DNA of 64,000 nucleotides from Escherichia phage W70. The notes under the pieces were generated by a model. That model worked only from the letters and a program-made list of their open reading frames with translations. It was not told the origin of the DNA and did not search any database. The DNA is taken from the sequence record OP778610; one strand, written 5' to 3'. Positions 1-64,000 of the stretch are shown here, piece after piece. The translations under genes and the position numbers were made by a program. How positions within the stretch are numbered: position 1 is the stretch's first letter; every line of letters starts with the position of its first letter.

Positions 1-404
1 CGGCGAATCTCTTCTTTCATCACTTCCTGCATCGTTAATTTAAGGATTTCTTTGTTTAATTTTGGCTTAACTTCATGAAGCTTGTCAAGAAGTTTTTCCA
101 TTTCTTCTTTTACTTTTTCTTCCTCATTTTCTATTTCTAATTGGTCCATCGCATCTTTGCAAACACAGCAATGACCTATTACTCTTAAAATGTGGTTTTG
201 TATAGGTAATGCTTTTCTACCACAATAACCACAAAGAATAGAACCACCAGAGTTTCGGGCATCCACTGTCAATGTAGGTTTGGCCCCTTTTGCCTGAGAA
301 TGCCAAGTCTTTTTGCCTTGGTAATCATACATAAAGAATTCATAGGATCTCTCATCAACGTGATCTTCGAGCATATGTAAAGTTCGTGTATTGAAATGTT
401 TCAT
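1..404 (-). CDS. hypothetical Cys-rich protein (CxxC...HCCVC), 3' end beyond window edge
   Basis: ATG at 402-404 with SD GAGAGG upstream; frame stays open to position 1; N-term MKHFNTRTLHMLEDH, Cys cluster CGYCGRK..HCCVC then Lys/Glu-rich tail. Confidence 0.5.
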   Translation of the reverse strand, partial: MKHFNTRTLHMLEDHVDERSYEFFMYDYQGKKTWHSQAKGAKPTLTVDARNSGGSILCGYCGRKALPIQNHILRVIGHCCVCKDAMDQLEIENEEEKVKEEMEKLLDKLHEVKPKLNKEILKLTMQEVMKEEIR

Positions 405-441
405 CTTTAAACCTCTCGTCGTTTGTATGAGCTAACTATAC

Positions 442-470
442 GAGAACTTGAGAGGAAGATCAATACTTGA
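442..470. repeat. isolated copy of GAGAACTTGAGAGG motif plus ATACTTGA half-site in divergent promoter region
   Basis: gagaacttgagagg at 442-455 matches the 20-bp unit repeated at 9135-9302; lies between divergent genes 1-404(-) and 527(+). Confidence 0.5.
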
Positions 471-526
471 TTTGCATTTTATTTTCATTATACTGTGCAC
501 ATCTAAAACGAGAAGGAGTGTAATAA

Positions 527-1090
527 ATGAGTCAAGATAAAGAGTTAGCCATTGCAATATCGACAGCAGCTTCTGCACACGTTAACCAGGTAGATAAAGG
601 AGGGAATATCTACATCCTTCATCCTTTACAGGTGATGCAGACACTGCAACAAAAAGGAAGAGAGGATTTAATGGCAGCAGGTGTTTTGCACGACGTGATT
701 GAAGACACTAATCTCACTATGGTAGATCTCTTTAGAATGGGTATTTCAGAAAGAACTCTGGAGATTGTCGATGCAGTAACAAAGAAACGTAAGCAATCTT
801 CATCTGATTACCTAGAGGGGATTTTAGAGAGTGAGGGTGCTTGTCATGTTAAGCTTGCGGATCTTAAACACAACTTAGATATTCTGCGAACTTGTAGCAC
901 CACAGAAAAAGACTTGCAACGGGTCAGGAAGTATGTAACAATGCACTTGTTGATTACGGAGATGGTTGATTGGTATGAAAGTATCGGAAGGTATCTCGAT
1001 TATTGTGATTCTTTTGCCTATTCTAGCTATCTCGACGAACGTAAAGAATTTGTTCAGAAACTTATTAAAAAATGGAAGGAGTTTAAATGA
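527..1090 (+). CDS. (p)ppGpp hydrolase, RelA/SpoT-type HD domain (small alarmone hydrolase)
   Basis: HD signatures AHVNQVDKGGNIYILHPL and AAGVLHDVIEDT; SD AAGGAG 8 nt upstream of ATG; 187 aa. Confidence 0.75.
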   Translation: MSQDKELAIAISTAASAHVNQVDKGGNIYILHPLQVMQTLQQKGREDLMAAGVLHDVIEDTNLTMVDLFRMGISERTLEIVDAVTKKRKQSSSDYLEGILESEGACHVKLADLKHNLDILRTCSTTEKDLQRVRKYVTMHLLITEMVDWYESIGRYLDYCDSFAYSSYLDERKEFVQKLIKKWKEFK

Positions 1091-1620
1091 AAAAGGTATT
1101 GAGTATTGAGCCGTTCACAACAACATACTTTGACGATTTGGAACGTCATGGTGATTATGGGGTACAAGACGCTGATGGTTGGAAAGAATTCCCTGAAGAA
1201 ACAAAAGGTGACATTACAAAGCTCGGTTGTAAGATCAATGGTGAAGAACCGAAAGGTGTTTACACCATGTTTTCTTTCCTTGAAGCTATGAATCCAACAT
1301 ACAAGGGGGATAGACAATTCGGTTTTTCTTTTGCATCATTCCTTACTTGCAGTTGTGGTCACGGGGGTTGTGCAGGCTATCATGATAATGTGGTTATTCG
1401 ACGTAAAAAGAACACGGTGATGGTCGTAGGGAAAAAGGAAGATGGTTACAACGAAGGTGTTGTATTGACAGGGGAGTCTGTTGTATACTTCGATAAAGAG
1501 CAATGGGACAGCGTTCTGGACCACTACCTTAAACTCTTTAAAGAAAATCCAGATGGTGTTTTTGAAGATACAGGTTTTATGTTCACTGGTCGTTGGGGGA
1601 CTAAAAATTTTTCAAAATAA
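1087..1620 (+). CDS. hypothetical protein
   Basis: ATGA start/stop overlap with upstream gene; Cys cluster CSCGHGGC; no recognised domain. Confidence 0.55.
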   Translation: MKKVLSIEPFTTTYFDDLERHGDYGVQDADGWKEFPEETKGDITKLGCKINGEEPKGVYTMFSFLEAMNPTYKGDRQFGFSFASFLTCSCGHGGCAGYHDNVVIRRKKNTVMVVGKKEDGYNEGVVLTGESVVYFDKEQWDSVLDHYLKLFKENPDGVFEDTGFMFTGRWGTKNFSK

Positions 1621-1690
1621 CTTAAAAACTGGTTGACTTAAGAAATAGAAAAGATATACTTATCACATCAAAAACAAGAGGAGATATAAA

Positions 1691-2920
1691 ATGCAAGCAA
1701 CTTATCAACGTATGGACCAAACCATGTTCAAAAAACGTATCAGTATCCGTGATATGGAACCACTGATCCGTCTGGGCGCTTCCATCGGTAAGACCGTGTT
1801 CTTTTTTGGTGGTGCAGGTCTTGGTAAGTCTGAAAAAGTAAAACAGATCGCGGACTCTATGTTCCCACATCGTGTAGGCAATAACCTGTGTGATGTTCGT
1901 CTGTCTGATAAAGAGCCACAAGATATTGCAGGCATTCCGATTCCGATCTCTTATCCAGATCCAAAGACTGGTGAAGAAGTTACCCGTACTGTATATGCTG
2001 TTCCAAACTTCTGGCCTACCGATCCTGATTGGGAAGGTATCGTGTTCCTGGATGAACTGCCGAACGCACCATTGGGTACTCAGCACTCTGCATATCAGGT
2101 TATTCTTGATCACGTTGCAGGTGAGCATAAGTTCCCGAAAGGTACTGTGTTTGTAGGTGCGGGTAACCGTGATACTGATGGAGCAGGGACAACATCTATG
2201 CCTGGTCCACTGGTTAACCGTATGATCATCGCCGAGGTTGATTATAATCTGGATGTGTGGATCGAAGATTATGCGATTCCGTTCCGTCTGCATCCGAACA
2301 TTATTGGTTTCTTGAAGCAGTTTCCAGAGCATTTCTATACTGGTGACGTAGAAAACCGAAGCACTCCGGTTTATTCATCTCCTCGTCAATGGAAAACAGC
2401 ATCTGACATTCTGTATAAGTACGATGCTGGCGAGATTAATGAATTTATCGCAGAGGTTGCCCTGGCAGGTACAGTTGGTGAAGGCTTGGAAGTACAGATC
2501 CTTGCTTACCATTTACGTGCTAAAGAACTTCCTCCGATTGAAGATATCTTTAGTGGTGCAGTTAAAGAACATAAACTTGATCGCAGTAAGAACGACCTTG
2601 TTTACGTACTGGCACAAACTGGTCTGCGTCGTATGGAAGATGAAGTTATGGATAACGATATGACTGATGATAAGTTCCTTGAACGTGCAGGTAACTTCCT
2701 TACGTTCATGTACAATAACTATTATGCAAACAACAAGGATACGATGATTGCTTTGATCTTGGGCGTGTTCCGTGGTCCAAACGATAAGCCATCTATCCTG
2801 ACTGTTAACCCGAAACGTCAGAAAATGATTCCGCTCATGCGTAAAAGTTGCCCGACTGTTTCTGCCGCAGTTATGGAATACATGACTCGCTATGGTCAAC
2901 TGATTAAAGAATTCGAATAA
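1691..2920 (+). CDS. AAA+ ATPase, MoxR/CbbQ-like
   Basis: Walker A GGAGLGKSE, Walker B FLDELPNA, sensor GAGNRD; SD AAGAGGAG upstream. Confidence 0.6.
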   Translation: MQATYQRMDQTMFKKRISIRDMEPLIRLGASIGKTVFFFGGAGLGKSEKVKQIADSMFPHRVGNNLCDVRLSDKEPQDIAGIPIPISYPDPKTGEEVTRTVYAVPNFWPTDPDWEGIVFLDELPNAPLGTQHSAYQVILDHVAGEHKFPKGTVFVGAGNRDTDGAGTTSMPGPLVNRMIIAEVDYNLDVWIEDYAIPFRLHPNIIGFLKQFPEHFYTGDVENRSTPVYSSPRQWKTASDILYKYDAGEINEFIAEVALAGTVGEGLEVQILAYHLRAKELPPIEDIFSGAVKEHKLDRSKNDLVYVLAQTGLRRMEDEVMDNDMTDDKFLERAGNFLTFMYNNYYANNKDTMIALILGVFRGPNDKPSILTVNPKRQKMIPLMRKSCPTVSAAVMEYMTRYGQLIKEFE

Positions 2921-3000
2921 TCTCTTGACAACGAAAAACAGTTAACTTAATATAAGGGCATCTCGAAAGAGGTGTCCTTTTTTAATTTGGAGAAAATGAA

Positions 3001-4539
3001 ATGGCAAAACTTACGATTGAAGAAAGCAATATGATTGAAATGCAAGTCTCTGAAGCAGAGCGTATCATCGAGGCTGCTAGTCTACAACTGATGCGGTTTA
3101 AGCCCTTCTACGGGGTAATGCTTTCTTCTATGCCTGTTAAAAAGGCGACGGAGTGGTGTAGTACAATGGCGACTGATGGACGTAACCTGTATTACCATCC
3201 AGAGTTCGTTGCAGGTATGACAGAAGAACGTAAAAAATTGGTACTTGATCGACTTTCCAAAACTGAGAAAGATCCTAAAAAGCTGAAAGAGTCCACTGAG
3301 TTTATTAATGTCTTCTATCGTCGCAAGACTGCCCGTGAGCTTGCTCTTATTCTTGAGCACGAATGTGATCATGTGATCTCTGATCATGCCTCTCGTGGTA
3401 AAGGATTTAATCATGAACTTTACAACATTGCGGCTGACCATCGTATCAATACAACGGCTGTGCTTATTCACCAAAAAGGGGATGAGTTAGGTAAAGCATG
3501 GTTCCCTGCCGGAGAGAGAACAGTATTTGATAAGAATGCTGAGTTTGGATTTATGGCCTGGTCTTACTGTGATTTCCGATTCAAAGATATGTATACTGAG
3601 CAGATCTATGAAATCCTGAATAAAGAGCAAGATGATAAAGAAAAATCCAAAGGACAAGGTTCTGGTTCTGGAAGTGGAGAGGGTGATGGTGAAGAGGGTG
3701 ATCAAGGTCGTAAAGGTGTTGATCAGCACATGGACCAGAACGGCGATCCAGAAGATTCAGAAGGCGATAGTGTCGAAGATGCGTTAGGAATCGACCGTAA
3801 AGCGAAGCCTAAGCAAACAGCAGAGGAACGCCAGTATAACGATGGGGTTATGCGTCGAGCCATTGAGAATGCCGTACAGGCAGCAGGAAGCGGTGCGCCG
3901 GAAGATGCTCGTCGTTTTGTAGAAGCAGCAGGTAAACCAAAGATTAACTATCTTCGTTTGTTGCGTAAAACTATTGAACGTCTGTTTAAAGATGATGTAT
4001 CATATCGTCGTTTGTCACGCCGTAGTCACTCGTTAACTCGAACTCTTCGTAGTTCTGGTTACTTGTCTGGACGACAGACGATTGGTTTACCATCGAAGAA
4101 CAAACAGAAGACTATTCGTGCGGGTGTCTTCTTCGACGTATCGGGATCATTTAACGATGATCTATTGCGTCCAACAATGCGTGAGATTCGTGGATTATGT
4201 AATCTTTACGACGAATTTGAGGTCACGATGGCTTGCTGGTCAACAAAGGTTGGTAACATCGAGACGTATACGAAAAGAAACGTTGGTGAGATTGCTGACT
4301 ATAAGATCAAAACGACATTTGGTACGGATGTTTCTTGTGTGTTTGAAGCATTAGATGAAATGGAAGACCCTATGGATCAGATCATCATCTATACTGACGG
4401 TTACTTTGCTGATGTATCCCAAAAGAAAGATTGGGCCAAAAAGTATGGTAAGAATGTTCTTTGGATCATCCTGGGCCGTGGGTCTTCGTTCACCCCACCT
4501 TTCGGCAAGGCAATTGATTTTGACAAGTATCTTAAATAA
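3001..4539 (+). CDS. DUF2201-like protein: putative HExxH metallopeptidase-like N-domain plus VWA-like C-domain
   Basis: HExxH in LEHECDH; Gly/Ser/acidic low-complexity linker (aa ~215-250); C-terminal half VWA-like; directly follows AAA+ gene. Confidence 0.55.
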   Translation: MAKLTIEESNMIEMQVSEAERIIEAASLQLMRFKPFYGVMLSSMPVKKATEWCSTMATDGRNLYYHPEFVAGMTEERKKLVLDRLSKTEKDPKKLKESTEFINVFYRRKTARELALILEHECDHVISDHASRGKGFNHELYNIAADHRINTTAVLIHQKGDELGKAWFPAGERTVFDKNAEFGFMAWSYCDFRFKDMYTEQIYEILNKEQDDKEKSKGQGSGSGSGEGDGEEGDQGRKGVDQHMDQNGDPEDSEGDSVEDALGIDRKAKPKQTAEERQYNDGVMRRAIENAVQAAGSGAPEDARRFVEAAGKPKINYLRLLRKTIERLFKDDVSYRRLSRRSHSLTRTLRSSGYLSGRQTIGLPSKNKQKTIRAGVFFDVSGSFNDDLLRPTMREIRGLCNLYDEFEVTMACWSTKVGNIETYTKRNVGEIADYKIKTTFGTDVSCVFEALDEMEDPMDQIIIYTDGYFADVSQKKDWAKKYGKNVLWIILGRGSSFTPPFGKAIDFDKYLK

Positions 4540-4548
4540 GGAGGGTCT

Positions 4549-4920
4549 TTGAGCGAGTATACTTACAAGTTGTCAGTTGGTAGGCGTGGTGTGGTTATGA
4601 CTATCAACATGATTAATGAGAGTGCGGAGGCTGTGAAGTGGTGGGCCTCCACCTTTAATGGGAAAGGTTTTACTTTATCGCGTCATAAGATTGAATCAGG
4701 AAAGCCGATAGATCTTGTCAAGGAGGACACTTTCTTGTATCCTGATCGTATCAGTGATGAAGACATTGATTTCCTGTCTGCCACGGTTGGTAGTTTGTTG
4801 GATGAAGAGCCGGATATTATAAGGTTGCTCTCTTTGCTTACGGCAATGTGGTCAGCAGGTCATGACGAGGAAAGTATGCACACGATGGTAAGGAATACGT
4901 TGAGACGTTGGTCTAAGTAA
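4549..4920 (+). CDS. hypothetical protein
   Basis: TTG start 5 nt after strong SD AAGGAGGG; 123 aa. Confidence 0.5.
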   Translation: MSEYTYKLSVGRRGVVMTINMINESAEAVKWWASTFNGKGFTLSRHKIESGKPIDLVKEDTFLYPDRISDEDIDFLSATVGSLLDEEPDIIRLLSLLTAMWSAGHDEESMHTMVRNTLRRWSK

Positions 4921-5240
4921 CAACATTTCCTTTATGCCCGTTTAGGCATACAATACTATATTAGATGATAAACCCCTCAACCTGCTCGGTTGCTTCGACG
5001 GGGTTTATATATCTATTAAAAAATTAACCACACTCACATTCGTTCGGTACTTAATTTTTTAAGTCCCCACAAAATTGTGTTGACACCACAATAGAACACA
5101 TGTAGAGTTAACAACAGAAGGAAAGTTACTTGGATAAGTTTTACGTATACTGTCTAACATTGGGATTGATACTCTTGATCGTTGGATCAATAGGTAAAGT
5201 TTTACTCAATAGTTTTGGAATTTATTAAGAGGAGATCGTA

Positions 5241-5483
5241 ATGAGAGTACGTCAACATCGTGGTACACTGATTGAGAGTTTGAAGACTGTTAAACAGATC
5301 GATAGTACAAAACAGGCTCTTGTGGATCATATCAATAAAGAGTTAGGTAAACCGTTTAACTTCTCTGTTGATTCGATCAGTATTGTGGAAAAGGGAGTTG
5401 ATGAGCGTATCAACTGGAACAACCATCTGATCCTGATTGATGGTTTTGGTGTATTTGGTTATTGTGATCAACATCCTGTTTAA
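5241..5483 (+). CDS. hypothetical protein
   Basis: SD AAGAGGAG upstream of ATG; 80 aa. Confidence 0.5.
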   Translation: MRVRQHRGTLIESLKTVKQIDSTKQALVDHINKELGKPFNFSVDSISIVEKGVDERINWNNHLILIDGFGVFGYCDQHPV

Positions 5484-5492
5484 GAGGTGGTT

Positions 5493-5594
5493 ATGGGTAT
5501 TAAATGGTGGTTGTTTGTAGTTCCTGCAAATGATAATGCAGGTGGTGATGGTAAACGTGCAGTCGCACAAACCTATGTCTATGGTCGTCGTTGA
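5493..5594 (+). CDS. hypothetical small protein (33 aa)
   Basis: ATG preceded by SD AAGAGGTGG; MGIKWWLFVVPANDNAGGDGKRAVAQTYVYGRR; not in ORF track (<60 aa). Confidence 0.35.
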   Translation: MGIKWWLFVVPANDNAGGDGKRAVAQTYVYGRR

Positions 5595-5603
5595 GGAGTT
5601 ATT

Positions 5604-6011
5604 ATGGATGCTTTTTTGAGTATGGTGTTTGCACTGACAGTGGTTGATTGGGTATTTATCGGTATCTATTTGCTGTGTATTCCTTTTGTGGTCTGGTTCT
5701 ACATTGACCTTTTGGCAGGTACTGGCAAGGTAAGTGGGATGGACTACTTCATGTTTATTGTTGTGATCCTGATGGGGCCTTTAGCTTTGTTGTCTTTCCT
5801 TATTGCAAACATTGTGGTAAGAGGGGGCGCTATCAAACAAGCCATTCTTTTAAAGGTGAGTGGAACTGATATCGGTAAGAAGATCATTGTCTGGAACATT
5901 ACACGTAAGCTTAAGAAGACTGATACCAAATGGGTTAATCCTTTAGAGCGAGCCGTTCAGAAACGTCACAAAGTCTTAATAGGGAGAAAACATGGGAAAT
6001 GCAATCCGTAA
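5604..6011 (+). CDS. hypothetical membrane protein
   Basis: SD TGAGGAG upstream; multiple hydrophobic helices (VVDWVFIGIYLLCIPFVVWFYI, FMFIVVILMGPLALLSFLIANIVV). Confidence 0.55.
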   Translation: MDAFLSMVFALTVVDWVFIGIYLLCIPFVVWFYIDLLAGTGKVSGMDYFMFIVVILMGPLALLSFLIANIVVRGGAIKQAILLKVSGTDIGKKIIVWNITRKLKKTDTKWVNPLERAVQKRHKVLIGRKHGKCNP

Positions 6012-6156
6012 AATCAAGTGGAAGTTTTGGGAATACGCGCTGGTTGTTGCTGGATATCTTTTCGGATACGGTCATGAAGTGTACTATGGTGTGAAGCATA
6101 ATCGAAACATGGCGTACTTCGCGTGGAAGTTTCCAGAGCGTAAGGAAAAGAAATGA
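5992..6156 (+). CDS. hypothetical small protein (54 aa)
   Basis: ATG with SD AGGGAG; stop overlaps next ATG (ATGA); overlaps 3' end of 5604-6011 in another frame, so one of the two termini is uncertain. Confidence 0.3.
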   Translation: MGNAIRKIKWKFWEYALVVAGYLFGYGHEVYYGVKHNRNMAYFAWKFPERKEKK

Positions 6157-6674
6157 AAGTCACAGAAAGCTTAGTTAAAAAGGTTCGAATAGAAGAACTC
6201 CAGGAAGAAAGACTCGACCCTATCGAGGTTATCATTGAGAACTACGAGAATGGCAGAGGTAAGCTTATAGTCACCTCAAGTGGCAAGTCTTGGGTAGGCC
6301 AATGGAATGCAATGGGAGGTAGTGTAGAGTCCTTCATCCAACGTGTAGATAATGACTACCTTATCGGATGTATGGGTCGAGCGCCTAAATTTATTGAAGA
6401 TAAGGATGAAGATCCTGTTTTCATTAAGAAGATGATCTTGAAGTATCGTCGGAATGATTCGATAACCGAAGAAAAGGCGAGAAGGGCTTGGGATTATATA
6501 GATACATATTCCCCTGATCGTGATGATATCTTTTATTGGGTTCCTTTTGCGCTTCAACCCCTGAAGGAGTTGGAAGAGCCTTGGTATCTTGACTGGCCTA
6601 CAAAAGTCAATACGGAGTATGTACACCAAAGTAAGATCCTAGATATTGTTCGTAAAGCAATAAGGCCAAATTAA
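6153..6674 (+). CDS. hypothetical protein
   Basis: ORF-track frame, 173 aa; GC-rich hairpin follows at 6672-6702. Confidence 0.55.
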   Translation: MKVTESLVKKVRIEELQEERLDPIEVIIENYENGRGKLIVTSSGKSWVGQWNAMGGSVESFIQRVDNDYLIGCMGRAPKFIEDKDEDPVFIKKMILKYRRNDSITEEKARRAWDYIDTYSPDRDDIFYWVPFALQPLKELEEPWYLDWPTKVNTEYVHQSKILDIVRKAIRPN

Positions 6675-6745
6675 TAACGAGAAGGGGTTGACGAGAGTCG
6701 CCCCTTGAGTTAAACTTCAGTTATCAAAACAAAGAGGAGAAAGAA

Positions 6746-7369
6746 ATGGCTATATATGCAAAACTGAAAGAAAGTAAGAAAAGTTATTTTATTTCGATGG
6801 ACCCATCTAACCGACGTATGATTGAAAATCATGGTGATCGATTCATTGTTCGACCTTCTGAGAATAACGATTCTTACTTACGTCCGGTGGGTCCACGTAT
6901 TGAGGGTCAGTTCTTAACATCCCGAGATATCGAAGAGTATTTTACATTCTTTCCTGAATGGTCAGCAGAGTCAGCAGAATACATCGTTAACTTGGCGATC
7001 CCGCAGGGTCAAGTGTCTATTGATGATCAGTATCTGTTGGGTGATTTAACTGGGGACTATAGAATTAAAACAAGCCACCCGAATATGTGGCGACTGTATA
7101 ACAACTCTACTAACCCTGATGATTATGTCCTAATCAAGCAGAGTAATTTGGAGAAATATTTTACCTTGCAAGAAGACTCCTTAAAGAAAGCACTGAAGAA
7201 GTTTGACAATTACACCCCTGCACCTGTAGAAAAAGAACAGGAAGTTGTAGATACGGATGTTTTTGAAGTGAACATTAAGCGCACAGTCAGGGTTAAGGAT
7301 GCGGAAGTCACAGAGGACAATCTGGATCAATTCATTGCACAGCTTACTAAACTGGTTAAAGGAGAATAA
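6746..7369 (+). CDS. hypothetical protein
   Basis: SD AAGAGGAG upstream; 207 aa. Confidence 0.55.
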   Translation: MAIYAKLKESKKSYFISMDPSNRRMIENHGDRFIVRPSENNDSYLRPVGPRIEGQFLTSRDIEEYFTFFPEWSAESAEYIVNLAIPQGQVSIDDQYLLGDLTGDYRIKTSHPNMWRLYNNSTNPDDYVLIKQSNLEKYFTLQEDSLKKALKKFDNYTPAPVEKEQEVVDTDVFEVNIKRTVRVKDAEVTEDNLDQFIAQLTKLVKGE

Positions 7370-7372
7370 AAG

Positions 7373-7687
7373 ATGATTATCGATGAAAGAACGCAAGTAG
7401 TTATTGACAAGACTTTCAGTGTACGTAAAAGTATCATTGCAGACATTAGTCTTGAGCGTATCACCGAGGAGGGTATTGATACTTCTGTAAACTACCCATT
7501 GGTGGAAGAAGACTTCTTACGTAAAATTATGAAGCAAAGTTTTACCGATCATGTGCAGGTAGAAACTAACGAAGAGATGTGGTTAGTCTTTAAACTATCT
7601 GCCGATACTGATCACGAACAAGAATTCAATGCGGCATTGGCATGGATTCTTAAATACTGTAATGACAATGATCTGGAGGTGATGTAA
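7373..7687 (+). CDS. hypothetical protein
   Basis: SD AAAGGAG in end of upstream gene; 104 aa. Confidence 0.5.
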   Translation: MIIDERTQVVIDKTFSVRKSIIADISLERITEEGIDTSVNYPLVEEDFLRKIMKQSFTDHVQVETNEEMWLVFKLSADTDHEQEFNAALAWILKYCNDNDLEVM

Positions 7688-7914
7688 TGCACAAGCTTCC
7701 AAAGAACTTTCGATTCTATCGTGATCTGAAATTAAAGTCTGTACTGTTTGTCGAGAATTTAGAGTTAGAGGAGTTTTATGGTTTTGAATGGTACAAAGGG
7801 GATATGGGAGAGATGAACTTAGAGAATGTTCTCAAATTTTGGGGCAATGATGATGGGGAAGGATACAGCCCCACACCAAAACACGAGCTTTCCCTTGTTG
7901 AGATCAGACAGTAA
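7687..7914 (+). CDS. hypothetical protein
   Basis: ATGTAATG-type overlap with upstream gene; 75 aa; hairpin AGGGGCC-N6-GGCCCCT at 7918-7940. Confidence 0.5.
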   Translation: MHKLPKNFRFYRDLKLKSVLFVENLELEEFYGFEWYKGDMGEMNLENVLKFWGNDDGEGYSPTPKHELSLVEIRQ

Positions 7915-8019
7915 CAAAAGAAGGGGCCTAAACAGGCCCCTGTAAGCATAAACAAGCACAAGACGATAAATGACCTTACCAAAGATAAAAGGTCCTCACA
8001 AACGCATACAGGAGCTTAC

Positions 8020-8838
8020 ATGGCCTATCGTAAATTTGACCCACTAATCATTTATGAAGTTGTCCCAATGAGTGTCTCCAATCCTCATGGTTTGCAATCA
8101 CCTACTCCACTTGACCATAAGACAATGATCAGGAATGCAGAGTACACCTTAAGAGATCTTGAGAACGAAGAGATTGAAAGTGCTGTGCATGGATTGAAAG
8201 ACCTGATCCGTGAACTTGATACGGATGATTCTGTTCAAGAATATATTGAAAAGTCAGAGGCGCTAATCACGAAGTTTCATGAGTACCGCACTAAGGTATC
8301 GCGTATTCTTGATGAAGCTTTTGATCCTTCATCAAAAGACCCGATAAATGATGACAAGGCAATAACCTTACTCAGCCAAATAGCTGACGCTACTGACAGC
8401 ATGGACCCTGGTTTTGTAAGGGCTGATCATACCTGTGTAGATCAGTTTCCTTTAGCCTATCTTAAATCCAAAAAAGCATTCGGTAGTCTGGCTTTTGTCT
8501 GGGAGTATGAGAAAGATTCCCTTACTCGTTACATCAATCGGGTAGGTAAGAAAGATACTTCAGTTACGTTAAATATCTTTTGTGATGGTTCCTTGATGGT
8601 CCATAACAACTGGACAAAAGAGAGCATCCTCTTTGGTAAAGAAAGAGATCAGAAATTTAAACTAGTAAACTATATCCGTTTCGCAACAGAGGATAGTAAA
8701 ATGGGTAAGTCATTTAAAGAGGAGGACTTTAAAACTTTCTTTGAGGATTGGCTTTCCCCAACAGAAGAAGAGATCCAACTCTTCAAGGCTGTGAATGGGG
8801 ATGTTTCATTTGACCTGTACACACTCTTTAACGAGTGA
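8020..8838 (+). CDS. hypothetical protein
   Basis: SD-like ACAGGAG upstream; 272 aa; last gene of left plus-strand block. Confidence 0.55.
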   Translation: MAYRKFDPLIIYEVVPMSVSNPHGLQSPTPLDHKTMIRNAEYTLRDLENEEIESAVHGLKDLIRELDTDDSVQEYIEKSEALITKFHEYRTKVSRILDEAFDPSSKDPINDDKAITLLSQIADATDSMDPGFVRADHTCVDQFPLAYLKSKKAFGSLAFVWEYEKDSLTRYINRVGKKDTSVTLNIFCDGSLMVHNNWTKESILFGKERDQKFKLVNYIRFATEDSKMGKSFKEEDFKTFFEDWLSPTEEEIQLFKAVNGDVSFDLYTLFNE

Positions 8839-8955
8839 TATTTGTTTGCTAAAACAAATTCAGATTTCAGATCCAAAATCTATTTGAGATATTTCCCTGT
8901 GATATTTGTTTCATGGGGAATTTTCAGATTTCAATTTGAAATTCTATTTGAGATA
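8836..8955. repeat. tandem imperfect ~56-bp direct repeat, period 64 bp, 2 copies
   Basis: TGATATTTGTTT..CAGATTTCA..TCTATTTGAGATA at 8836-8891 and 8900-8955. Confidence 0.7.
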
Positions 8956-9134
8956 AATTTAAGACTCTTGCCACCGTGTCACATCCATACTGTTTCATTC
9001 CTGCATACCCCGCACCACTAGATCAACTAAGCTGATGCCTCGCTTACAGACACACCCTTCAGATTCAATACGTTACTGCTCCAGTATACATACGATACAA
9101 AGCAAACATACGACACTCATGACCAGAATAATTT

Positions 9135-9302
9135 GAGAACTTGAGAGGTTTTTCATTTTTGAGATCGTAACCTGAAAACTGTGCACGAGAACTTGAGAGG
9201 TTTTTCGATACAGAGATTAGGAACTTGAGAGGTTTTTCATTTTTAAGTTTGCATTTGAAATTGAGAACTTGAGCTACAGGCCAGATACTTGAGGGGTTTT
9301 TC
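9135..9302. repeat. iteron-like array: 5 copies of GAGAACTTGAGAGGTTTTTC-type 20-bp unit
   Basis: copies at 9135-9154, 9187-9206, 9220-9238, 9263-9280 (degenerate), 9287-9302; irregular 30-60 bp spacing. Confidence 0.7.
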
Positions 9303-9666
9303 AAATTTCAGTTTCATTTCAAAATTGGAAAATTTTTTATATCCACAAAAATATAGGGCTTGTCAAGGTCTTTGATAAGAAATTTTCAGGAGGTGAGAAT
9401 TATTCTCATTTGCAGAATAACGGGCAGGGGTGGTGATTGCTTCGTGAAACCGTCCTCATCACCATGAATATATAATAGCACCGTTTTTGATTAGAAAGCA
9501 ACAACATTTTAAAAATATTTTTCGGTAAATTTTGGCCGAGCCACCGGCGATCCACCTTACAACCTGGCGGCGATGCCTGGTATGTTAGCCCCGCCTTTAC
9601 GCCGTGGGGATGGCGATTGTTTTCCTATGTAAGCATTATGGCCCCCTGGCGGGGCCGTTGTCAAGA

Positions 9667-9933
9667 TTATTTTTTGTTTTCTTGCCAGGCCAGGACACCT
9701 AACCAAAAAATAGGATAACCGCGTTTATCTTTTGGTATGTTGCTTTCCCCGCCACCGCCTTGCATCCATTCTACGCCACTGTTAAACATTTCAAGCTGAT
9801 AAAGGTCGGTTATCTTTGTATCCTTAAGGTTAAGGATTGTTTCAACCTTTAAGCCTGTTGCACTCGCCACTTGGTGGACCGTTCCACCTTGCCATTTTAA
9901 AGCGTGCATGAGGTGTAGTGTAGTAGTTGTCAT
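9667..9933 (-). CDS. hypothetical protein (uncertain)
   Basis: 88-aa ORF inside otherwise non-coding region; weak SD AAGGG 11 nt upstream; hairpin GGCCCC-N5-GGGGCC just downstream (9640-9657). Confidence 0.3.
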   Translation of the reverse strand: MTTTTLHLMHALKWQGGTVHQVASATGLKVETILNLKDTKITDLYQLEMFNSGVEWMQGGGGESNIPKDKRGYPIFWLGVLAWQENKK

Positions 9934-10045
9934 GTTGTGTTGCCCTTTCTTTTGTTGTGCGCCCTGGTTGTCGCGGTAAAAAGACTATAAATGATCTTCC
10001 TTTATATAGCAAGGAAAAAGAAATTAAAAAAGATTAAAAATAATG

Positions 10046-10074
10046 TTGACGTAGTGAATCTGGTAGCGTAGTAT
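10046..10074 (+). promoter_or_regulatory. sigma70-like promoter (TTGACG-N17-TAGTAT)
   Basis: -35/-10 hexamers with 17-bp spacer upstream of first small-gene cluster. Confidence 0.45.
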
Positions 10075-10131
10075 TCATCTCATCGAACGGCGACATGCCA
10101 ACAAGTAAACAAATAAAAGGGCAACAACAAA

Positions 10132-10317
10132 ATGAATAAAAGAATTACAAACGTAAATCCTGGCGAACGTTTCCAACATGAGGGGCATTTGCACACTGTA
10201 GTAAGCAACAAAGAGCATACTGTAAGAGTAAATAGAAATATCTTGCAACTTCGCGATCGTTTTGGTATCGTACAGACTTACACTTTCGAAGCAAATAAAA
10301 CAGTTAAAACTTTCTGA
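10132..10317 (+). CDS. hypothetical small protein
   Basis: 61 aa; SD AAAAGGG upstream. Confidence 0.45.
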   Translation: MNKRITNVNPGERFQHEGHLHTVVSNKEHTVRVNRNILQLRDRFGIVQTYTFEANKTVKTF

Positions 10318-10328
10318 GGATTTTTAAA

Positions 10329-10664
10329 ATGGCACTAGTCACTAAGTATTTCATTGAAGGCCAGCAAGCGGCGCAACAAGGTTACAGCCGTGTTACTCGT
10401 TACAAGAAAGAAGAAAACAAGATTGAATTTTTCAAGGGTTACGATAGTGTAAACCGTGATGCAATGGTCCTACGCTTCGAATCCGATCCAGTGGGCAAGC
10501 CTGTTACCTCTTACCAGGCATCACCGCAGATTGTTTATGTTGGTACTGTTAAAGAATGTAACGACAAGTTAATCACTTTGAAGCAGGCCGATCGTGCGGG
10601 TTACTTTGTTGTTTACACTGCTGACGGTAAGCCTTACCAGTACGAAAGCAAATATTTTAAATAA
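10329..10664 (+). CDS. hypothetical protein
   Basis: 111 aa; SD GAGGA upstream. Confidence 0.5.
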   Translation: MALVTKYFIEGQQAAQQGYSRVTRYKKEENKIEFFKGYDSVNRDAMVLRFESDPVGKPVTSYQASPQIVYVGTVKECNDKLITLKQADRAGYFVVYTADGKPYQYESKYFK

Positions 10665-10670
10665 AAAGTA

Positions 10671-10727
10671 TTGACAGAAAGAAAGAAGTAAATTAAATTA
10701 TACCACGTAACGCCGCAATCGTGCGGC
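10671..10727 (+). promoter_or_regulatory. promoter cassette TTGACA-N17-TAAATT plus 5'-UTR hairpin GCCGCA-ATCG-TGCGGC
   Basis: consensus -35; hairpin between -10 and SD of 10746 gene. Confidence 0.5.
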
Positions 10728-10745
10728 AATAAAAACTGATAGGAA

Positions 10746-10967
10746 TTGAACAAAATGGCTAAAATCATCATTAAAAAATCCCGTGTATCTTCTGTTGCTC
10801 GCGTCGAAATGGTAAACACTATGCCAGGTTACCGGACTCGCGAGGAAGCCCGAAGCGTTGCAAAACAGATTAAAGCCCGTGGCTTAACTGTAAGTGCACC
10901 GACCAAAACACAAGAAGGATGGAAGGTATCTATTAAATCCGGTACACTGTCGATCAATAAACACTAA
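10746..10967 (+). CDS. hypothetical small basic protein
   Basis: 73 aa, Lys/Arg-rich. Confidence 0.5.
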   Translation: MNKMAKIIIKKSRVSSVARVEMVNTMPGYRTREEARSVAKQIKARGLTVSAPTKTQEGWKVSIKSGTLSINKH

Positions 10968-10983
10968 TAGCCAAAACATTAAC

Positions 10984-10999
10984 GGGGCAACTTTGCCCC
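10984..10999 (+). terminator. hairpin GGGGCAA-CT-TTGCCCC, weak terminator
   Basis: perfect GC stem after stop of 10746 gene; no clean U-tract. Confidence 0.3.
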
Positions 11000-11030
11000 T
11001 CACTAAATAACATTATCCAGGAGTATTAAC

Positions 11031-11189
11031 ATGACTAGCCAAAACACTAACATTGAAAAAATCAACATTACTAAAGAGCGTAAAGCATGGAATGAAACAT
11101 TAAATCTGAAAGGTAAGAAGCTGAATAAAACTAAACGCGATCGCAGTACAAAGCGGGCCTTTTGTGAATTTACAGCGGATCAAGAATGA
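11031..11189 (+). CDS. hypothetical small protein (52 aa)
   Basis: SD CAGGAG 7 nt upstream; ATGA overlap with next gene; not in ORF track. Confidence 0.45.
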   Translation: MTSQNTNIEKINITKERKAWNETLNLKGKKLNKTKRDRSTKRAFCEFTADQE

Positions 11190-11485
11190 TGATTAAAGTT
11201 ATTGCACTTACTGCCTTATTGTGTATACCATTTTTGGCGCACGGTACTAAGTTTTACGGTGCTAACTTGATAGATTGTAAAGCTCATATGCTGGACCATG
11301 AAACAGGCAACAAATTTGTTAAGCCTTTCCAGATCAATCCGGCGGTGTTTACTGACGGTGTTTTATATCAGGAAGGTAAAGCCAGTACGCTGATAATCCA
11401 TTACGATCCAGCGACAAAGAAAGGTAGTTTATCAATCCAGGTTGAAGGCGCGGAAGAGTTTTCAGGTAAAATAATCTGCAATTAA
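11186..11485 (+). CDS. hypothetical secreted protein (N-terminal signal peptide)
   Basis: MMIKVIALTALLCIPFLAHG hydrophobic leader; 99 aa. Confidence 0.5.
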   Translation: MMIKVIALTALLCIPFLAHGTKFYGANLIDCKAHMLDHETGNKFVKPFQINPAVFTDGVLYQEGKASTLIIHYDPATKKGSLSIQVEGAEEFSGKIICN

Positions 11486-11493
11486 TATGTTAA

Positions 11494-11522
11494 GGCCCGC
11501 CATTGTGCGGGCCTTTCTTTTA
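11494..11522 (+). terminator. rho-independent terminator
   Basis: GGCCCGC-CATTGT-GCGGGCC followed by TTTCTTTT. Confidence 0.65.
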
Positions 11523-11545
11523 TGAAAATAATTTTGAAAATGTTG

Positions 11546-11660
11546 TTGACAGCACCGATTAAAAGCGTATGATGTATTACATCAGGACGGGGAACCAAAC
11601 AAGTAACTCCCCGTTAAGTAGTCCAGGAGTAAGACATACGAAAACCTCCCCTGATAAAAT
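11546..11660 (+). promoter_or_regulatory. orphan promoter/UTR cassette without ORF (possible decayed gene or short transcript)
   Basis: TTGACA(11546)-N16-TATGAT, hairpin CGGGGA..TCCCCG, SD AGGAGTAAGAC followed by ATA instead of ATG (compare AGGAGTAAGAGAAATG at 16112-16130). Confidence 0.4.
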
Positions 11661-11663
11661 AGT

Positions 11664-11722
11664 TTGACAATAGTTTTTAGTACTGTATAATACATTACAT
11701 CAAGGGGAGAATAGTTCTCCCC
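11664..11722 (+). promoter_or_regulatory. promoter cassette TTGACA-N16-TATAAT plus hairpin GGGGAGAA-TAG-TTCTCCCC
   Basis: consensus hexamers; perfect 8-bp stem at 11704-11722 in 5' UTR. Confidence 0.55.
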
Positions 11723-11742
11723 ACATCAAAGGAATCAAAACA

Positions 11743-11970
11743 ATGGCTATCGTAATCACTCGCGTATCTGGTACAGTTGGCAATGCGGCAGTAGTAGCGG
11801 TTATCACTAATAAGAAAGGTGCGGAACTACATTTTGCAATGTATAACTGGTCAGTTGATGAGTTTGGTCAGTACGCTAGTGTAGAATACATTGAAACCTA
11901 TCAAGTGCCGTCGATTAGTTTAACTGATTTGGGCGTTGAGCGTATCCTTTGCCTGGATGAATTAAATTAA
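11743..11970 (+). CDS. hypothetical small protein
   Basis: 75 aa; SD AAAGGAA. Confidence 0.5.
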   Translation: MAIVITRVSGTVGNAAVVAVITNKKGAELHFAMYNWSVDEFGQYASVEYIETYQVPSISLTDLGVERILCLDELN

Positions 11971-11978
11971 AAAAGTAC

Positions 11979-12038
11979 TTGCAAAGTAAAACGAATAACG
12001 TATAATACATTACATCAAGGGGAGAAATGATTCTCCCC
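11979..12038 (+). promoter_or_regulatory. promoter cassette TTGCAA-N16-TATAAT plus hairpin GGGGAGAA-ATGA-TTCTCCCC
   Basis: near-duplicate of 11664 cassette. Confidence 0.5.
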
Positions 12039-12055
12039 ACTAAGAGGAAACTAAG

Positions 12056-12196
12056 ATGAAAACTTGCCAGTGTGGTAAAAAGTCTATTGCTGGTCTGCGT
12101 CGCGGTGTTGCTTTATGCCAGTATCATTACAATAGTCAAGTATGGGGTAAAACGTGGGCTGACCAGGTTGAAGCAGCAAAGAAAGCAAAAAAGTAA
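12056..12196 (+). CDS. hypothetical small Cys-containing protein (46 aa)
   Basis: SD AAGAGGAAA; MKTCQCGKKSIAGLRRGVALCQYHY...; not in ORF track. Confidence 0.45.
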   Translation: MKTCQCGKKSIAGLRRGVALCQYHYNSQVWGKTWADQVEAAKKAKK

Positions 12197-12254
12197 TTGA
12201 CAGCAGGAAGAAAAAGAGTAAACTGTATTACGTAGGGCGGCAATAGCGCCGCCA
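12197..12254 (+). promoter_or_regulatory. promoter cassette TTGACA-N16-TAAACT plus hairpin GGCGGC-N6-GCCGCC
   Basis: related to 16047 cassette (shared GAGTAAACTGTATTAC). Confidence 0.5.
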
Positions 12255-12274
12255 CATCAAAGAGAGAAATCAAA

Positions 12275-12493
12275 ATGGCTAATATCCGCACACTGTTAAA
12301 AAATGCAAAAGAAGTTTTATTTTCTGACGATGAATATTTTAATCGCAATATCAAAGGCGTTCGGAACATTAAGGATATAAAGGAATTATTTGGAATCAAA
12401 GGTAACGTATATCGTAAAGGATTGCACGGTAATAATTTTGAATATAAGTTGGCTGATAGTGATTATAATTTTACACTGACCATCATTAGTTGA
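12275..12493 (+). CDS. hypothetical small protein
   Basis: 72 aa; SD AGAGAGAAA. Confidence 0.5.
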   Translation: MANIRTLLKNAKEVLFSDDEYFNRNIKGVRNIKDIKELFGIKGNVYRKGLHGNNFEYKLADSDYNFTLTIIS

Positions 12494-12512
12494 AAGTTTT
12501 AATCTAGCGCTA

Positions 12513-12541
12513 TTGACTTAAGCCGATAGTGCTGGCATAAT
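12513..12541 (+). promoter_or_regulatory. promoter TTGACT-N17-CATAAT
   Basis: shares CATAATAACTTTTAT with 12806 promoter. Confidence 0.5.
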
Positions 12542-12573
12542 AACTTTTATCAAGAACATCAAAGGAAAGTAAA

Positions 12574-12786
12574 ATGGCTATCATTACTAAAATCAAAGTA
12601 AACAAAACACTGGTTAAGCTGGAAGAAGTGAAAGCAGGTTATAAAGTATCTTGGTGTGGCATGTATCGGATGTTCACAGATATAGACGATGCAATCAATT
12701 ACTACACTAACACGATTAAAAACTTTGTTCGTGCTGATGTGATTATTGCAGTGGAAGCACATAAAGCATCGAAAGAAAGTAAGTAA
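12574..12786 (+). CDS. hypothetical small protein
   Basis: 70 aa; SD AAAGGAAAG. Confidence 0.5.
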   Translation: MAIITKIKVNKTLVKLEEVKAGYKVSWCGMYRMFTDIDDAINYYTNTIKNFVRADVIIAVEAHKASKESK

Positions 12787-12805
12787 AATTATTACCACAG
12801 TACTA

Positions 12806-12834
12806 TTGACAACTACTGATAGTACTGACATAAT
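12806..12834 (+). promoter_or_regulatory. promoter TTGACA-N17-CATAAT
   Basis: duplicate of 12513 promoter. Confidence 0.5.
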
Positions 12835-12879
12835 AACTTTTATTAAGTACTACAAATCAAACAAAGAGAGAATACAATC

Positions 12880-13119
12880 ATGGCTAACAACAAAACTTTT
12901 AACGGTCACAAAAACAAAACTCATTGGAATGTTTCCTTGTGGATTAATAACGATGCATCACTGTATCGACTGGCTAATGATTTCATCGTCGCTAACACTA
13001 ATCGTAACGATGCGGCCCGTCATATGATGTTATTTTTAGAACAAACCGGACAACATAAAACACCGGACGGATTCAAGTATAGTACTACTGCAATCCGTGC
13101 CGCGATGGTTGGGATGTAA
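12880..13119 (+). CDS. hypothetical small protein
   Basis: 79 aa; SD AAAGAGAGAA. Confidence 0.5.
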   Translation: MANNKTFNGHKNKTHWNVSLWINNDASLYRLANDFIVANTNRNDAARHMMLFLEQTGQHKTPDGFKYSTTAIRAAMVGM

Positions 13120-13138
13120 TATTCAGTACTGAATCAAT

Positions 13139-13164
13139 GGCGGGGAATAGTTCCCGCCTTTACT
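13139..13164 (+). terminator. terminator-like hairpin
   Basis: GGCGGGGAA-TAG-TTCCCGCC followed by TTTACT. Confidence 0.45.
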
Positions 13165-13176
13165 GAGGATTATCTA

Positions 13177-13461
13177 ATGAGCAAAGTAATTAATAGTAAA
13201 GTACTGAGTAAAACATTAACACTCACTGAGTGCACCAATGGCTTTTGGCTATACGATTCTACCCGTGGCATGAATATAGCTATGCAAGCGAAATCAGAGG
13301 AGGCTGCATTTGTTGAAGCCCTGGGATACTATCAGAGACGTCTACAGGAAGTAGAAAACAATTACACCAGCCTTAAAGCGAAAGTAGACCATTTCATCGG
13401 GCAAGTGGTAGAAGATGATGAGGATGGTCACTATTGCGAACGCTGCGGATCTTACAGCTAA
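13177..13461 (+). CDS. hypothetical protein with C-terminal CxxC
   Basis: 94 aa; SD GAGGA upstream. Confidence 0.5.
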   Translation: MSKVINSKVLSKTLTLTECTNGFWLYDSTRGMNIAMQAKSEEAAFVEALGYYQRRLQEVENNYTSLKAKVDHFIGQVVEDDEDGHYCERCGSYS

Positions 13462-13469
13462 AAAAGTAG

Positions 13470-13528
13470 TTGACACAAAGAAACAAAACAAGTAAATTAA
13501 TCACATCAGGCGGGGAATGGACCCGCTA
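13470..13528 (+). promoter_or_regulatory. promoter cassette AAAAGTAGTTGACA-N17-TAAATT plus hairpin GCGGGGAATGGACCCGC
   Basis: near-identical (~50 bp) to cassette at 15587. Confidence 0.55.
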
Positions 13529-13548
13529 AAAGAGAAGAGAGAAATCAA

Positions 13549-13881
13549 ATGAGCTTTTTATCTATCGTACAGACTAACTTTGAAAATGATTTCATTGCTC
13601 AAGCTATCAACATCGACAAAGGTATCCCAAATATCAATTTTGGTTACAATAGCGGTGGTTATGAAAGATACCAGTATTTTGTAACTGACGATGGAAGTGT
13701 TTTAGGTATCAATACAGTGATGGCTAATATCCAAAACATTAATTTCAATGATCCCGATGAGCGCTCATTTTATATCGTCGGTATCCAGGTAAACTATGAA
13801 GATGATACGTTAACCGATGATTACACAGGTGAAGTATTAGAAAGTGTTTACGGTGATGAATCAGAAGAAGAAGAAGAATAA
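13549..13881 (+). CDS. hypothetical acidic protein
   Basis: 110 aa; poly-Glu C-terminus. Confidence 0.5.
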   Translation: MSFLSIVQTNFENDFIAQAINIDKGIPNINFGYNSGGYERYQYFVTDDGSVLGINTVMANIQNINFNDPDERSFYIVGIQVNYEDDTLTDDYTGEVLESVYGDESEEEEE

Positions 13882-13896
13882 GATTAGAAAAAGTAG

Positions 13897-13955
13897 TTGA
13901 CGGAAAGAGTATAAAGAAGTAAGATAATTAACGAATAGGGGGAAACATCTTCCCC
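13897..13955 (+). promoter_or_regulatory. promoter cassette AAAAGTAGTTGACG-N17-TAAGAT plus hairpin GGGGGAA-ACATC-TTCCCCC
   Basis: same upstream AAAAGTAG element as 13470 and 15587. Confidence 0.5.
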
Positions 13956-13980
13956 CATAAACAAAAAGAGAGATTGAAAA

Positions 13981-14163
13981 ATGACAGAACTGATTGCAAC
14001 TACAAAGATCGAAGGCGTTAACGATGTTACTTTGTCCTATGATCCTTCTACTCTGGTTTATGTTGTGAAATATGGCAGAATGATCGCAGAACTTGATTGC
14101 ATTGATGAGGCTTTCGAAAAATATTTCGAACTTATCAATATTGCTTATGATGACTACCGTTAA
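13981..14163 (+). CDS. hypothetical small protein
   Basis: 60 aa; SD AAAGAGAGA. Confidence 0.5.
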   Translation: MTELIATTKIEGVNDVTLSYDPSTLVYVVKYGRMIAELDCIDEAFEKYFELINIAYDDYR

Positions 14164-14193
14164 TATACAACGTAAAAATAGAAAGGTGATAAA

Positions 14194-14403
14194 ATGATCA
14201 ATGAAAAAACAATCAATGATGTTCGCGAGGAAGTTTTAGCCGTTGCTGTAGAATCGGGTGCACGTCAGGCATTTTGGAAAGCTACTGATCTTTACCCCGA
14301 GCAAGCCGAAAATATTCTTAATCAGGTCAGCGTTAAACTTGAACAAATAGGCAAACTGAAAACAAGTGAGCGCCTCGACCAAATCATTAAAGAAAGTTTT
14401 TGA
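14194..14403 (+). CDS. hypothetical small protein
   Basis: 69 aa; SD AAAGGTGA; no separate promoter, co-transcribed with 13981 gene. Confidence 0.5.
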   Translation: MINEKTINDVREEVLAVAVESGARQAFWKATDLYPEQAENILNQVSVKLEQIGKLKTSERLDQIIKESF

Positions 14404-14445
14404 TTGACTTTTAACATTGCCCCTATTAGTATTCAGGGGCAAGAT
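14404..14445 (+). promoter_or_regulatory. promoter TTGACT-N17-TAGTAT overlapping inverted repeat GCCCCT..AGGGGC
   Basis: -10 hexamer lies inside the inverted repeat at 14419-14440. Confidence 0.4.
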
Positions 14446-14467
14446 TAAAAGAAACAAGGACACAAAG

Positions 14468-14779
14468 ATGAACGATATTGTTAGCATTATAGGTTTACTG
14501 GGCGTAGGCTACGTCGCCACATCAATTACAATGAGTTACTTCAATAAAAGGCGTGATAAAATGTTTTGTTACTTTGAATACCGTTACCGTGGTAAGGTTG
14601 GATCATCCCGTGACTATGGTCCGATGTTAGAGATTGATGCGGTTGGCGCTATGCAGTATCGCCAGTCACTAGGGGCTGAAATAATTTTTGAAGTGTACCG
14701 CAGTACAGAAGAAGAGATCCACGACATTATTGACGAGCGTCAATATTACCACGAACAACAAACTAAACGCAGGGCTTAA
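14468..14779 (+). CDS. hypothetical membrane-anchored protein
   Basis: start moved to internal ATG with SD AAGGACACAAAG; N-terminal TM helix IVSIIGLLGVGYVATSI; 103 aa. Confidence 0.5.
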   Translation: MNDIVSIIGLLGVGYVATSITMSYFNKRRDKMFCYFEYRYRGKVGSSRDYGPMLEIDAVGAMQYRQSLGAEIIFEVYRSTEEEIHDIIDERQYYHEQQTKRRA

Positions 14780-14782
14780 CAT

Positions 14783-14920
14783 ATGACTAATACAAACCGA
14801 CAAAAAATCATCAAAACTAAAAAACTTGATTTCAATACTTATCAAGAATGCAAGAAGAAAGTAAAAGATAAGCGAGAGAACAAGCGGCACGAATGGATAA
14901 GCAATACAATCGATCTTTAA
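14783..14920 (+). CDS. hypothetical small basic protein (45 aa)
   Basis: ATG overlapping upstream stop; MTNTNRQKIIKTKKLDF...; not in ORF track. Confidence 0.35.
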   Translation: MTNTNRQKIIKTKKLDFNTYQECKKKVKDKRENKRHEWISNTIDL

Positions 14921-14929
14921 TATCAACCT

Positions 14930-14953
14930 AAGCCCACTATGTGGGCTTTTCTT
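14930..14953 (+). terminator. rho-independent terminator
   Basis: AAGCCCAC-TAT-GTGGGCTT followed by TTTTCTT. Confidence 0.7.
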
Positions 14954-14966
14954 ATGGAGAACAGAC

Positions 14967-15194
14967 ATGATTAATATTCTTTCACTTACAGAAGTGATCC
15001 GCTTCCTCAAAAACAACGCCCTGGGAACGTCTATAACGTATCTAATCCCGCAAGGTAAGGATTATGCCAGCGTTACACGTTCAATCACTGCTACGGCTTC
15101 CAGAGAAGAAATAAAGGTCAGCGTAAGCCAATTGTTGATTGTTGATCCGTCATCTTGCGAGACTATCCAGGCAGTAAAGATAATTAGAAAATAA
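14967..15194 (+). CDS. hypothetical small protein
   Basis: 75 aa; SD GGAGAA upstream. Confidence 0.45.
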   Translation: MINILSLTEVIRFLKNNALGTSITYLIPQGKDYASVTRSITATASREEIKVSVSQLLIVDPSSCETIQAVKIIRK

Positions 15195-15279
15195 TTTAAA
15201 AAACTTCTTGCATCCATTATTGAGAAGATGTACATTAGTTTCATCAAGACGAGATGATGACAATCAAAAGGTGATTACT

Positions 15280-15573
15280 ATGTTATACGAAGTTTTTGCG
15301 GGATTTTGTTTTTATGGTGCTGCCGCCGTTCGCCAATGTGATGATTATGTAGTTGAGTCATTCGATGATCCTTTGGCGTGTGAGATTGTTACTACGGCGT
15401 ATGAGCAAGATCGCCGTTGGATTAATCCGGCCTGTATCGCATCGCCTGAGGTTGAACCTATGCCGGAAGGTGAGGAATTAACAGAGGAAGACTTGCAAGA
15501 AGTAAAAGAAGTTATGAGCTACATGATTGATAATCTGGACGCTGAAAACTTACAACGGGCTTTGCAAAAATAA
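15280..15573 (+). CDS. hypothetical protein
   Basis: start moved to ATG with SD AAAAGGTGA (track ORF starts further upstream at 15208); 97 aa. Confidence 0.45.
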   Translation: MLYEVFAGFCFYGAAAVRQCDDYVVESFDDPLACEIVTTAYEQDRRWINPACIASPEVEPMPEGEELTEEDLQEVKEVMSYMIDNLDAENLQRALQK

Positions 15574-15586
15574 TTTGAAAAAGTAG

Positions 15587-15643
15587 TTGACTCAAAGAAG
15601 CAAAACAAGTAAATTATTCACATCAGGCGGGGAATGGCCCCGC
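15587..15643 (+). promoter_or_regulatory. promoter cassette AAAAGTAGTTGACT-N17-TAAATT plus hairpin GCGGGGAATGGCCCCGC
   Basis: duplicate of 13470 cassette. Confidence 0.55.
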
Positions 15644-15659
15644 TAAACAAAAAGAGATT

Positions 15660-16040
15660 ATGAAAATGGCTAAAAATACTAACGTTTGTGATTACGCTAA
15701 CCTGGTTACTCTGAATGCAGATTCTAAAATTAAACTAAGCGAGGTTGAAGCTATTCATATTCTGGCCCGTCGTTGGTTCCAACAATCATACGGCAATACT
15801 TATTTCTCTTTAAGTGTAGACGTGGAGATCGCTGGTAAATTGGTTCAAGTGGTTAGCGTGCCGTTCCAATATGGTTATGGTGATCATTTCGATACCGTGG
15901 CACTAGAAGAATTTAGCAAGGTTATCAACATGGAAGGCAAGGAGTTTTCACGCGGTAGCTATCTATCCCGTTTTTGCCGTGACAACAATATCCCTGTTTA
16001 TTCGAACGCCGTTGATGTTAAACGCAAAAAAGATATGTAA
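15660..16040 (+). CDS. hypothetical protein
   Basis: 126 aa; SD AAAAAGAG upstream. Confidence 0.5.
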   Translation: MKMAKNTNVCDYANLVTLNADSKIKLSEVEAIHILARRWFQQSYGNTYFSLSVDVEIAGKLVQVVSVPFQYGYGDHFDTVALEEFSKVINMEGKEFSRGSYLSRFCRDNNIPVYSNAVDVKRKKDM

Positions 16041-16046
16041 TTATTA

Positions 16047-16106
16047 TTGACAGTACAAAGAAAACGAGTAAACTGTATTACATAGAAAGCGGGAACACTT
16101 CCCGCT
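16047..16106 (+). promoter_or_regulatory. promoter cassette TTGACA-N16-TAAACT plus hairpin AGCGGGAA-CAC-TTCCCGCT
   Basis: related to 12197 cassette. Confidence 0.5.
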
Positions 16107-16127
16107 TATATTCTAGGAGTAAGAGAA

Positions 16128-16481
16128 ATGATCGAACAAATCAAAACTACGACGGCTAATGTAACGGGAACGGTAGCACACTTTACTAGTGATGAATCGC
16201 GGGGCGTTCCCTATTGTGCTGTACATGTAAACACTGAGGGTAACTACTGGTTTACGGTTTACGGATCATATTCATTTGGACGGCCAGGGCATCAAAAAAT
16301 TCTGGATAAAGTACAACCAACGGGTAAAAATATTACCGCTGAGATGTTTAATAAATCACTTGCAAAGTTAAAAGCACTGAAAGATTTTGGCTTTAAAGAT
16401 CTAGTTATCAAACGTGATGAAAAATTCCGCTTCCGTAATGATCTGGCAAATCGCTACTATGAAATCTATGAAGCACTTTAA
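16128..16481 (+). CDS. hypothetical protein
   Basis: 117 aa; SD TAGGAG upstream. Confidence 0.5.
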   Translation: MIEQIKTTTANVTGTVAHFTSDESRGVPYCAVHVNTEGNYWFTVYGSYSFGRPGHQKILDKVQPTGKNITAEMFNKSLAKLKALKDFGFKDLVIKRDEKFRFRNDLANRYYEIYEAL

Positions 16482-16487
16482 TAAAAA

Positions 16488-16510
16488 GGGCCGCAATAGC
16501 GGCCTTTTCT
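16488..16510 (+). terminator. rho-independent terminator
   Basis: GGGCCGC-AATA-GCGGCC followed by TTTTCT; a diverged copy without U-tract at 16806-16826. Confidence 0.65.
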
Positions 16511-16511
16511 A

Positions 16512-16540
16512 TTGACACCTGCTAACCATTCCTTTAATAT
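16512..16540 (+). promoter_or_regulatory. promoter TTGACA-N17-TAATAT
   Basis: immediately after the terminator. Confidence 0.5.
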
Positions 16541-16591
16541 GCATCTTGTAGGGCAAGCAATAACGCAAGCCCACAAATAGGACAAACTATT

Positions 16592-16789
16592 ATGACCATC
16601 GCTAATGAACTGATCGCCGTATTGAATGAAGCCAAATCTAATGAAATCGATGTACAGATCAAGGAATTACCCAATGGCCTGATAGGTTGCACTTGCACCT
16701 GTATCGGAAGTGACTACACAGAGGTAAGCTCTCTAGAATCTCTCATTCGTCACTTGAAATCAATAGTTGAAGATTGGAGAATCATCTAA
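16592..16789 (+). CDS. hypothetical small protein
   Basis: 65 aa; last gene of small-ORF battery. Confidence 0.5.
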   Translation: MTIANELIAVLNEAKSNEIDVQIKELPNGLIGCTCTCIGSDYTEVSSLESLIRHLKSIVEDWRII

Positions 16790-16959
16790 TAAACCAGGGG
16801 CCGCAATAGTGGCCCTTGTCATGTCCATCGGTGCGACTCTCCCAACCCTATTAATCCCTTCCCCATTTGGATCATCATAACTTACCTCATCTAATCATTA
16901 ATCTAATCCCCTTTGGAATCTCTCCCCCACAAATCTAAACTAATCTGATAGCTTACCAT

Positions 16960-25977: not shown

Positions 25978-26316
25978 TTATAATTCTTCAGTATTTTCCA
26001 CAGCATGAGCCAGTTCGCTCAAGAAATCTTTCAAGCCAATGGTGTACGATTCAACAAGAGCCTCTGCAATTTGGCTCTTAAACTCCGAATCGGCTAACTC
26101 TTCCATCCGGCTATGTACGCTGATGTTCGTAATCAGAAACTTAACGATATAGCTCGCCTTGTAGAGCAAAGGGAAGTAATCTTCTACCATGTTTTCAATA
26201 CGGAAGTATTTTTCTGCGTTGTATTCCCACATAAAAACAGCCGTCAGTTCTTTGGCAAGTTCATGGTCTTTTTTAGCCATTGCAATCAGATGTTCGATCT
26301 CTGCTTGTTCAACCAT
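25978..26316 (-). CDS. hypothetical protein
   Basis: 112 aa; ORF-track frame. Confidence 0.5.
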   Translation of the reverse strand: MVEQAEIEHLIAMAKKDHELAKELTAVFMWEYNAEKYFRIENMVEDYFPLLYKASYIVKFLITNISVHSRMEELADSEFKSQIAEALVESYTIGLKDFLSELAHAVENTEEL

Positions 26317-26528
26317 TAAATGACCTCCTCTTTAAGAATCTCACGATGATCTGCGCTGTACCATCCTTTCATCGTATTAACTACACCAACAGCCTCGCTG
26401 TATGTTTCAAATTTTGATTCTTCATGTGGGCCAATACGGACAGTTACCCAAAACAAGTTAAATACTTTACGATGAACTTCGTAATGCGTTGATTCACCTT
26501 TCCGAACTTTAACGATCCGAACTTTCAT
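26316..26528 (-). CDS. hypothetical small protein
   Basis: start moved to ATG with SD GGAGGG; 70 aa. Confidence 0.45.
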   Translation of the reverse strand: MKVRIVKVRKGESTHYEVHRKVFNLFWVTVRIGPHEESKFETYSEAVGVVNTMKGWYSADHREILKEEVI

Positions 26529-26724
26529 TACACCACCCTCCAAAAGTCATAAATGCTTGATCAACCATATCTTTCCACTCAGGGTAGAGAGCACAAATCA
26601 TGATGTAGACCTCTTCATCAATGTCTTCACACTCCTCCATTTCCAAATACTCTACCACAGGTATGGGCAGAAGGCAATTTATTTCTTTACCCCTGAATTT
26701 CAGACCCTTAACTAATTTTAGCAT
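26509..26724 (-). CDS. hypothetical small protein
   Basis: SD AAGGA; 71 aa. Confidence 0.45.
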   Translation of the reverse strand: MLKLVKGLKFRGKEINCLLPIPVVEYLEMEECEDIDEEVYIMICALYPEWKDMVDQAFMTFGGWCNESSDR

Positions 26725-26725
26725 A

Positions 26726-26965
26726 TCAATCCTTAATCACGTAGAATCCTGATTCGTTCATCAGGACAAAGGACTTGCCGAAGAAATCCTTACGATTATC
26801 CAAAACAAGGTAGAATCTTCGCTCAGACGAGAGGTGATGTGGGTCAGCCATATAGCTTACCCTCGCCGTCATGCCCTTATTCTTCCCTCTTGTGATCCTT
26901 ACCCTTGTACCATTCTCATATTTAATATCCACCGAACCTCCATCGCAACTCTTTATGAATCTCAT
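26726..26965 (-). CDS. hypothetical small protein
   Basis: 79 aa; overlaps upstream gene end. Confidence 0.45.
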   Translation of the reverse strand: MRFIKSCDGGSVDIKYENGTRVRITRGKNKGMTARVSYMADPHHLSSERRFYLVLDNRKDFFGKSFVLMNESGFYVIKD

Positions 26966-27425
26966 CCAACCCTGGTTTCAGTTTTGGAAGATCTCTTATA
27001 AACTCAGGATAGAGGACATTAACGAAGTCAATCTCATCATCTGTGGGTTTTTGAATATCTTCGAAATACTCGTCAAGATTGAATATCTGCCAATCCTTAC
27101 ACCCTGCCTTTCGGACACCCATGAAGATTTCATTGTTACAGGTAGCCATCCAGGAGATCCTAGATCCTTTACCATTCGCATTCGGCAATGTTGAAACACA
27201 GAAGCGTGGTACTTCCTGAACCTTAAAACCCTCGTCATAGTATCCACGACCACGTTGAAATTTAAACTTGGTCTTTCCCACTCTTTGACTAATCTTCATA
27301 TCTCGGCGAAAGCTGTGGTCCCCCGTATAGATCAGTTGACGAAGACACTGAGTATATCTGATCTTTTTCCAATTCCAATCTCGAATGAGTATTTCATAGA
27401 CTTCCTTAAATGCTTCATACGCCAT
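26922..27425 (-). CDS. hypothetical protein
   Basis: 167 aa; ORF-track frame. Confidence 0.5.
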   Translation of the reverse strand: MAYEAFKEVYEILIRDWNWKKIRYTQCLRQLIYTGDHSFRRDMKISQRVGKTKFKFQRGRGYYDEGFKVQEVPRFCVSTLPNANGKGSRISWMATCNNEIFMGVRKAGCKDWQIFNLDEYFEDIQKPTDDEIDFVNVLYPEFIRDLPKLKPGLDEIHKELRWRFGGY

Positions 27426-27654
27426 CGGAGGATTCCTTATCTAGAGCACCAACAATCTCGAACTTTGCTACGCCTAAAACAACCACATGACCCAAGGATT
27501 GTACACCTGTCCACGGAGTACCATTCCTCTTAGGTCGCTTACCAGTTACATCGCAGAAATCATTCCGCATTTCTGTTGCATCAAACAACTCGCCTTTCGG
27601 AAAAACATCTTTGAAGTCAGCGATCACGTTAAGACATTTCAGTTTCATATTCAA
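27415..27654 (-). CDS. hypothetical small protein
   Basis: 79 aa. Confidence 0.45.
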   Translation of the reverse strand: MNMKLKCLNVIADFKDVFPKGELFDATEMRNDFCDVTGKRPKRNGTPWTGVQSLGHVVVLGVAKFEIVGALDKESSDGV

Positions 27655-27991
27655 ACACTCCTCTCTCTAATCTTTGTTTGGCAAGTAACTCCCTTTGTGC
27701 TCTAAGTGGCATCCTGAAAAATATCACAACATTCTCCAAATCCGCTGCCCGTTTTTTAAGCCCTTTGGTGAATTTACCTTCCCGCTTAATTGCATCATAT
27801 ATACCCCTGTACTCCTCTTCAATGGAGTTGTCTTCAAATATCTGGTTGGATACCATACTATCAATCTCCATACCGAGAGCTTCAAAGCTATACCAGTCTA
27901 CATGTTCTTCTGTAACAGGACCTCTTTCTTTGTACACTTGTCCAGTTATTTCATTAACTACGATCGTTGTCATTGGAGTATCTCCTTGCAT
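27629..27991 (-). CDS. hypothetical protein, FFRMP-motif paralog A
   Basis: C-terminal VVIFFRMPLRAQR shared with 27954 gene. Confidence 0.5.
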   Translation of the reverse strand: MQGDTPMTTIVVNEITGQVYKERGPVTEEHVDWYSFEALGMEIDSMVSNQIFEDNSIEEEYRGIYDAIKREGKFTKGLKKRAADLENVVIFFRMPLRAQRELLAKQRLERGVFEYETEMS

Positions 27992-28298
27992 TATACGGCA
28001 TCCTGAAAAAGTTTAAAAGGTTGTAGATAGCAGCAACCCTCTCTCTTACCTTTTCGTCAGAGAAACAATCAGGACCTTCGCTGCAAAGTTTAAAATCTAT
28101 ATCTTCCCACTCAGCGACCACAGATTCGTCTTCGAAAACTCCCTTTTCAAACATCATTCGAATCTCCATCTCCATACCCTTGAAGATTGTAAAAGTAACA
28201 TCTTCAGGATCAAGGTATGATACATTGTCTATAAAGAGGCCCCTTTCGGGATAAATGACCATATGCAAAATAATCCTCCTGTGTCCAATATAATCCAC
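27954..28298 (-). CDS. hypothetical protein, FFRMP-motif paralog B
   Basis: C-terminal LLNFFRMPYNARR. Confidence 0.5.
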   Translation of the reverse strand: MDYIGHRRIILHMVIYPERGLFIDNVSYLDPEDVTFTIFKGMEMEIRMMFEKGVFEDESVVAEWEDIDFKLCSEGPDCFSDEKVRERVAAIYNLLNFFRMPYNARRYSNDNDRS

Positions 28299-28386
28299 CC
28301 AGAAGCGATTTTGACGAGGTTTTCTTAAGATAATGATAAATCACCTTACCTCGTCGTAGACCTCGTTAGAATCGTTCTGAGAGCGT

Positions 28387-28641
28387 TTAAGCCATACCGA
28401 GCAAATTCATCTCTTTTAACAGGCCTTCCAAGGTAGCATTAAACAACACTGGCTTACCTTCCTCCAGCTTATTGAAGAAGATTTCATGAGTCTCATTGTC
28501 TATCTTCGCCATCTCTTTTACCACTTCTTCTGACAAAAAGATATCGCTACCTCTTAACCCAGGGAACATTAAGAGGATTGCCGTTTTTGAATCAGTTGCC
28601 CAACCCTTTCCACCATCCAGACTGAATACCTTGATCATCAT
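28387..28641 (-). CDS. hypothetical protein
   Basis: start moved to ATG right after upstream stop with SD GGAG; 84 aa. Confidence 0.45.
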   Translation of the reverse strand: MMIKVFSLDGGKGWATDSKTAILLMFPGLRGSDIFLSEEVVKEMAKIDNETHEIFFNKLEEGKPVLFNATLEGLLKEMNLLGMA

Positions 28642-28642
28642 T

Positions 28643-28939
28643 TTACTCCAAATTAGCCAGTGCAGTTCGGACTTCAAGAAGAGTTGCCTCTCTTGACTCA
28701 TTTCTTTCCGAGAAATCACGAATTATCATCTTGTACTTCATTTCTTCTTCAGTACGGAGAATCTTCTGTTCGATCAACTTGTAAACTTTGTCCGCTCTTT
28801 CTGGAAACAACGCTGCAAAGAGATTCCAGTCTTCCAATCGACCTTCGTAAGACTCTCCAGAGGTAAAGTACCGATCTCTTTCGATGCTGTCAACAAAATA
28901 ATAACCGAATTCACCATAACGCCAAGTTTCATTTTTCAT
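28643..28939 (-). CDS. hypothetical protein, YFTS..GR.EDWN paralog A
   Basis: motif RYFTSGESYEGRLEDWNLFAALFPE shared with 29101 gene. Confidence 0.5.
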   Translation of the reverse strand: MKNETWRYGEFGYYFVDSIERDRYFTSGESYEGRLEDWNLFAALFPERADKVYKLIEQKILRTEEEMKYKMIIRDFSERNESREATLLEVRTALANLE

Positions 28940-29097
28940 TTGATGTACCGCGCCGCAGCAGTGCCGATAAGGAATCCAGCAGGAACTGCGACGATGATAG
29001 CTTCAACCATTTTCAGGTCCGCTGCAACACAAGCTGCACCAACAACAACAGAACCAGCCCAGATAGCAATTACACGTTTCAAAAATTTAGTATTCAT
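28936..29097 (-). CDS. hypothetical small membrane protein (53 aa)
   Basis: MNTKFLKRVIAIWAGSVVVGAACVAADLKMVEAIIVAVPAGFLIGTAAARYIK; ATGA overlap with downstream gene; not in ORF track. Confidence 0.4.
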   Translation of the reverse strand: MNTKFLKRVIAIWAGSVVVGAACVAADLKMVEAIIVAVPAGFLIGTAAARYIK

Positions 29098-29100
29098 TCG

Positions 29101-29340
29101 TTAGTCTCCTGATTTTGTTAAGTTTTCTTTTATTTTTACGTATTCAATTAAAGAGTTTGCAAGTTCACCATCGATTTTCTCACAAACCATTAGTATCTCT
29201 CTTACCTTTTCGGGATGAACAGACTCATAAAAGTTCCAATCCTCTGTTCTTCCTTCTGGAGTTTTAGAAGTGAAGTATTCTTCTCTGTCTTGCTCCGGTA
29301 AGAGATAATATACAAGATTCAGCCTTTTATCGTCAAGCAC
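29101..29340 (-). CDS. hypothetical protein, YFTS..GR.EDWN paralog B
   Basis: motif EYFTSKTPEGRTEDWNFYESVHPE. Confidence 0.5.
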   Translation of the reverse strand: MLDDKRLNLVYYLLPEQDREEYFTSKTPEGRTEDWNFYESVHPEKVREILMVCEKIDGELANSLIEYVKIKENLTKSGD

Positions 29341-29349
29341 TTTATCACC

Positions 29350-29724
29350 TTATTCGTAAAAAAGTTTATCCGCTTGCTCATTCAACCAACCCTGGCGAAA
29401 AGCCCCCTTGAGTACCTCTGCCCACTTCGGATTTGCTGCCTCTAAGAGAAGAATTTCTTCTTTCTCTATGTTCATAGGATCAGCAAAGAAATCCAAAATC
29501 TGTTCATTAAATATACCCTCTATCAAGATCCCTTTATATTTCAACGTCAAACGTTTTGTCATAAAACCTTGAGATAACAAAGCCTCCTCCACATCGAGTT
29601 TCGTAGTTGGAGGGTTTGGAAAAGGAAAGCCCGTCATAGGTGTTGGCGATGCACCTGTCTTCACAAAGGTATTCCCTCCAGTATTATTGAAGAAACCTTT
29701 CGCATTTTTATCATAAAGCGACAT
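29350..29724 (-). CDS. hypothetical protein
   Basis: 124 aa. Confidence 0.5.
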   Translation of the reverse strand: MSLYDKNAKGFFNNTGGNTFVKTGASPTPMTGFPFPNPPTTKLDVEEALLSQGFMTKRLTLKYKGILIEGIFNEQILDFFADPMNIEKEEILLLEAANPKWAEVLKGAFRQGWLNEQADKLFYE

Positions 29725-29727
29725 ATT

Positions 29728-30165
29728 TCATACCCCCTCTTGAATTTTTATCTCTGCCTCGTCCAAAGCTTCACCCATTGCAAGGATATACCTTGAAATT
29801 TCAGGAAACAACGCTTCAAACATCTCTATCTCTTCTTCAAGTATATCCGTTGGATCGAGGAAATACTCTTCAAGGACTATCCGCTTTGTCCCACTCTTGT
29901 TGCCATAAGTAACAAAAACGAAACGATCAGGTTTGCCAATAGAATCTTTGGAGGTTCTCCATTGGAAAAGATGCCTGTTTGAACTTATGTTTATCCTTTT
30001 GTCAGCCTTGTCCAGCGGGATTCTAAAACTTACGGATGTTGACATTCCTTCGGATTGAGTCCATTTTTCACTCTTCTTAAAAATATTGTTCCGGTATCTG
30101 TTTTTACCTAAGGCATTAAAAGTCCACTGCCTGCTCAATCTCTCGATTATCTCTTTAGTTTTCAA
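29728..30165 (-). CDS. hypothetical protein
   Basis: 145 aa; ATGA overlap with upstream gene. Confidence 0.5.
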   Translation of the reverse strand: MKTKEIIERLSRQWTFNALGKNRYRNNIFKKSEKWTQSEGMSTSVSFRIPLDKADKRINISSNRHLFQWRTSKDSIGKPDRFVFVTYGNKSGTKRIVLEEYFLDPTDILEEEIEMFEALFPEISRYILAMGEALDEAEIKIQEGV

Positions 30166-30683
30166 AACGGTATGTCCTCGTCAACAATAAATTTTATAGC
30201 ATTCTTTACAGCCGCTTTATTCAGATGTTGAACACGCTGGAAGAACATTAGGTTCAAGTCAAGAAGAATATCATCATCTCCGTACAACGCCGTGAAAAGA
30301 TCAAGCTCTTCATCTGTCGGATGCGTGGGATTCTCAAATAAGCCCTCAAACACCACCTGGGCCTCATTTCTTTTAGCCAGCGTGGTTGAGTCTCGATAGA
30401 TATTTAATACCGTGTGTACATCATCTACGCTTAGGATTTTGACACATTCCAGATCTCCTGTGTCACCATCGAGATAAAGAGTGATCGCAGGAGTTGACCA
30501 ATTTGATTCACTTATTGCATAAACGTAGATGCTTTTGCGATTACCAACTGCAATAGACTCTTCAATTTTCTTTTCTGCCGCCTTAAAGAAAGGTTGGTGT
30601 TTGATCCAATGCTCCCAACCAATCCAACGAGCACCCTTACCATACGCATTCAGCACATGATTCTCAATGTTACGTTTACTCAT
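30162..30683 (-). CDS. hypothetical protein
   Basis: 173 aa. Confidence 0.5.
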   Translation of the reverse strand: MSKRNIENHVLNAYGKGARWIGWEHWIKHQPFFKAAEKKIEESIAVGNRKSIYVYAISESNWSTPAITLYLDGDTGDLECVKILSVDDVHTVLNIYRDSTTLAKRNEAQVVFEGLFENPTHPTDEELDLFTALYGDDDILLDLNLMFFQRVQHLNKAAVKNAIKFIVDEDIPF

Positions 30684-30735
30684 TTAAAACCCCCATAAAA
30701 GAAAAGCCAGCCACCTTTCGGTGACTGGCCTAGAG

Positions 30736-31203
30736 TTAGCTACTAATCACCACGAATGCAGTAACTATAGCATACAGAAATCCAATTGCAACAAAAATTA
30801 TCATAATGGGGTCAGAGGTTACTCGCTTAAGTTTTCCTAAGAAAGTTGATCGGTATTTGTGTTCCTTCTCCATTTTGTTTATCAAAATGATGAAAGAGTT
30901 GATATGAATATCTTCAGCACTCTCTGCAAAAGGTGTGTACTTGAACGTACCTTCTGTATTTGCAACAAAGCTGCGATGATACTTTTTACCGTCATAACTT
31001 TCTATAAGAAGACCATCCTTTGTCACCCGATAACTGACTGAACGGAACTTGTCATAAAAAACGTATGCCCTGAATCCATCTTGATCGGGAACAGCCTTTC
31101 TGACGTAGCCGTCAAAAAACTCCAATCTCTTTCCAGAATTCAGTTCCAAGTTGTCAGCTAACATAGGGAGTTGACTTACGTATGTAAAGTACATAATGAT
31201 CAT
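30736..31203 (-). CDS. hypothetical protein with C-terminal TM anchor
   Basis: C-term DPIMIIFVAIGFLYAIVTAFVVISS. Confidence 0.5.
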   Translation of the reverse strand: MIIMYFTYVSQLPMLADNLELNSGKRLEFFDGYVRKAVPDQDGFRAYVFYDKFRSVSYRVTKDGLLIESYDGKKYHRSFVANTEGTFKYTPFAESAEDIHINSFIILINKMEKEHKYRSTFLGKLKRVTSDPIMIIFVAIGFLYAIVTAFVVISS

Positions 31204-31395
31204 CCTTCCACTAAGCTGAAATCATTTTATCATATTATGAAAAAATACAACAGCGAAGATCGGTCATGAACACTATGTTGTTAATTTTTACAACAGGACT
31301 CCAAAAAAGTATTTAAATCACTTAAATCGATTTTAATACATAGAAAATACCTATGGACCAGATCTGACCCATAGGCTATACCTTAATGTGAAATT

Positions 31396-31974
31396 TTATT
31401 CATTTCCCCGATATTTTTGAATTGCGATCGAAGTCCTTGGTTCAGCCAGTCCAGTTCCATATGCATACCATTTGCCAGTGAGTGTTTTTCGAGCACCGTA
31501 GGACCCAATCTCCATGTCGTCACAATAAACATCGTAACCGATCGGGGTCTTAACTAAAAAGAGTACATTACGAGGAATCCCTAAGAGGGTAAACATCGAT
31601 ATGGCATCTTTTGCGATCTCGTGAGAAATCTTCTCTGCATTCTTTTTACTGGTTGCACTTCTAAACAGTTCCATCTTTAAGAAGATATTGAAATGAATAT
31701 CATCAAGAACCATCTCATCACGGAAGCATGGGGTCACAGCCATCCAACTGCCATCTTCCAACTTCCCTTCTTTGTCGAGTTGGAGGAATGATTGCTCTGC
31801 GGAAGCCACTGCATATTTCCCGTTCTGGACAATTCGAAGATCAGTAACATCTTCGGGGCATGTATGGTCCATAGCATCATCATCCACATAGCTTGGGACA
31901 ACCTTATCATTGAAACCTTTACATTTCCACCAACTGTGGGCATCAATAAACAATGTGAAGTCGATGTTTGACAT
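31396..31974 (-). CDS. hypothetical protein
   Basis: start moved to MSNIDF ATG adjacent to upstream stop; 192 aa. Confidence 0.45.
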   Translation of the reverse strand: MSNIDFTLFIDAHSWWKCKGFNDKVVPSYVDDDAMDHTCPEDVTDLRIVQNGKYAVASAEQSFLQLDKEGKLEDGSWMAVTPCFRDEMVLDDIHFNIFLKMELFRSATSKKNAEKISHEIAKDAISMFTLLGIPRNVLFLVKTPIGYDVYCDDMEIGSYGARKTLTGKWYAYGTGLAEPRTSIAIQKYRGNE

Positions 31975-31975
31975 T

Positions 31976-32479
31976 TTAGCCTCGCTTACCATTCTGGAAT
32001 GCACGTTTAGTAATTTTTGACATAACCATCAGGTCTTCTATTGAAGTGCTTGGATGATACTTATTCAGGTAGGCTTCCATAGCACCGACCAGATCAGAAA
32101 GCTCTACCAACTCCATGATCTTACATTTTTGTTTAGCTGCATCCTTGAGTTCATCAAGTTCTTCTTGAATCTTAGTGATCTCTCCAAGCTCTCCGCGAGG
32201 GAAAGTATCCAGATGATAACCAGGTTTTTGTTCTTCAATACCCTCATGTCCGACAACACGAAATTTTCCGGCAGCGAAACGCCAAACACCTTCAAAATAC
32301 ACAATGTAATGTTCCGACTCTACAATGAAGATAGTGTCGAAATTTTTAAATTTAAAAAATCCTTCGACAAGATTATCTTCTGTACTGAAACTTCCTAAGA
32401 AGTTGAGTTCTTGCTCCGTATGAAATTCCATAACCATATTTTCGTTCTGGAGTTTCGTCAGCAATTTTAAAATTTTCAT
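31976..32479 (-). CDS. hypothetical protein, possible MazG-like all-alpha NTP pyrophosphohydrolase
   Basis: start moved to MKILKL ATG with SD AGAGGAGAGAA; C-terminal GELGEITKIQEELDELKD..ELVELSDLVGAMEAYL. Confidence 0.35.
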   Translation of the reverse strand: MKILKLLTKLQNENMVMEFHTEQELNFLGSFSTEDNLVEGFFKFKNFDTIFIVESEHYIVYFEGVWRFAAGKFRVVGHEGIEEQKPGYHLDTFPRGELGEITKIQEELDELKDAAKQKCKIMELVELSDLVGAMEAYLNKYHPSTSIEDLMVMSKITKRAFQNGKRG

Positions 32480-32490
32480 TTTCTCTCCTC

Positions 32491-32979
32491 TTATGGGCAA
32501 CACCGTGGAGATCTTCCACAGAAGAATTGCCAATTGGTTTCTGAGTCTTTGTAATTTACAAACCCTATCCTTCCGCACCCTTGTCCACTACAAACAGCCT
32601 CACGAGGATGATAGTCTATACTACAAGAGTGTGGATGGTCAAATGCTTCTCGTATTTCAACACATAGTCGGCTTAACCAGGCGAACATTTTTGGCATAGA
32701 AGCCTCAAGAAGTTTAAGTTCGTCGATCGTAGGTTTGTCTTTCTCAAGGAAGAAGTCATCTATCTCGGAAAACAAAATAACGTTTTGAACTATCCCGTCA
32801 GTTACCTTGTAAGAGAACTCCTCAGTAAGCCTCACGGTAACTTCCTCTATCAGTTCTTTTTCATTATCTTGATCTTTTGCCAGTCTTTCCTCAATCCATC
32901 GGATAATGAAGAATCTTTCTCTCTGAACATCCATGTTCAAAGTGTTGATTATTTTTTCATAGATTAGGTTTCCTTCCAT
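32491..32979 (-). CDS. hypothetical Cys-rich protein
   Basis: C-terminal Cys/His cluster HPHSCSIDYH..CSGQGCGR..CGRSPRCCP. Confidence 0.5.
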   Translation of the reverse strand: MEGNLIYEKIINTLNMDVQRERFFIIRWIEERLAKDQDNEKELIEEVTVRLTEEFSYKVTDGIVQNVILFSEIDDFFLEKDKPTIDELKLLEASMPKMFAWLSRLCVEIREAFDHPHSCSIDYHPREAVCSGQGCGRIGFVNYKDSETNWQFFCGRSPRCCP

Positions 32980-34091
32980 ACCTTGTCTTGTGCCTCCAGG
33001 ATAAGTTTTTCAACAATCTTCAGATCTGTTTTCTTTGGTAAGCTCGATTGCTTATAAAGAACATCTGTGATCATTTTATCTTTTTCTTCAGCCCAGTCAA
33101 CAATTTCTTCATAGCGGTATTCACCATTTCGGATTGCGAGGAGTTCTTCAGCGTCTGGTCGATTCACTAAAACTTTACCTTCTGTGAGGATTTCTTCACC
33201 CATCCGAAGAAGCCGGACCAAATGCATAGCATGTTTAGTGTCGTAACCGAACTTCTCTTCCAGTTCATGACGCTTCTCGTTACGATTCTTAACCCATTCC
33301 CAATAGTTGTGGTGTTTCTCCTTGGCCCATTTATGATCGTCAGCACAATACTTAACAATCATCAGTGTCTTACCTCTTTTAACTTCATCTGGGATTTCTT
33401 CATAGTCCAGCTTACGGATAGAACCATCTTTGTTAAACATAGGTTCAACATTTTCACGACGATCCTCTACAACGCCGTAAATGTTACTGCCGTAATGAAC
33501 CAAAGTACAGAAGCCTTCCATGTTTTTAAATTTACGAACAAAGTCTTCGTACTTCAACTCACCTTCTCCGAGATAGCTCTGCACCAGACGGAAATAGTCA
33601 AATTGAGTTGGTGGCTCTTTTGGTTGCGGATTATTAATGTGTTTGTTGTGACCCTTGATCCGCTTTAACTGAGACATTGCATAACCACTGAAGCGAAATG
33701 CAACTTCACGAGACAGTAAGGAGTAGAAATGTTCTTTCATCTCTTTCCAAGCTTCGTGCTCGTACAATGTGGCTTTCGGATCAGTAAAACCCAGTTCAAT
33801 GATATTTGGGTTCATCTTCGAAAACAGTTGAAGGAAAGTTCCCAATTCGTAGATCTTAGCATCCTCTTCACCAGGGATGTTTAATTCAGTAACCTCTTTG
33901 AATGGGGTACGAACCACATTTGGGGTTGCAACAAAAACCCCACGGATATCAATATCACTACCTTCGTTATTCGTACCATACGCATGAGATCCTGCCAGAC
34001 TCAACATCAGTACCTTCGCCACGTCTGGATGATTTTCCATCTTCTCTACGATACTTTTTACCTTTCCAGCACTCACAACTGAATTTTCCAT
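32964..34091 (-). CDS. Pol-beta superfamily nucleotidyltransferase (GS-x9-DxD)
   Basis: LAGSHAYGTNNEGSDIDIRGVF motif near N-terminus; 375 aa with long helical C-terminal region. Confidence 0.5.
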   Translation of the reverse strand: MENSVVSAGKVKSIVEKMENHPDVAKVLMLSLAGSHAYGTNNEGSDIDIRGVFVATPNVVRTPFKEVTELNIPGEEDAKIYELGTFLQLFSKMNPNIIELGFTDPKATLYEHEAWKEMKEHFYSLLSREVAFRFSGYAMSQLKRIKGHNKHINNPQPKEPPTQFDYFRLVQSYLGEGELKYEDFVRKFKNMEGFCTLVHYGSNIYGVVEDRRENVEPMFNKDGSIRKLDYEEIPDEVKRGKTLMIVKYCADDHKWAKEKHHNYWEWVKNRNEKRHELEEKFGYDTKHAMHLVRLLRMGEEILTEGKVLVNRPDAEELLAIRNGEYRYEEIVDWAEEKDKMITDVLYKQSSLPKKTDLKIVEKLILEAQDKVWKET

Positions 34092-34181
34092 TTATCCTCC
34101 AATCATGTAAGTCACACAAGCCAACCCAGTTGGCCTGTTTAATCTTTATAAAGTTTACGCAGCTTGTGCAGTCTTTTTTAT

Positions 34182-34577
34182 TTATAGGCATTTCACACCA
34201 TAAATGATCATCAATACAACAAGTGTCAGTGTATAGATCAAACTCCCATAAAGTCCATGACTGGTGATTTTAAGCTTTTTCTTAAAGCACATCATTGTAC
34301 TATAAATTACACCAGTCCAGTGAATCACTAAAATCGCGGTGGCAATATCTGAAACATTACCCGCCCAAAGCATCAGAGAGTATGAGAGGTACATTGCAAA
34401 ACCTGATAGCAGGAATGTAAACAAATAACCAATTACACTTTTCTTTTTCTGATATACGATTTTATTTTTCATGGTATCGATGTTCAGATTGTAATAGGCA
34501 ACTGCCACTATCTGGATAATCAGCCCCAAGATAAAGAAAGAGATCAGTGTAACGTATTCAAAAATTGGTGCAGTCAT
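34182..34577 (-). CDS. hypothetical integral membrane protein
   Basis: 4 predicted TM helices. Confidence 0.5.
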   Translation of the reverse strand: MTAPIFEYVTLISFFILGLIIQIVAVAYYNLNIDTMKNKIVYQKKKSVIGYLFTFLLSGFAMYLSYSLMLWAGNVSDIATAILVIHWTGVIYSTMMCFKKKLKITSHGLYGSLIYTLTLVVLMIIYGVKCL

Positions 34578-34975
34578 TATAATTTCTCCTCAATAATTTC
34601 AGAAATGAGATTCGAGATCTCGAAAGTTTCTAACTCTTCGACGTGTGACAAGCGCTGGAGGCGCTCGATAACAAAGTCTTTCTTCACAAATACATCCGAC
34701 AAATGCTCAATGTCCTGCTTACCACGCATTCCGCTAACCAACTGCTTGTATCGGATGAGTTCAATATACTCCTCTTTAGACATTACTGTCAAGCGTTCAT
34801 CTGCACAAATATGCAAAAATACTTGCTTGCTGTCCCAGTCAAATCCTCTGTACACTGCCTCTACTTCACGGCGTGGTGTCCCGCCCAGTGTTACATGACC
34901 AACCTCAACAGGGATAGATACCTGATCATCAGGTCGGCACTGCTGCAACTCCTCAATCAATTCAGAAACTTTCAT
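34577..34975 (-). CDS. hypothetical protein
   Basis: 132 aa. Confidence 0.5.
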   Translation of the reverse strand: MKVSELIEELQQCRPDDQVSIPVEVGHVTLGGTPRREVEAVYRGFDWDSKQVFLHICADERLTVMSKEEYIELIRYKQLVSGMRGKQDIEHLSDVFVKKDFVIERLQRLSHVEELETFEISNLISEIIEEKL

Positions 34976-34977
34976 AG

Positions 34978-35433
34978 TTACCCCTGCTTAAGCTTGAAAG
35001 ATTTAAATGCTTCGATAAAGTCCATTTCTTTTTGCGTATACTTATGATCGATTGTATCAGCGAAAAGAGGGCAACGACCATCAACCAACTTCACATCCCA
35101 CAGATGTTGAGGGAGAATAAATGCAATGGCTGTAAGTGCACCATTCAAAGAATCATTCTCCTCGCAGAAAAATGCGTAAGGAATCTTCTCTATGTTTGGA
35201 GCTAAAAATCCTTCTGCAAAATTAAGCATCTTAGATTGATAGCCTCCGTTCAACAAGATCATTGTTTGGTCTTTGCTTTGCCACTGATCTACAAGGTTGT
35301 ATCTGTCATCATATCGATCGGCATAGGCAAAGCCATAATGACCTACAAGGTTTGCTGCTGCATGTGCTGCTTGGATACCTGCTTGGATTCCCATCATATA
35401 GCTGTTTACCAATACGTACATCCGAGTTTTCAA
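34978..35433 (-). CDS. hypothetical protein
   Basis: 151 aa. Confidence 0.5.
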   Translation of the reverse strand: MKTRMYVLVNSYMMGIQAGIQAAHAAANLVGHYGFAYADRYDDRYNLVDQWQSKDQTMILLNGGYQSKMLNFAEGFLAPNIEKIPYAFFCEENDSLNGALTAIAFILPQHLWDVKLVDGRCPLFADTIDHKYTQKEMDFIEAFKSFKLKQG

Positions 35434-35750
35434 TTCTTACCTCCGAAAATTCTTTTTGCAAATTTTTCATTACCTAACGTCATGTTGTAGAAAACTATAA
35501 TTGAATAGACAATCCACGCAAGGACATAAAATAAAATCAAGAAAGGCCAGCCCACAAACCAAAACACTGTCATTATTAACCAGCCCGTCATAAGGAGTTT
35601 ATAATTAACATTCCCGTGATTTAAAGGGTCAAGTAAGTTACTGTTCTCTGGCAGGGTGATACGAAACCCACCTTGACGAAGCTTGATCAAAAAGAACCAA
35701 GCAGCAGAACTTATAATGCAACATAAAATATATATCAGTAATCCTGTCAT
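35430..35750 (-). CDS. hypothetical membrane protein, tandem paralog B
   Basis: WFFLIKLRQGGF motif and TM helices shared with 35747 gene. Confidence 0.5.
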   Translation of the reverse strand: MTGLLIYILCCIISSAAWFFLIKLRQGGFRITLPENSNLLDPLNHGNVNYKLLMTGWLIMTVFWFVGWPFLILFYVLAWIVYSIIVFYNMTLGNEKFAKRIFGGKN

Positions 35751-36076
35751 TTTTTAACTCCGAAGATCTTAGATAGTAATTTATCATTCCCGATAGTTAC
35801 ACCACAAAAACTTTTTACTCCGTATACTAGATACGACCCGATTGTAACACAGATAATGATCGGATAAACAAGATACCAAAAGAATGTTGCAAGTATCCAC
35901 CCTGCCATCACCATACGTAAATTTACATTTTCGTTATTCAGTGGCTCCAGGATATAAATATCCTCACAATCTTTTGGGAAGGGGATGTTGAACCCCTTCT
36001 GCCGTAATTTGATCAGTAAGAACCAAAGTGGGCAACTAATAAGACAACCTATTAAATAACCTTCAACCATTTTCAC
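35747..36076 (-). CDS. hypothetical membrane protein, tandem paralog A
   Basis: WFLLIKLRQKGF motif; TM helices. Confidence 0.5.
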   Translation of the reverse strand: MKMVEGYLIGCLISCPLWFLLIKLRQKGFNIPFPKDCEDIYILEPLNNENVNLRMVMAGWILATFFWYLVYPIIICVTIGSYLVYGVKSFCGVTIGNDKLLSKIFGVKK

Positions 36077-37313
36077 TCTCCTTCAACTTGTCAAGATATT
36101 GTGTAACGTATCTTACTTTTACATTTCGGATTCTGCTCTTGATCTCATCTGGACGTCCCGCGAATTTTTCAGAAATCTCTTTACTTTCTTTTGAGATTGC
36201 AACACTGTTCTGAATAATCCCCGCCAGTGCTGAGAATAATACCAGTGGTTGACTGTAGTTGTCAAACATTTTTTCAGGTCCACGCCCACGAGCATCACAG
36301 ATGCAAGCGTCAATAAATTCAGAGAGGAATGCTTGGTCCTTTTCACCACGTAAGGCTACTAACAAGTCATAAACTTTCTTTGGCTTCATTTCTTTGATAC
36401 GGTGAAGTCGTGTATGATGCTCAGTTACAGCTAAAGCCAACTTCTTCCAATTATTGGGGACACCAAAGCGATCACAAACTTGTTCAGTTAACTTGATACC
36501 ATGTTCTTCGTGACCGTGCAGTTTACCCGTTAGCCAATAAATACATTTACCTAAGTCGTGACAAAGGACTGCCCACTTCACAGCCTCACTTGCACGAGTC
36601 GCCTGGGCATAATCCATGCAAAGTAAAGTGTGAACAAATGCATCACCTTCAGGATGGTGCTCCTTGGGTTGAACAACATCGTATAAATCCACAAGCTCAG
36701 GAAATTCTCCCAGTTGAGTCAACATACGGATCATTACCGAAGGTTTATTCATTTCTGACTGATCACTGAAGCATTTCTTAATCTCTGCAAATTTACGCTC
36801 TTTTGGCAATGCACTTAAATCCACACTCCGACACATTAGCCAAGTGTCAGGATCAATTGTAAACTCACCGCCGTATCTGGCATGTAATCTGGCTAGTCGG
36901 TACACACGTAAAGGGTCTTCGATAAATGCTTTAGTGGATACACAACGTAACCGACGAAGTTCAATATCCATTGCACCATTACAAGGGTCGATAATTTCGC
37001 CCGTGGAAATATCCTTGGCGATCGCATTAATGGTTAAATCTCTTCGCATCAGGTCTTGTTCAATTGTAACGTCTGGAGAGAACACAACTTCGAAATCGTG
37101 ATAACCAGGGCCTGTTGATCTTTCCGTTCGAGCAAGAGCATACTCTTCTTTAGTGTTCGGTTCAAGGTACACAGGGAAAGCTGCACCAACCTTAGTAAAT
37201 CCCTTCTCAATCATTTCTTCATGGGTCGCTCCAACTACAACGTAGTCACGATCCTTGCTTTCAACACTCATTAGTTCATCGCGAACTGCACCACCTACCA
37301 AGTAAACTTTCAT
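36063..37313 (-). CDS. cca: tRNA nucleotidyltransferase (CCA-adding enzyme) with HD domain
   Basis: MKVYLVGGAVRDELM, DRDYVV, RRDLTINAIA head-domain motifs; SD GGGAG 6 nt upstream of chosen ATG; track ORF extends to 37361. Confidence 0.7.
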   Translation of the reverse strand: MKVYLVGGAVRDELMSVESKDRDYVVVGATHEEMIEKGFTKVGAAFPVYLEPNTKEEYALARTERSTGPGYHDFEVVFSPDVTIEQDLMRRDLTINAIAKDISTGEIIDPCNGAMDIELRRLRCVSTKAFIEDPLRVYRLARLHARYGGEFTIDPDTWLMCRSVDLSALPKERKFAEIKKCFSDQSEMNKPSVMIRMLTQLGEFPELVDLYDVVQPKEHHPEGDAFVHTLLCMDYAQATRASEAVKWAVLCHDLGKCIYWLTGKLHGHEEHGIKLTEQVCDRFGVPNNWKKLALAVTEHHTRLHRIKEMKPKKVYDLLVALRGEKDQAFLSEFIDACICDARGRGPEKMFDNYSQPLVLFSALAGIIQNSVAISKESKEISEKFAGRPDEIKSRIRNVKVRYVTQYLDKLKESENG

Positions 37314-37351
37314 TCCTTCTTCTCCCATTCTTTCCAATTCTGCATGTCCGC

Positions 37352-37516
37352 TCATAGCCATCCCCTTTCTTTATACCCTTTTGTAAATCCTGATTCCCAA
37401 TCTTGAAATTGCTCCGGCATGGTGTTTGGATTATACGGGTTGTTTCTCTTGAACATCCCAAACTTGAATCCAGCGGCTCGGCCCTTCTCGTATGCTGAAC
37501 TGCTTTTTCTTGTCAT
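37352..37516 (-). CDS. hypothetical small basic protein
   Basis: internal ATG overlapping upstream stop; 54 aa. Confidence 0.35.
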   Translation of the reverse strand: MTRKSSSAYEKGRAAGFKFGMFKRNNPYNPNTMPEQFQDWESGFTKGYKERGWL

Positions 37517-37842
37517 ACTCTTTCTCCTCTTAAATTTAAAGACCAATCTTTTATTTCTTCTTTCCAGTTCGTATTTCTCTTAATGTCTTGCTTTTGACCG
37601 CGAAGATAGTTAATGATCTCAAGCGGGTCTTGCTTAACAAAAGAAATATTGTCGATCGGGCACTCAACTAACTTAAGCATCCTTTCAAAACGATTATACT
37701 CATCTTCTGATTTCGGTGCAACAGGAATAACATCATAATCTTCAAGATTGTCGAGAGTTTCAAGGGTAACCCTCATCTCGTAGCCTTCTAATCTCTTTGT
37801 CTTGATACCAAACACTCTTCGAAAGTAAATGTAATATTTCAT
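37513..37842 (-). CDS. hypothetical protein
   Basis: 109 aa. Confidence 0.5.
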   Translation of the reverse strand: MKYYIYFRRVFGIKTKRLEGYEMRVTLETLDNLEDYDVIPVAPKSEDEYNRFERMLKLVECPIDNISFVKQDPLEIINYLRGQKQDIKRNTNWKEEIKDWSLNLRGERV

Positions 37843-37902
37843 TATGTTCTCCTACTTAATGATCATCATTATACACATCCCTGAATTCAAGTCAACAAAA
37901 AA

Positions 37903-37920
37903 GGCCACCCGAAGGTGACC
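37903..37920 (-). terminator. rho-independent terminator (minus strand)
   Basis: GGTCACC-TTCG-GGTGGCC on minus strand followed by TTTTTT. Confidence 0.55.
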
Positions 37921-37927
37921 TTTAAAT

Positions 37928-38437
37928 TTAAGGGTGAATCCAGTAAAAAGGTTTTGTTAAACCAAGTTTACCTTTCGGGTCCCAAATGAAGTAGGCATAC
38001 GCCGCACCATCTGTTTTCCCATCCTCAGTAAAAGAGGGTCGCTTGGATAGAGTAACCAAGTGATCAACAGGATATTCCTTCCAGAACTCCACACGTTTGG
38101 TACTCTCAAGGAAACCTAAACGAAGCAGCATTATCACCACATCAGCATCCTTGTGAGCCTTCTCTACAAACTCTTGAGCTAAATTATAAGGTGGGTTAGT
38201 TAACACACAATCTACCTTATTGTATTTAGTTGCAAGATAATCAACACCTTCTTGAATCTCTCCCCAAGCTGAACCAATTGGCATTTCATTATAAAAACGT
38301 CCAGAGGCTCTGCAAGGTTCCAGATAAGTCCAATCCTGACGGATTGGAACTAAATTCAAGAAAGCATCTACTGCCCATTTCGGAGTTTCATAGCGATCAT
38401 TTTCACGGCGCTCTGCTTTAGGTTTCAATGCTGCCAC
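37928..38437 (-). CDS. DNA N6-adenine methyltransferase (Dam-like, NPPY motif)
   Basis: DRYETPKWAVDAF and VDCVLTNPPYNLAQEF motifs; 169 aa. Confidence 0.65.
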   Translation of the reverse strand: MAALKPKAERRENDRYETPKWAVDAFLNLVPIRQDWTYLEPCRASGRFYNEMPIGSAWGEIQEGVDYLATKYNKVDCVLTNPPYNLAQEFVEKAHKDADVVIMLLRLGFLESTKRVEFWKEYPVDHLVTLSKRPSFTEDGKTDGAAYAYFIWDPKGKLGLTKPFYWIHP

Positions 38438-38439
38438 TC

Positions 38440-39285
38440 TTATTTGCCCCCTTCTTTCGCCGCAGTGATGATCTGTTCAATTAACTCATCACGATAATAA
38501 ACGTACTGTTCAACACCGAAACATTCCGCAATCTCGTCTAGTTCGTCGAGGTTGTACTCGTCAAAGTCTCGTGGGTTAAGAGTAAAGATGTTGAATTTTT
38601 TGGCGTAGCCTTCGTCGAGGACGATTTCAAATTCTCCCTCTCCGATTTCCTTCGCATCATCAACATCACTCGATTCGATTGACCCTTCAACCTTAATCCC
38701 CCCTGTATTTTGTTGATCGGCTTCCATTTGCTTTTTAATTGCTTCATCTTCAGCGGTCAAACGGGCTTGCATCTGAGAGGAAGTGAAGTAAATTTCGCCA
38801 GCACGATCAAACAGTTCAACGAGTTCATCTTCTGTCATAACACCCTTGTACAGATCGTAGTATTTCTCTTTGAACAGGTCTTTGTAGAAATCGCTACGTT
38901 TAAATACCAGTGCTGAATCACCACCCATACTCATCTGAACGTTGTGGAACATGTAATGAGAACCTGGACGACAAATTCGAACATGACCAGACAAGAAGAT
39001 CATTGTTGCAGCACTTGCCACTTCACCAATACCGTGTGTTACAACAGTCGCCTTTGTTTCAGAGATCGCTGTCATGTACATATCTGCGATATCACAATAA
39101 CCACCACAAGAAGTAATGTACAGATTTACAATATCACCTTCAGGTGCTGAACGAATCAGGTCAACAGCCTCGATATGTGCTTCAGGTGAATTGTGCAGAT
39201 CCGTAACATAAATACGCCAATCGTTAGAAGTTACTGGAGACACCCAAATGTTTTTTGCCGGACCATTCATTACGATTTCTTCCAT
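38440..39285 (-). CDS. ClpP-like serine peptidase (S14 family)
   Basis: ITSCGGY..GEVASAATMIFLSG..MFHNVQ resembles ClpP catalytic core; acidic C-terminal extension. Confidence 0.55.
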   Translation of the reverse strand: MEEIVMNGPAKNIWVSPVTSNDWRIYVTDLHNSPEAHIEAVDLIRSAPEGDIVNLYITSCGGYCDIADMYMTAISETKATVVTHGIGEVASAATMIFLSGHVRICRPGSHYMFHNVQMSMGGDSALVFKRSDFYKDLFKEKYYDLYKGVMTEDELVELFDRAGEIYFTSSQMQARLTAEDEAIKKQMEADQQNTGGIKVEGSIESSDVDDAKEIGEGEFEIVLDEGYAKKFNIFTLNPRDFDEYNLDELDEIAECFGVEQYVYYRDELIEQIITAAKEGGK

Positions 39286-39297
39286 ATTAATTCCCCC

Positions 39298-39768
39298 TTA
39301 GCTAATTAAAGTACGGATGCGGGTAGCGTTTTGCAGAACCCAGTCTACTACGACAGAATGATCAGAGTCAACAATTACTTCATGATGACGTTTGAACATA
39401 TCAAGAATCTTTGCTGCTTCGGCAGTATAAAGTGCCGCACGATCTAAAAAGATAATCTGCTCTTTAAGTTCTTCTGTAATCGGACATAACTTACTTGGGA
39501 CCTTGATGGCTGACAAATGTTCTACCAACTCTTTTCGAGTAGAGAACATAATATCAACTTCCTGATCGATACTAAGAGAGCCTAAGAATAAGCGAGAAAA
39601 CCATCCACGATACTCATCGTTGTTTTTACGCAAAGTCTTAATTCCAAATATTAACTCTTCGAACAGGGCTGTTGCAATTTCTTCAATACGATCAGGAACA
39701 ATAGCCCCACAATTTTTCAATTCCATCAGTTTACGATGATCAACTGTTGCGTACATACCCTTATCCAT
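39298..39768 (-). CDS. hypothetical protein
   Basis: 156 aa. Confidence 0.5.
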   Translation of the reverse strand: MDKGMYATVDHRKLMELKNCGAIVPDRIEEIATALFEELIFGIKTLRKNNDEYRGWFSRLFLGSLSIDQEVDIMFSTRKELVEHLSAIKVPSKLCPITEELKEQIIFLDRAALYTAEAAKILDMFKRHHEVIVDSDHSVVVDWVLQNATRIRTLIS

Positions 39769-39776
39769 ATCACCCC

Positions 39777-40094
39777 TTAAATTCCGATTAAATATTTAAA
39801 CTTCCCGTCGTTCTCTGCGATCTTGTGGATTACATAGAACCAATTTTCAATTCCGTCTTCATCTTCCTCTTTCACACGATCACCAGTTTTTAACTCAACC
39901 TCGGAAACGTACTCCTTACTTTCAAGGAAATACTTCCACTGAACCATGTCTTTAAAATTACAGATTAGTTTATTTTTGCCATCTGTCGTCCAAAGGTCCT
40001 GATTGACCCACATACCAACAACGAAATTCTTTTCTTTCTTAGGACGACCAAGTGCATAAGTGTTGTTTAACATCTTTGCTTTATCTAAGACCAC
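39777..40094 (-). CDS. hypothetical protein
   Basis: 105 aa. Confidence 0.5.
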   Translation of the reverse strand: MVLDKAKMLNNTYALGRPKKEKNFVVGMWVNQDLWTTDGKNKLICNFKDMVQWKYFLESKEYVSEVELKTGDRVKEEDEDGIENWFYVIHKIAENDGKFKYLIGI

Positions 40095-40713
40095 GTTTTG
40101 ACTCCAAGTTAACTAAGAAACTCTCAAGCACTGCGATGTTGTCTTCTTTCCAAAGATTAAGTGTTCTTACACCATTCTTCTTTGCCAGATTGACTGCTGT
40201 TGCAGTGCCGCCTTTAGGATTACCCGTCTTTGTTTCCTTTGCGTAGTATATCACAAATTTACTTTGCATCAAGTAGGCATTTGAAAGATTTTTACCAAAA
40301 ATTTGGTGTACGTTTCTTTCGTGTAATTTCCTTGCCCCTTGACTCAACTTGTCCCATCCACCATGAACTTCCTTTATCCATTCCCATCGCATTTCTGTAT
40401 GTTCTGGAAATTCTTTATCAATCGTGTTCAGGGAGATATTATACAGATCTTTAAGTCCTTGTCCACCTTTAAAGTTGTCCCAAGGAACATATATCTCTGC
40501 AAGTTTGCTCGGTGATTGAGTCATATTGCAATCTTCATGAAACTTCTGCATACCTCTTTGGAAAGCTGCATCTGCACCATCTGCACCGCCAGATCGTAAT
40601 GTATATCCGACCCTTGCTAATCTCCAACCCGCATCTTCCATAATTTTTAATACTTCTTCAGGGGCCTCCCTTGAACCTATTCCTGTATAAGCTGGCACTT
40701 TAACCTCCTTCAT
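40081..40713 (-). CDS. SLOG/DprA-like Rossmann-fold protein (start uncertain)
   Basis: TGIGSR and RSGGADGADAAF motifs; track ORF extends to 40812, overlapping nrdG; no SD at any candidate start. Confidence 0.4.
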   Translation of the reverse strand: MKEVKVPAYTGIGSREAPEEVLKIMEDAGWRLARVGYTLRSGGADGADAAFQRGMQKFHEDCNMTQSPSKLAEIYVPWDNFKGGQGLKDLYNISLNTIDKEFPEHTEMRWEWIKEVHGGWDKLSQGARKLHERNVHQIFGKNLSNAYLMQSKFVIYYAKETKTGNPKGGTATAVNLAKKNGVRTLNLWKEDNIAVLESFLVNLESKRGLR

Positions 40714-41182
40714 CTTCAGTTGACCAGTACCCATTAACTTTTTTCCAAAGTCTTTGGTTATCTGATCCCCTGAATCTTTTAGTTGTAGGTTTGTTTTCAT
40801 CATACTTGCCATCCATGATTAAGTCAACGTATTTCTTTATTTCCTCATCTAAGTCTTGAAAAAGATACCCTGTCCACACCATGATATCTTTACTCTCACC
40901 AAAGCACGACTTTACTTCCTTGATAATTCTTTTTACAACATCAATATTCTCAGGGTCAAGAGGTTCTCCACCCATAATTGACAATCCACTGATAAAATTT
41001 CGAGAAAGATCTTTTTTCAAACTCTCCATATCTTCATCTGTGAATTCTTTCCCATACCTGTATGACCAAGCCTTTTGGTTAAAACAACCCTTACACTTAT
41101 GACTGCATCCACTAACCCAGAGAGAGGTTCTTACCCCCTCTCCATTGATGAAGTCTGTTCTTTCATATCCGCAAATGTTCAA
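40700..41182 (-). CDS. nrdG: anaerobic ribonucleotide reductase activating protein (radical SAM)
   Basis: CSHKCKGC cluster; ATGA overlap with nrdD stop. Confidence 0.85.
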   Translation of the reverse strand: MNICGYERTDFINGEGVRTSLWVSGCSHKCKGCFNQKAWSYRYGKEFTDEDMESLKKDLSRNFISGLSIMGGEPLDPENIDVVKRIIKEVKSCFGESKDIMVWTGYLFQDLDEEIKKYVDLIMDGKYDENKPTTKRFRGSDNQRLWKKVNGYWSTEDEGG

Positions 41183-43257
41183 ACGTGTTTTTCCCTTTGT
41201 AAGACCTCCTGCATCTTACCTTTGTTATAAGGTCTTGCATTTGGTGCAGATAAATAACCAGAAACCCTTCGGATTACTGAAATTGTTCCCTCTTCTTTGT
41301 TACCGCAACAAGGGCATTCAAAACCTTTAGCCGTTGCATCGAACTCCCCGCTAAAGTTACATTTAAAGCACTGGTCTACAGGTTGATTAACACCGAAGTA
41401 AGGTATGGTTTTATAACCGTAATCGATCAACGTTTCAAGTGCCTTCATATTATTTTTCAAGTTTGGCGTTTCAACATAACCAATATTACCGCCTGAACTT
41501 ATTGTTGCGAAACCGGATTCATACTTCCACTTAGCGAAAGGATCTGAATGTTCCCAAACAGGTGCATGAAAAGAGTTTGTAAGATAGTCTCGCTTAATGG
41601 CTTCTGGATATTTTTCCTTAAGCTTGGTGGCGAAACGATAACATAAACTCTCAGCGGGTGTTCCGTAGAGGCTAAAGGAAATACGTGAACGCTCTTTAAA
41701 TTCATCACATTTGATTTTCATGTGATTGAGGATCATTACCGCTAAAGCCTTATGCTTTTGCCCCACCATAATATCAACTGCTTCCGATAAGCCTACATAT
41801 CCAATACTGATCGATGCGTACCCGTCATAGAATAACTTACTAATCTTTTCATCAGCACCCAATCTTGCTAAAGCACCCTCCATAAACAGGGTTGGGTTTT
41901 GAGATGCTTTCACATTCTTGAGTCTATTGACACGAACCATATGCGATTCATATGCGTTTTCCATGTGCTGGTCAAGAAGTGCATAAAAATTACCACCTTT
42001 GGCTTTATACTCTGCCGCAATCAATGGGAGGTTGATCGACACAACACCAAGGTTGAACCTTCCATCATACTTCTCTCCATGTTCTGTCGTAAATTTGGAA
42101 AGGAAGCTCCTACAACCCATACTTGTAACTTTCCCATCTGAAGATCCAGTAACCTCTTTATTTAATGGCACAGAGATGAAGTCAGGATAGATCCTTTCAA
42201 CACAGCACTGCATTGCTATTTGTTTAAGGTCATAATTAACATCACCAGGTTTCAGGTTTACACCATCTTGCAAAAAGAAGACAACCTTCGGAAAAACTGG
42301 AGTTACCTTATCCTTGCCAAGCCCCTCAGTATGGACCTTTAGATAGTTTTTGGTAATCATCCTACCAAACTCTGAAGTTTCAAGACCCATACTGATCGTA
42401 ATGAAAGGCGATTGACCGTTAACACTCATTAAAGTATTAACCTGATAAACCAGAGTCTGCATTGCATCATACACATCTCGGTCTGTCATTTCCATTGCTA
42501 AAGATTCATTAGGTTTTCCGATCTTTTCTAAAAACTCGATATTCTTTTTGTGACTCATCTCAACATATGTTTTCAAACCCTCATCGATATGAGCACATGT
42601 TTGTCCTCCGTATTGACTGGATGCTACAGCCTGAATGATTTGAGTCAGAACTGTTGTTGCAACACCAATCGACTTAGGTTTTTCGATCTTCGCATTTCCA
42701 ATCTTAAAACCATTTTCAAGCATGTCCCGATAGTTAACAAGACAACAGTTAGTTAATGGACTAACCAAATAATCCAAGTCGTGAATGTGACCATAACCTT
42801 CATTGTGCCAAGCAGCGAGGTCTTTTGGCAAGATCTGATTAATACTGACATGCTTGCTTAAAATACCTGCCAGCAAGTCCCGATGAGTATTTACCAAATT
42901 GCTAGGTTTGTTTGCATTCTCACGAGTAAATTCTTCAGCCGTTTGATCCAAAAATCCGCTAATATCTGAATAAAGTTTACCTTTGCCTTCACGAACTGAA
43001 TCCCGATCATGACGGTATTCAATATAGCATCTGGCAACATCTTGAAGATTTTTCTGACTCATTAAGGTATTCTCAACAACCTTATGAATCTCTTCTACAG
43101 ATATACGATCTTTATCTTCAATCTGACTAACGACTTCAGTAATGAGTTTATCAACATCGGCTTTAGTGCCTGCGGATAAAAGAGCGCCCCGAAGGGCTGC
43201 TCCGATCTTATCCGTGCACAAGGTTTCTTCACGCCCGTCACGTTTTGCAATAATCAA
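41179..43257 (-). CDS. nrdD: anaerobic ribonucleoside-triphosphate reductase
   Basis: 692 aa; C-terminal Zn ribbon CFKC..CPCC and glycyl-radical motif RVSGYL. Confidence 0.9.
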   Translation of the reverse strand: MIIAKRDGREETLCTDKIGAALRGALLSAGTKADVDKLITEVVSQIEDKDRISVEEIHKVVENTLMSQKNLQDVARCYIEYRHDRDSVREGKGKLYSDISGFLDQTAEEFTRENANKPSNLVNTHRDLLAGILSKHVSINQILPKDLAAWHNEGYGHIHDLDYLVSPLTNCCLVNYRDMLENGFKIGNAKIEKPKSIGVATTVLTQIIQAVASSQYGGQTCAHIDEGLKTYVEMSHKKNIEFLEKIGKPNESLAMEMTDRDVYDAMQTLVYQVNTLMSVNGQSPFITISMGLETSEFGRMITKNYLKVHTEGLGKDKVTPVFPKVVFFLQDGVNLKPGDVNYDLKQIAMQCCVERIYPDFISVPLNKEVTGSSDGKVTSMGCRSFLSKFTTEHGEKYDGRFNLGVVSINLPLIAAEYKAKGGNFYALLDQHMENAYESHMVRVNRLKNVKASQNPTLFMEGALARLGADEKISKLFYDGYASISIGYVGLSEAVDIMVGQKHKALAVMILNHMKIKCDEFKERSRISFSLYGTPAESLCYRFATKLKEKYPEAIKRDYLTNSFHAPVWEHSDPFAKWKYESGFATISSGGNIGYVETPNLKNNMKALETLIDYGYKTIPYFGVNQPVDQCFKCNFSGEFDATAKGFECPCCGNKEEGTISVIRRVSGYLSAPNARPYNKGKMQEVLQREKHV

Positions 43258-43259
43258 CC

Positions 43260-44006
43260 TTAATTACCTCCTTTAAGATCCTTTTCACGAGCCTTGACAA
43301 CTGCCTTACAGAATGGACTACGAACGATTTCTTCACTAGTCGCTTCAACATAATCGGCAAAGTCGTAAAGTTCATGACGATCAATGAATTCGATTGCCCA
43401 TTCTAATCCAGTTTCACGATTACGCATATCGTTCTGTGTGATATCGCCTAAGCAGAACAGCTTAGAACTTTCACCTTTACGAGTCATGATCGTGTAAGCC
43501 GTATCTTCATCTGTGTTCTGAAACTCATCGACAATAACAACCGCATTATCGAAAGAACGCCCACGGATATATTCCAGAGGAACAAATTCAATGTTACCAC
43601 AACCCAACTGAGTTTCAAAGAAACCGTGACCGTAGCGTTGCTGAATAACCTGAATAAGTGCCTGAAGGAAAGGCTCGAATTTCTCACGGATAGTCCCAGG
43701 TAGTAACCCGAGGCTGTTCCCCATTCCCAATGTTGGTCGAGTAAGGACGATCTTTTCAATCTTACCTTGCTTCAGCCAATCAATAACGGTACTCATAATG
43801 ACAAATGTCTTACCTGTACCCGCCGGAGCGTTAACGAAAACAACTTCCTTCTCGTTAACCAGAGATAACAATTCCTTTTGGAATCGGTTCTTTGGAGTAA
43901 TAGGTTTTTTCAACTCTTCATAGGCTTTAGGTGTTACCTGACGGCCTTTTGAACGCTTCTCTTCACGACGATCCTGACGAGATTTACGATTAGTATGACG
44001 TTGCAT
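43260..44006 (-). CDS. phoH: PhoH-like ATPase
   Basis: Walker A APAGTGKT; Walker B VVIVDEFQN. Confidence 0.85.
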   Translation of the reverse strand: MQRHTNRKSRQDRREEKRSKGRQVTPKAYEELKKPITPKNRFQKELLSLVNEKEVVFVNAPAGTGKTFVIMSTVIDWLKQGKIEKIVLTRPTLGMGNSLGLLPGTIREKFEPFLQALIQVIQQRYGHGFFETQLGCGNIEFVPLEYIRGRSFDNAVVIVDEFQNTDEDTAYTIMTRKGESSKLFCLGDITQNDMRNRETGLEWAIEFIDRHELYDFADYVEATSEEIVRSPFCKAVVKAREKDLKGGN

Positions 44007-44021
44007 AGAGTACCTCGCTTC

Positions 44022-44405
44022 TTAAGGGTAGAGTTTATGAGGGAGTTGGAAATGAGGACCATCTTTAAATGAAGTCCAATCACCGCCCCACTCAATCGGG
44101 ATGTTTAATTCTTTTGCTGCATCCTTAACAGCTTCTGCCATCGGGTAATAATATTTCCAGTCCCAAGTAACCGATCCGTTAACCAAAGGCCACAAATCTA
44201 CAGCATGTCCGGTCAGATGACGACTATTCATCGTTTTACTCTTACCTTCTGCAACATACTTACGTTGGGTTTCTATTGTACGTAGACCTTCACCAACAGT
44301 AAAGTCAATCGTACTCTTTTTGATTGCCAGTTTCACAACTTCAACCAAGTCGGGATGAACGCCCTTAAGACGTTCAATACTCCGTTTACCTAATACAAAT
44401 CCCAT
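44022..44405 (-). CDS. peptidase M15-family cell-wall hydrolase (putative endolysin, L-alanyl-D-glutamate peptidase-like)
   Basis: SRHLTGHAVDL and GGDW motifs of the M15/VanY-like fold; 127 aa. Confidence 0.65.
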   Translation of the reverse strand: MGFVLGKRSIERLKGVHPDLVEVVKLAIKKSTIDFTVGEGLRTIETQRKYVAEGKSKTMNSRHLTGHAVDLWPLVNGSVTWDWKYYYPMAEAVKDAAKELNIPIEWGGDWTSFKDGPHFQLPHKLYP

Positions 44406-44413
44406 TAAGTCTC

Positions 44414-44824
44414 CTAGTGAGTAACTTCAGTTTTTACATACCCCAAGATCAAATCATCTTGGATCTCTTTCATCGCCACAGACATTTTCAACTGAACTTC
44501 AGCGATAGCTTCTGAATATTCAATTTCGTCTACAAAGCGTTGAAGATGTTCAGTGGATAACGAATCCATATTTTCCACGATCGCATTCTGCATTACCTTT
44601 TCGTAATTTTCAGAAGTCATCGCTTCAACGATCTTCTGTTGATTTCGGACCTTAATGATATCTTCTTCTGTCTTATCTTCAATACCTTTCAGGAAGTCCA
44701 GCGTCATCACTGCCACTTCAAGGTTTGCGTCAATTGCCTTACCAACAACGTACTTTGCAATTTTATGAAGCAGACGCTCACGATCAGTCAGTTCTTTTTC
44801 AATTTTATCAACGGTATTAGTCAT
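44414..44824 (-). CDS. hypothetical protein
   Basis: 136 aa; no TM segments, so not an obvious holin. Confidence 0.5.
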   Translation of the reverse strand: MTNTVDKIEKELTDRERLLHKIAKYVVGKAIDANLEVAVMTLDFLKGIEDKTEEDIIKVRNQQKIVEAMTSENYEKVMQNAIVENMDSLSTEHLQRFVDEIEYSEAIAEVQLKMSVAMKEIQDDLILGYVKTEVTH

Positions 44825-45117
44825 TACAGATCTCCCAGGTCATCGTTATTGAAGTCAAGTTCTACTTTGCTCGGCAAATTCTTTGCTACCAGTTCAGTGT
44901 AGCCACCAACGTACTCACTGTCAATAAAAATCTGAGGAACTGTACGTGGAACATAACCAACAGCATCGCTTACCTTTTTAACCATCTCTTGCAGATTGCC
45001 AGAGTTTGCACCCACGTCAATATACTCATACTCATAACCTTTCTGATCAAGGAGGGTTTTTGCATTGTCACAGAATGGGCAGTTTACTTTACCAAAAATC
45101 ACATTACTCATTATCAA
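44824..45117 (-). CDS. glutaredoxin (NrdH/NrdC-like redoxin)
   Basis: CPFC active site; TVPQIFI..VGG motif. Confidence 0.75.
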   Translation of the reverse strand: MIMSNVIFGKVNCPFCDNAKTLLDQKGYEYEYIDVGANSGNLQEMVKKVSDAVGYVPRTVPQIFIDSEYVGGYTELVAKNLPSKVELDFNNDDLGDL

Positions 45118-45148
45118 TCTCCTTTATCCAGAAAACAAAACTATTTAA

Positions 45149-45412
45149 TCACACTTCTTTGAACGTTGCAAGCACTGTTGATTCAATTTCGTAATAATTT
45201 TCACGAACTTTGATATCTTCATTCAATGCCCAAGGTACACCAAGGTCAGTGCTTACATATTGGAGATCATCTGATCCATCATAAACAGAATTCTGTTCAA
45301 ACACAAAACCTTCCACTGCAAAAGTACAAATAAGTTTTTTCACTTTTAGAATCTCCAGGTTAAGGGCCTTTCGGCCCAGCTTATTAAAGTTCGAAATCGA
45401 AGTCAGATGCAC
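45149..45412 (-). CDS. hypothetical protein (uncertain)
   Basis: 87 aa; overlaps 3' end of nrdB by 29 nt; no SD. Confidence 0.3.
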
Positions 45413-46481
45413 TTACTGAAGAGTCAACCTGACCAGACAGATATTGACCATTTTCTAGTTCCTGTGGAGTCACCTGGACGTTTTTAGTATTCAGGTGGCT
45501 ATTGATCCAAGGGATCGGATTCTTCAGTGGCTTACTGATGAAACTATCTAAACCAACTGCTCGCATACGTTGGTCAGCCATATAATCTACGTATTGCCAC
45601 AGGATCTCTTTATTCAGTCCAACCATCGAACCATCTTTGAACAGGTATTCTGCCCAATCACGTTCTTGCTGTCGTGCCTGTAAGAACAACTCACGGGCTT
45701 CATCTTTACAATCTTCTGCAACTCGTGCAATAAGGTCACCTTCACGACCACTCTGCATTTCGTTCAGAATATACTGAGTACCCGACAAATGCAAGGCTTC
45801 ATCACGAGCGATCAGTTCAATAATGTTGGTGTTACCAGTCATGATACTACGCTCACCAAATGCAAACGAACATGCAAAGCTCACATAGAAACGGATTGCT
45901 TCCAGAGCATTAATGCTGTGCATACACAGATACAGTGCTCGTGCATGTGCATAACGATCAACTGACAAGTTCAAAGCGTAACGACTGTTCAACTGGAATA
46001 AATCGTCATACAGCCTCGTAACCGCATCTGCACGTTCCAGAATTTCTGGAGTTTTCATGATCTCATCAAGAATTGCAGAAGGATCACTAAATACATTTCG
46101 AATAATGTGTGTATATGAACGGCTGTGGATTGTTTCACTGAAACCCCAAGTCTCAATCCAAGTTTCCAAAGCTGGATCAGAAACAATTGGAAGTAATACT
46201 GCATTCGGGCCACGCCCTTGAACTGAATCAAGCAATGTTTGATACTTAAGGTTACTAATGAAAATATGTTTTTCATGATCAGGTAATCCCATAAAGTCAA
46301 TTCGGTCGCGGGTCACATCGATCTCTTCCGGCCGCCAGAAGAATGCCAACTGCTTTTCTGTCAGCTTTTCAAATTTGTTGTGTTTTTGCTTGTCGTAACG
46401 AGAAACGTTAACAGACTCGCCAAAGAACATCGGTTGTTCCATAAAATCAAACTGGTTTTTGTTAAAAGTTGTGTAACTCAC
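45384..46481 (-). CDS. nrdB: ribonucleotide reductase class I beta subunit
   Basis: 365 aa; di-iron ligand and Tyr-radical region motifs; uninterrupted. Confidence 0.9.
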
Positions 46482-46536
46482 TTATTATCTCCTCTTCGCT
46501 AATCTGAAAACCATTATACCTAAACTTACCAGGAAA

Positions 46537-46878
46537 TCAATAGTTATTTCTTAAAATTTCAATCCCATACCGCTTAAAGACTTCCTTTGCTGCCATAAAC
46601 TTTTGTGCTGCACTTGGATTTGAAGTGTGAACAAACAGAACAGCAGGATACAGGATCGGTTTGCCAAACACAAGTTTTTCTTCTAACATTTCTAAGCAAC
46701 GGTAACCTTCTTTTGAATCTTCACCAAGATCATTGTCGAAATGCCATTCTGTTACCCGACGATACATTTTATTAGGGTCCTCAAGGAACTCTATAAACTG
46801 GTCAGAATTTTTAAACCAGATGGCATCATCATGCCCGTAATCTTTCGGATCTCTCAAATCATCAAGCCAAATCTTCAT
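46537..46878 (-). CDS. hypothetical protein, possible receiver-like fold
   Basis: MKIWLDDLRDP N-terminus and FDNDLGED acidic motif. Confidence 0.4.
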   Translation of the reverse strand: MKIWLDDLRDPKDYGHDDAIWFKNSDQFIEFLEDPNKMYRRVTEWHFDNDLGEDSKEGYRCLEMLEEKLVFGKPILYPAVLFVHTSNPSAAQKFMAAKEVFKRYGIEILRNNY

Positions 46879-46940
46879 CCTTTCCTCCTGTCTCGTTTAT
46901 GTGATTTATTATACGGATTACTTTACCAAAGTCAATAAAA

Positions 46941-46960
46941 AACCGCCCCAAAGGGCGGTT
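46941..46960 (-). terminator. rho-independent terminator (minus strand)
   Basis: AACCGCCC-TTTG-GGGCGGTT on minus strand followed by TTTTTT; shared terminator element. Confidence 0.7.
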
Positions 46961-46964
46961 AATT

Positions 46965-47153
46965 TCAATTGTACTTGTTGAGAATCTTAAACATATCTTT
47001 TGCAATATATTTATTGTCTCGACAACCAGCAAGGTTGTTACGAAGTGCAGCCATATAGATCTCTGTACCACAACCTGGGTATTTCGTTCCGAATCTTTTT
47101 GCCTGCCGTTTAAATGTCCAACGATCAATAAAGAACCACGAGATAAACTTCAT
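46965..47153 (-). CDS. hypothetical small protein
   Basis: ATG with SD GAGGAGG; 62 aa; track frame extends to GTG at 47171. Confidence 0.4.
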   Translation of the reverse strand: MKFISWFFIDRWTFKRQAKRFGTKYPGCGTEIYMAALRNNLAGCRDNKYIAKDMFKILNKYN

Positions 47154-47193
47154 ATTCCTCCTCAGAACCACCCCAAAGGGTGGCTATTCATTG

Positions 47194-49452
47194 TCACAAT
47201 TTGCAAGCACCTGATTCGCAACCATCATCCTCTTCATCTTCACCATCGCGAGTTTCTTGATAGTAAACAGTTTTCAAGCCAATCTTGTAAGCATACATCA
47301 GGTCACGCAGTACAATCTTAATTGGCAGTTTGCCACCTGGATAATCCCAAGGTTTGTAGAAGGTATTGGTCGAGATCGACTGGTCAATAAACTTCTGGAT
47401 GATAGCCATCAGGTTAAGATAAGCTGTCGGTCCGTTCATATCCCATTTGTACTCGTACACCACACCTTCCTCACCAACACCAGGAACCAGCGTCGGAAGC
47501 ATACCCGCAGGTGACTTCTTAAACGTCACCGGACCACGAGGAGGTTCAATCCCGTTGGTAGAGTTGGTGATCTGGCTTGATGTTTCACAAGGCATCATTG
47601 TGGACAACGTTGAGTTACGTAATCCGTGCAATGCGATATCCAGACGCAAACTTTCCCAATCTTGTTGCAATTCTGCGGTATGCAACTGATCAACTTCTTT
47701 CTTGTAGCGATCGATAGGTAAGATGCCACGAGAATAAGATGTTTGATCGTACCACTCACAAGAACCACGCTCTTTTGCCAACTGAACAGAAGCTTTCAGC
47801 AGGTAGAACTGGAATGCTTCCGCGAGTTTATGAACTTCATTGGCAGCTTCTGGCGAACTATATTTGAGTCCACGTTTAGCTAAGTAATACGCCAAGTTAG
47901 TCCAGCCAATACCCAAAGTACGACGCAGTAACGTTTTCTCTGCTGCAAGAACAGGGTAGTTCTGATAATCAAGCAGGTTATCAAGAGCACGTACCGTGAT
48001 CATAACAGGTTCTTCTAAATCTTCAAGCTTCTCGATCTTTCCGAGGTTGATTGCTGATAAAGTACACAGTGCAACTTCACCAGAATCTTTCGGGTCCTTA
48101 ATGTTATTGATCGGGGCCGTAGGTAATGCAATTTCCATACACAGATTAGACTGCTTAATCGGAGCCACATCAGGAAGGAACGGACTGTTGCTATTGCAGT
48201 GGTCAACGTTCTGAATATAAATACGACCTGTCTGGCTACGTTCTTGAGCTAAACGAGTGAAAGCATCCGTCGCTTCAAGCTCTTTGCGAGGAATGGAAGG
48301 GTCTGCTTCCAATTTCTCATACAGTTCTGCAAATGCTTCTTGATCCGAGAAGAAGTGTTTATACAGATCGCCGTTTGCTACGTTTGGATGGAAGAAACTG
48401 ATCTTGCCACCTTTCTGTAAACGAGTATAGAAGAACTTGTTGATCTGAACACCATAGTCAACATGTCGTGCACGGGTGCTTTCAGTACCACGGTTGTTCT
48501 TCATTACGATCAGATTTTCAAAGTCCCAGTGCCAAATCGGGTAGAAGTAGTTAGCTGAAGCTTTACGCAGACCACCTTGAGATGCCCAACCTAAAGATTC
48601 TTGATACATTCGAACAATGCCGACCGTACCTGCATGTTTAACTTCCCCGCCGCGAATAGGAGCGTCCTGTCCACGAATAGCACCAAAGTTCAAACCGATA
48701 CCTGCTCGCTGTGCTGCATACTTACCTTGTGCTTCAACTGCGGCAAAGATCTGGTTAATATCATCACCAGATTCAATCAGTACACAAGAACTGAATTGGC
48801 GAGTCGGAGTTCGTACACCACCCATAATCGGAGTAGGCAGAGAAACCTTCATGGTAGAAACCATATTGTACAGATCAATCACTTTTTGTAGACGCTTCTT
48901 AGGATCTTCTTTACTCATCAAGCACATTGCGATCAGCATCAGTGCTGTCTGAGGAGATTCAAAGATTTCACCTGTTACACGATCCTTGACCAGATATTTA
49001 TCTTCGTACTGACGCATAGCTGCGTAAGTGTAATCAAAATCACGGTCATGATCGATAACTGTATCTAAAAATTCAATCTCTTCTTTCGTGTAATCTGAAA
49101 TCAGATGTTCATCGTATTTACCGCGAGCCACAGTCATAAGAATGTGAGCGTACAGTGGACGAGGTTCAAAACCACCATAAGCCTGCTTACGCAGTTTAAA
49201 CAGAAGCAGACGTGCTGCTGGATACTGATAGTTTGGACTTTCTACACTAATTAGGTCCGCTGCGGACTTGATCAGGGTATCGTGGATCGCGTCTGTTTCT
49301 ACACCATCATACATCTGAATCTGAGATTTCATCAGGATATCAGAAGGACTTACATCATTAACCCCTTCACAAGACCAAACTACAACACGGTTGATTTTCT
49401 CAGCTTCGAATTTCTCTACAGAACCATTACGCTTACGAACAGTAATACCCAA
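47194..49452 (-). CDS. nrdA: ribonucleotide reductase class I alpha subunit
   Basis: 752 aa; ATP-cone N-terminus, C-terminal CESGACKL thiol pair; uninterrupted. Confidence 0.9.
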   Translation of the reverse strand: MGITVRKRNGSVEKFEAEKINRVVVWSCEGVNDVSPSDILMKSQIQMYDGVETDAIHDTLIKSAADLISVESPNYQYPAARLLLFKLRKQAYGGFEPRPLYAHILMTVARGKYDEHLISDYTKEEIEFLDTVIDHDRDFDYTYAAMRQYEDKYLVKDRVTGEIFESPQTALMLIAMCLMSKEDPKKRLQKVIDLYNMVSTMKVSLPTPIMGGVRTPTRQFSSCVLIESGDDINQIFAAVEAQGKYAAQRAGIGLNFGAIRGQDAPIRGGEVKHAGTVGIVRMYQESLGWASQGGLRKASANYFYPIWHWDFENLIVMKNNRGTESTRARHVDYGVQINKFFYTRLQKGGKISFFHPNVANGDLYKHFFSDQEAFAELYEKLEADPSIPRKELEATDAFTRLAQERSQTGRIYIQNVDHCNSNSPFLPDVAPIKQSNLCMEIALPTAPINNIKDPKDSGEVALCTLSAINLGKIEKLEDLEEPVMITVRALDNLLDYQNYPVLAAEKTLLRRTLGIGWTNLAYYLAKRGLKYSSPEAANEVHKLAEAFQFYLLKASVQLAKERGSCEWYDQTSYSRGILPIDRYKKEVDQLHTAELQQDWESLRLDIALHGLRNSTLSTMMPCETSSQITNSTNGIEPPRGPVTFKKSPAGMLPTLVPGVGEEGVVYEYKWDMNGPTAYLNLMAIIQKFIDQSISTNTFYKPWDYPGGKLPIKIVLRDLMYAYKIGLKTVYYQETRDGEDEEDDGCESGACKL

Positions 49453-49463
49453 TTTATTTCTCC

Positions 49464-49712
49464 TTATTTAGTTTCAGTTTTAGTTGCAGACTTGTTGATC
49501 AGGGTATCATATTTATCGACATTTTCAAGTGTCGGTTCACCTAATCGAACAGTTAATCCAGAATATTGATCGTGGTAAGTGTCGTCATAACCAAACGAGT
49601 CATCAACCAGATCATTAAACTGCAACCAACCTAAGTATTCATGCTTGCTTGCAAAACCACGCTGGAACCATTTAGTTTGTTCAACCGGAACTGTTAATTT
49701 AGATTTACCCAT
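49464..49712 (-). CDS. hypothetical protein
   Basis: 82 aa. Confidence 0.5.
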   Translation of the reverse strand: MGKSKLTVPVEQTKWFQRGFASKHEYLGWLQFNDLVDDSFGYDDTYHDQYSGLTVRLGEPTLENVDKYDTLINKSATKTETK

Positions 49713-49726
49713 AATATCTCTCCTTA

Positions 49727-50200
49727 TTATTTAATCAGTGTTTCAGAAAACTCAGGAAGATCCATAACGATTGTTTCGGAACGATCTTCTTTTCGTGTGT
49801 ACTTACGGGTATTCACCTTTTCAACAACCGGAATATCAAAATCTAAAGAGTTAACAAAAGCTGTTGCTTTTGAACTTCTAACATCCAGAATGTCCATCTT
49901 TTCATAGATATCTACCAGCGGGAATTCTGATTTGTCACGTAGACGTCCAGAAAACACTGTTGTTTCACGGCAAAGGTACGGCTTGTCGATACAACGCACA
50001 TTCACTCGGTTAATTCGGTCAATCTGGCAAGGTTTATATTCACCAGTCTCTTCATTCAGAATTGAAACTTGGAAACCGATCAGGTGAAGGACTTTACGAA
50101 GAGTTTTGTCATCCTTCGGGTCGAAGTTCATGATTTTTGCACATTCCAAAATGAAATCCAGAGTTACTGCACCGTATTTAACTTCTTTCTTAAAACCCAT
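49727..50200 (-). CDS. hypothetical protein
   Basis: start moved to ATG with SD GAGGAG 6 nt upstream; 157 aa. Confidence 0.5.
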   Translation of the reverse strand: MGFKKEVKYGAVTLDFILECAKIMNFDPKDDKTLRKVLHLIGFQVSILNEETGEYKPCQIDRINRVNVRCIDKPYLCRETTVFSGRLRDKSEFPLVDIYEKMDILDVRSSKATAFVNSLDFDIPVVEKVNTRKYTRKEDRSETIVMDLPEFSETLIK

Positions 50201-50287
50201 TTTAATCTCCTCGTACAACATTTTAAAAGTGGGGCAACATGCCCCAGCGCCGATAATGATATAAAATTAACTAACCAATGTCAATAA

Positions 50288-51310
50288 TTATTTTGCAACA
50301 TGTCCAGGAATTAACTGACGATGTTGAACAAACCCTTTCAGGTTACCACTCCAGAAGTTACCGTCGCGATCTACGTGAGTAATGCCTTCTTCCCAAGATT
50401 CTGGACACCACGGCACGTTCACCATGCTCTGCCCTTCTTCAACATCCTCACACGTTTCCTGGATCTCCTTCGCCTGATGCTCGAATGGAGAAGCGTGAAC
50501 CTTTTTACCCGATACAAGCTTGGCATAAATATCCAGAGCCTTATCTTTCGTATTGTTAAGACGACGATAACTTACCTGCCCACAACAAGAGGAAGAGATA
50601 GACAAAGCTTCTTCTTCAGACAGCATAATATGATTACCATCTTCATCCTGTACACAATACCCTGCGAAAATATGTCCATCGCCCAAAGGTCCAGAGTCGA
50701 AGCAATGATCTACGTAAGGAGTATGCCACACCCCAGGCTGTAACCATTCTGGAGTAGAAGCTTTATAAGCTTCGTGCATTTTCTTAGCCAATACTTCGAT
50801 CGTTGGATCTGCATCTGCATCAACACGTAGCCAGAAGAAGTTTTCAAATTCCGTTGCTGTAACGATAGTCTTCATCATCTGGAACGGTTCGATCAATCGG
50901 TTAGCAATCTGCTTATGGAACCCTGCCGTCTCGAAACGTTCTGCCCATTCACAGGCATTTTCCGCAGCCTTGGCCCAAGCTTCTCGTCCGGTACAGTACA
51001 GTTCATGACACACGCCACTTGTATCTTCCACCCAATCATACCATACTTTACCATCATGTTCTGTTCCTTTATCCTGCATACCAGGTTGGTTAGCACCAAA
51101 TCGAACAGGCATTGCCATATTTTCACGGATCAGTTTAACCATTGTCTTGATCGGCACTGCACGAGAAGACATTGCATTTCGGCTAAACAGTCGGTGCGTC
51201 ATAAGTTCTGAGTGAATGAATCGAGGATAGGTCAATTCAAACGTGGTGATACGAGCTTTACTACGGTAGCCAACAGAATCTGCAATAATACGGGCTTCAA
51301 TCATGGACAT
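50288..51310 (-). CDS. ThyX-like (flavin-dependent thymidylate synthase family) protein
   Basis: SELMTHRLFSRNAMSSR resembles ThyX RHR..S..R signature; SD GAGGAG; 340 aa is longer than typical ThyX. Confidence 0.45.
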   Translation of the reverse strand: MSMIEARIIADSVGYRSKARITTFELTYPRFIHSELMTHRLFSRNAMSSRAVPIKTMVKLIRENMAMPVRFGANQPGMQDKGTEHDGKVWYDWVEDTSGVCHELYCTGREAWAKAAENACEWAERFETAGFHKQIANRLIEPFQMMKTIVTATEFENFFWLRVDADADPTIEVLAKKMHEAYKASTPEWLQPGVWHTPYVDHCFDSGPLGDGHIFAGYCVQDEDGNHIMLSEEEALSISSSCCGQVSYRRLNNTKDKALDIYAKLVSGKKVHASPFEHQAKEIQETCEDVEEGQSMVNVPWCPESWEEGITHVDRDGNFWSGNLKGFVQHRQLIPGHVAK

Positions 51311-51326
51311 TCAAATCTCCTCTCTA

Positions 51327-51533
51327 TTAATTTAAATCTTCAACAAATTGTGGCAAGTAATCTTCAATTGGGCGACTCAAATCATTTTCTCTTACAATTT
51401 CCAAGTTAGCAAGTCTTTTCTTTGCCAAGTAAGAAATAAATTCCTTAGTATCTACCCTGTGCCCTTCTAGTGCCAACTTACCGTCAATATAAACACCTTC
51501 CCAATCTTCACCTTCGAAAAATACTATTTTCAT
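51327..51533 (-). CDS. hypothetical small protein
   Basis: 68 aa. Confidence 0.45.
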   Translation of the reverse strand: MKIVFFEGEDWEGVYIDGKLALEGHRVDTKEFISYLAKKRLANLEIVRENDLSRPIEDYLPQFVEDLN

Positions 51534-51715
51534 TTTATTTTCCTGATTTTGTAATCAACACGAACATCATACATAACGTGAAGATACATGTCAAACATTT
51601 CTTTGCACATATCGCTTTTTACTTTGAAGGAAGCCAAAAGGCTTCCATTTTCTTTAGAAAGGATCTCTACATAATCCCCTTCCCTAACTACCCACCTTCC
51701 TTTACCACATCTCAA
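51530..51715 (-). CDS. hypothetical small protein
   Basis: 61 aa; ATGA overlaps on both sides. Confidence 0.45.
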   Translation of the reverse strand: MRCGKGRWVVREGDYVEILSKENGSLLASFKVKSDMCKEMFDMYLHVMYDVRVDYKIRKIK

Positions 51716-52317
51716 GATTCTCTCTCCAAAATAAATTCAGCAATCGATGCCCAATCGCTAGTTACCAAGTCGTAACATCCGATCTCTTCTTCATCTTGAC
51801 TGAAGGGTGTATCATACTTGATTTTTACTACCTTGTCACTAAATTGATTCAAAAATTTATTACGATCATCAATGATGTAATCACCCGAAACTCCAGCCTT
51901 GTACTTTGTAGCATAAAATCCACACCCGTCTGTTCCATTTTCAAGGTCCAGGTTAGGGAAGTGTCTCTTCAAGAAACGAACCTTACTGCTAAAATGACCT
52001 TTCTTGCAATAAGAAACAAACCGAATAGGGAATCCTGCGGCATGTAACTTGTTGATTGCATCTACCGCCCCCGCAATAGGGAACATCTTATCATACAAGA
52101 AAGGATCTTCCCAATAATCATAAGGAGGGATAGCCTTCTTACAGCGATCAGGGAAGTACCGAGAAAGATTGTAATCAAAATACCCATTCTCGCTAATGTC
52201 CTTGTCCATAAGGTCAGAATCAGCCTCCATATTATAGATGCTTTCCATCCAGTGCAACCAAGGCCATCCAGAATCAACGATAGTTAAGTCAACATCCACA
52301 ATGATCGCTTTTTTCAT
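51712..52317 (-). CDS. HAD-family phosphatase, 5'(3')-deoxyribonucleotidase-like
   Basis: motif I IIVDVDLTIVDS and motif IV YIIDDR. Confidence 0.55.
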   Translation of the reverse strand: MKKAIIVDVDLTIVDSGWPWLHWMESIYNMEADSDLMDKDISENGYFDYNLSRYFPDRCKKAIPPYDYWEDPFLYDKMFPIAGAVDAINKLHAAGFPIRFVSYCKKGHFSSKVRFLKRHFPNLDLENGTDGCGFYATKYKAGVSGDYIIDDRNKFLNQFSDKVVKIKYDTPFSQDEEEIGCYDLVTSDWASIAEFILERES

Positions 52318-52956
52318 TTACTCTTTCCCCTCTGAGAGTTTGATAATTAATTTTGCAGTTTCAGTTAGCTTACCATTAACGTTTTCAACGTCGAAATCTC
52401 TAGGTCGTGCACTTTCAGGGAAATTCTCAGAGTAAATATAATTACGAGAATCACCTTCAAAAGTTAATTTATTACCTGTTCGTGGATCAGTACGATGTAA
52501 ACGGATCAGGGTGTAATCACCATTTACCGCTTTAACTACCGGAACACTTTCATGAATAAATCCACCATCAGAGCTAATAAATGTACAAGTATAACCATCC
52601 ATTTCCATACTTTTCGCAATATCTTTAACACGCTTGGCAAGAGCAACACCGAAGTATTCTTCCCCGAAGAGAGGCTTCGCAACATTCTCCGAGATGTGGA
52701 TCAGCCAGTTACGTGGGGACACTTGTTTACCTGCAACATTAAAATATGGTTGAGGTACTTCTTTATAATCACGGTGGTAAAGTGCATCCCACAGTTCACG
52801 ATTAATACCTGCAATACGAATAGCTAGATCGATAAGGGAACCTTTAAACTCCACATGAATACCCACGTTGTTGCCTACGGTAACTAACTGAGCGATCTCA
52901 CCAGCAAGAGCATCTTTACCAGAAAAAGCAGGACCATTCAAATTGATAAATTTCAT
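52318..52956 (-). CDS. deoxynucleoside monophosphate kinase
   Basis: P-loop-like NGPAFSGKD near N-terminus as in phage dNMP kinases. Confidence 0.6.
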   Translation of the reverse strand: MKFINLNGPAFSGKDALAGEIAQLVTVGNNVGIHVEFKGSLIDLAIRIAGINRELWDALYHRDYKEVPQPYFNVAGKQVSPRNWLIHISENVAKPLFGEEYFGVALAKRVKDIAKSMEMDGYTCTFISSDGGFIHESVPVVKAVNGDYTLIRLHRTDPRTGNKLTFEGDSRNYIYSENFPESARPRDFDVENVNGKLTETAKLIIKLSEGKE

Positions 52957-52985
52957 ATTAATCTCCTCTCAGTTTCACAATAAAA

Positions 52986-53005
52986 AACCGCCCCGAAGGG
53001 CGGTT
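52986..53005 (-). terminator. rho-independent terminator (minus strand)
   Basis: AACCGCCC-TTCG-GGGCGGTT on minus strand followed by TTTTTT. Confidence 0.7.
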
Positions 53006-53014
53006 AAATCAAAA

Positions 53015-54109
53015 TTACAGAATGTTTGCCAGCGTTTTCTTCATCGCTGCCTTCTCGCGAACATTCTGACGATCTCGTGCACAAGAACCACATTCTTGAC
53101 AACGATAAATCTTGAACTTAGACAAGAACGTTACTGCTGACTTACCTTCCTCAATAACCAGGTCGTCACTACCACAACGAACACAACGCATTGCCGTCTG
53201 ATCTTTGTGGAACAATGCAATGTTCGGATGTTTACGCATGAAAGGTCGTACAGTCAGATACAGTTCTTCCAGCGTTGGAATATCACCAATGTTATATTCT
53301 TCCATCTCTTCAAATGCGGTTGGGTCACCTTCAACACAACGTCGCCACAGACTGAAACCTTCGTGCGACAGCTTACGACTATCAAGTTCAAAATAGTTAC
53401 ATGCTGCTTCAAGTGCATTTGAAGGAAGAGAGAAAGCTTCTTTCAGTGCAGCCAATGTATCGATCGTAATGTAAGGACTTGGTGGTTGCATACCGTAGTA
53501 TGCGAAACGCTGATTTGCCCAACCACGGTCAAAGCGAGCATTATGTGCGATGAAGATATCACATTCATCCAGAACTTTCCACAGGTCTTCGATCAACTTA
53601 CGATCTGACTGGTGATCTCGTGCAAACTCTTCTGGATAATCCGTCAGCTTACGGCTGAAGATCGACGGGTTGTGCAACCACTTACCAGCGAATGTCAGCA
53701 TGTACGGTTCCATAATTACCTGCTTCGGTGCAATGAACTGTTTAAATCGTCCAAACGAATATGCAACAGAAGGAGATGTTTCAACGTCACCAAGGAAAAC
53801 TTTAGCACCTGGGTTCTGCTCTTTGATCTTTTCAATGAAATCTTTTTGAATCTTAGCAACAGGTTCACCACTCGACTCTTTCTGCTGCATATATTCCGCA
53901 TAGTTTTCGTAATCTTCATAGGCCGGAGTAATTTCAAGGAGTTCCTTAACACTTGAAACATCATTCTTTTCAATTTCACGACGGATCATATTACGAACCG
54001 TGGATTCCTGAGACTCTTTACCCAATTGGCGAGCTACTTCACGCTGAGACAGACCGTGTTTCATCAGTTGCAGAACTTGTTCAACAGTAAAAGTTACTTT
54101 ATTAGTCAC
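53015..54109 (-). CDS. DnaQ-like 3'-5' exonuclease with N-terminal HTH and C-terminal Zn ribbon
   Basis: Exo I GDVETSP, Exo II AHNARFD; C-terminal CVRCGSDD..CQECGSC. Confidence 0.6.
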   Translation of the reverse strand: MTNKVTFTVEQVLQLMKHGLSQREVARQLGKESQESTVRNMIRREIEKNDVSSVKELLEITPAYEDYENYAEYMQQKESSGEPVAKIQKDFIEKIKEQNPGAKVFLGDVETSPSVAYSFGRFKQFIAPKQVIMEPYMLTFAGKWLHNPSIFSRKLTDYPEEFARDHQSDRKLIEDLWKVLDECDIFIAHNARFDRGWANQRFAYYGMQPPSPYITIDTLAALKEAFSLPSNALEAACNYFELDSRKLSHEGFSLWRRCVEGDPTAFEEMEEYNIGDIPTLEELYLTVRPFMRKHPNIALFHKDQTAMRCVRCGSDDLVIEEGKSAVTFLSKFKIYRCQECGSCARDRQNVREKAAMKKTLANIL

Positions 54110-54119
54110 TAAAAACTCC

Positions 54120-54347
54120 TTATTTAAAAAATTCGATTACATCGGCAACAGCAAAGTCACGGATATCTTGTTTATCTACATCATACGCTTTCATAAACCA
54201 CTGTTCGCCACGATGATAGGGCGATTCACCATACCACATCACTGGCGTTCCAGTTACAGTACGATAACCACACTCACCTTTCCAATTGCGATAATAAAAC
54301 CGCAGGGTTGGTAAACCGTAGGTGTTATGGTCAACTTCTTGACTCAT
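54120..54347 (-). CDS. hypothetical small protein
   Basis: internal ATG with SD GAGGAGGG; 75 aa. Confidence 0.45.
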   Translation of the reverse strand: MSQEVDHNTYGLPTLRFYYRNWKGECGYRTVTGTPVMWYGESPYHRGEQWFMKAYDVDKQDIRDFAVADVIEFFK

Positions 54348-54909
54348 ACAAATAACCCTCCTCAAGTTTATCGATAAACGCTTTTACATAAAGAGTTATC
54401 ATCTCTCCTTTATCCAAGCTCTCATCGATAACTACATTGTATCTCAATAAAGCGTTCGTTGCAATTGTTTCTTTCTTTAATCTCTTCAAATATTTTTTCA
54501 GGTCAGCAACAATCTCACCATGAAATTTCCTTGAAGAGTAATCCCTTTCGAGATAGTCAGCCATTCTACGCAGAACTTCACTCATTGTCAAGTCTGTTTT
54601 ATCTTCCATATGTTTAGACCAAAGTTTTTGTACACCACCTTCGAAAAGGTTAAGAGTGCTTCCAATAACGCCCCTTACCTTTCCGTCGAAGTGGTCATGG
54701 TCCAAACAAGGCTTCTCCATAACTTCACCCAGTATAGCACAAACTCCTTGTTGGTCAAGCAATATTTCATCACGATATTTTGCTATTTCTTTTGACCCAC
54801 TTACCCAAAGATCCTTATTTAGTTTCACACGGATAGGTGTAGTCGCCTTATCCTTTGCTGTGAATAGAGGCTTCTTTGACCGCCGCTTCCTCACTCTCGG
54901 TACTCGCAT
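54331..54909 (-). CDS. recombination endonuclease VII-like Holliday junction resolvase
   Basis: CAILGEVMEKPCLDHDHFDGKVRG matches the EndoVII Cys and DHDH core; possible alternative GTG start at 54828. Confidence 0.65.
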   Translation of the reverse strand: MRVPRVRKRRSKKPLFTAKDKATTPIRVKLNKDLWVSGSKEIAKYRDEILLDQQGVCAILGEVMEKPCLDHDHFDGKVRGVIGSTLNLFEGGVQKLWSKHMEDKTDLTMSEVLRRMADYLERDYSSRKFHGEIVADLKKYLKRLKKETIATNALLRYNVVIDESLDKGEMITLYVKAFIDKLEEGYLYESRS

Positions 54910-55516
54910 GTACTCCCTCCAAGGCTAAAGCCATTAATAACTCACCATGTGTTGGTTCAAGAGGGTTTTCAAAATACTCTTCCATTCCGAAACGATAAAG
55001 TGACATTGGGAAGTTTATACTACTAAACAAGCTGTTGTCAACATTATTTTTAAATTCCGGTGGAACGTTCGTATCAAATTCCCTAAAGAATTCAGATCGA
55101 CTAGAGTTTATAAAAACCCTTAGAGCATTATCAAAAATTGGATTACCTTTTTGCTTAGTCAGATAAAGCAATTCTTTTAGCGAAGCCTTATCAGAAACAG
55201 ACTTAAAAGAATATCCACTGATGATGATCTCGTCAAAACACATACCCCTGACTTTTTGCCAGAAAGACCACTGTGCAGAACTGATCGTCTGAATGTGCAT
55301 GTTCAGCTTAGATCGTTCATTAAACAGGTTTATATCGTAACCACTACGATCTTTCTGATAAGAACCAAACCCCAAGCTATTTGCAGTGTGCTTCAGTTTA
55401 GCAATGAAATCCCCCCTTTCGAGGGTATTCCAACAGATCACTAATTTCTTACTCTGGTAAAACTCTTCAGATTCATAGCGTTCAATAACCGTTTCGTTCA
55501 AGGTAGCATCTCCCAA
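54848..55516 (-). CDS. hypothetical protein
   Basis: 222 aa. Confidence 0.5.
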   Translation of the reverse strand: MGDATLNETVIERYESEEFYQSKKLVICWNTLERGDFIAKLKHTANSLGFGSYQKDRSGYDINLFNERSKLNMHIQTISSAQWSFWQKVRGMCFDEIIISGYSFKSVSDKASLKELLYLTKQKGNPIFDNALRVFINSSRSEFFREFDTNVPPEFKNNVDNSLFSSINFPMSLYRFGMEEYFENPLEPTHGELLMALALEGVHASTESEEAAVKEASIHSKG

Positions 55517-56060
55517 TTAAGTAGGCATCTGCAAGATCTGTAGACCCGCCGTTCTTACCCGTCTTTGAATATCCAGCTAAAAACCCAGGTTCCATCAACT
55601 CGCAAACCTTCATCATTTGATCTTTATCCATTTTAATTTTTTCCATCTTCGTACCTTTTGCATTCATCACTTCTTGTTCTTCACCAGGTAACTTACCTCG
55701 TGCCCAAGATTTAACGGATGTTGGTGCAATTGTGTGTATGTTGTCCATACTATACCCATCTCGAAGCAGTGTCAACTGAATACAGAAAAATAATCCTGCA
55801 AGATCCCTTGTCGCATTACCAGCAGAGCCGAAACTCAAAGACTCCAATACGATCTTCTCAACCTTAAAAGATTCACAAATATCTGCAATGTGTCTAGAGA
55901 TGTATGCCATCTGCTCGACAGGGTTGTCAAATCGAATCTGCCAGTCCTTGGCATTTGCAGATCCAGTGGTTTTTAATACCTCTTTAAAGATCGGTTCATT
56001 ACCGTCAAAAACTACACATGCACAAGAAGCCATACTCTGATCGATGGATAAAATTTTCAC
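55482..56060 (-). CDS. RuvC-like crossover junction endonuclease
   Basis: N-terminal MKILSIDQSMASCACVVF resembles RuvC motif I. Confidence 0.5.
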   Translation of the reverse strand: MKILSIDQSMASCACVVFDGNEPIFKEVLKTTGSANAKDWQIRFDNPVEQMAYISRHIADICESFKVEKIVLESLSFGSAGNATRDLAGLFFCIQLTLLRDGYSMDNIHTIAPTSVKSWARGKLPGEEQEVMNAKGTKMEKIKMDKDQMMKVCELMEPGFLAGYSKTGKNGGSTDLADAYLIGRCYLERNGY

Positions 56061-56368
56061 GCTGATTCCCCTTCTTCGGTATTATCAAGATAATGATACT
56101 GGTCGATTAAGAACACATAGTTCTTTACTTCTCCGTCCATGTAAACCATAAAAGTTACATATTTCTCATCATAGAACGGATCACCAACAACATAGATCTG
56201 GCAGATAGAATCAACACGTTTGTCAAACCACTGGATTCGCCAAGGCTCCTCAAGCATAGTCCAAGGTTCTTCAATCTTGTAGACCTGGCGCTTTGCGCCA
56301 GGAACGAGTGCTGCACGAATTTCGTCAGCGATCATAACATCATCAAAACTCTCAGAAAAACCCGACAT
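56057..56368 (-). CDS. hypothetical protein
   Basis: 103 aa. Confidence 0.5.
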   Translation of the reverse strand: MSGFSESFDDVMIADEIRAALVPGAKRQVYKIEEPWTMLEEPWRIQWFDKRVDSICQIYVVGDPFYDEKYVTFMVYMDGEVKNYVFLIDQYHYLDNTEEGESA

Positions 56369-57477
56369 TAAATACCTACCCGTTTTAAAGTTGAGGCTAA
56401 TGTTGTCTTATCATTTTCTGTACGCTTCATATAAACACACTGGAAAATGACAGAAGCCCACTGACCCGCCGAAAACTTACGATGATTACCTAAATGATCT
56501 GTGTATTCAACACCATCAGGAAACCACTTCTTATATTGATCAATAATAGCCAACCACATACTCTTCTCGTCTGCACAAGGGGAGATGACCTGGAAAGCCG
56601 ATGTTTCACCAAAGCGAAGACCCTCGAAGGTTTGATATGGTTTAACGTTATCCGCTGCATCACCAAATAGCATTTGGTAACCGAAGAATTTCTTACCCCA
56701 ACCTTTTACCTTACCAGACTCCATCCAGATCTCACCCATAGAATCATCGATCAACCAAAGTTCAGGATGTTTCCATGTACGCTCTGTTGAGTCACGCATT
56801 GTGTTAAACAACAAAGAAGGAACCTGAACCTGATCCTTATCGAATGATGCCACAATATGACTAAACTTTCCAGTCTTCCGATAATTTAAATATCCTTTAT
56901 ATCCAAGGATCGATAAATAATCATCTGCCTCAATACCATCCACAATGATCGCACCATACTTCTGCTGAACATATCGACGAGTCTCCCCAAGCAACAGAGG
57001 ACGTAAAGTATCTTCACGGTTACCCTTATAGATCTCAGGGGTCGGGAGTGCAAGACGGAAGTTACCACTCCCACCTAAAACACCAAGCCCGTTTGCTGAT
57101 CCTACGTGTTCAAGAATAGCATTGATCTTAATCTTCAATAAGTGAAGACAGTTCTCCACTGGTTCTGGAGTTTGCTTTTCAATGATCTCGAAATCATCAC
57201 GGGTCCACGGAGTAAATTCTTTTCCGCGAGCAACCGCTTTTGCTTCCATATTAATGTTTTGGTCTTTTAACCATCCACCAACAACATTCTTTTGGCGACC
57301 CCAGAATTCTGTTCGATTTTTAAACTCTTTCTCTCGGCCTGTTTCTTTGTGCCGAGCAATGATCGTTCGCTTCTCTGCACCTGCCGCAGCCACGTATGCT
57401 GTCTGGTCCAGATCCAATGCCACGACAACATTATCTTCGACAATACCTGACCAATCTTTAATTACCGGATAACCCAT
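56368..57477 (-). CDS. 5'-3' exonuclease / flap endonuclease (PIN-like)
   Basis: PEIYKGNRE, GIEADDYLSILG and FGDAADNVKP motifs of the FEN family. Confidence 0.65.
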   Translation of the reverse strand: MGYPVIKDWSGIVEDNVVVALDLDQTAYVAAAGAEKRTIIARHKETGREKEFKNRTEFWGRQKNVVGGWLKDQNINMEAKAVARGKEFTPWTRDDFEIIEKQTPEPVENCLHLLKIKINAILEHVGSANGLGVLGGSGNFRLALPTPEIYKGNREDTLRPLLLGETRRYVQQKYGAIIVDGIEADDYLSILGYKGYLNYRKTGKFSHIVASFDKDQVQVPSLLFNTMRDSTERTWKHPELWLIDDSMGEIWMESGKVKGWGKKFFGYQMLFGDAADNVKPYQTFEGLRFGETSAFQVISPCADEKSMWLAIIDQYKKWFPDGVEYTDHLGNHRKFSAGQWASVIFQCVYMKRTENDKTTLASTLKRVGI

Positions 57478-57491
57478 GAAATCTCCCCTTA

Positions 57492-58010
57492 TTAAAATGC
57501 TTCGCCGTAATCTTCGTCTTCTTTAACTTCTTTTACTGGTCGCTTAAATTTGAAATCTTGACCCATGTATTCATACAGATAATCAATATTCAAAGACCAT
57601 TCTTGCTTACTTCTTTGTCGCCATAAACTAAATTCTTCTTTCAAATAATCAATCGCCTGATCACGAGTGATGTTGTTAACCTTCATGAATTGACGAATTG
57701 CCCTTTCAAGGTGTCCATTCTTTTGTGCTAACCCAGGATGCATGAATTCATGACAAGGTGGGCAAAGACACATAAGGCCGACAAGTTTAACCTCTCCATT
57801 TTCAAAAGTCCACTCTTCATGACATTCTACCGCATGTTTTCTTCCATTACCTCCCTGACCGTTACATATCTGACAATGCCAGTTGTGCTCTGCATAACTT
57901 TTCTTGCGGATCTTATCCCATTGGGACTGAGTAAGATATGAACGTAAATTGTTATTCCATGCTGTCTGTGGGATTATGCAAATTTTATGTTTTATATCTA
58001 CCATTTTCAT
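57492..58010 (-). CDS. HNH/His-Me-finger nuclease-like zinc-binding protein
   Basis: HCQICNG..RKHAVECHEEW and CPPCHEFMHPG. Confidence 0.4.
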   Translation of the reverse strand: MKMVDIKHKICIIPQTAWNNNLRSYLTQSQWDKIRKKSYAEHNWHCQICNGQGGNGRKHAVECHEEWTFENGEVKLVGLMCLCPPCHEFMHPGLAQKNGHLERAIRQFMKVNNITRDQAIDYLKEEFSLWRQRSKQEWSLNIDYLYEYMGQDFKFKRPVKEVKEDEDYGEAF

Positions 58011-58516
58011 TTTCCTCTAAAGTTGCCTTCCAGTTCAGGGTATTTTTCATTTTTTAGATCGAGGTAAGCTTGTTTTGCTTCCTCTTCTGTTTTGCAATAC
58101 TTCACGTACTCTCGACCACCCCTGTTAAGTCTTGCTTGCCAGCAATTACTCTTTTTATGCCAACGATAACCTTTACTCAGTGACCTGTTTACGTTGTTTG
58201 CAGATCTATCGACTTCTCGCAGATTCCAACCTGCATTATTTTGTCTATTCCCGTCTATGTGATCAATATCTCCAAGAGGCCAATACCCATTAAGAATGAA
58301 AAACACAACTCTATGCGCCCTATAAGTTTTGTCATTAAGATTCCCGTAAAAATAATTACGATCTCCTTTCTTACATGTTGTGAAGGCGGGATCTCCTATC
58401 TCAGACCTTATTCTCTTTATCTTCCAACGAAGACCTGTATAACTTGACTCATCAACCCCCAGCGATAACTTTATATTTTCAAGTTCCTCCTCGGTTGGGA
58501 CTCTAACTTTTGTCAT
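58007..58516 (-). CDS. HNH homing endonuclease (HNH_3 type)
   Basis: GDIDHIDGNRQNNAGWNLREVDRSAN; paralog of 17955 and 62199 genes. Confidence 0.7.
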   Translation of the reverse strand: MTKVRVPTEEELENIKLSLGVDESSYTGLRWKIKRIRSEIGDPAFTTCKKGDRNYFYGNLNDKTYRAHRVVFFILNGYWPLGDIDHIDGNRQNNAGWNLREVDRSANNVNRSLSKGYRWHKKSNCWQARLNRGGREYVKYCKTEEEAKQAYLDLKNEKYPELEGNFRGK

Positions 58517-59068
58517 TTAATATGCCTCACATTTACCAATCATATTCATAGCTTCAGAAACATCGATAATCATATCGGTTGCTTCGTCCCAAGCTTTCCC
58601 CAAGAGATTCTCACCATACCAGAAACTTTCATCATCTACCATAGGGTGATTCTCATCCATACCGATCCCCCATATACGATCTCTCGGAGAAGCCTCTACA
58701 AACTTTAAACCCTTTTTACGGTAACCTACCGCAAGTTCACGGAGATTACCATTATCACACATACGACTATACACTAAACGGGTTACAATGTTAAATTTAT
58801 TTTCATCCCAAACTGCCTGATCAAAATCCTTAACTTTACGACCTAGCCTTTTAGCACCTTGTGGAGTTACAGATTTAAGGATTCTTTCCGCTGAAGCTTT
58901 GTCACCGAAAAGCATAGCCTTTTCATACATCATGTAATGCTCACCTGTGTGGAAATAAACCCCTTTCATCTTCTGGTCGAAGTTTGAAAACGGAGAGATC
59001 TCCTGGTAATGATTACTAAAAACATCACGAAAAGAATAAAAGAACACATGTTTATCAGTGACTCGCAT
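58517..59068 (-). CDS. NADAR-domain protein (YbiA-like ADP-ribose N-glycosidase fold)
   Basis: FFYSFRDVFSNHYQ, GEHYMMYEKAMLFGD, LKFVEASPRDRIWGIG motifs; start moved to internal ATG with SD AGGAG (track ORF to 59161). Confidence 0.65.
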   Translation of the reverse strand: MRVTDKHVFFYSFRDVFSNHYQEISPFSNFDQKMKGVYFHTGEHYMMYEKAMLFGDKASAERILKSVTPQGAKRLGRKVKDFDQAVWDENKFNIVTRLVYSRMCDNGNLRELAVGYRKKGLKFVEASPRDRIWGIGMDENHPMVDDESFWYGENLLGKAWDEATDMIIDVSEAMNMIGKCEAY

Positions 59069-59204
59069 AAAAACTCCTATAGATCTAATGCAGATATTGA
59101 AATCAAGAATAGCACTACCGAAAGTAATCCGTCCGGCGTACTGAAAAATCCAATCCAGCACGCTCTTGTGAACAGGTAGAATGCCAGTATTAAAACGATA
59201 ACCC

Positions 59205-59441
59205 CTAAGAATGTTTCGATTTTTCTAACTCCCGAGCCATAATCTTCGTAATGTCAGCAAACGCAACATAAGCATGTTTGTAACAACCTACATCAACATT
59301 GAGAGACTTGATCTCCTCTTCTAATGAATTTATTACATGAAGTGTTTGACGAATAAGATCAACATCCTTAGTCGTTACATTGGGCGAAGCTGTCATCAAC
59401 TTAAGCCTTTCTTTAATCGTTTCGATATCTTGATTATACAT
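59205..59441 (-). CDS. hypothetical small protein
   Basis: 78 aa. Confidence 0.45.
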   Translation of the reverse strand: MYNQDIETIKERLKLMTASPNVTTKDVDLIRQTLHVINSLEEEIKSLNVDVGCYKHAYVAFADITKIMARELEKSKHS

Positions 59442-59766
59442 TCACAATCTCCAGTAAAGATCCAGGAATTGAAACAGAACAGTTTTCTGCCATCGGGAAT
59501 TTAGCAATCCAATCTGAAAGGCTGCAATAGGCAGACCAATCAAAGTCTTCGTCGAAAACGACAATATTATTAAATTCCACACCATCAAGATTAACAATCT
59601 TTTTAATAATCAGGTCTTCGATCTGACTTGCCTTAAAAAGACCACAGATTTTGGATGGCAAGTTAAGTCCCCACCGTTCACGAAATTCAGAATCTTCAAA
59701 CTTGAAGAAACCAACTGCCTTTGCCAAGTCTGCTGCACGGACCTCTAAAATAACCAATTTACTCAT
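59434..59766 (-). CDS. hypothetical protein
   Basis: 110 aa. Confidence 0.5.
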   Translation of the reverse strand: MSKLVILEVRAADLAKAVGFFKFEDSEFRERWGLNLPSKICGLFKASQIEDLIIKKIVNLDGVEFNNIVVFDEDFDWSAYCSLSDWIAKFPMAENCSVSIPGSLLEIVNV

Positions 59767-60015
59767 TTAATTTTCTCCTCGATCTGTGTAGTGCTGTATA
59801 ATCTCATTTAAACATTTACCTGTCAACGAAAATTTCTTAGCTACGTAGCATTCGAGAATATGCTCTTTCAAGTCTTCAGAGTCAGTGTATCCCATCTTCA
59901 CAATGAAGTTGCGAATCTTAGCCTTATCTTTATCATTTAAAGAATTAAAATAATCACTTTTAGAATTAATTATCCTCATTTTCAAGTTTCCTGATCTGAT
60001 AGTAAAGAGAGTCAA
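59767..60015 (-). CDS. hypothetical small protein
   Basis: 82 aa; alternative start at 59979. Confidence 0.45.
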   Translation of the reverse strand: MTLFTIRSGNLKMRIINSKSDYFNSLNDKDKAKIRNFIVKMGYTDSEDLKEHILECYVAKKFSLTGKCLNEIIQHYTDRGEN

Positions 60016-60238
60016 TGATCTCTTCGTTGGCCTTAATGTACATATCCCGTAAGAAAGGTTTCAACCCATCACGCAAAATATTTCCATCACAAGCATCGTT
60101 CAGGTATGGATGACCTAGAGCCTCCCAGGCAGGTTGATTGGTATAAGTGCCCCAGCCTTCATTCATCATCTGGTTAAGATACTCGATTTGTTTTATCTTA
60201 AGCTGCAAAGCTTCAATAGTAAGCTGTTTAATGTTCAT
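59966..60238 (-). CDS. hypothetical small protein
   Basis: 90 aa. Confidence 0.45.
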   Translation of the reverse strand: MNIKQLTIEALQLKIKQIEYLNQMMNEGWGTYTNQPAWEALGHPYLNDACDGNILRDGLKPFLRDMYIKANEEIIDSLYYQIRKLENEDN

Positions 60239-60702
60239 CAGTAAAGGTCCTCCGAGTAAAGTTCTTTCTCACTTCCACCACGTTCGATACGTACCTGTCC
60301 GGCATAAGTTGCAATAACCATTGCTTCTTCACGAGTCCAGTAATTTGAATATTGATCAATAAAGCCTTGATCATCACCACAAACTTGTTGTGAAACTAAT
60401 TGGGGACCAACCACATCAAGCACTTCAGCCATATCTTTAGAGTAATGACGAGCACCAGGAATGACTATAGTTCCACCATCCTTCAATTTAAACCGATTAG
60501 CAGCACATACAATAGTACGTTGAACTTTTTGATCATTATTCCAATGACATGTTTGCCAACAGATCTCAGGAATATCGTCCATCATATCTTCGAAAGAGTA
60601 ATCAGCATTTCCGTATGACTGTAGTTTTTCAAACAAACTCTCTGGAGTTTCACGAGACAAAGCTTTATCCAATAATTCCAGACGTTCTTTAAAAGTTTTC
60701 AA
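60238..60702 (-). CDS. hypothetical protein
   Basis: 154 aa. Confidence 0.5.
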
Positions 60703-60706
60703 TTGA

Positions 60707-60895
60707 TCACCCCTCTGTAGTAGAATCTTGCTTGGTCATTTCACGAAGAATAAGTGCTCCAACATTTTCAAGAAGTGTTACGAGAGAGTCAACTTCAGGT
60801 AACTTAATACTCTTAGATTCTTTACTCATCCCATCACGAACTGACGAAATTTGCATAAACACGGCGATCATTTCTTTTGTAAGCTTAATATTCAT
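60707..60895 (-). CDS. hypothetical small protein
   Basis: 62 aa. Confidence 0.4.
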
Positions 60896-60970
60896 TTTAT
60901 CCTCTTTAGTTAGTAGATGAATCGTTGATCATGGTTGTGGCCCAAGTTGAACAATCTGAAGTAATTTATA

Positions 60971-61192
60971 TCAATTTCTCTTGATGTGTTTACTAGGACA
61001 GGCTCCCGCACCGTCTTTATATACCACAGCAGACGATCGACCGTTGCTATAAACGCATACAGTTTGGCTACCGTCGCGGTATGAATCTTCTAAGTCTAAC
61101 GTCTGACTGGCGTGAGCCTCAGGGAAGTTTAGTACACTCGTAATTAGGCAACCAAGTGCAAAACCCATAATCAGTGCTCTATTTTTGCGCAT
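60971..61192 (-). CDS. hypothetical small secreted protein (signal peptide)
   Basis: basic N-terminus, hydrophobic core ALIMGFALGCLITSVL, AHA-S cleavage-like site. Confidence 0.5.
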   Translation of the reverse strand: MRKNRALIMGFALGCLITSVLNFPEAHASQTLDLEDSYRDGSQTVCVYSNGRSSAVVYKDGAGACPSKHIKRN

Positions 61193-61270
61193 TATTTCAT
61201 ATCCTCTTCGTTGGTTGATATAAGGATTATACAGGATTGGTGGCAGGTGTCAATAGATAGATAAAGAAAA

Positions 61271-61289
61271 ACCGCCCCGAAGGGCGGCT
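61271..61289 (-). terminator. rho-independent terminator (minus strand)
   Basis: AGCCGCCC-TTCG-GGGCGGT on minus strand followed by TTTTTCTTT. Confidence 0.7.
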
Positions 61290-61298
61290 TAAAAATTT

Positions 61299-61541
61299 TT
61301 ACCAATTTGCGTAACCATCTTGTTCATCAGTGTCACGATCTACGATTCGTGGCTTTGGAGTTAGATCCATATGAGCAAGAGGCGTACCTTCTGGAATATC
61401 ATTCAGTGAATATTCAACATTTACCAGTTGACCTGTAAGCTCATCCATCTTTTGGGAGATATACGCTGCAACTGATCGACCTTCCAGAGTAGCCAGGTAT
61501 TTCAGTTTTTCGTAAGTCGCGTCATTAAAATTGATATTCAT
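61299..61541 (-). CDS. hypothetical protein
   Basis: 80 aa. Confidence 0.5.
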   Translation of the reverse strand: MNINFNDATYEKLKYLATLEGRSVAAYISQKMDELTGQLVNVEYSLNDIPEGTPLAHMDLTPKPRIVDRDTDEQDGYANW

Positions 61542-61603
61542 ATTTGTATCTCCTTTTTGTATTTTTCATTATAAGGGCCACACTAACGTGGCCCGATCGT
61601 TAC

Positions 61604-61825
61604 TTAAGCTACCAGTTCTAAATCTTCAGCTTCTGCGTAGAAACCATCAACGATAACACCATCCTGACGTGTGAATGCAACAATAACATCTCCCCAATCT
61701 TCATCGACGAATTCAACAACGCCAATATCTCCAAATCGAACACCAGACAAACTGTAGCGGTCTTCATAATTACCTAACGGACTGAACTTAACTGTCTGAC
61801 CTGGATTAACTTCTTTGATATTCAC
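61604..61825 (-). CDS. hypothetical protein
   Basis: 73 aa. Confidence 0.5.
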   Translation of the reverse strand: MNIKEVNPGQTVKFSPLGNYEDRYSLSGVRFGDIGVVEFVDEDWGDVIVAFTRQDGVIVDGFYAEAEDLELVA

Positions 61826-61867
61826 AGAATTTCTCCTTATACAACTTTAAGATATTAGCTTTCTATA

Positions 61868-62182
61868 TTATTCACCAAAAGCAACTTCACGACCCATCAG
61901 GATATCAAGCTCATTCAGTTGCTCAATCTGACTTTCAAGCGCTGCACGTTTCTTCTCTGCTGCATCTTGCTTATCGTATTCACCGTTGATCAGGGTACGC
62001 AGGAATTTAGGGTCGATGTTCAGGTCTTCTTTAGTGATCGCCAGTATGCTTTTCAGATCTTCAGCGGCATCTTTCTGACGACGAACAGCTTCAACACCTT
62101 CCTGAACAATGTTAGCCAGACGCTTACGAACTTCCAGGTCAGAAGGCAGGGTAGTGATCAGATCAGTTTTAGATTTAGCCAT
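61868..62182 (-). CDS. hypothetical protein
   Basis: start moved to MAKSKTDL ATG; SD AGGAG 10 nt upstream; 104 aa. Confidence 0.45.
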   Translation of the reverse strand: MAKSKTDLITTLPSDLEVRKRLANIVQEGVEAVRRQKDAAEDLKSILAITKEDLNIDPKFLRTLINGEYDKQDAAEKKRAALESQIEQLNELDILMGREVAFGE

Positions 62183-62198
62183 TTTTTTATTTCTCCTA

Positions 62199-62699
62199 TT
62201 ATTTCCAATAAAATTTACCATTAAGATGAGGGTAGAGTTCAAGTTTCTTTTTCTCGTACCACTCCCTCGCTTCTTTTTCACTTAAGGTGTTTTTAGTATA
62301 CACCCTAACTCCGCACTTTACAACACTTCTCCAACAATTTTTCTCTGTACACCAAAAATAACCACGAGCTATTTTATTAGCACCGTTATCCAAATGATCA
62401 ACCTCTCGGAGATTATCAGGATTGTTGTTACTTTTATCTCTGTCTATATGGTCTATTATACCACTAGGCCAATAGCCTCTGTCAAGAAAAAATACAACTC
62501 GGTGACAAAGATACGGCTTATTCAAAAATCTACCAGAGAAATACCCACTCTTTGTTACTGTGGTCATTGCTGGGTCACCAACCAAAGCCCTTGGCCCAGG
62601 TGATAACTTCCAACGAAGAAAACTTATACTTGTGTCATCTACGAAAAGATAATCATTGATTGCATAAAGTTCCTTATCACTTGGGATGTATATTTTCAT
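62199..62699 (-). CDS. HNH homing endonuclease (HNH_3 type)
   Basis: GIIDHIDRDKSNNNPDNLREVDHLDN; paralog of 17955 and 58007 genes. Confidence 0.7.
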   Translation of the reverse strand: MKIYIPSDKELYAINDYLFVDDTSISFLRWKLSPGPRALVGDPAMTTVTKSGYFSGRFLNKPYLCHRVVFFLDRGYWPSGIIDHIDRDKSNNNPDNLREVDHLDNGANKIARGYFWCTEKNCWRSVVKCGVRVYTKNTLSEKEAREWYEKKKLELYPHLNGKFYWK

Positions 62700-62759
62700 A
62701 AAATAACACCTCTATCTTTGCTTCGATGGGGTAAATAATACCCCATTCAATATCTTCTG

Positions 62760-63104
62760 TCAAGCAGGATTTTTAAGTTCTTTAAAAACAACCTGAAAGA
62801 CTGGAATTTCATCACTGATCTCTGACACAAGCAGAGCTACAGTTTCACAAGGTAAAGTACACGTTGCAAATGTTTCATAACCCGTATGGATCTTCAAGGT
62901 TAAATTACCTTTTAGTCCAATTTGGAACTGACGGACAAAAGGACTTAATGCACTGACATAGATCTCATGATAACCGTTTGGACGACGAGCATATTTTTTA
63001 CCACTCGCAAGACCTGTAATAACTAAACCATCAAAAGAAATTTTAGTCTGAGAACCATCATACACAGGTAAGCCAGGTTTTTCAACATCTTTTTCTTGAT
63101 TCAT
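62760..63104 (-). CDS. hypothetical protein
   Basis: 114 aa. Confidence 0.5.
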   Translation of the reverse strand: MNQEKDVEKPGLPVYDGSQTKISFDGLVITGLASGKKYARRPNGYHEIYVSALSPFVRQFQIGLKGNLTLKIHTGYETFATCTLPCETVALLVSEISDEIPVFQVVFKELKNPA

Positions 63105-63112
63105 AATTCCCC

Positions 63113-63289
63113 CTATCGTACAAACATTTTACCCTGGTCACAATAACCGTTTTTAATTCCTCGTGGAGCAGACAAACATTTTACTGCAATCTCTCCACAC
63201 TTGCAAGGAGCATTTTCACGTTCTGCAATCTTTCGATTCTGATCGAAAACTTCACCACATTTTTCACATTTGTAAGAATACAACGGCAT
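63113..63289 (-). CDS. FmdB-like zinc-ribbon protein (58 aa)
   Basis: MPLYSYKCEKCGEVFDQ...CKCGE..VKC; hand-translated, not in ORF track. Confidence 0.5.
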   Translation of the reverse strand: MPLYSYKCEKCGEVFDQNRKIAERENAPCKCGEIAVKCLSAPRGIKNGYCDQGKMFVR

Positions 63290-63292
63290 TAA

Positions 63293-63982
63293 TTACATAC
63301 CCTCCAGGTTTGCTTCAAAATAAGTGATTGGCTTCATGATCTTGCCATTCTTATCTTTAAATACTACACGATCCATACCATCACCACCTTTTACGATGCT
63401 TCCCTTTACACCTTGATAACGGTTACGGTTACGCAGTTCAATCTGTTCAGCTTCCAAACGCAACATGGCATCAATATCAAAATCAGCTTCTGCAAAAAAG
63501 TAATACGTCTTGTAGAAACATTCCGTAAATTCTTTCACGGTTGGGATCTTGGAATCATTTGAATCCAAAACCTCATTTAAAGCACGACGAGCATTAAAGT
63601 TGGAGTTCTGCATGATTGCAACAACCGCCATAACGATCCCGTTTGTATTGTCACTCTCGATAAATTGATCAAGAGTTCGATAAAGCGAAGTCAGATTATA
63701 CGTACCAACATTGTCAGCAGGACAGATGTTTTCAGAACCACCTTTCAGGAAGTTGTAATATGATCCAACTACAAACAGGTCGCAAAGTGCATCTATGATT
63801 TCCTTACGATTCTTTTTAGTTAAACCAAGATCATAAAGTTCATTGTACTCTTCCATAACAAGAGTTTTTTGGAATTTTGAAACATCTTCAGAGAAGTCAT
63901 GAAAACCACGAGCAACAAAATTCCAATTTTTTACTCGCTCTGCTGCTTCCCGAAAGAAGCTATTGCCCTTAACATCAATCAT
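63293..63982 (-). CDS. hypothetical protein, possible MazG-like NTP pyrophosphohydrolase
   Basis: VMEEYNELYDLGLTKKNRKEIIDALCDLFVV resembles the all-alpha NTP-PPase EExxE..D motif. Confidence 0.35.
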   Translation of the reverse strand: MIDVKGNSFFREAAERVKNWNFVARGFHDFSEDVSKFQKTLVMEEYNELYDLGLTKKNRKEIIDALCDLFVVGSYYNFLKGGSENICPADNVGTYNLTSLYRTLDQFIESDNTNGIVMAVVAIMQNSNFNARRALNEVLDSNDSKIPTVKEFTECFYKTYYFFAEADFDIDAMLRLEAEQIELRNRNRYQGVKGSIVKGGDGMDRVVFKDKNGKIMKPITYFEANLEGM

Positions 63983-64000
63983 CTCGGAAATAAAGGTTTT

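Follow-up and report, generated by a model that had tools for sequence, protein, structure and literature searches.

Positions 58517..59068 of the window (the 64,000-nucleotide stretch of DNA analysed here, matched to Escherichia phage A73, OP778609.1, Vequintavirinae, whose name we use for the phage of the window) hold a minus-strand open reading frame that raises the question of whether this phage encodes an enzyme that removes ADP-ribose from nucleic acids and, if so, which host defence such an enzyme would counter.

Gene boundaries and start codon

The frame runs from an ATG (59068..59066) to a TAA stop codon (58519..58517) and encodes 183 aa, as the original prediction had placed it; the coding assignment draws on the ORF translation, the match to PF08719, AlphaFold2/Foldseek comparison and dN/dS (see below). 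Reading the sequence upstream of the ATG revealed a strong ribosome-binding site, the Shine-Dalgarno sequence AGGAG (59074..59078, minus strand), which lies 5 nt from the start codon and is kept in 5/5 close relatives. The GenBank annotation begins at a GTG (59161) and yields 214 aa, a start that we rejected as an over-extension: an in-frame TGA interrupts the supposed N-terminal extension in the sister phage LTH01, all substitutions among relatives are non-synonymous in the extension frame, the N-terminus of homologues reads MR[VI]TDK, and AGGAG precedes the ATG at 59068. Judged from these sequence comparisons, the 183-aa start is better than that of GenBank. Upstream of the gene lies a 136-nt non-coding spacer (59069..59204, minus strand), 93 nt of which are wrongly included in the GenBank CDS. 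We found no consensus sigma-70 promoter and no terminator on the minus strand of this spacer, nor a regulatory RNA signal (RNA fold z-score -0.74), and Rfam and tRNA searches of the window returned no matches.

A NADAR fold with a complete Glu-type active site

The original prediction called this frame a NADAR-domain protein, and profile searches bear this out. The protein matches PF08719 (NADAR, DUF1768) at E=4.1e-37 and 128.4 bits, compared with a cut-off of 35.1, over profile positions 11-158 of 163, and it also matches PHROG 1017 (E=1.4e-46) and NCBIfam TIGR02464 (128 bits; cut-off 73.7), while sequence matches in the PDB are 8BAU (E=3.6e-13) and 2B3W, which is YbiA (E=1.2e-5). An AlphaFold2 model (pLDDT 97, pTM 0.91) contains the YbiA-like alpha-helical core fold, and its best Foldseek match in the PDB is 8BAU over the full length (E=6e-10, TM 0.74), followed by 2B3W (E=8e-6, TM 0.69-0.75), with nothing significant beyond these two. 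The product of 58517..59068 is a genuine NADAR protein, far beyond chance.

The crystal structure 8BAU shows the Phytophthora nicotianae enzyme PnNADAR in complex with ADP-ribose and is the archetype of NADARs that are not associated with DarT (Schuller et al. 2023, PMC11543638); its ADP-ribose contacts and catalytic residues are E43, K50, R79, W89, R93, E125, D130 and W133 (PMC11543638). In alignments to 8BAU every one of these is matched in the A73 protein, by E43, K50, R77, W87, K91, E125, D130 and W133, so the conserved NADAR blocks that had been noticed at the outset amount to a full active site. The first block, aligned with HMMER, comprises the codons of G42-K50 (GEHYMMYEK; 58919..58945, minus strand), in which E43 coordinates the distal ribose and K50, which is essential, the pyrophosphate (roles from PMC11543638). 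These two residues align with the Glu and Lys of T4 gp30.3, the Bas60 NADAR and YbiA, and their equivalents are E88/K95 in the E. coli C7 NADAR, E43/K50 in PnNADAR and E36/K43 in AdfN. The pyrophosphate-binding block covers the codons of R77-W87 (58808..58840, minus strand), with the K91 codon (58796..58798, minus strand) just past it, and R77, W87 and K91 correspond to the pyrophosphate-binding R79, W89 and R93 of PnNADAR (roles from PMC11543638). The codons of V124-G136 (VEASPRDRIWGIG; 58661..58699, minus strand) carry E125, D130 and W133, aligned with the residues of the same numbers in 8BAU, and D130 and W133 are assigned as pyrophosphate contacts by this alignment. Conservation follows the same residues: neither E43 nor K50 varies across 67-69 homologues, R77, W87, E125 and D130 as well as G76 are invariant among 67 homologues, and W133 is conserved in at least 90%.

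E125, within a VEAS motif, is the catalytic acid and the mark of the Glu-type NADAR and YbiA families, as Schuller/Ahel name them (the YbiA clade of de Souza & Aravind). Since this second catalytic position separates the families, being Glu, Asp (DarG1) or His (T4-like) (PMC11543638, PMC12945103), the Glu found in the A73 protein, equivalent to E125 of PnNADAR and E167 of SCO5665, makes it Glu-type. We predict that the protein is an N-glycohydrolase of ADP-ribosyl-guanine and possibly also of ADP-ribosyl-cytosine.

Relationship to characterised NADARs

To place the protein among NADARs of known function, we built a profile from the A73-type family and scored it against the characterised members, the bit scores standing in for a phylogeny. 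The Bas60 NADAR scored 174 bits, PnNADAR (8BAU) 129 bits (E=1e-36), YbiA about 71 bits (E=6e-19) and T4 gp30.3 3 bits, and no chain of the Geobacter DarG1 NADAR was retrieved from the PDB at E<=1. By this measure the A73 protein resembles the 'NADAR' family of PnNADAR type more than it does YbiA proper.

The nearest characterised relative is NADAR^Bas60 (bas60_0111 of phage PaulScherrer, MZ501100), with 39.4% identity over 170 residues (E=4e-31); no experimentally tested relative exceeds 40% identity. NADAR^Bas60, which is nearly identical to gp223 of phi92, is like the A73 protein a stand-alone, phage-encoded protein of 183 aa, and the two have in common the N-terminus MR[VI]TDK.VFF.S..D.FSN.Y, the Glu-bearing catalytic block FVEASP.D and an NLLGK motif. 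They differ in two insertions and a Tyr at the position of W133 in NADAR^Bas60, in lineage (Stephanstirmvirinae/Justusliebigvirus for Bas60 versus Vequintavirinae for A73) and in setting, as the Bas60 gene follows a CapR/T5orf172 endonuclease gene whereas that of A73 lies in a ligase-exonuclease interval. PnNADAR matches the A73 protein over the whole fold (TM 0.74, 186 aligned columns) and shares all ADP-ribose-binding and catalytic residues, Glu125 included, but it is eukaryotic, only 27% identical, carries an inserted loop that separates its WGIG motif from the last helix, and has no known tie to phage defence.

The remaining relatives are more distant. DarG1 (E. coli C7, Geobacter lovleyi) belongs to the same superfamily, de-ADP-ribosylates the N2 of guanine and, as judged by alignment, has the same Glu/Lys pair. 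It differs in sitting beside darT1 (the A73 gene has no adjacent darT1), in its length of 229-234 aa compared with 183 aa, in its Asp catalytic acid (D171 in C7) where A73 has Glu125, and in an N-terminal beta1-beta2-alpha1 extension of about 45 aa with a basic DNA groove, which is missing from the A73 protein, whose modelled core starts at residue 1 with a short strand. AdfN, or T4 gp30.3 (PF08010, Phage_30_3), was the first phage anti-DarTG1 NADAR and is an orphan enzymatic antitoxin of a lytic coliphage; its Glu/Lys pair aligns with that of the A73 protein, for which the same role is proposed here. Nevertheless, the two have no detectable pairwise similarity (BLASTP E=0.77) and belong to different Pfam families, T4 gp30.3 matching PF08010 at 237 bits and the A73 protein not at all, and T4 gp30.3 carries His instead of Glu at the catalytic position. 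YbiA (2B3W) resembles the A73 protein in fold and Glu-type active site, and both pass TIGR02464, but it is distant in sequence (phmmer E=1e-5, no significant BLASTP match) and has neither the N-terminal strand nor the loop located near residues 137-150. YbiA is known as an N-glycosidase of riboflavin intermediates and also removes guanine- and cytosine-ADP-ribose in vitro.

An accessory gene beside mobile endonucleases

The gene had also been described as lying between HNH endonuclease genes, with mobile acquisition suggested. The first part is correct only loosely, as both adjacent HNH genes are on the 3' side and the next HNH gene on the upstream side (62199..62699) is 3.1 kb and ten annotated genes away, the immediate upstream neighbour being a hypothetical gene (59205..59441). 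Directly downstream, HNHb (58007..58516, minus strand) encodes a free-standing HNH_3 homing-type endonuclease (Pfam HNH_3, E=2e-11; PHROG 99) that is 44% identical to the paralogue at 62199..62699. The insertion falls precisely at the junction of the NADAR stop codon with the gene that follows, and it is present only in A73, being missing from this site in UPEC06, LTH01, A5-4 and A7_1. Beyond it, HNHa (57492..58010, minus strand; PHROG 5200, E=3e-70) encodes an HNH-type endonuclease and comes after NADAR in every relative, and likewise in CR8, a Cronobacter phage of the genus Certrevirus. HNHa is 80% identical to CR8 gp235 compared with 65-67% to the copies in the closest relatives, indicating that this segment is mosaic.

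The suggestion of mobile acquisition did not hold for NADAR itself. The order DNA ligase ... NADAR - HNH - exonuclease recurs in CR8, whose NADAR is 56% identical, and NADAR occupies the identical position in 5/5 close relatives; its GC content (39.1% compared with 40.4% for the window) and GC3 are ordinary. We therefore discarded a recent horizontal or mobile gain. A dN/dS of 0.02-0.05 among close relatives shows that the gene is under strong purifying selection. The mobile pieces at this locus, as far as these comparisons indicate, are the HNH genes around NADAR and not NADAR, the HNHb insertion being the example. Within the subfamily NADAR is patchy, carried by the A73 group, CR8 and other Vequintavirinae-type phages, and an HMM search of rV5 detected none in the syntenic ligase-exonuclease interval or in positions 45001-137947; this is the pattern of an accessory gene. 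The NADAR allele of the sister phage A7_1 appears to be naturally frameshifted by a 1-nt deletion; A5-4 encodes an intact NADAR identical in protein sequence to that of A73.

There is no evidence for a functional link between NADAR and HNHa: the neighbour in Bas60 is the unrelated CapR/T5orf172 endonuclease, and the Bas60 NADAR works alone (PMC11257639). The neighbours of the A73 gene encode HNH endonucleases, an exonuclease and small hypothetical proteins, with no ADP-ribosyltransferase domain and no gene specifically linked to ADP-ribose. No other ADP-ribose or NAD domain was detected in the roughly 45 window proteins scanned, and tblastn found no anti-DarTG2 macrodomain companion (T4 Tk.4/AdfM, rV5 gp204 homologue) in the window.

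A probable counter-defence against DarTG1

What would such an enzyme do during infection? NADARs are established guanine-ADP-ribose glycohydrolases (PMC11543638), just as the original prediction had stated, and removal of guanine-ADP-ribose in vitro is common to every NADAR family that has been tested. Phage NADARs have moreover been shown by experiment to counter the toxin-antitoxin system DarTG1 (PMC11257639), examples being AdfN, NADAR^Bas32 and NADAR^Bas60. With NADAR^Bas60, three phages sensitive to DarTG1 plated several logs better (Johannesman, Carlson & LeRoux 2024, PMC11257639), and the protein neutralised DarT1 without phage but was of no help to a phage that DarTG2 blocks (PMC11257639); DarTG2 modifies thymine, and no tested NADAR gave rescue from it.

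We propose that the A73 protein, encoded in the DNA replication and recombination block of the phage, is a stand-alone and catalytically competent glycohydrolase of the Glu-type 'NADAR proper' family to which the Phytophthora and Bas60 NADARs belong. During infection, the DarT1-type ADP-ribosyltransferase of a host DarTG1 system would mark guanine in phage DNA and the mark would block replication; the A73 enzyme would then release ADP-ribose from the exocyclic N2 of guanine by cutting the N-glycosidic bond, allowing the phage to replicate, and would thus act in counter-defence as an 'orphan antitoxin'. We consider it probable that the A73 protein is such a guanine-ADP-ribose eraser directed against DarTG1. 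The domain, the fold, the full set of active-site residues, the purifying selection on the gene and its homology to an anti-DarTG1 NADAR of tested function were all observed directly, and from them we infer that the A73 protein would have guanine-ADP-ribose activity and confer protection in vivo. The earlier candidate role against 'DarT-type' toxins is accordingly kept as well supported by homology to Bas60 (39%, E=4e-31) but narrowed, as that wording was too wide: DarT1, which modifies guanine, is the sole toxin expected as target, to the exclusion of DarTG2.

Several observations weigh against an anti-DarTG1 role. The A73 protein lacks the features that are thought to adapt DarG1 to DarT1, the N-terminal extension and the Asp; it passes TIGR02464, 'riboflavin intermediates N-glycosidase'; and its neighbourhood has no ADP-ribose genes. 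Activity in vitro, moreover, does not imply protection in cells, since YbiA and T4 gp30.3 are active in vitro on guanine-ADP-ribose, yet neither rescued uninfected cells from DarT1 toxicity; a sigma-70-linked E. coli NADAR gave only partial rescue from this toxicity.

The A73 protein adds to a known class and brings no new mechanism, as an anti-DarTG1 role has already been shown for a related phage protein. If its role is confirmed, the orphan-antitoxin NADARs gain a clade from the A73 group and Certrevirus, Seunavirus and Mydovirus-type phages, whose hosts are E. coli, Cronobacter, Pectobacterium, Salmonella and Klebsiella. Several of these phages are considered for therapy or biocontrol, and confirmation would help to predict which of them plate on DarTG1-carrying strains.

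Other substrates

The Glu at the catalytic position leaves room for a wider substrate range. The A73 NADAR might act on marks other than the products of DarT1, or on these and others, by clearing the ADP-ribose that further ADP-ribosyltransferase toxins (resembling pierisin, ScARP or YarT) or as yet unknown defence enzymes attach to guanine and cytosine of either DNA or RNA. On DNA and RNA alike, Glu-type NADAR and YbiA enzymes cleared cytidine-ADP-ribose as well as guanosine-ADP-ribose, unlike the Asp-type (DarG1) and His-type (T4) enzymes, which acted on guanosine-ADP-ribose only (PMC12945103), and guanosine-ADP-ribose on RNA is reversed by all NADAR families (PMC11833690). A YbiA-type NADAR also serves as the antitoxin for YarT, a toxin unrelated to DarT, and Johannesman et al. 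point out that for an eraser enzyme it makes no difference which toxin placed the mark. Set against this, E. coli is not known to have any anti-phage system that ADP-ribosylates cytidine specifically or guanine in RNA, and counteraction of DarTG1 is the sole demonstrated biological role of phage NADARs (PMC11257639). We regard this broader activity as unlikely to be the better account of the A73 protein, and it would extend the DarTG1 explanation rather than oppose it. A related proposition, which also follows from the Glu-type active site and which we put forward tentatively and hold as rather unlikely, is that the A73/Certrevirus-type NADAR guards Vequintavirinae not against DarTG1 alone but against several unrelated ADP-ribosylating defences, some of them undiscovered, that act on guanine or cytosine in DNA or RNA. 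If so, the frameshifted allele of A7_1 would be a ready isogenic probe for such defences in E. coli panels.

A different kind of substrate was proposed by Iyer, Burroughs and Aravind, who assigned a small-molecule role to most phage NADAR, Macro, SLOG and Nudix proteins on the basis of their co-occurrence and the prevalence of NAD-consuming defences (PMC9503650), a proposal that also speaks against the anti-DarTG1 reading. The A73 enzyme would then degrade soluble ADP-ribose derivatives (cyclic ADP-ribose isomers, NAD-derived immune signals or toxins) and not nucleic-acid adducts. However, such activity has been shown for no NADAR, the Bas60 NADAR, the closest relative that has been tested, has DNA adducts as its substrate and can rescue phages on DarTG1 hosts (PMC11257639), and no SLOG, Macro, Nudix or NAD-salvage gene adjoins NADAR or occurs among the roughly 45 window proteins scanned, making this a decidedly improbable function.

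Very improbable is a YbiA-like housekeeping N-glycosidase (COG3236/TIGR02464) that destroys reactive intermediates of the riboflavin pathway, although TIGR02464 is passed at 128 bits versus 74 and relatives bear YbiA, N-glycosidase or GTP cyclohydrolase II labels. The Bas60 NADAR, which is anti-DarTG1, passes this model as well (109 bits), so its name does not discriminate, and PnNADAR (129 bits) clearly outscores YbiA (71 bits) against the family profile. Furthermore, the domain is stand-alone with no RibA or RibD fusion, the neighbourhood contains no riboflavin genes, and a lytic phage would seem to have no obvious need for riboflavin damage control. Least credible of all is a role, together with phage RNA-repair enzymes, in processing the ADP-ribose by-products that RNA repair leaves behind (end healing of the Tpt1/KptA type): de Souza and Aravind saw NADARs associated with RNA-repair genes, and in the window there are indeed genes for an RlaP-family RNA-repair nucleotidyltransferase (32964..34091) and for a CCA-adding enzyme (36063..37355), but these genes lie 21-25 kb from NADAR with no Tpt1/KptA or RNA ligase nearby, and tested NADARs are inactive on RNA ADP-ribosylated at phosphate ends (PMC11833690).

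Relatives of the A73 NADAR are often labelled 'YbiA', 'N-glycosidase' or 'GTP cyclohydrolase II' in the databases. Should the anti-DarTG1 role be confirmed, the labels 'hypothetical protein', 'YbiA' and 'GTP cyclohydrolase II' could be corrected in several hundred phage records with related NADARs.

Identity and predicted active site of the A73 NADAR protein

Across positions 57400-59800 the window matches Escherichia phage A73 at 100% identity (OP778609.1, 142 kb; window coordinates equal record coordinates minus 68686), an unclassified member of the Vequintavirinae with E. coli K-12 as isolation host and animal faeces as source, and DNA at least 90% identical to this segment occurs in only four other records, those of phages A5-4, A7_1, UPEC06 and vB_EcoM-LTH01. 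The minus-strand NADAR ORF begins with an ATG at 59068 and ends with a TAA at 58519..58517 (183 aa), with a ribosome-binding site (AGGAG) on the same strand 5 nt 5' of the ATG. In GenBank, A73_189 begins at a GTG at 59161 and is a 'hypothetical protein, COG3236' of 214 aa. We rejected this start and regard the extension as non-coding because LTH01 has an in-frame TGA there, all substitutions among relatives in the supposed N-terminal extension are non-synonymous in that frame, NADAR is annotated in UPEC06 and LTH01 as the 552-bp version, and homologues of other genera and phi92 gp223 start with MR[VI]TDK. The originally predicted ORF, 58517..59068, is therefore exactly right. The annotated starts of A73_189 and of A5-4_183 (3001..3645 in the A5-4 sequence L011) are both 93 nt too early (window 59069..59161), giving 214 instead of 183 aa.

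The proposed NADAR identity was confirmed by profile matches of the 183-aa protein to Pfam PF08719 (E=4.1e-37, 128 bits, cut-off 35), PHROG 1017 (E=1.4e-46) and NCBIfam TIGR02464 (128 bits, cut-off 74) and by matches in the PDB to the Phytophthora nicotianae NADAR (PnNADAR, 8BAU; E=3.6e-13) and E. coli YbiA (2B3W; E=1.2e-5). An AlphaFold2 model computed with 67 homologues as input (mean pLDDT 97, pTM 0.91) found significant Foldseek matches in the PDB only to the 8BAU ADP-ribose complex (TM 0.74, 186 columns) and to YbiA (TM 0.69-0.75). In PnNADAR the pyrophosphate is held by K50, R79, W89, R93 and W133, and by D130 via water, and the distal ribose by E43 and E125; E. coli C7 NADAR requires the E/K pair and the second acidic residue (Schuller et al., PMC11543638). 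HMMER alignments place A73 K50, R77, W87, K91, W133, D130, E43 and E125 at the PnNADAR ligand positions, and among 67-69 homologues F10, E43, M47, K50, A51, F54, K73, G76, R77, W87, E125, D130, N154 and L156 are invariant, with conservation of at least 90% for W133 and G134. Judged from these alignments, the predicted active site is complete. Families can be told apart by the second catalytic position, at which 'NADAR' and 'YbiA' members have Glu, DarT1-associated DarG1 has Asp and T4-like phage NADARs have His (PMC11543638, PMC12945103); the corresponding column holds Glu in A73 (VEAS), Cronobacter phage CR8, Bas60 and YbiA, and His in T4 gp30.3.

To place the protein within the superfamily, we compared bit scores of a profile built from the A73-type family, which reached 238 bits for CR8 gp236, 174 for the Bas60/phi92 NADAR, 129 for PnNADAR (E=1e-36), 71-72 for YbiA and a non-significant 3 for T4 gp30.3, and gave no match to Geobacter DarG1 structures at E<=1. 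These scores point to membership in the 'NADAR proper' group, which is neither DarT-associated nor YbiA, the same group to which Johannesman et al. assigned NADAR^Bas60 (PMC11257639). By tblastn, NADAR homologues are present in 717 records of the GenBank phage collection, mostly large myoviruses of Staphylococcus, Escherichia, Listeria, Enterococcus, Bacillus and Klebsiella. NCBIfam also holds a 'NADAR family anti-phage protein' model (NF053876, DS32_2), and NADAR domains thus serve the defence side too; A73 NADAR (29 bits) and YbiA (102 bits) both score far under its cut-off of 240.

Predicted removal of guanine-linked ADP-ribose and resistance to DarTG1

The chemistry ascribed to the family in the original prediction holds, as NADARs hydrolyse the guanine-N2-ADP-ribose written by DarT1 (PMC11543638), and guanine-ADP-ribose is removed in vitro by each of the four NADAR families (PMC11125620). 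A73 NADAR is very likely an active guanine-ADP-ribose glycohydrolase. T4 gp30.3 (AdfN) is both required for DarTG1 resistance and enough to confer it. With ectopic NADAR^Bas32 or NADAR^Bas60, three DarTG1-sensitive phages plate several logs better; both proteins neutralise DarT1 in uninfected cells, and neither rescues a DarTG2-blocked phage (PMC11257639); YbiA and T4 gp30.3 do not rescue DarT1 toxicity in cells despite their activity in vitro (PMC11125620). NADAR^Bas60 (bas60_0111, 82014..82565 of phage PaulScherrer, MZ501100; 97.6% nucleotide identity to phi92 gp223) shares 39.4% identity with A73 NADAR (E=4e-31). Together with the complete predicted active site, this homology favours the proposed anti-DarT counter-defence for DarTG1 but not for DarTG2, and the biological role of A73 NADAR is probably anti-DarTG1. 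E. coli strains can carry DarT1-NADAR systems (PMC11125620), so the target is relevant to the host of A73. The anti-DarTG1 idea itself dates from 2024, when it was established for phage NADARs generally and for the homologue with 39% identity; A73 NADAR adds one more predicted member to this known class. Bas60, termed 'Vequintavirinae' in the anti-DarTG1 paper (PMC11257639), is now placed in Stephanstirmvirinae/Justusliebigvirus, and the tested phage NADARs therefore include none from phages now classed in Vequintavirinae.

We infer the substrate, the time of expression and the protective effect in vivo as follows: NADAR would be made from the leftward replication/recombination block (DNA ligase ... 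NADAR ... exonuclease, RuvC-like, endonuclease VII, polymerase) and would strip ADP-ribose off guanines in replicating phage DNA, so that the DarT1 block would be undone. A broader eraser, acting on guanine and cytosine in DNA and RNA against other ADP-ribosyltransferases, is compatible with Glu125, since cytidine-ADP-ribose in DNA and RNA is also removed by NADARs of the Glu type (PMC12945103), and we give it a small chance. Degradation of a small ADP-ribose signal, as hypothesised by Iyer and Aravind (PMC9503650), is improbable: it is demonstrated for no NADAR, and no SLOG, Macro or Nudix genes lie nearby. The protein passes TIGR02464, as an N-glycosidase for riboflavin intermediates would, but that name does not discriminate because the anti-DarTG1 Bas60 NADAR passes too; riboflavin gene context is absent, and this function is very improbable. 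Processing of RNA-repair by-products is hardly credible, with the RlaP and CCA-adding genes 21-25 kb off and phosphate-end ADP-ribosylated RNA untouched by tested NADARs (PMC11833690).

A resident gene among mobile HNH endonucleases

On the minus strand, the 5'-to-3' order is hypothetical gene (59205..59441), 136-nt spacer (59069..59204), NADAR, HNHb (58007..58516, its ATG abutting the NADAR stop codon), HNHa (57492..58010) and exonuclease (56368..57477), so both adjoining HNH genes are downstream; the next, HNHc (62199..62699), lies 10 annotated genes upstream. NADAR thus lies between HNH genes, as had been described, only in a loose sense. CR8 (genus Certrevirus) has, in this order, ligase ... 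NADAR (gp236, 56% identity), HNH (gp235) and exonuclease, and UPEC06, LTH01, A5-4 and A7_1 have NADAR, HNHa, a variable part and exonuclease. HNHb, 44% identical to HNHc, is found in A73 only; in A5-4, HNHa and exonuclease are separated by an HNH gene other than HNHb. A73 HNHa is 80% identical to CR8 gp235 versus only 65-67% to the copies of the closest relatives, while NADAR identity between A73 and those relatives is 96-100%; a mosaic boundary therefore lies exactly at the NADAR stop codon, and it looks as if homing or gene conversion brought in a foreign allele at 57492..58516. The GC content of NADAR (39.1%; GC3 34.8%) is in line with its surroundings. Synteny, HNH distribution and GC thus argue against the suggested mobile acquisition of NADAR, which is resident in a variable ligase-to-exonuclease interval while homing endonucleases move around it.

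In the subfamily's type phage, rV5, the order is ligase, endolysin, HNH ... exonuclease (NC_011041 70186..74572, L014 25186..29572) without NADAR, and none was found when rV5 positions 45001-137947 were searched by HMM. Within the subfamily as a whole NADAR is accessory, as would suit a gene for counter-defence. The interval spans only about 2 kb in rV5 (endolysin, HNH, two 'transposase-like' ORFs) and more than 5 kb in A73 and CR8, with NADAR and many small ORFs; it is an accessory-gene hot spot in Vequintavirinae. T4 adfN (gene 30.3; 1808..2266 in the T4 sequence L009) lies about 1 kb from DNA ligase gene 30, and the NADARs of A73 and CR8, unrelated to it in sequence, likewise sit in a block beside DNA ligase, perhaps by chance, perhaps because placement among replication genes has converged.

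Purifying selection and a split orthologue

Pairwise dN/dS among the A73, A5-4, UPEC06 and LTH01 NADARs is 0.02-0.05 (dS 0.22-0.31 for diverged pairs; a single synonymous site separates A73 from A5-4), indicating that purifying selection maintains the gene, with A7_1 as the exception. The A7_1 orthologue (OP795442.1 130060..130703, L012 2961..3604) lacks one base about 286 nt from the start of the ORF, which splits it into two annotated CDSs. Either the sequence is in error here or the allele is a natural null; there is a parallel in RB69, a DarTG1-sensitive phage whose adfN is frameshifted.

The spacer at 59069..59204 differs between A73 and UPEC06 at 3 of 139 positions versus about 6% (dS ~0.3) for the ORF and may be a conserved regulatory element, though a search of it for a sigma-70 consensus, terminator, stable fold or Rfam match found none; CR8 has no such spacer 5' of NADAR.

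Other genes of the window

Just upstream of the NADAR block, three small ORFs (59767..60702, minus strand) are annotated in GenBank as 'anti-restriction nuclease', which appears unsupported: none matches Pfam, and the largest matches only PHROG 839, a function-unknown group. An RlaP-family RNA-repair nucleotidyltransferase (32964..34091, minus strand; PF10127, E=7e-19) is near a CCA-adding tRNA nucleotidyltransferase (36063..37355, minus strand), and ARAGORN found no tRNA genes in the whole 64-kb window. At 21542..25040 (minus strand), three tandem 'hypothetical' genes (377-399 aa) each match RCC1-like beta-propeller repeats (PF25390, 40-90 bits, under the cut-off of 150; two of the three reach the short-repeat models PF13540/PF00415), an unusual paralogous array for a phage early or middle region.
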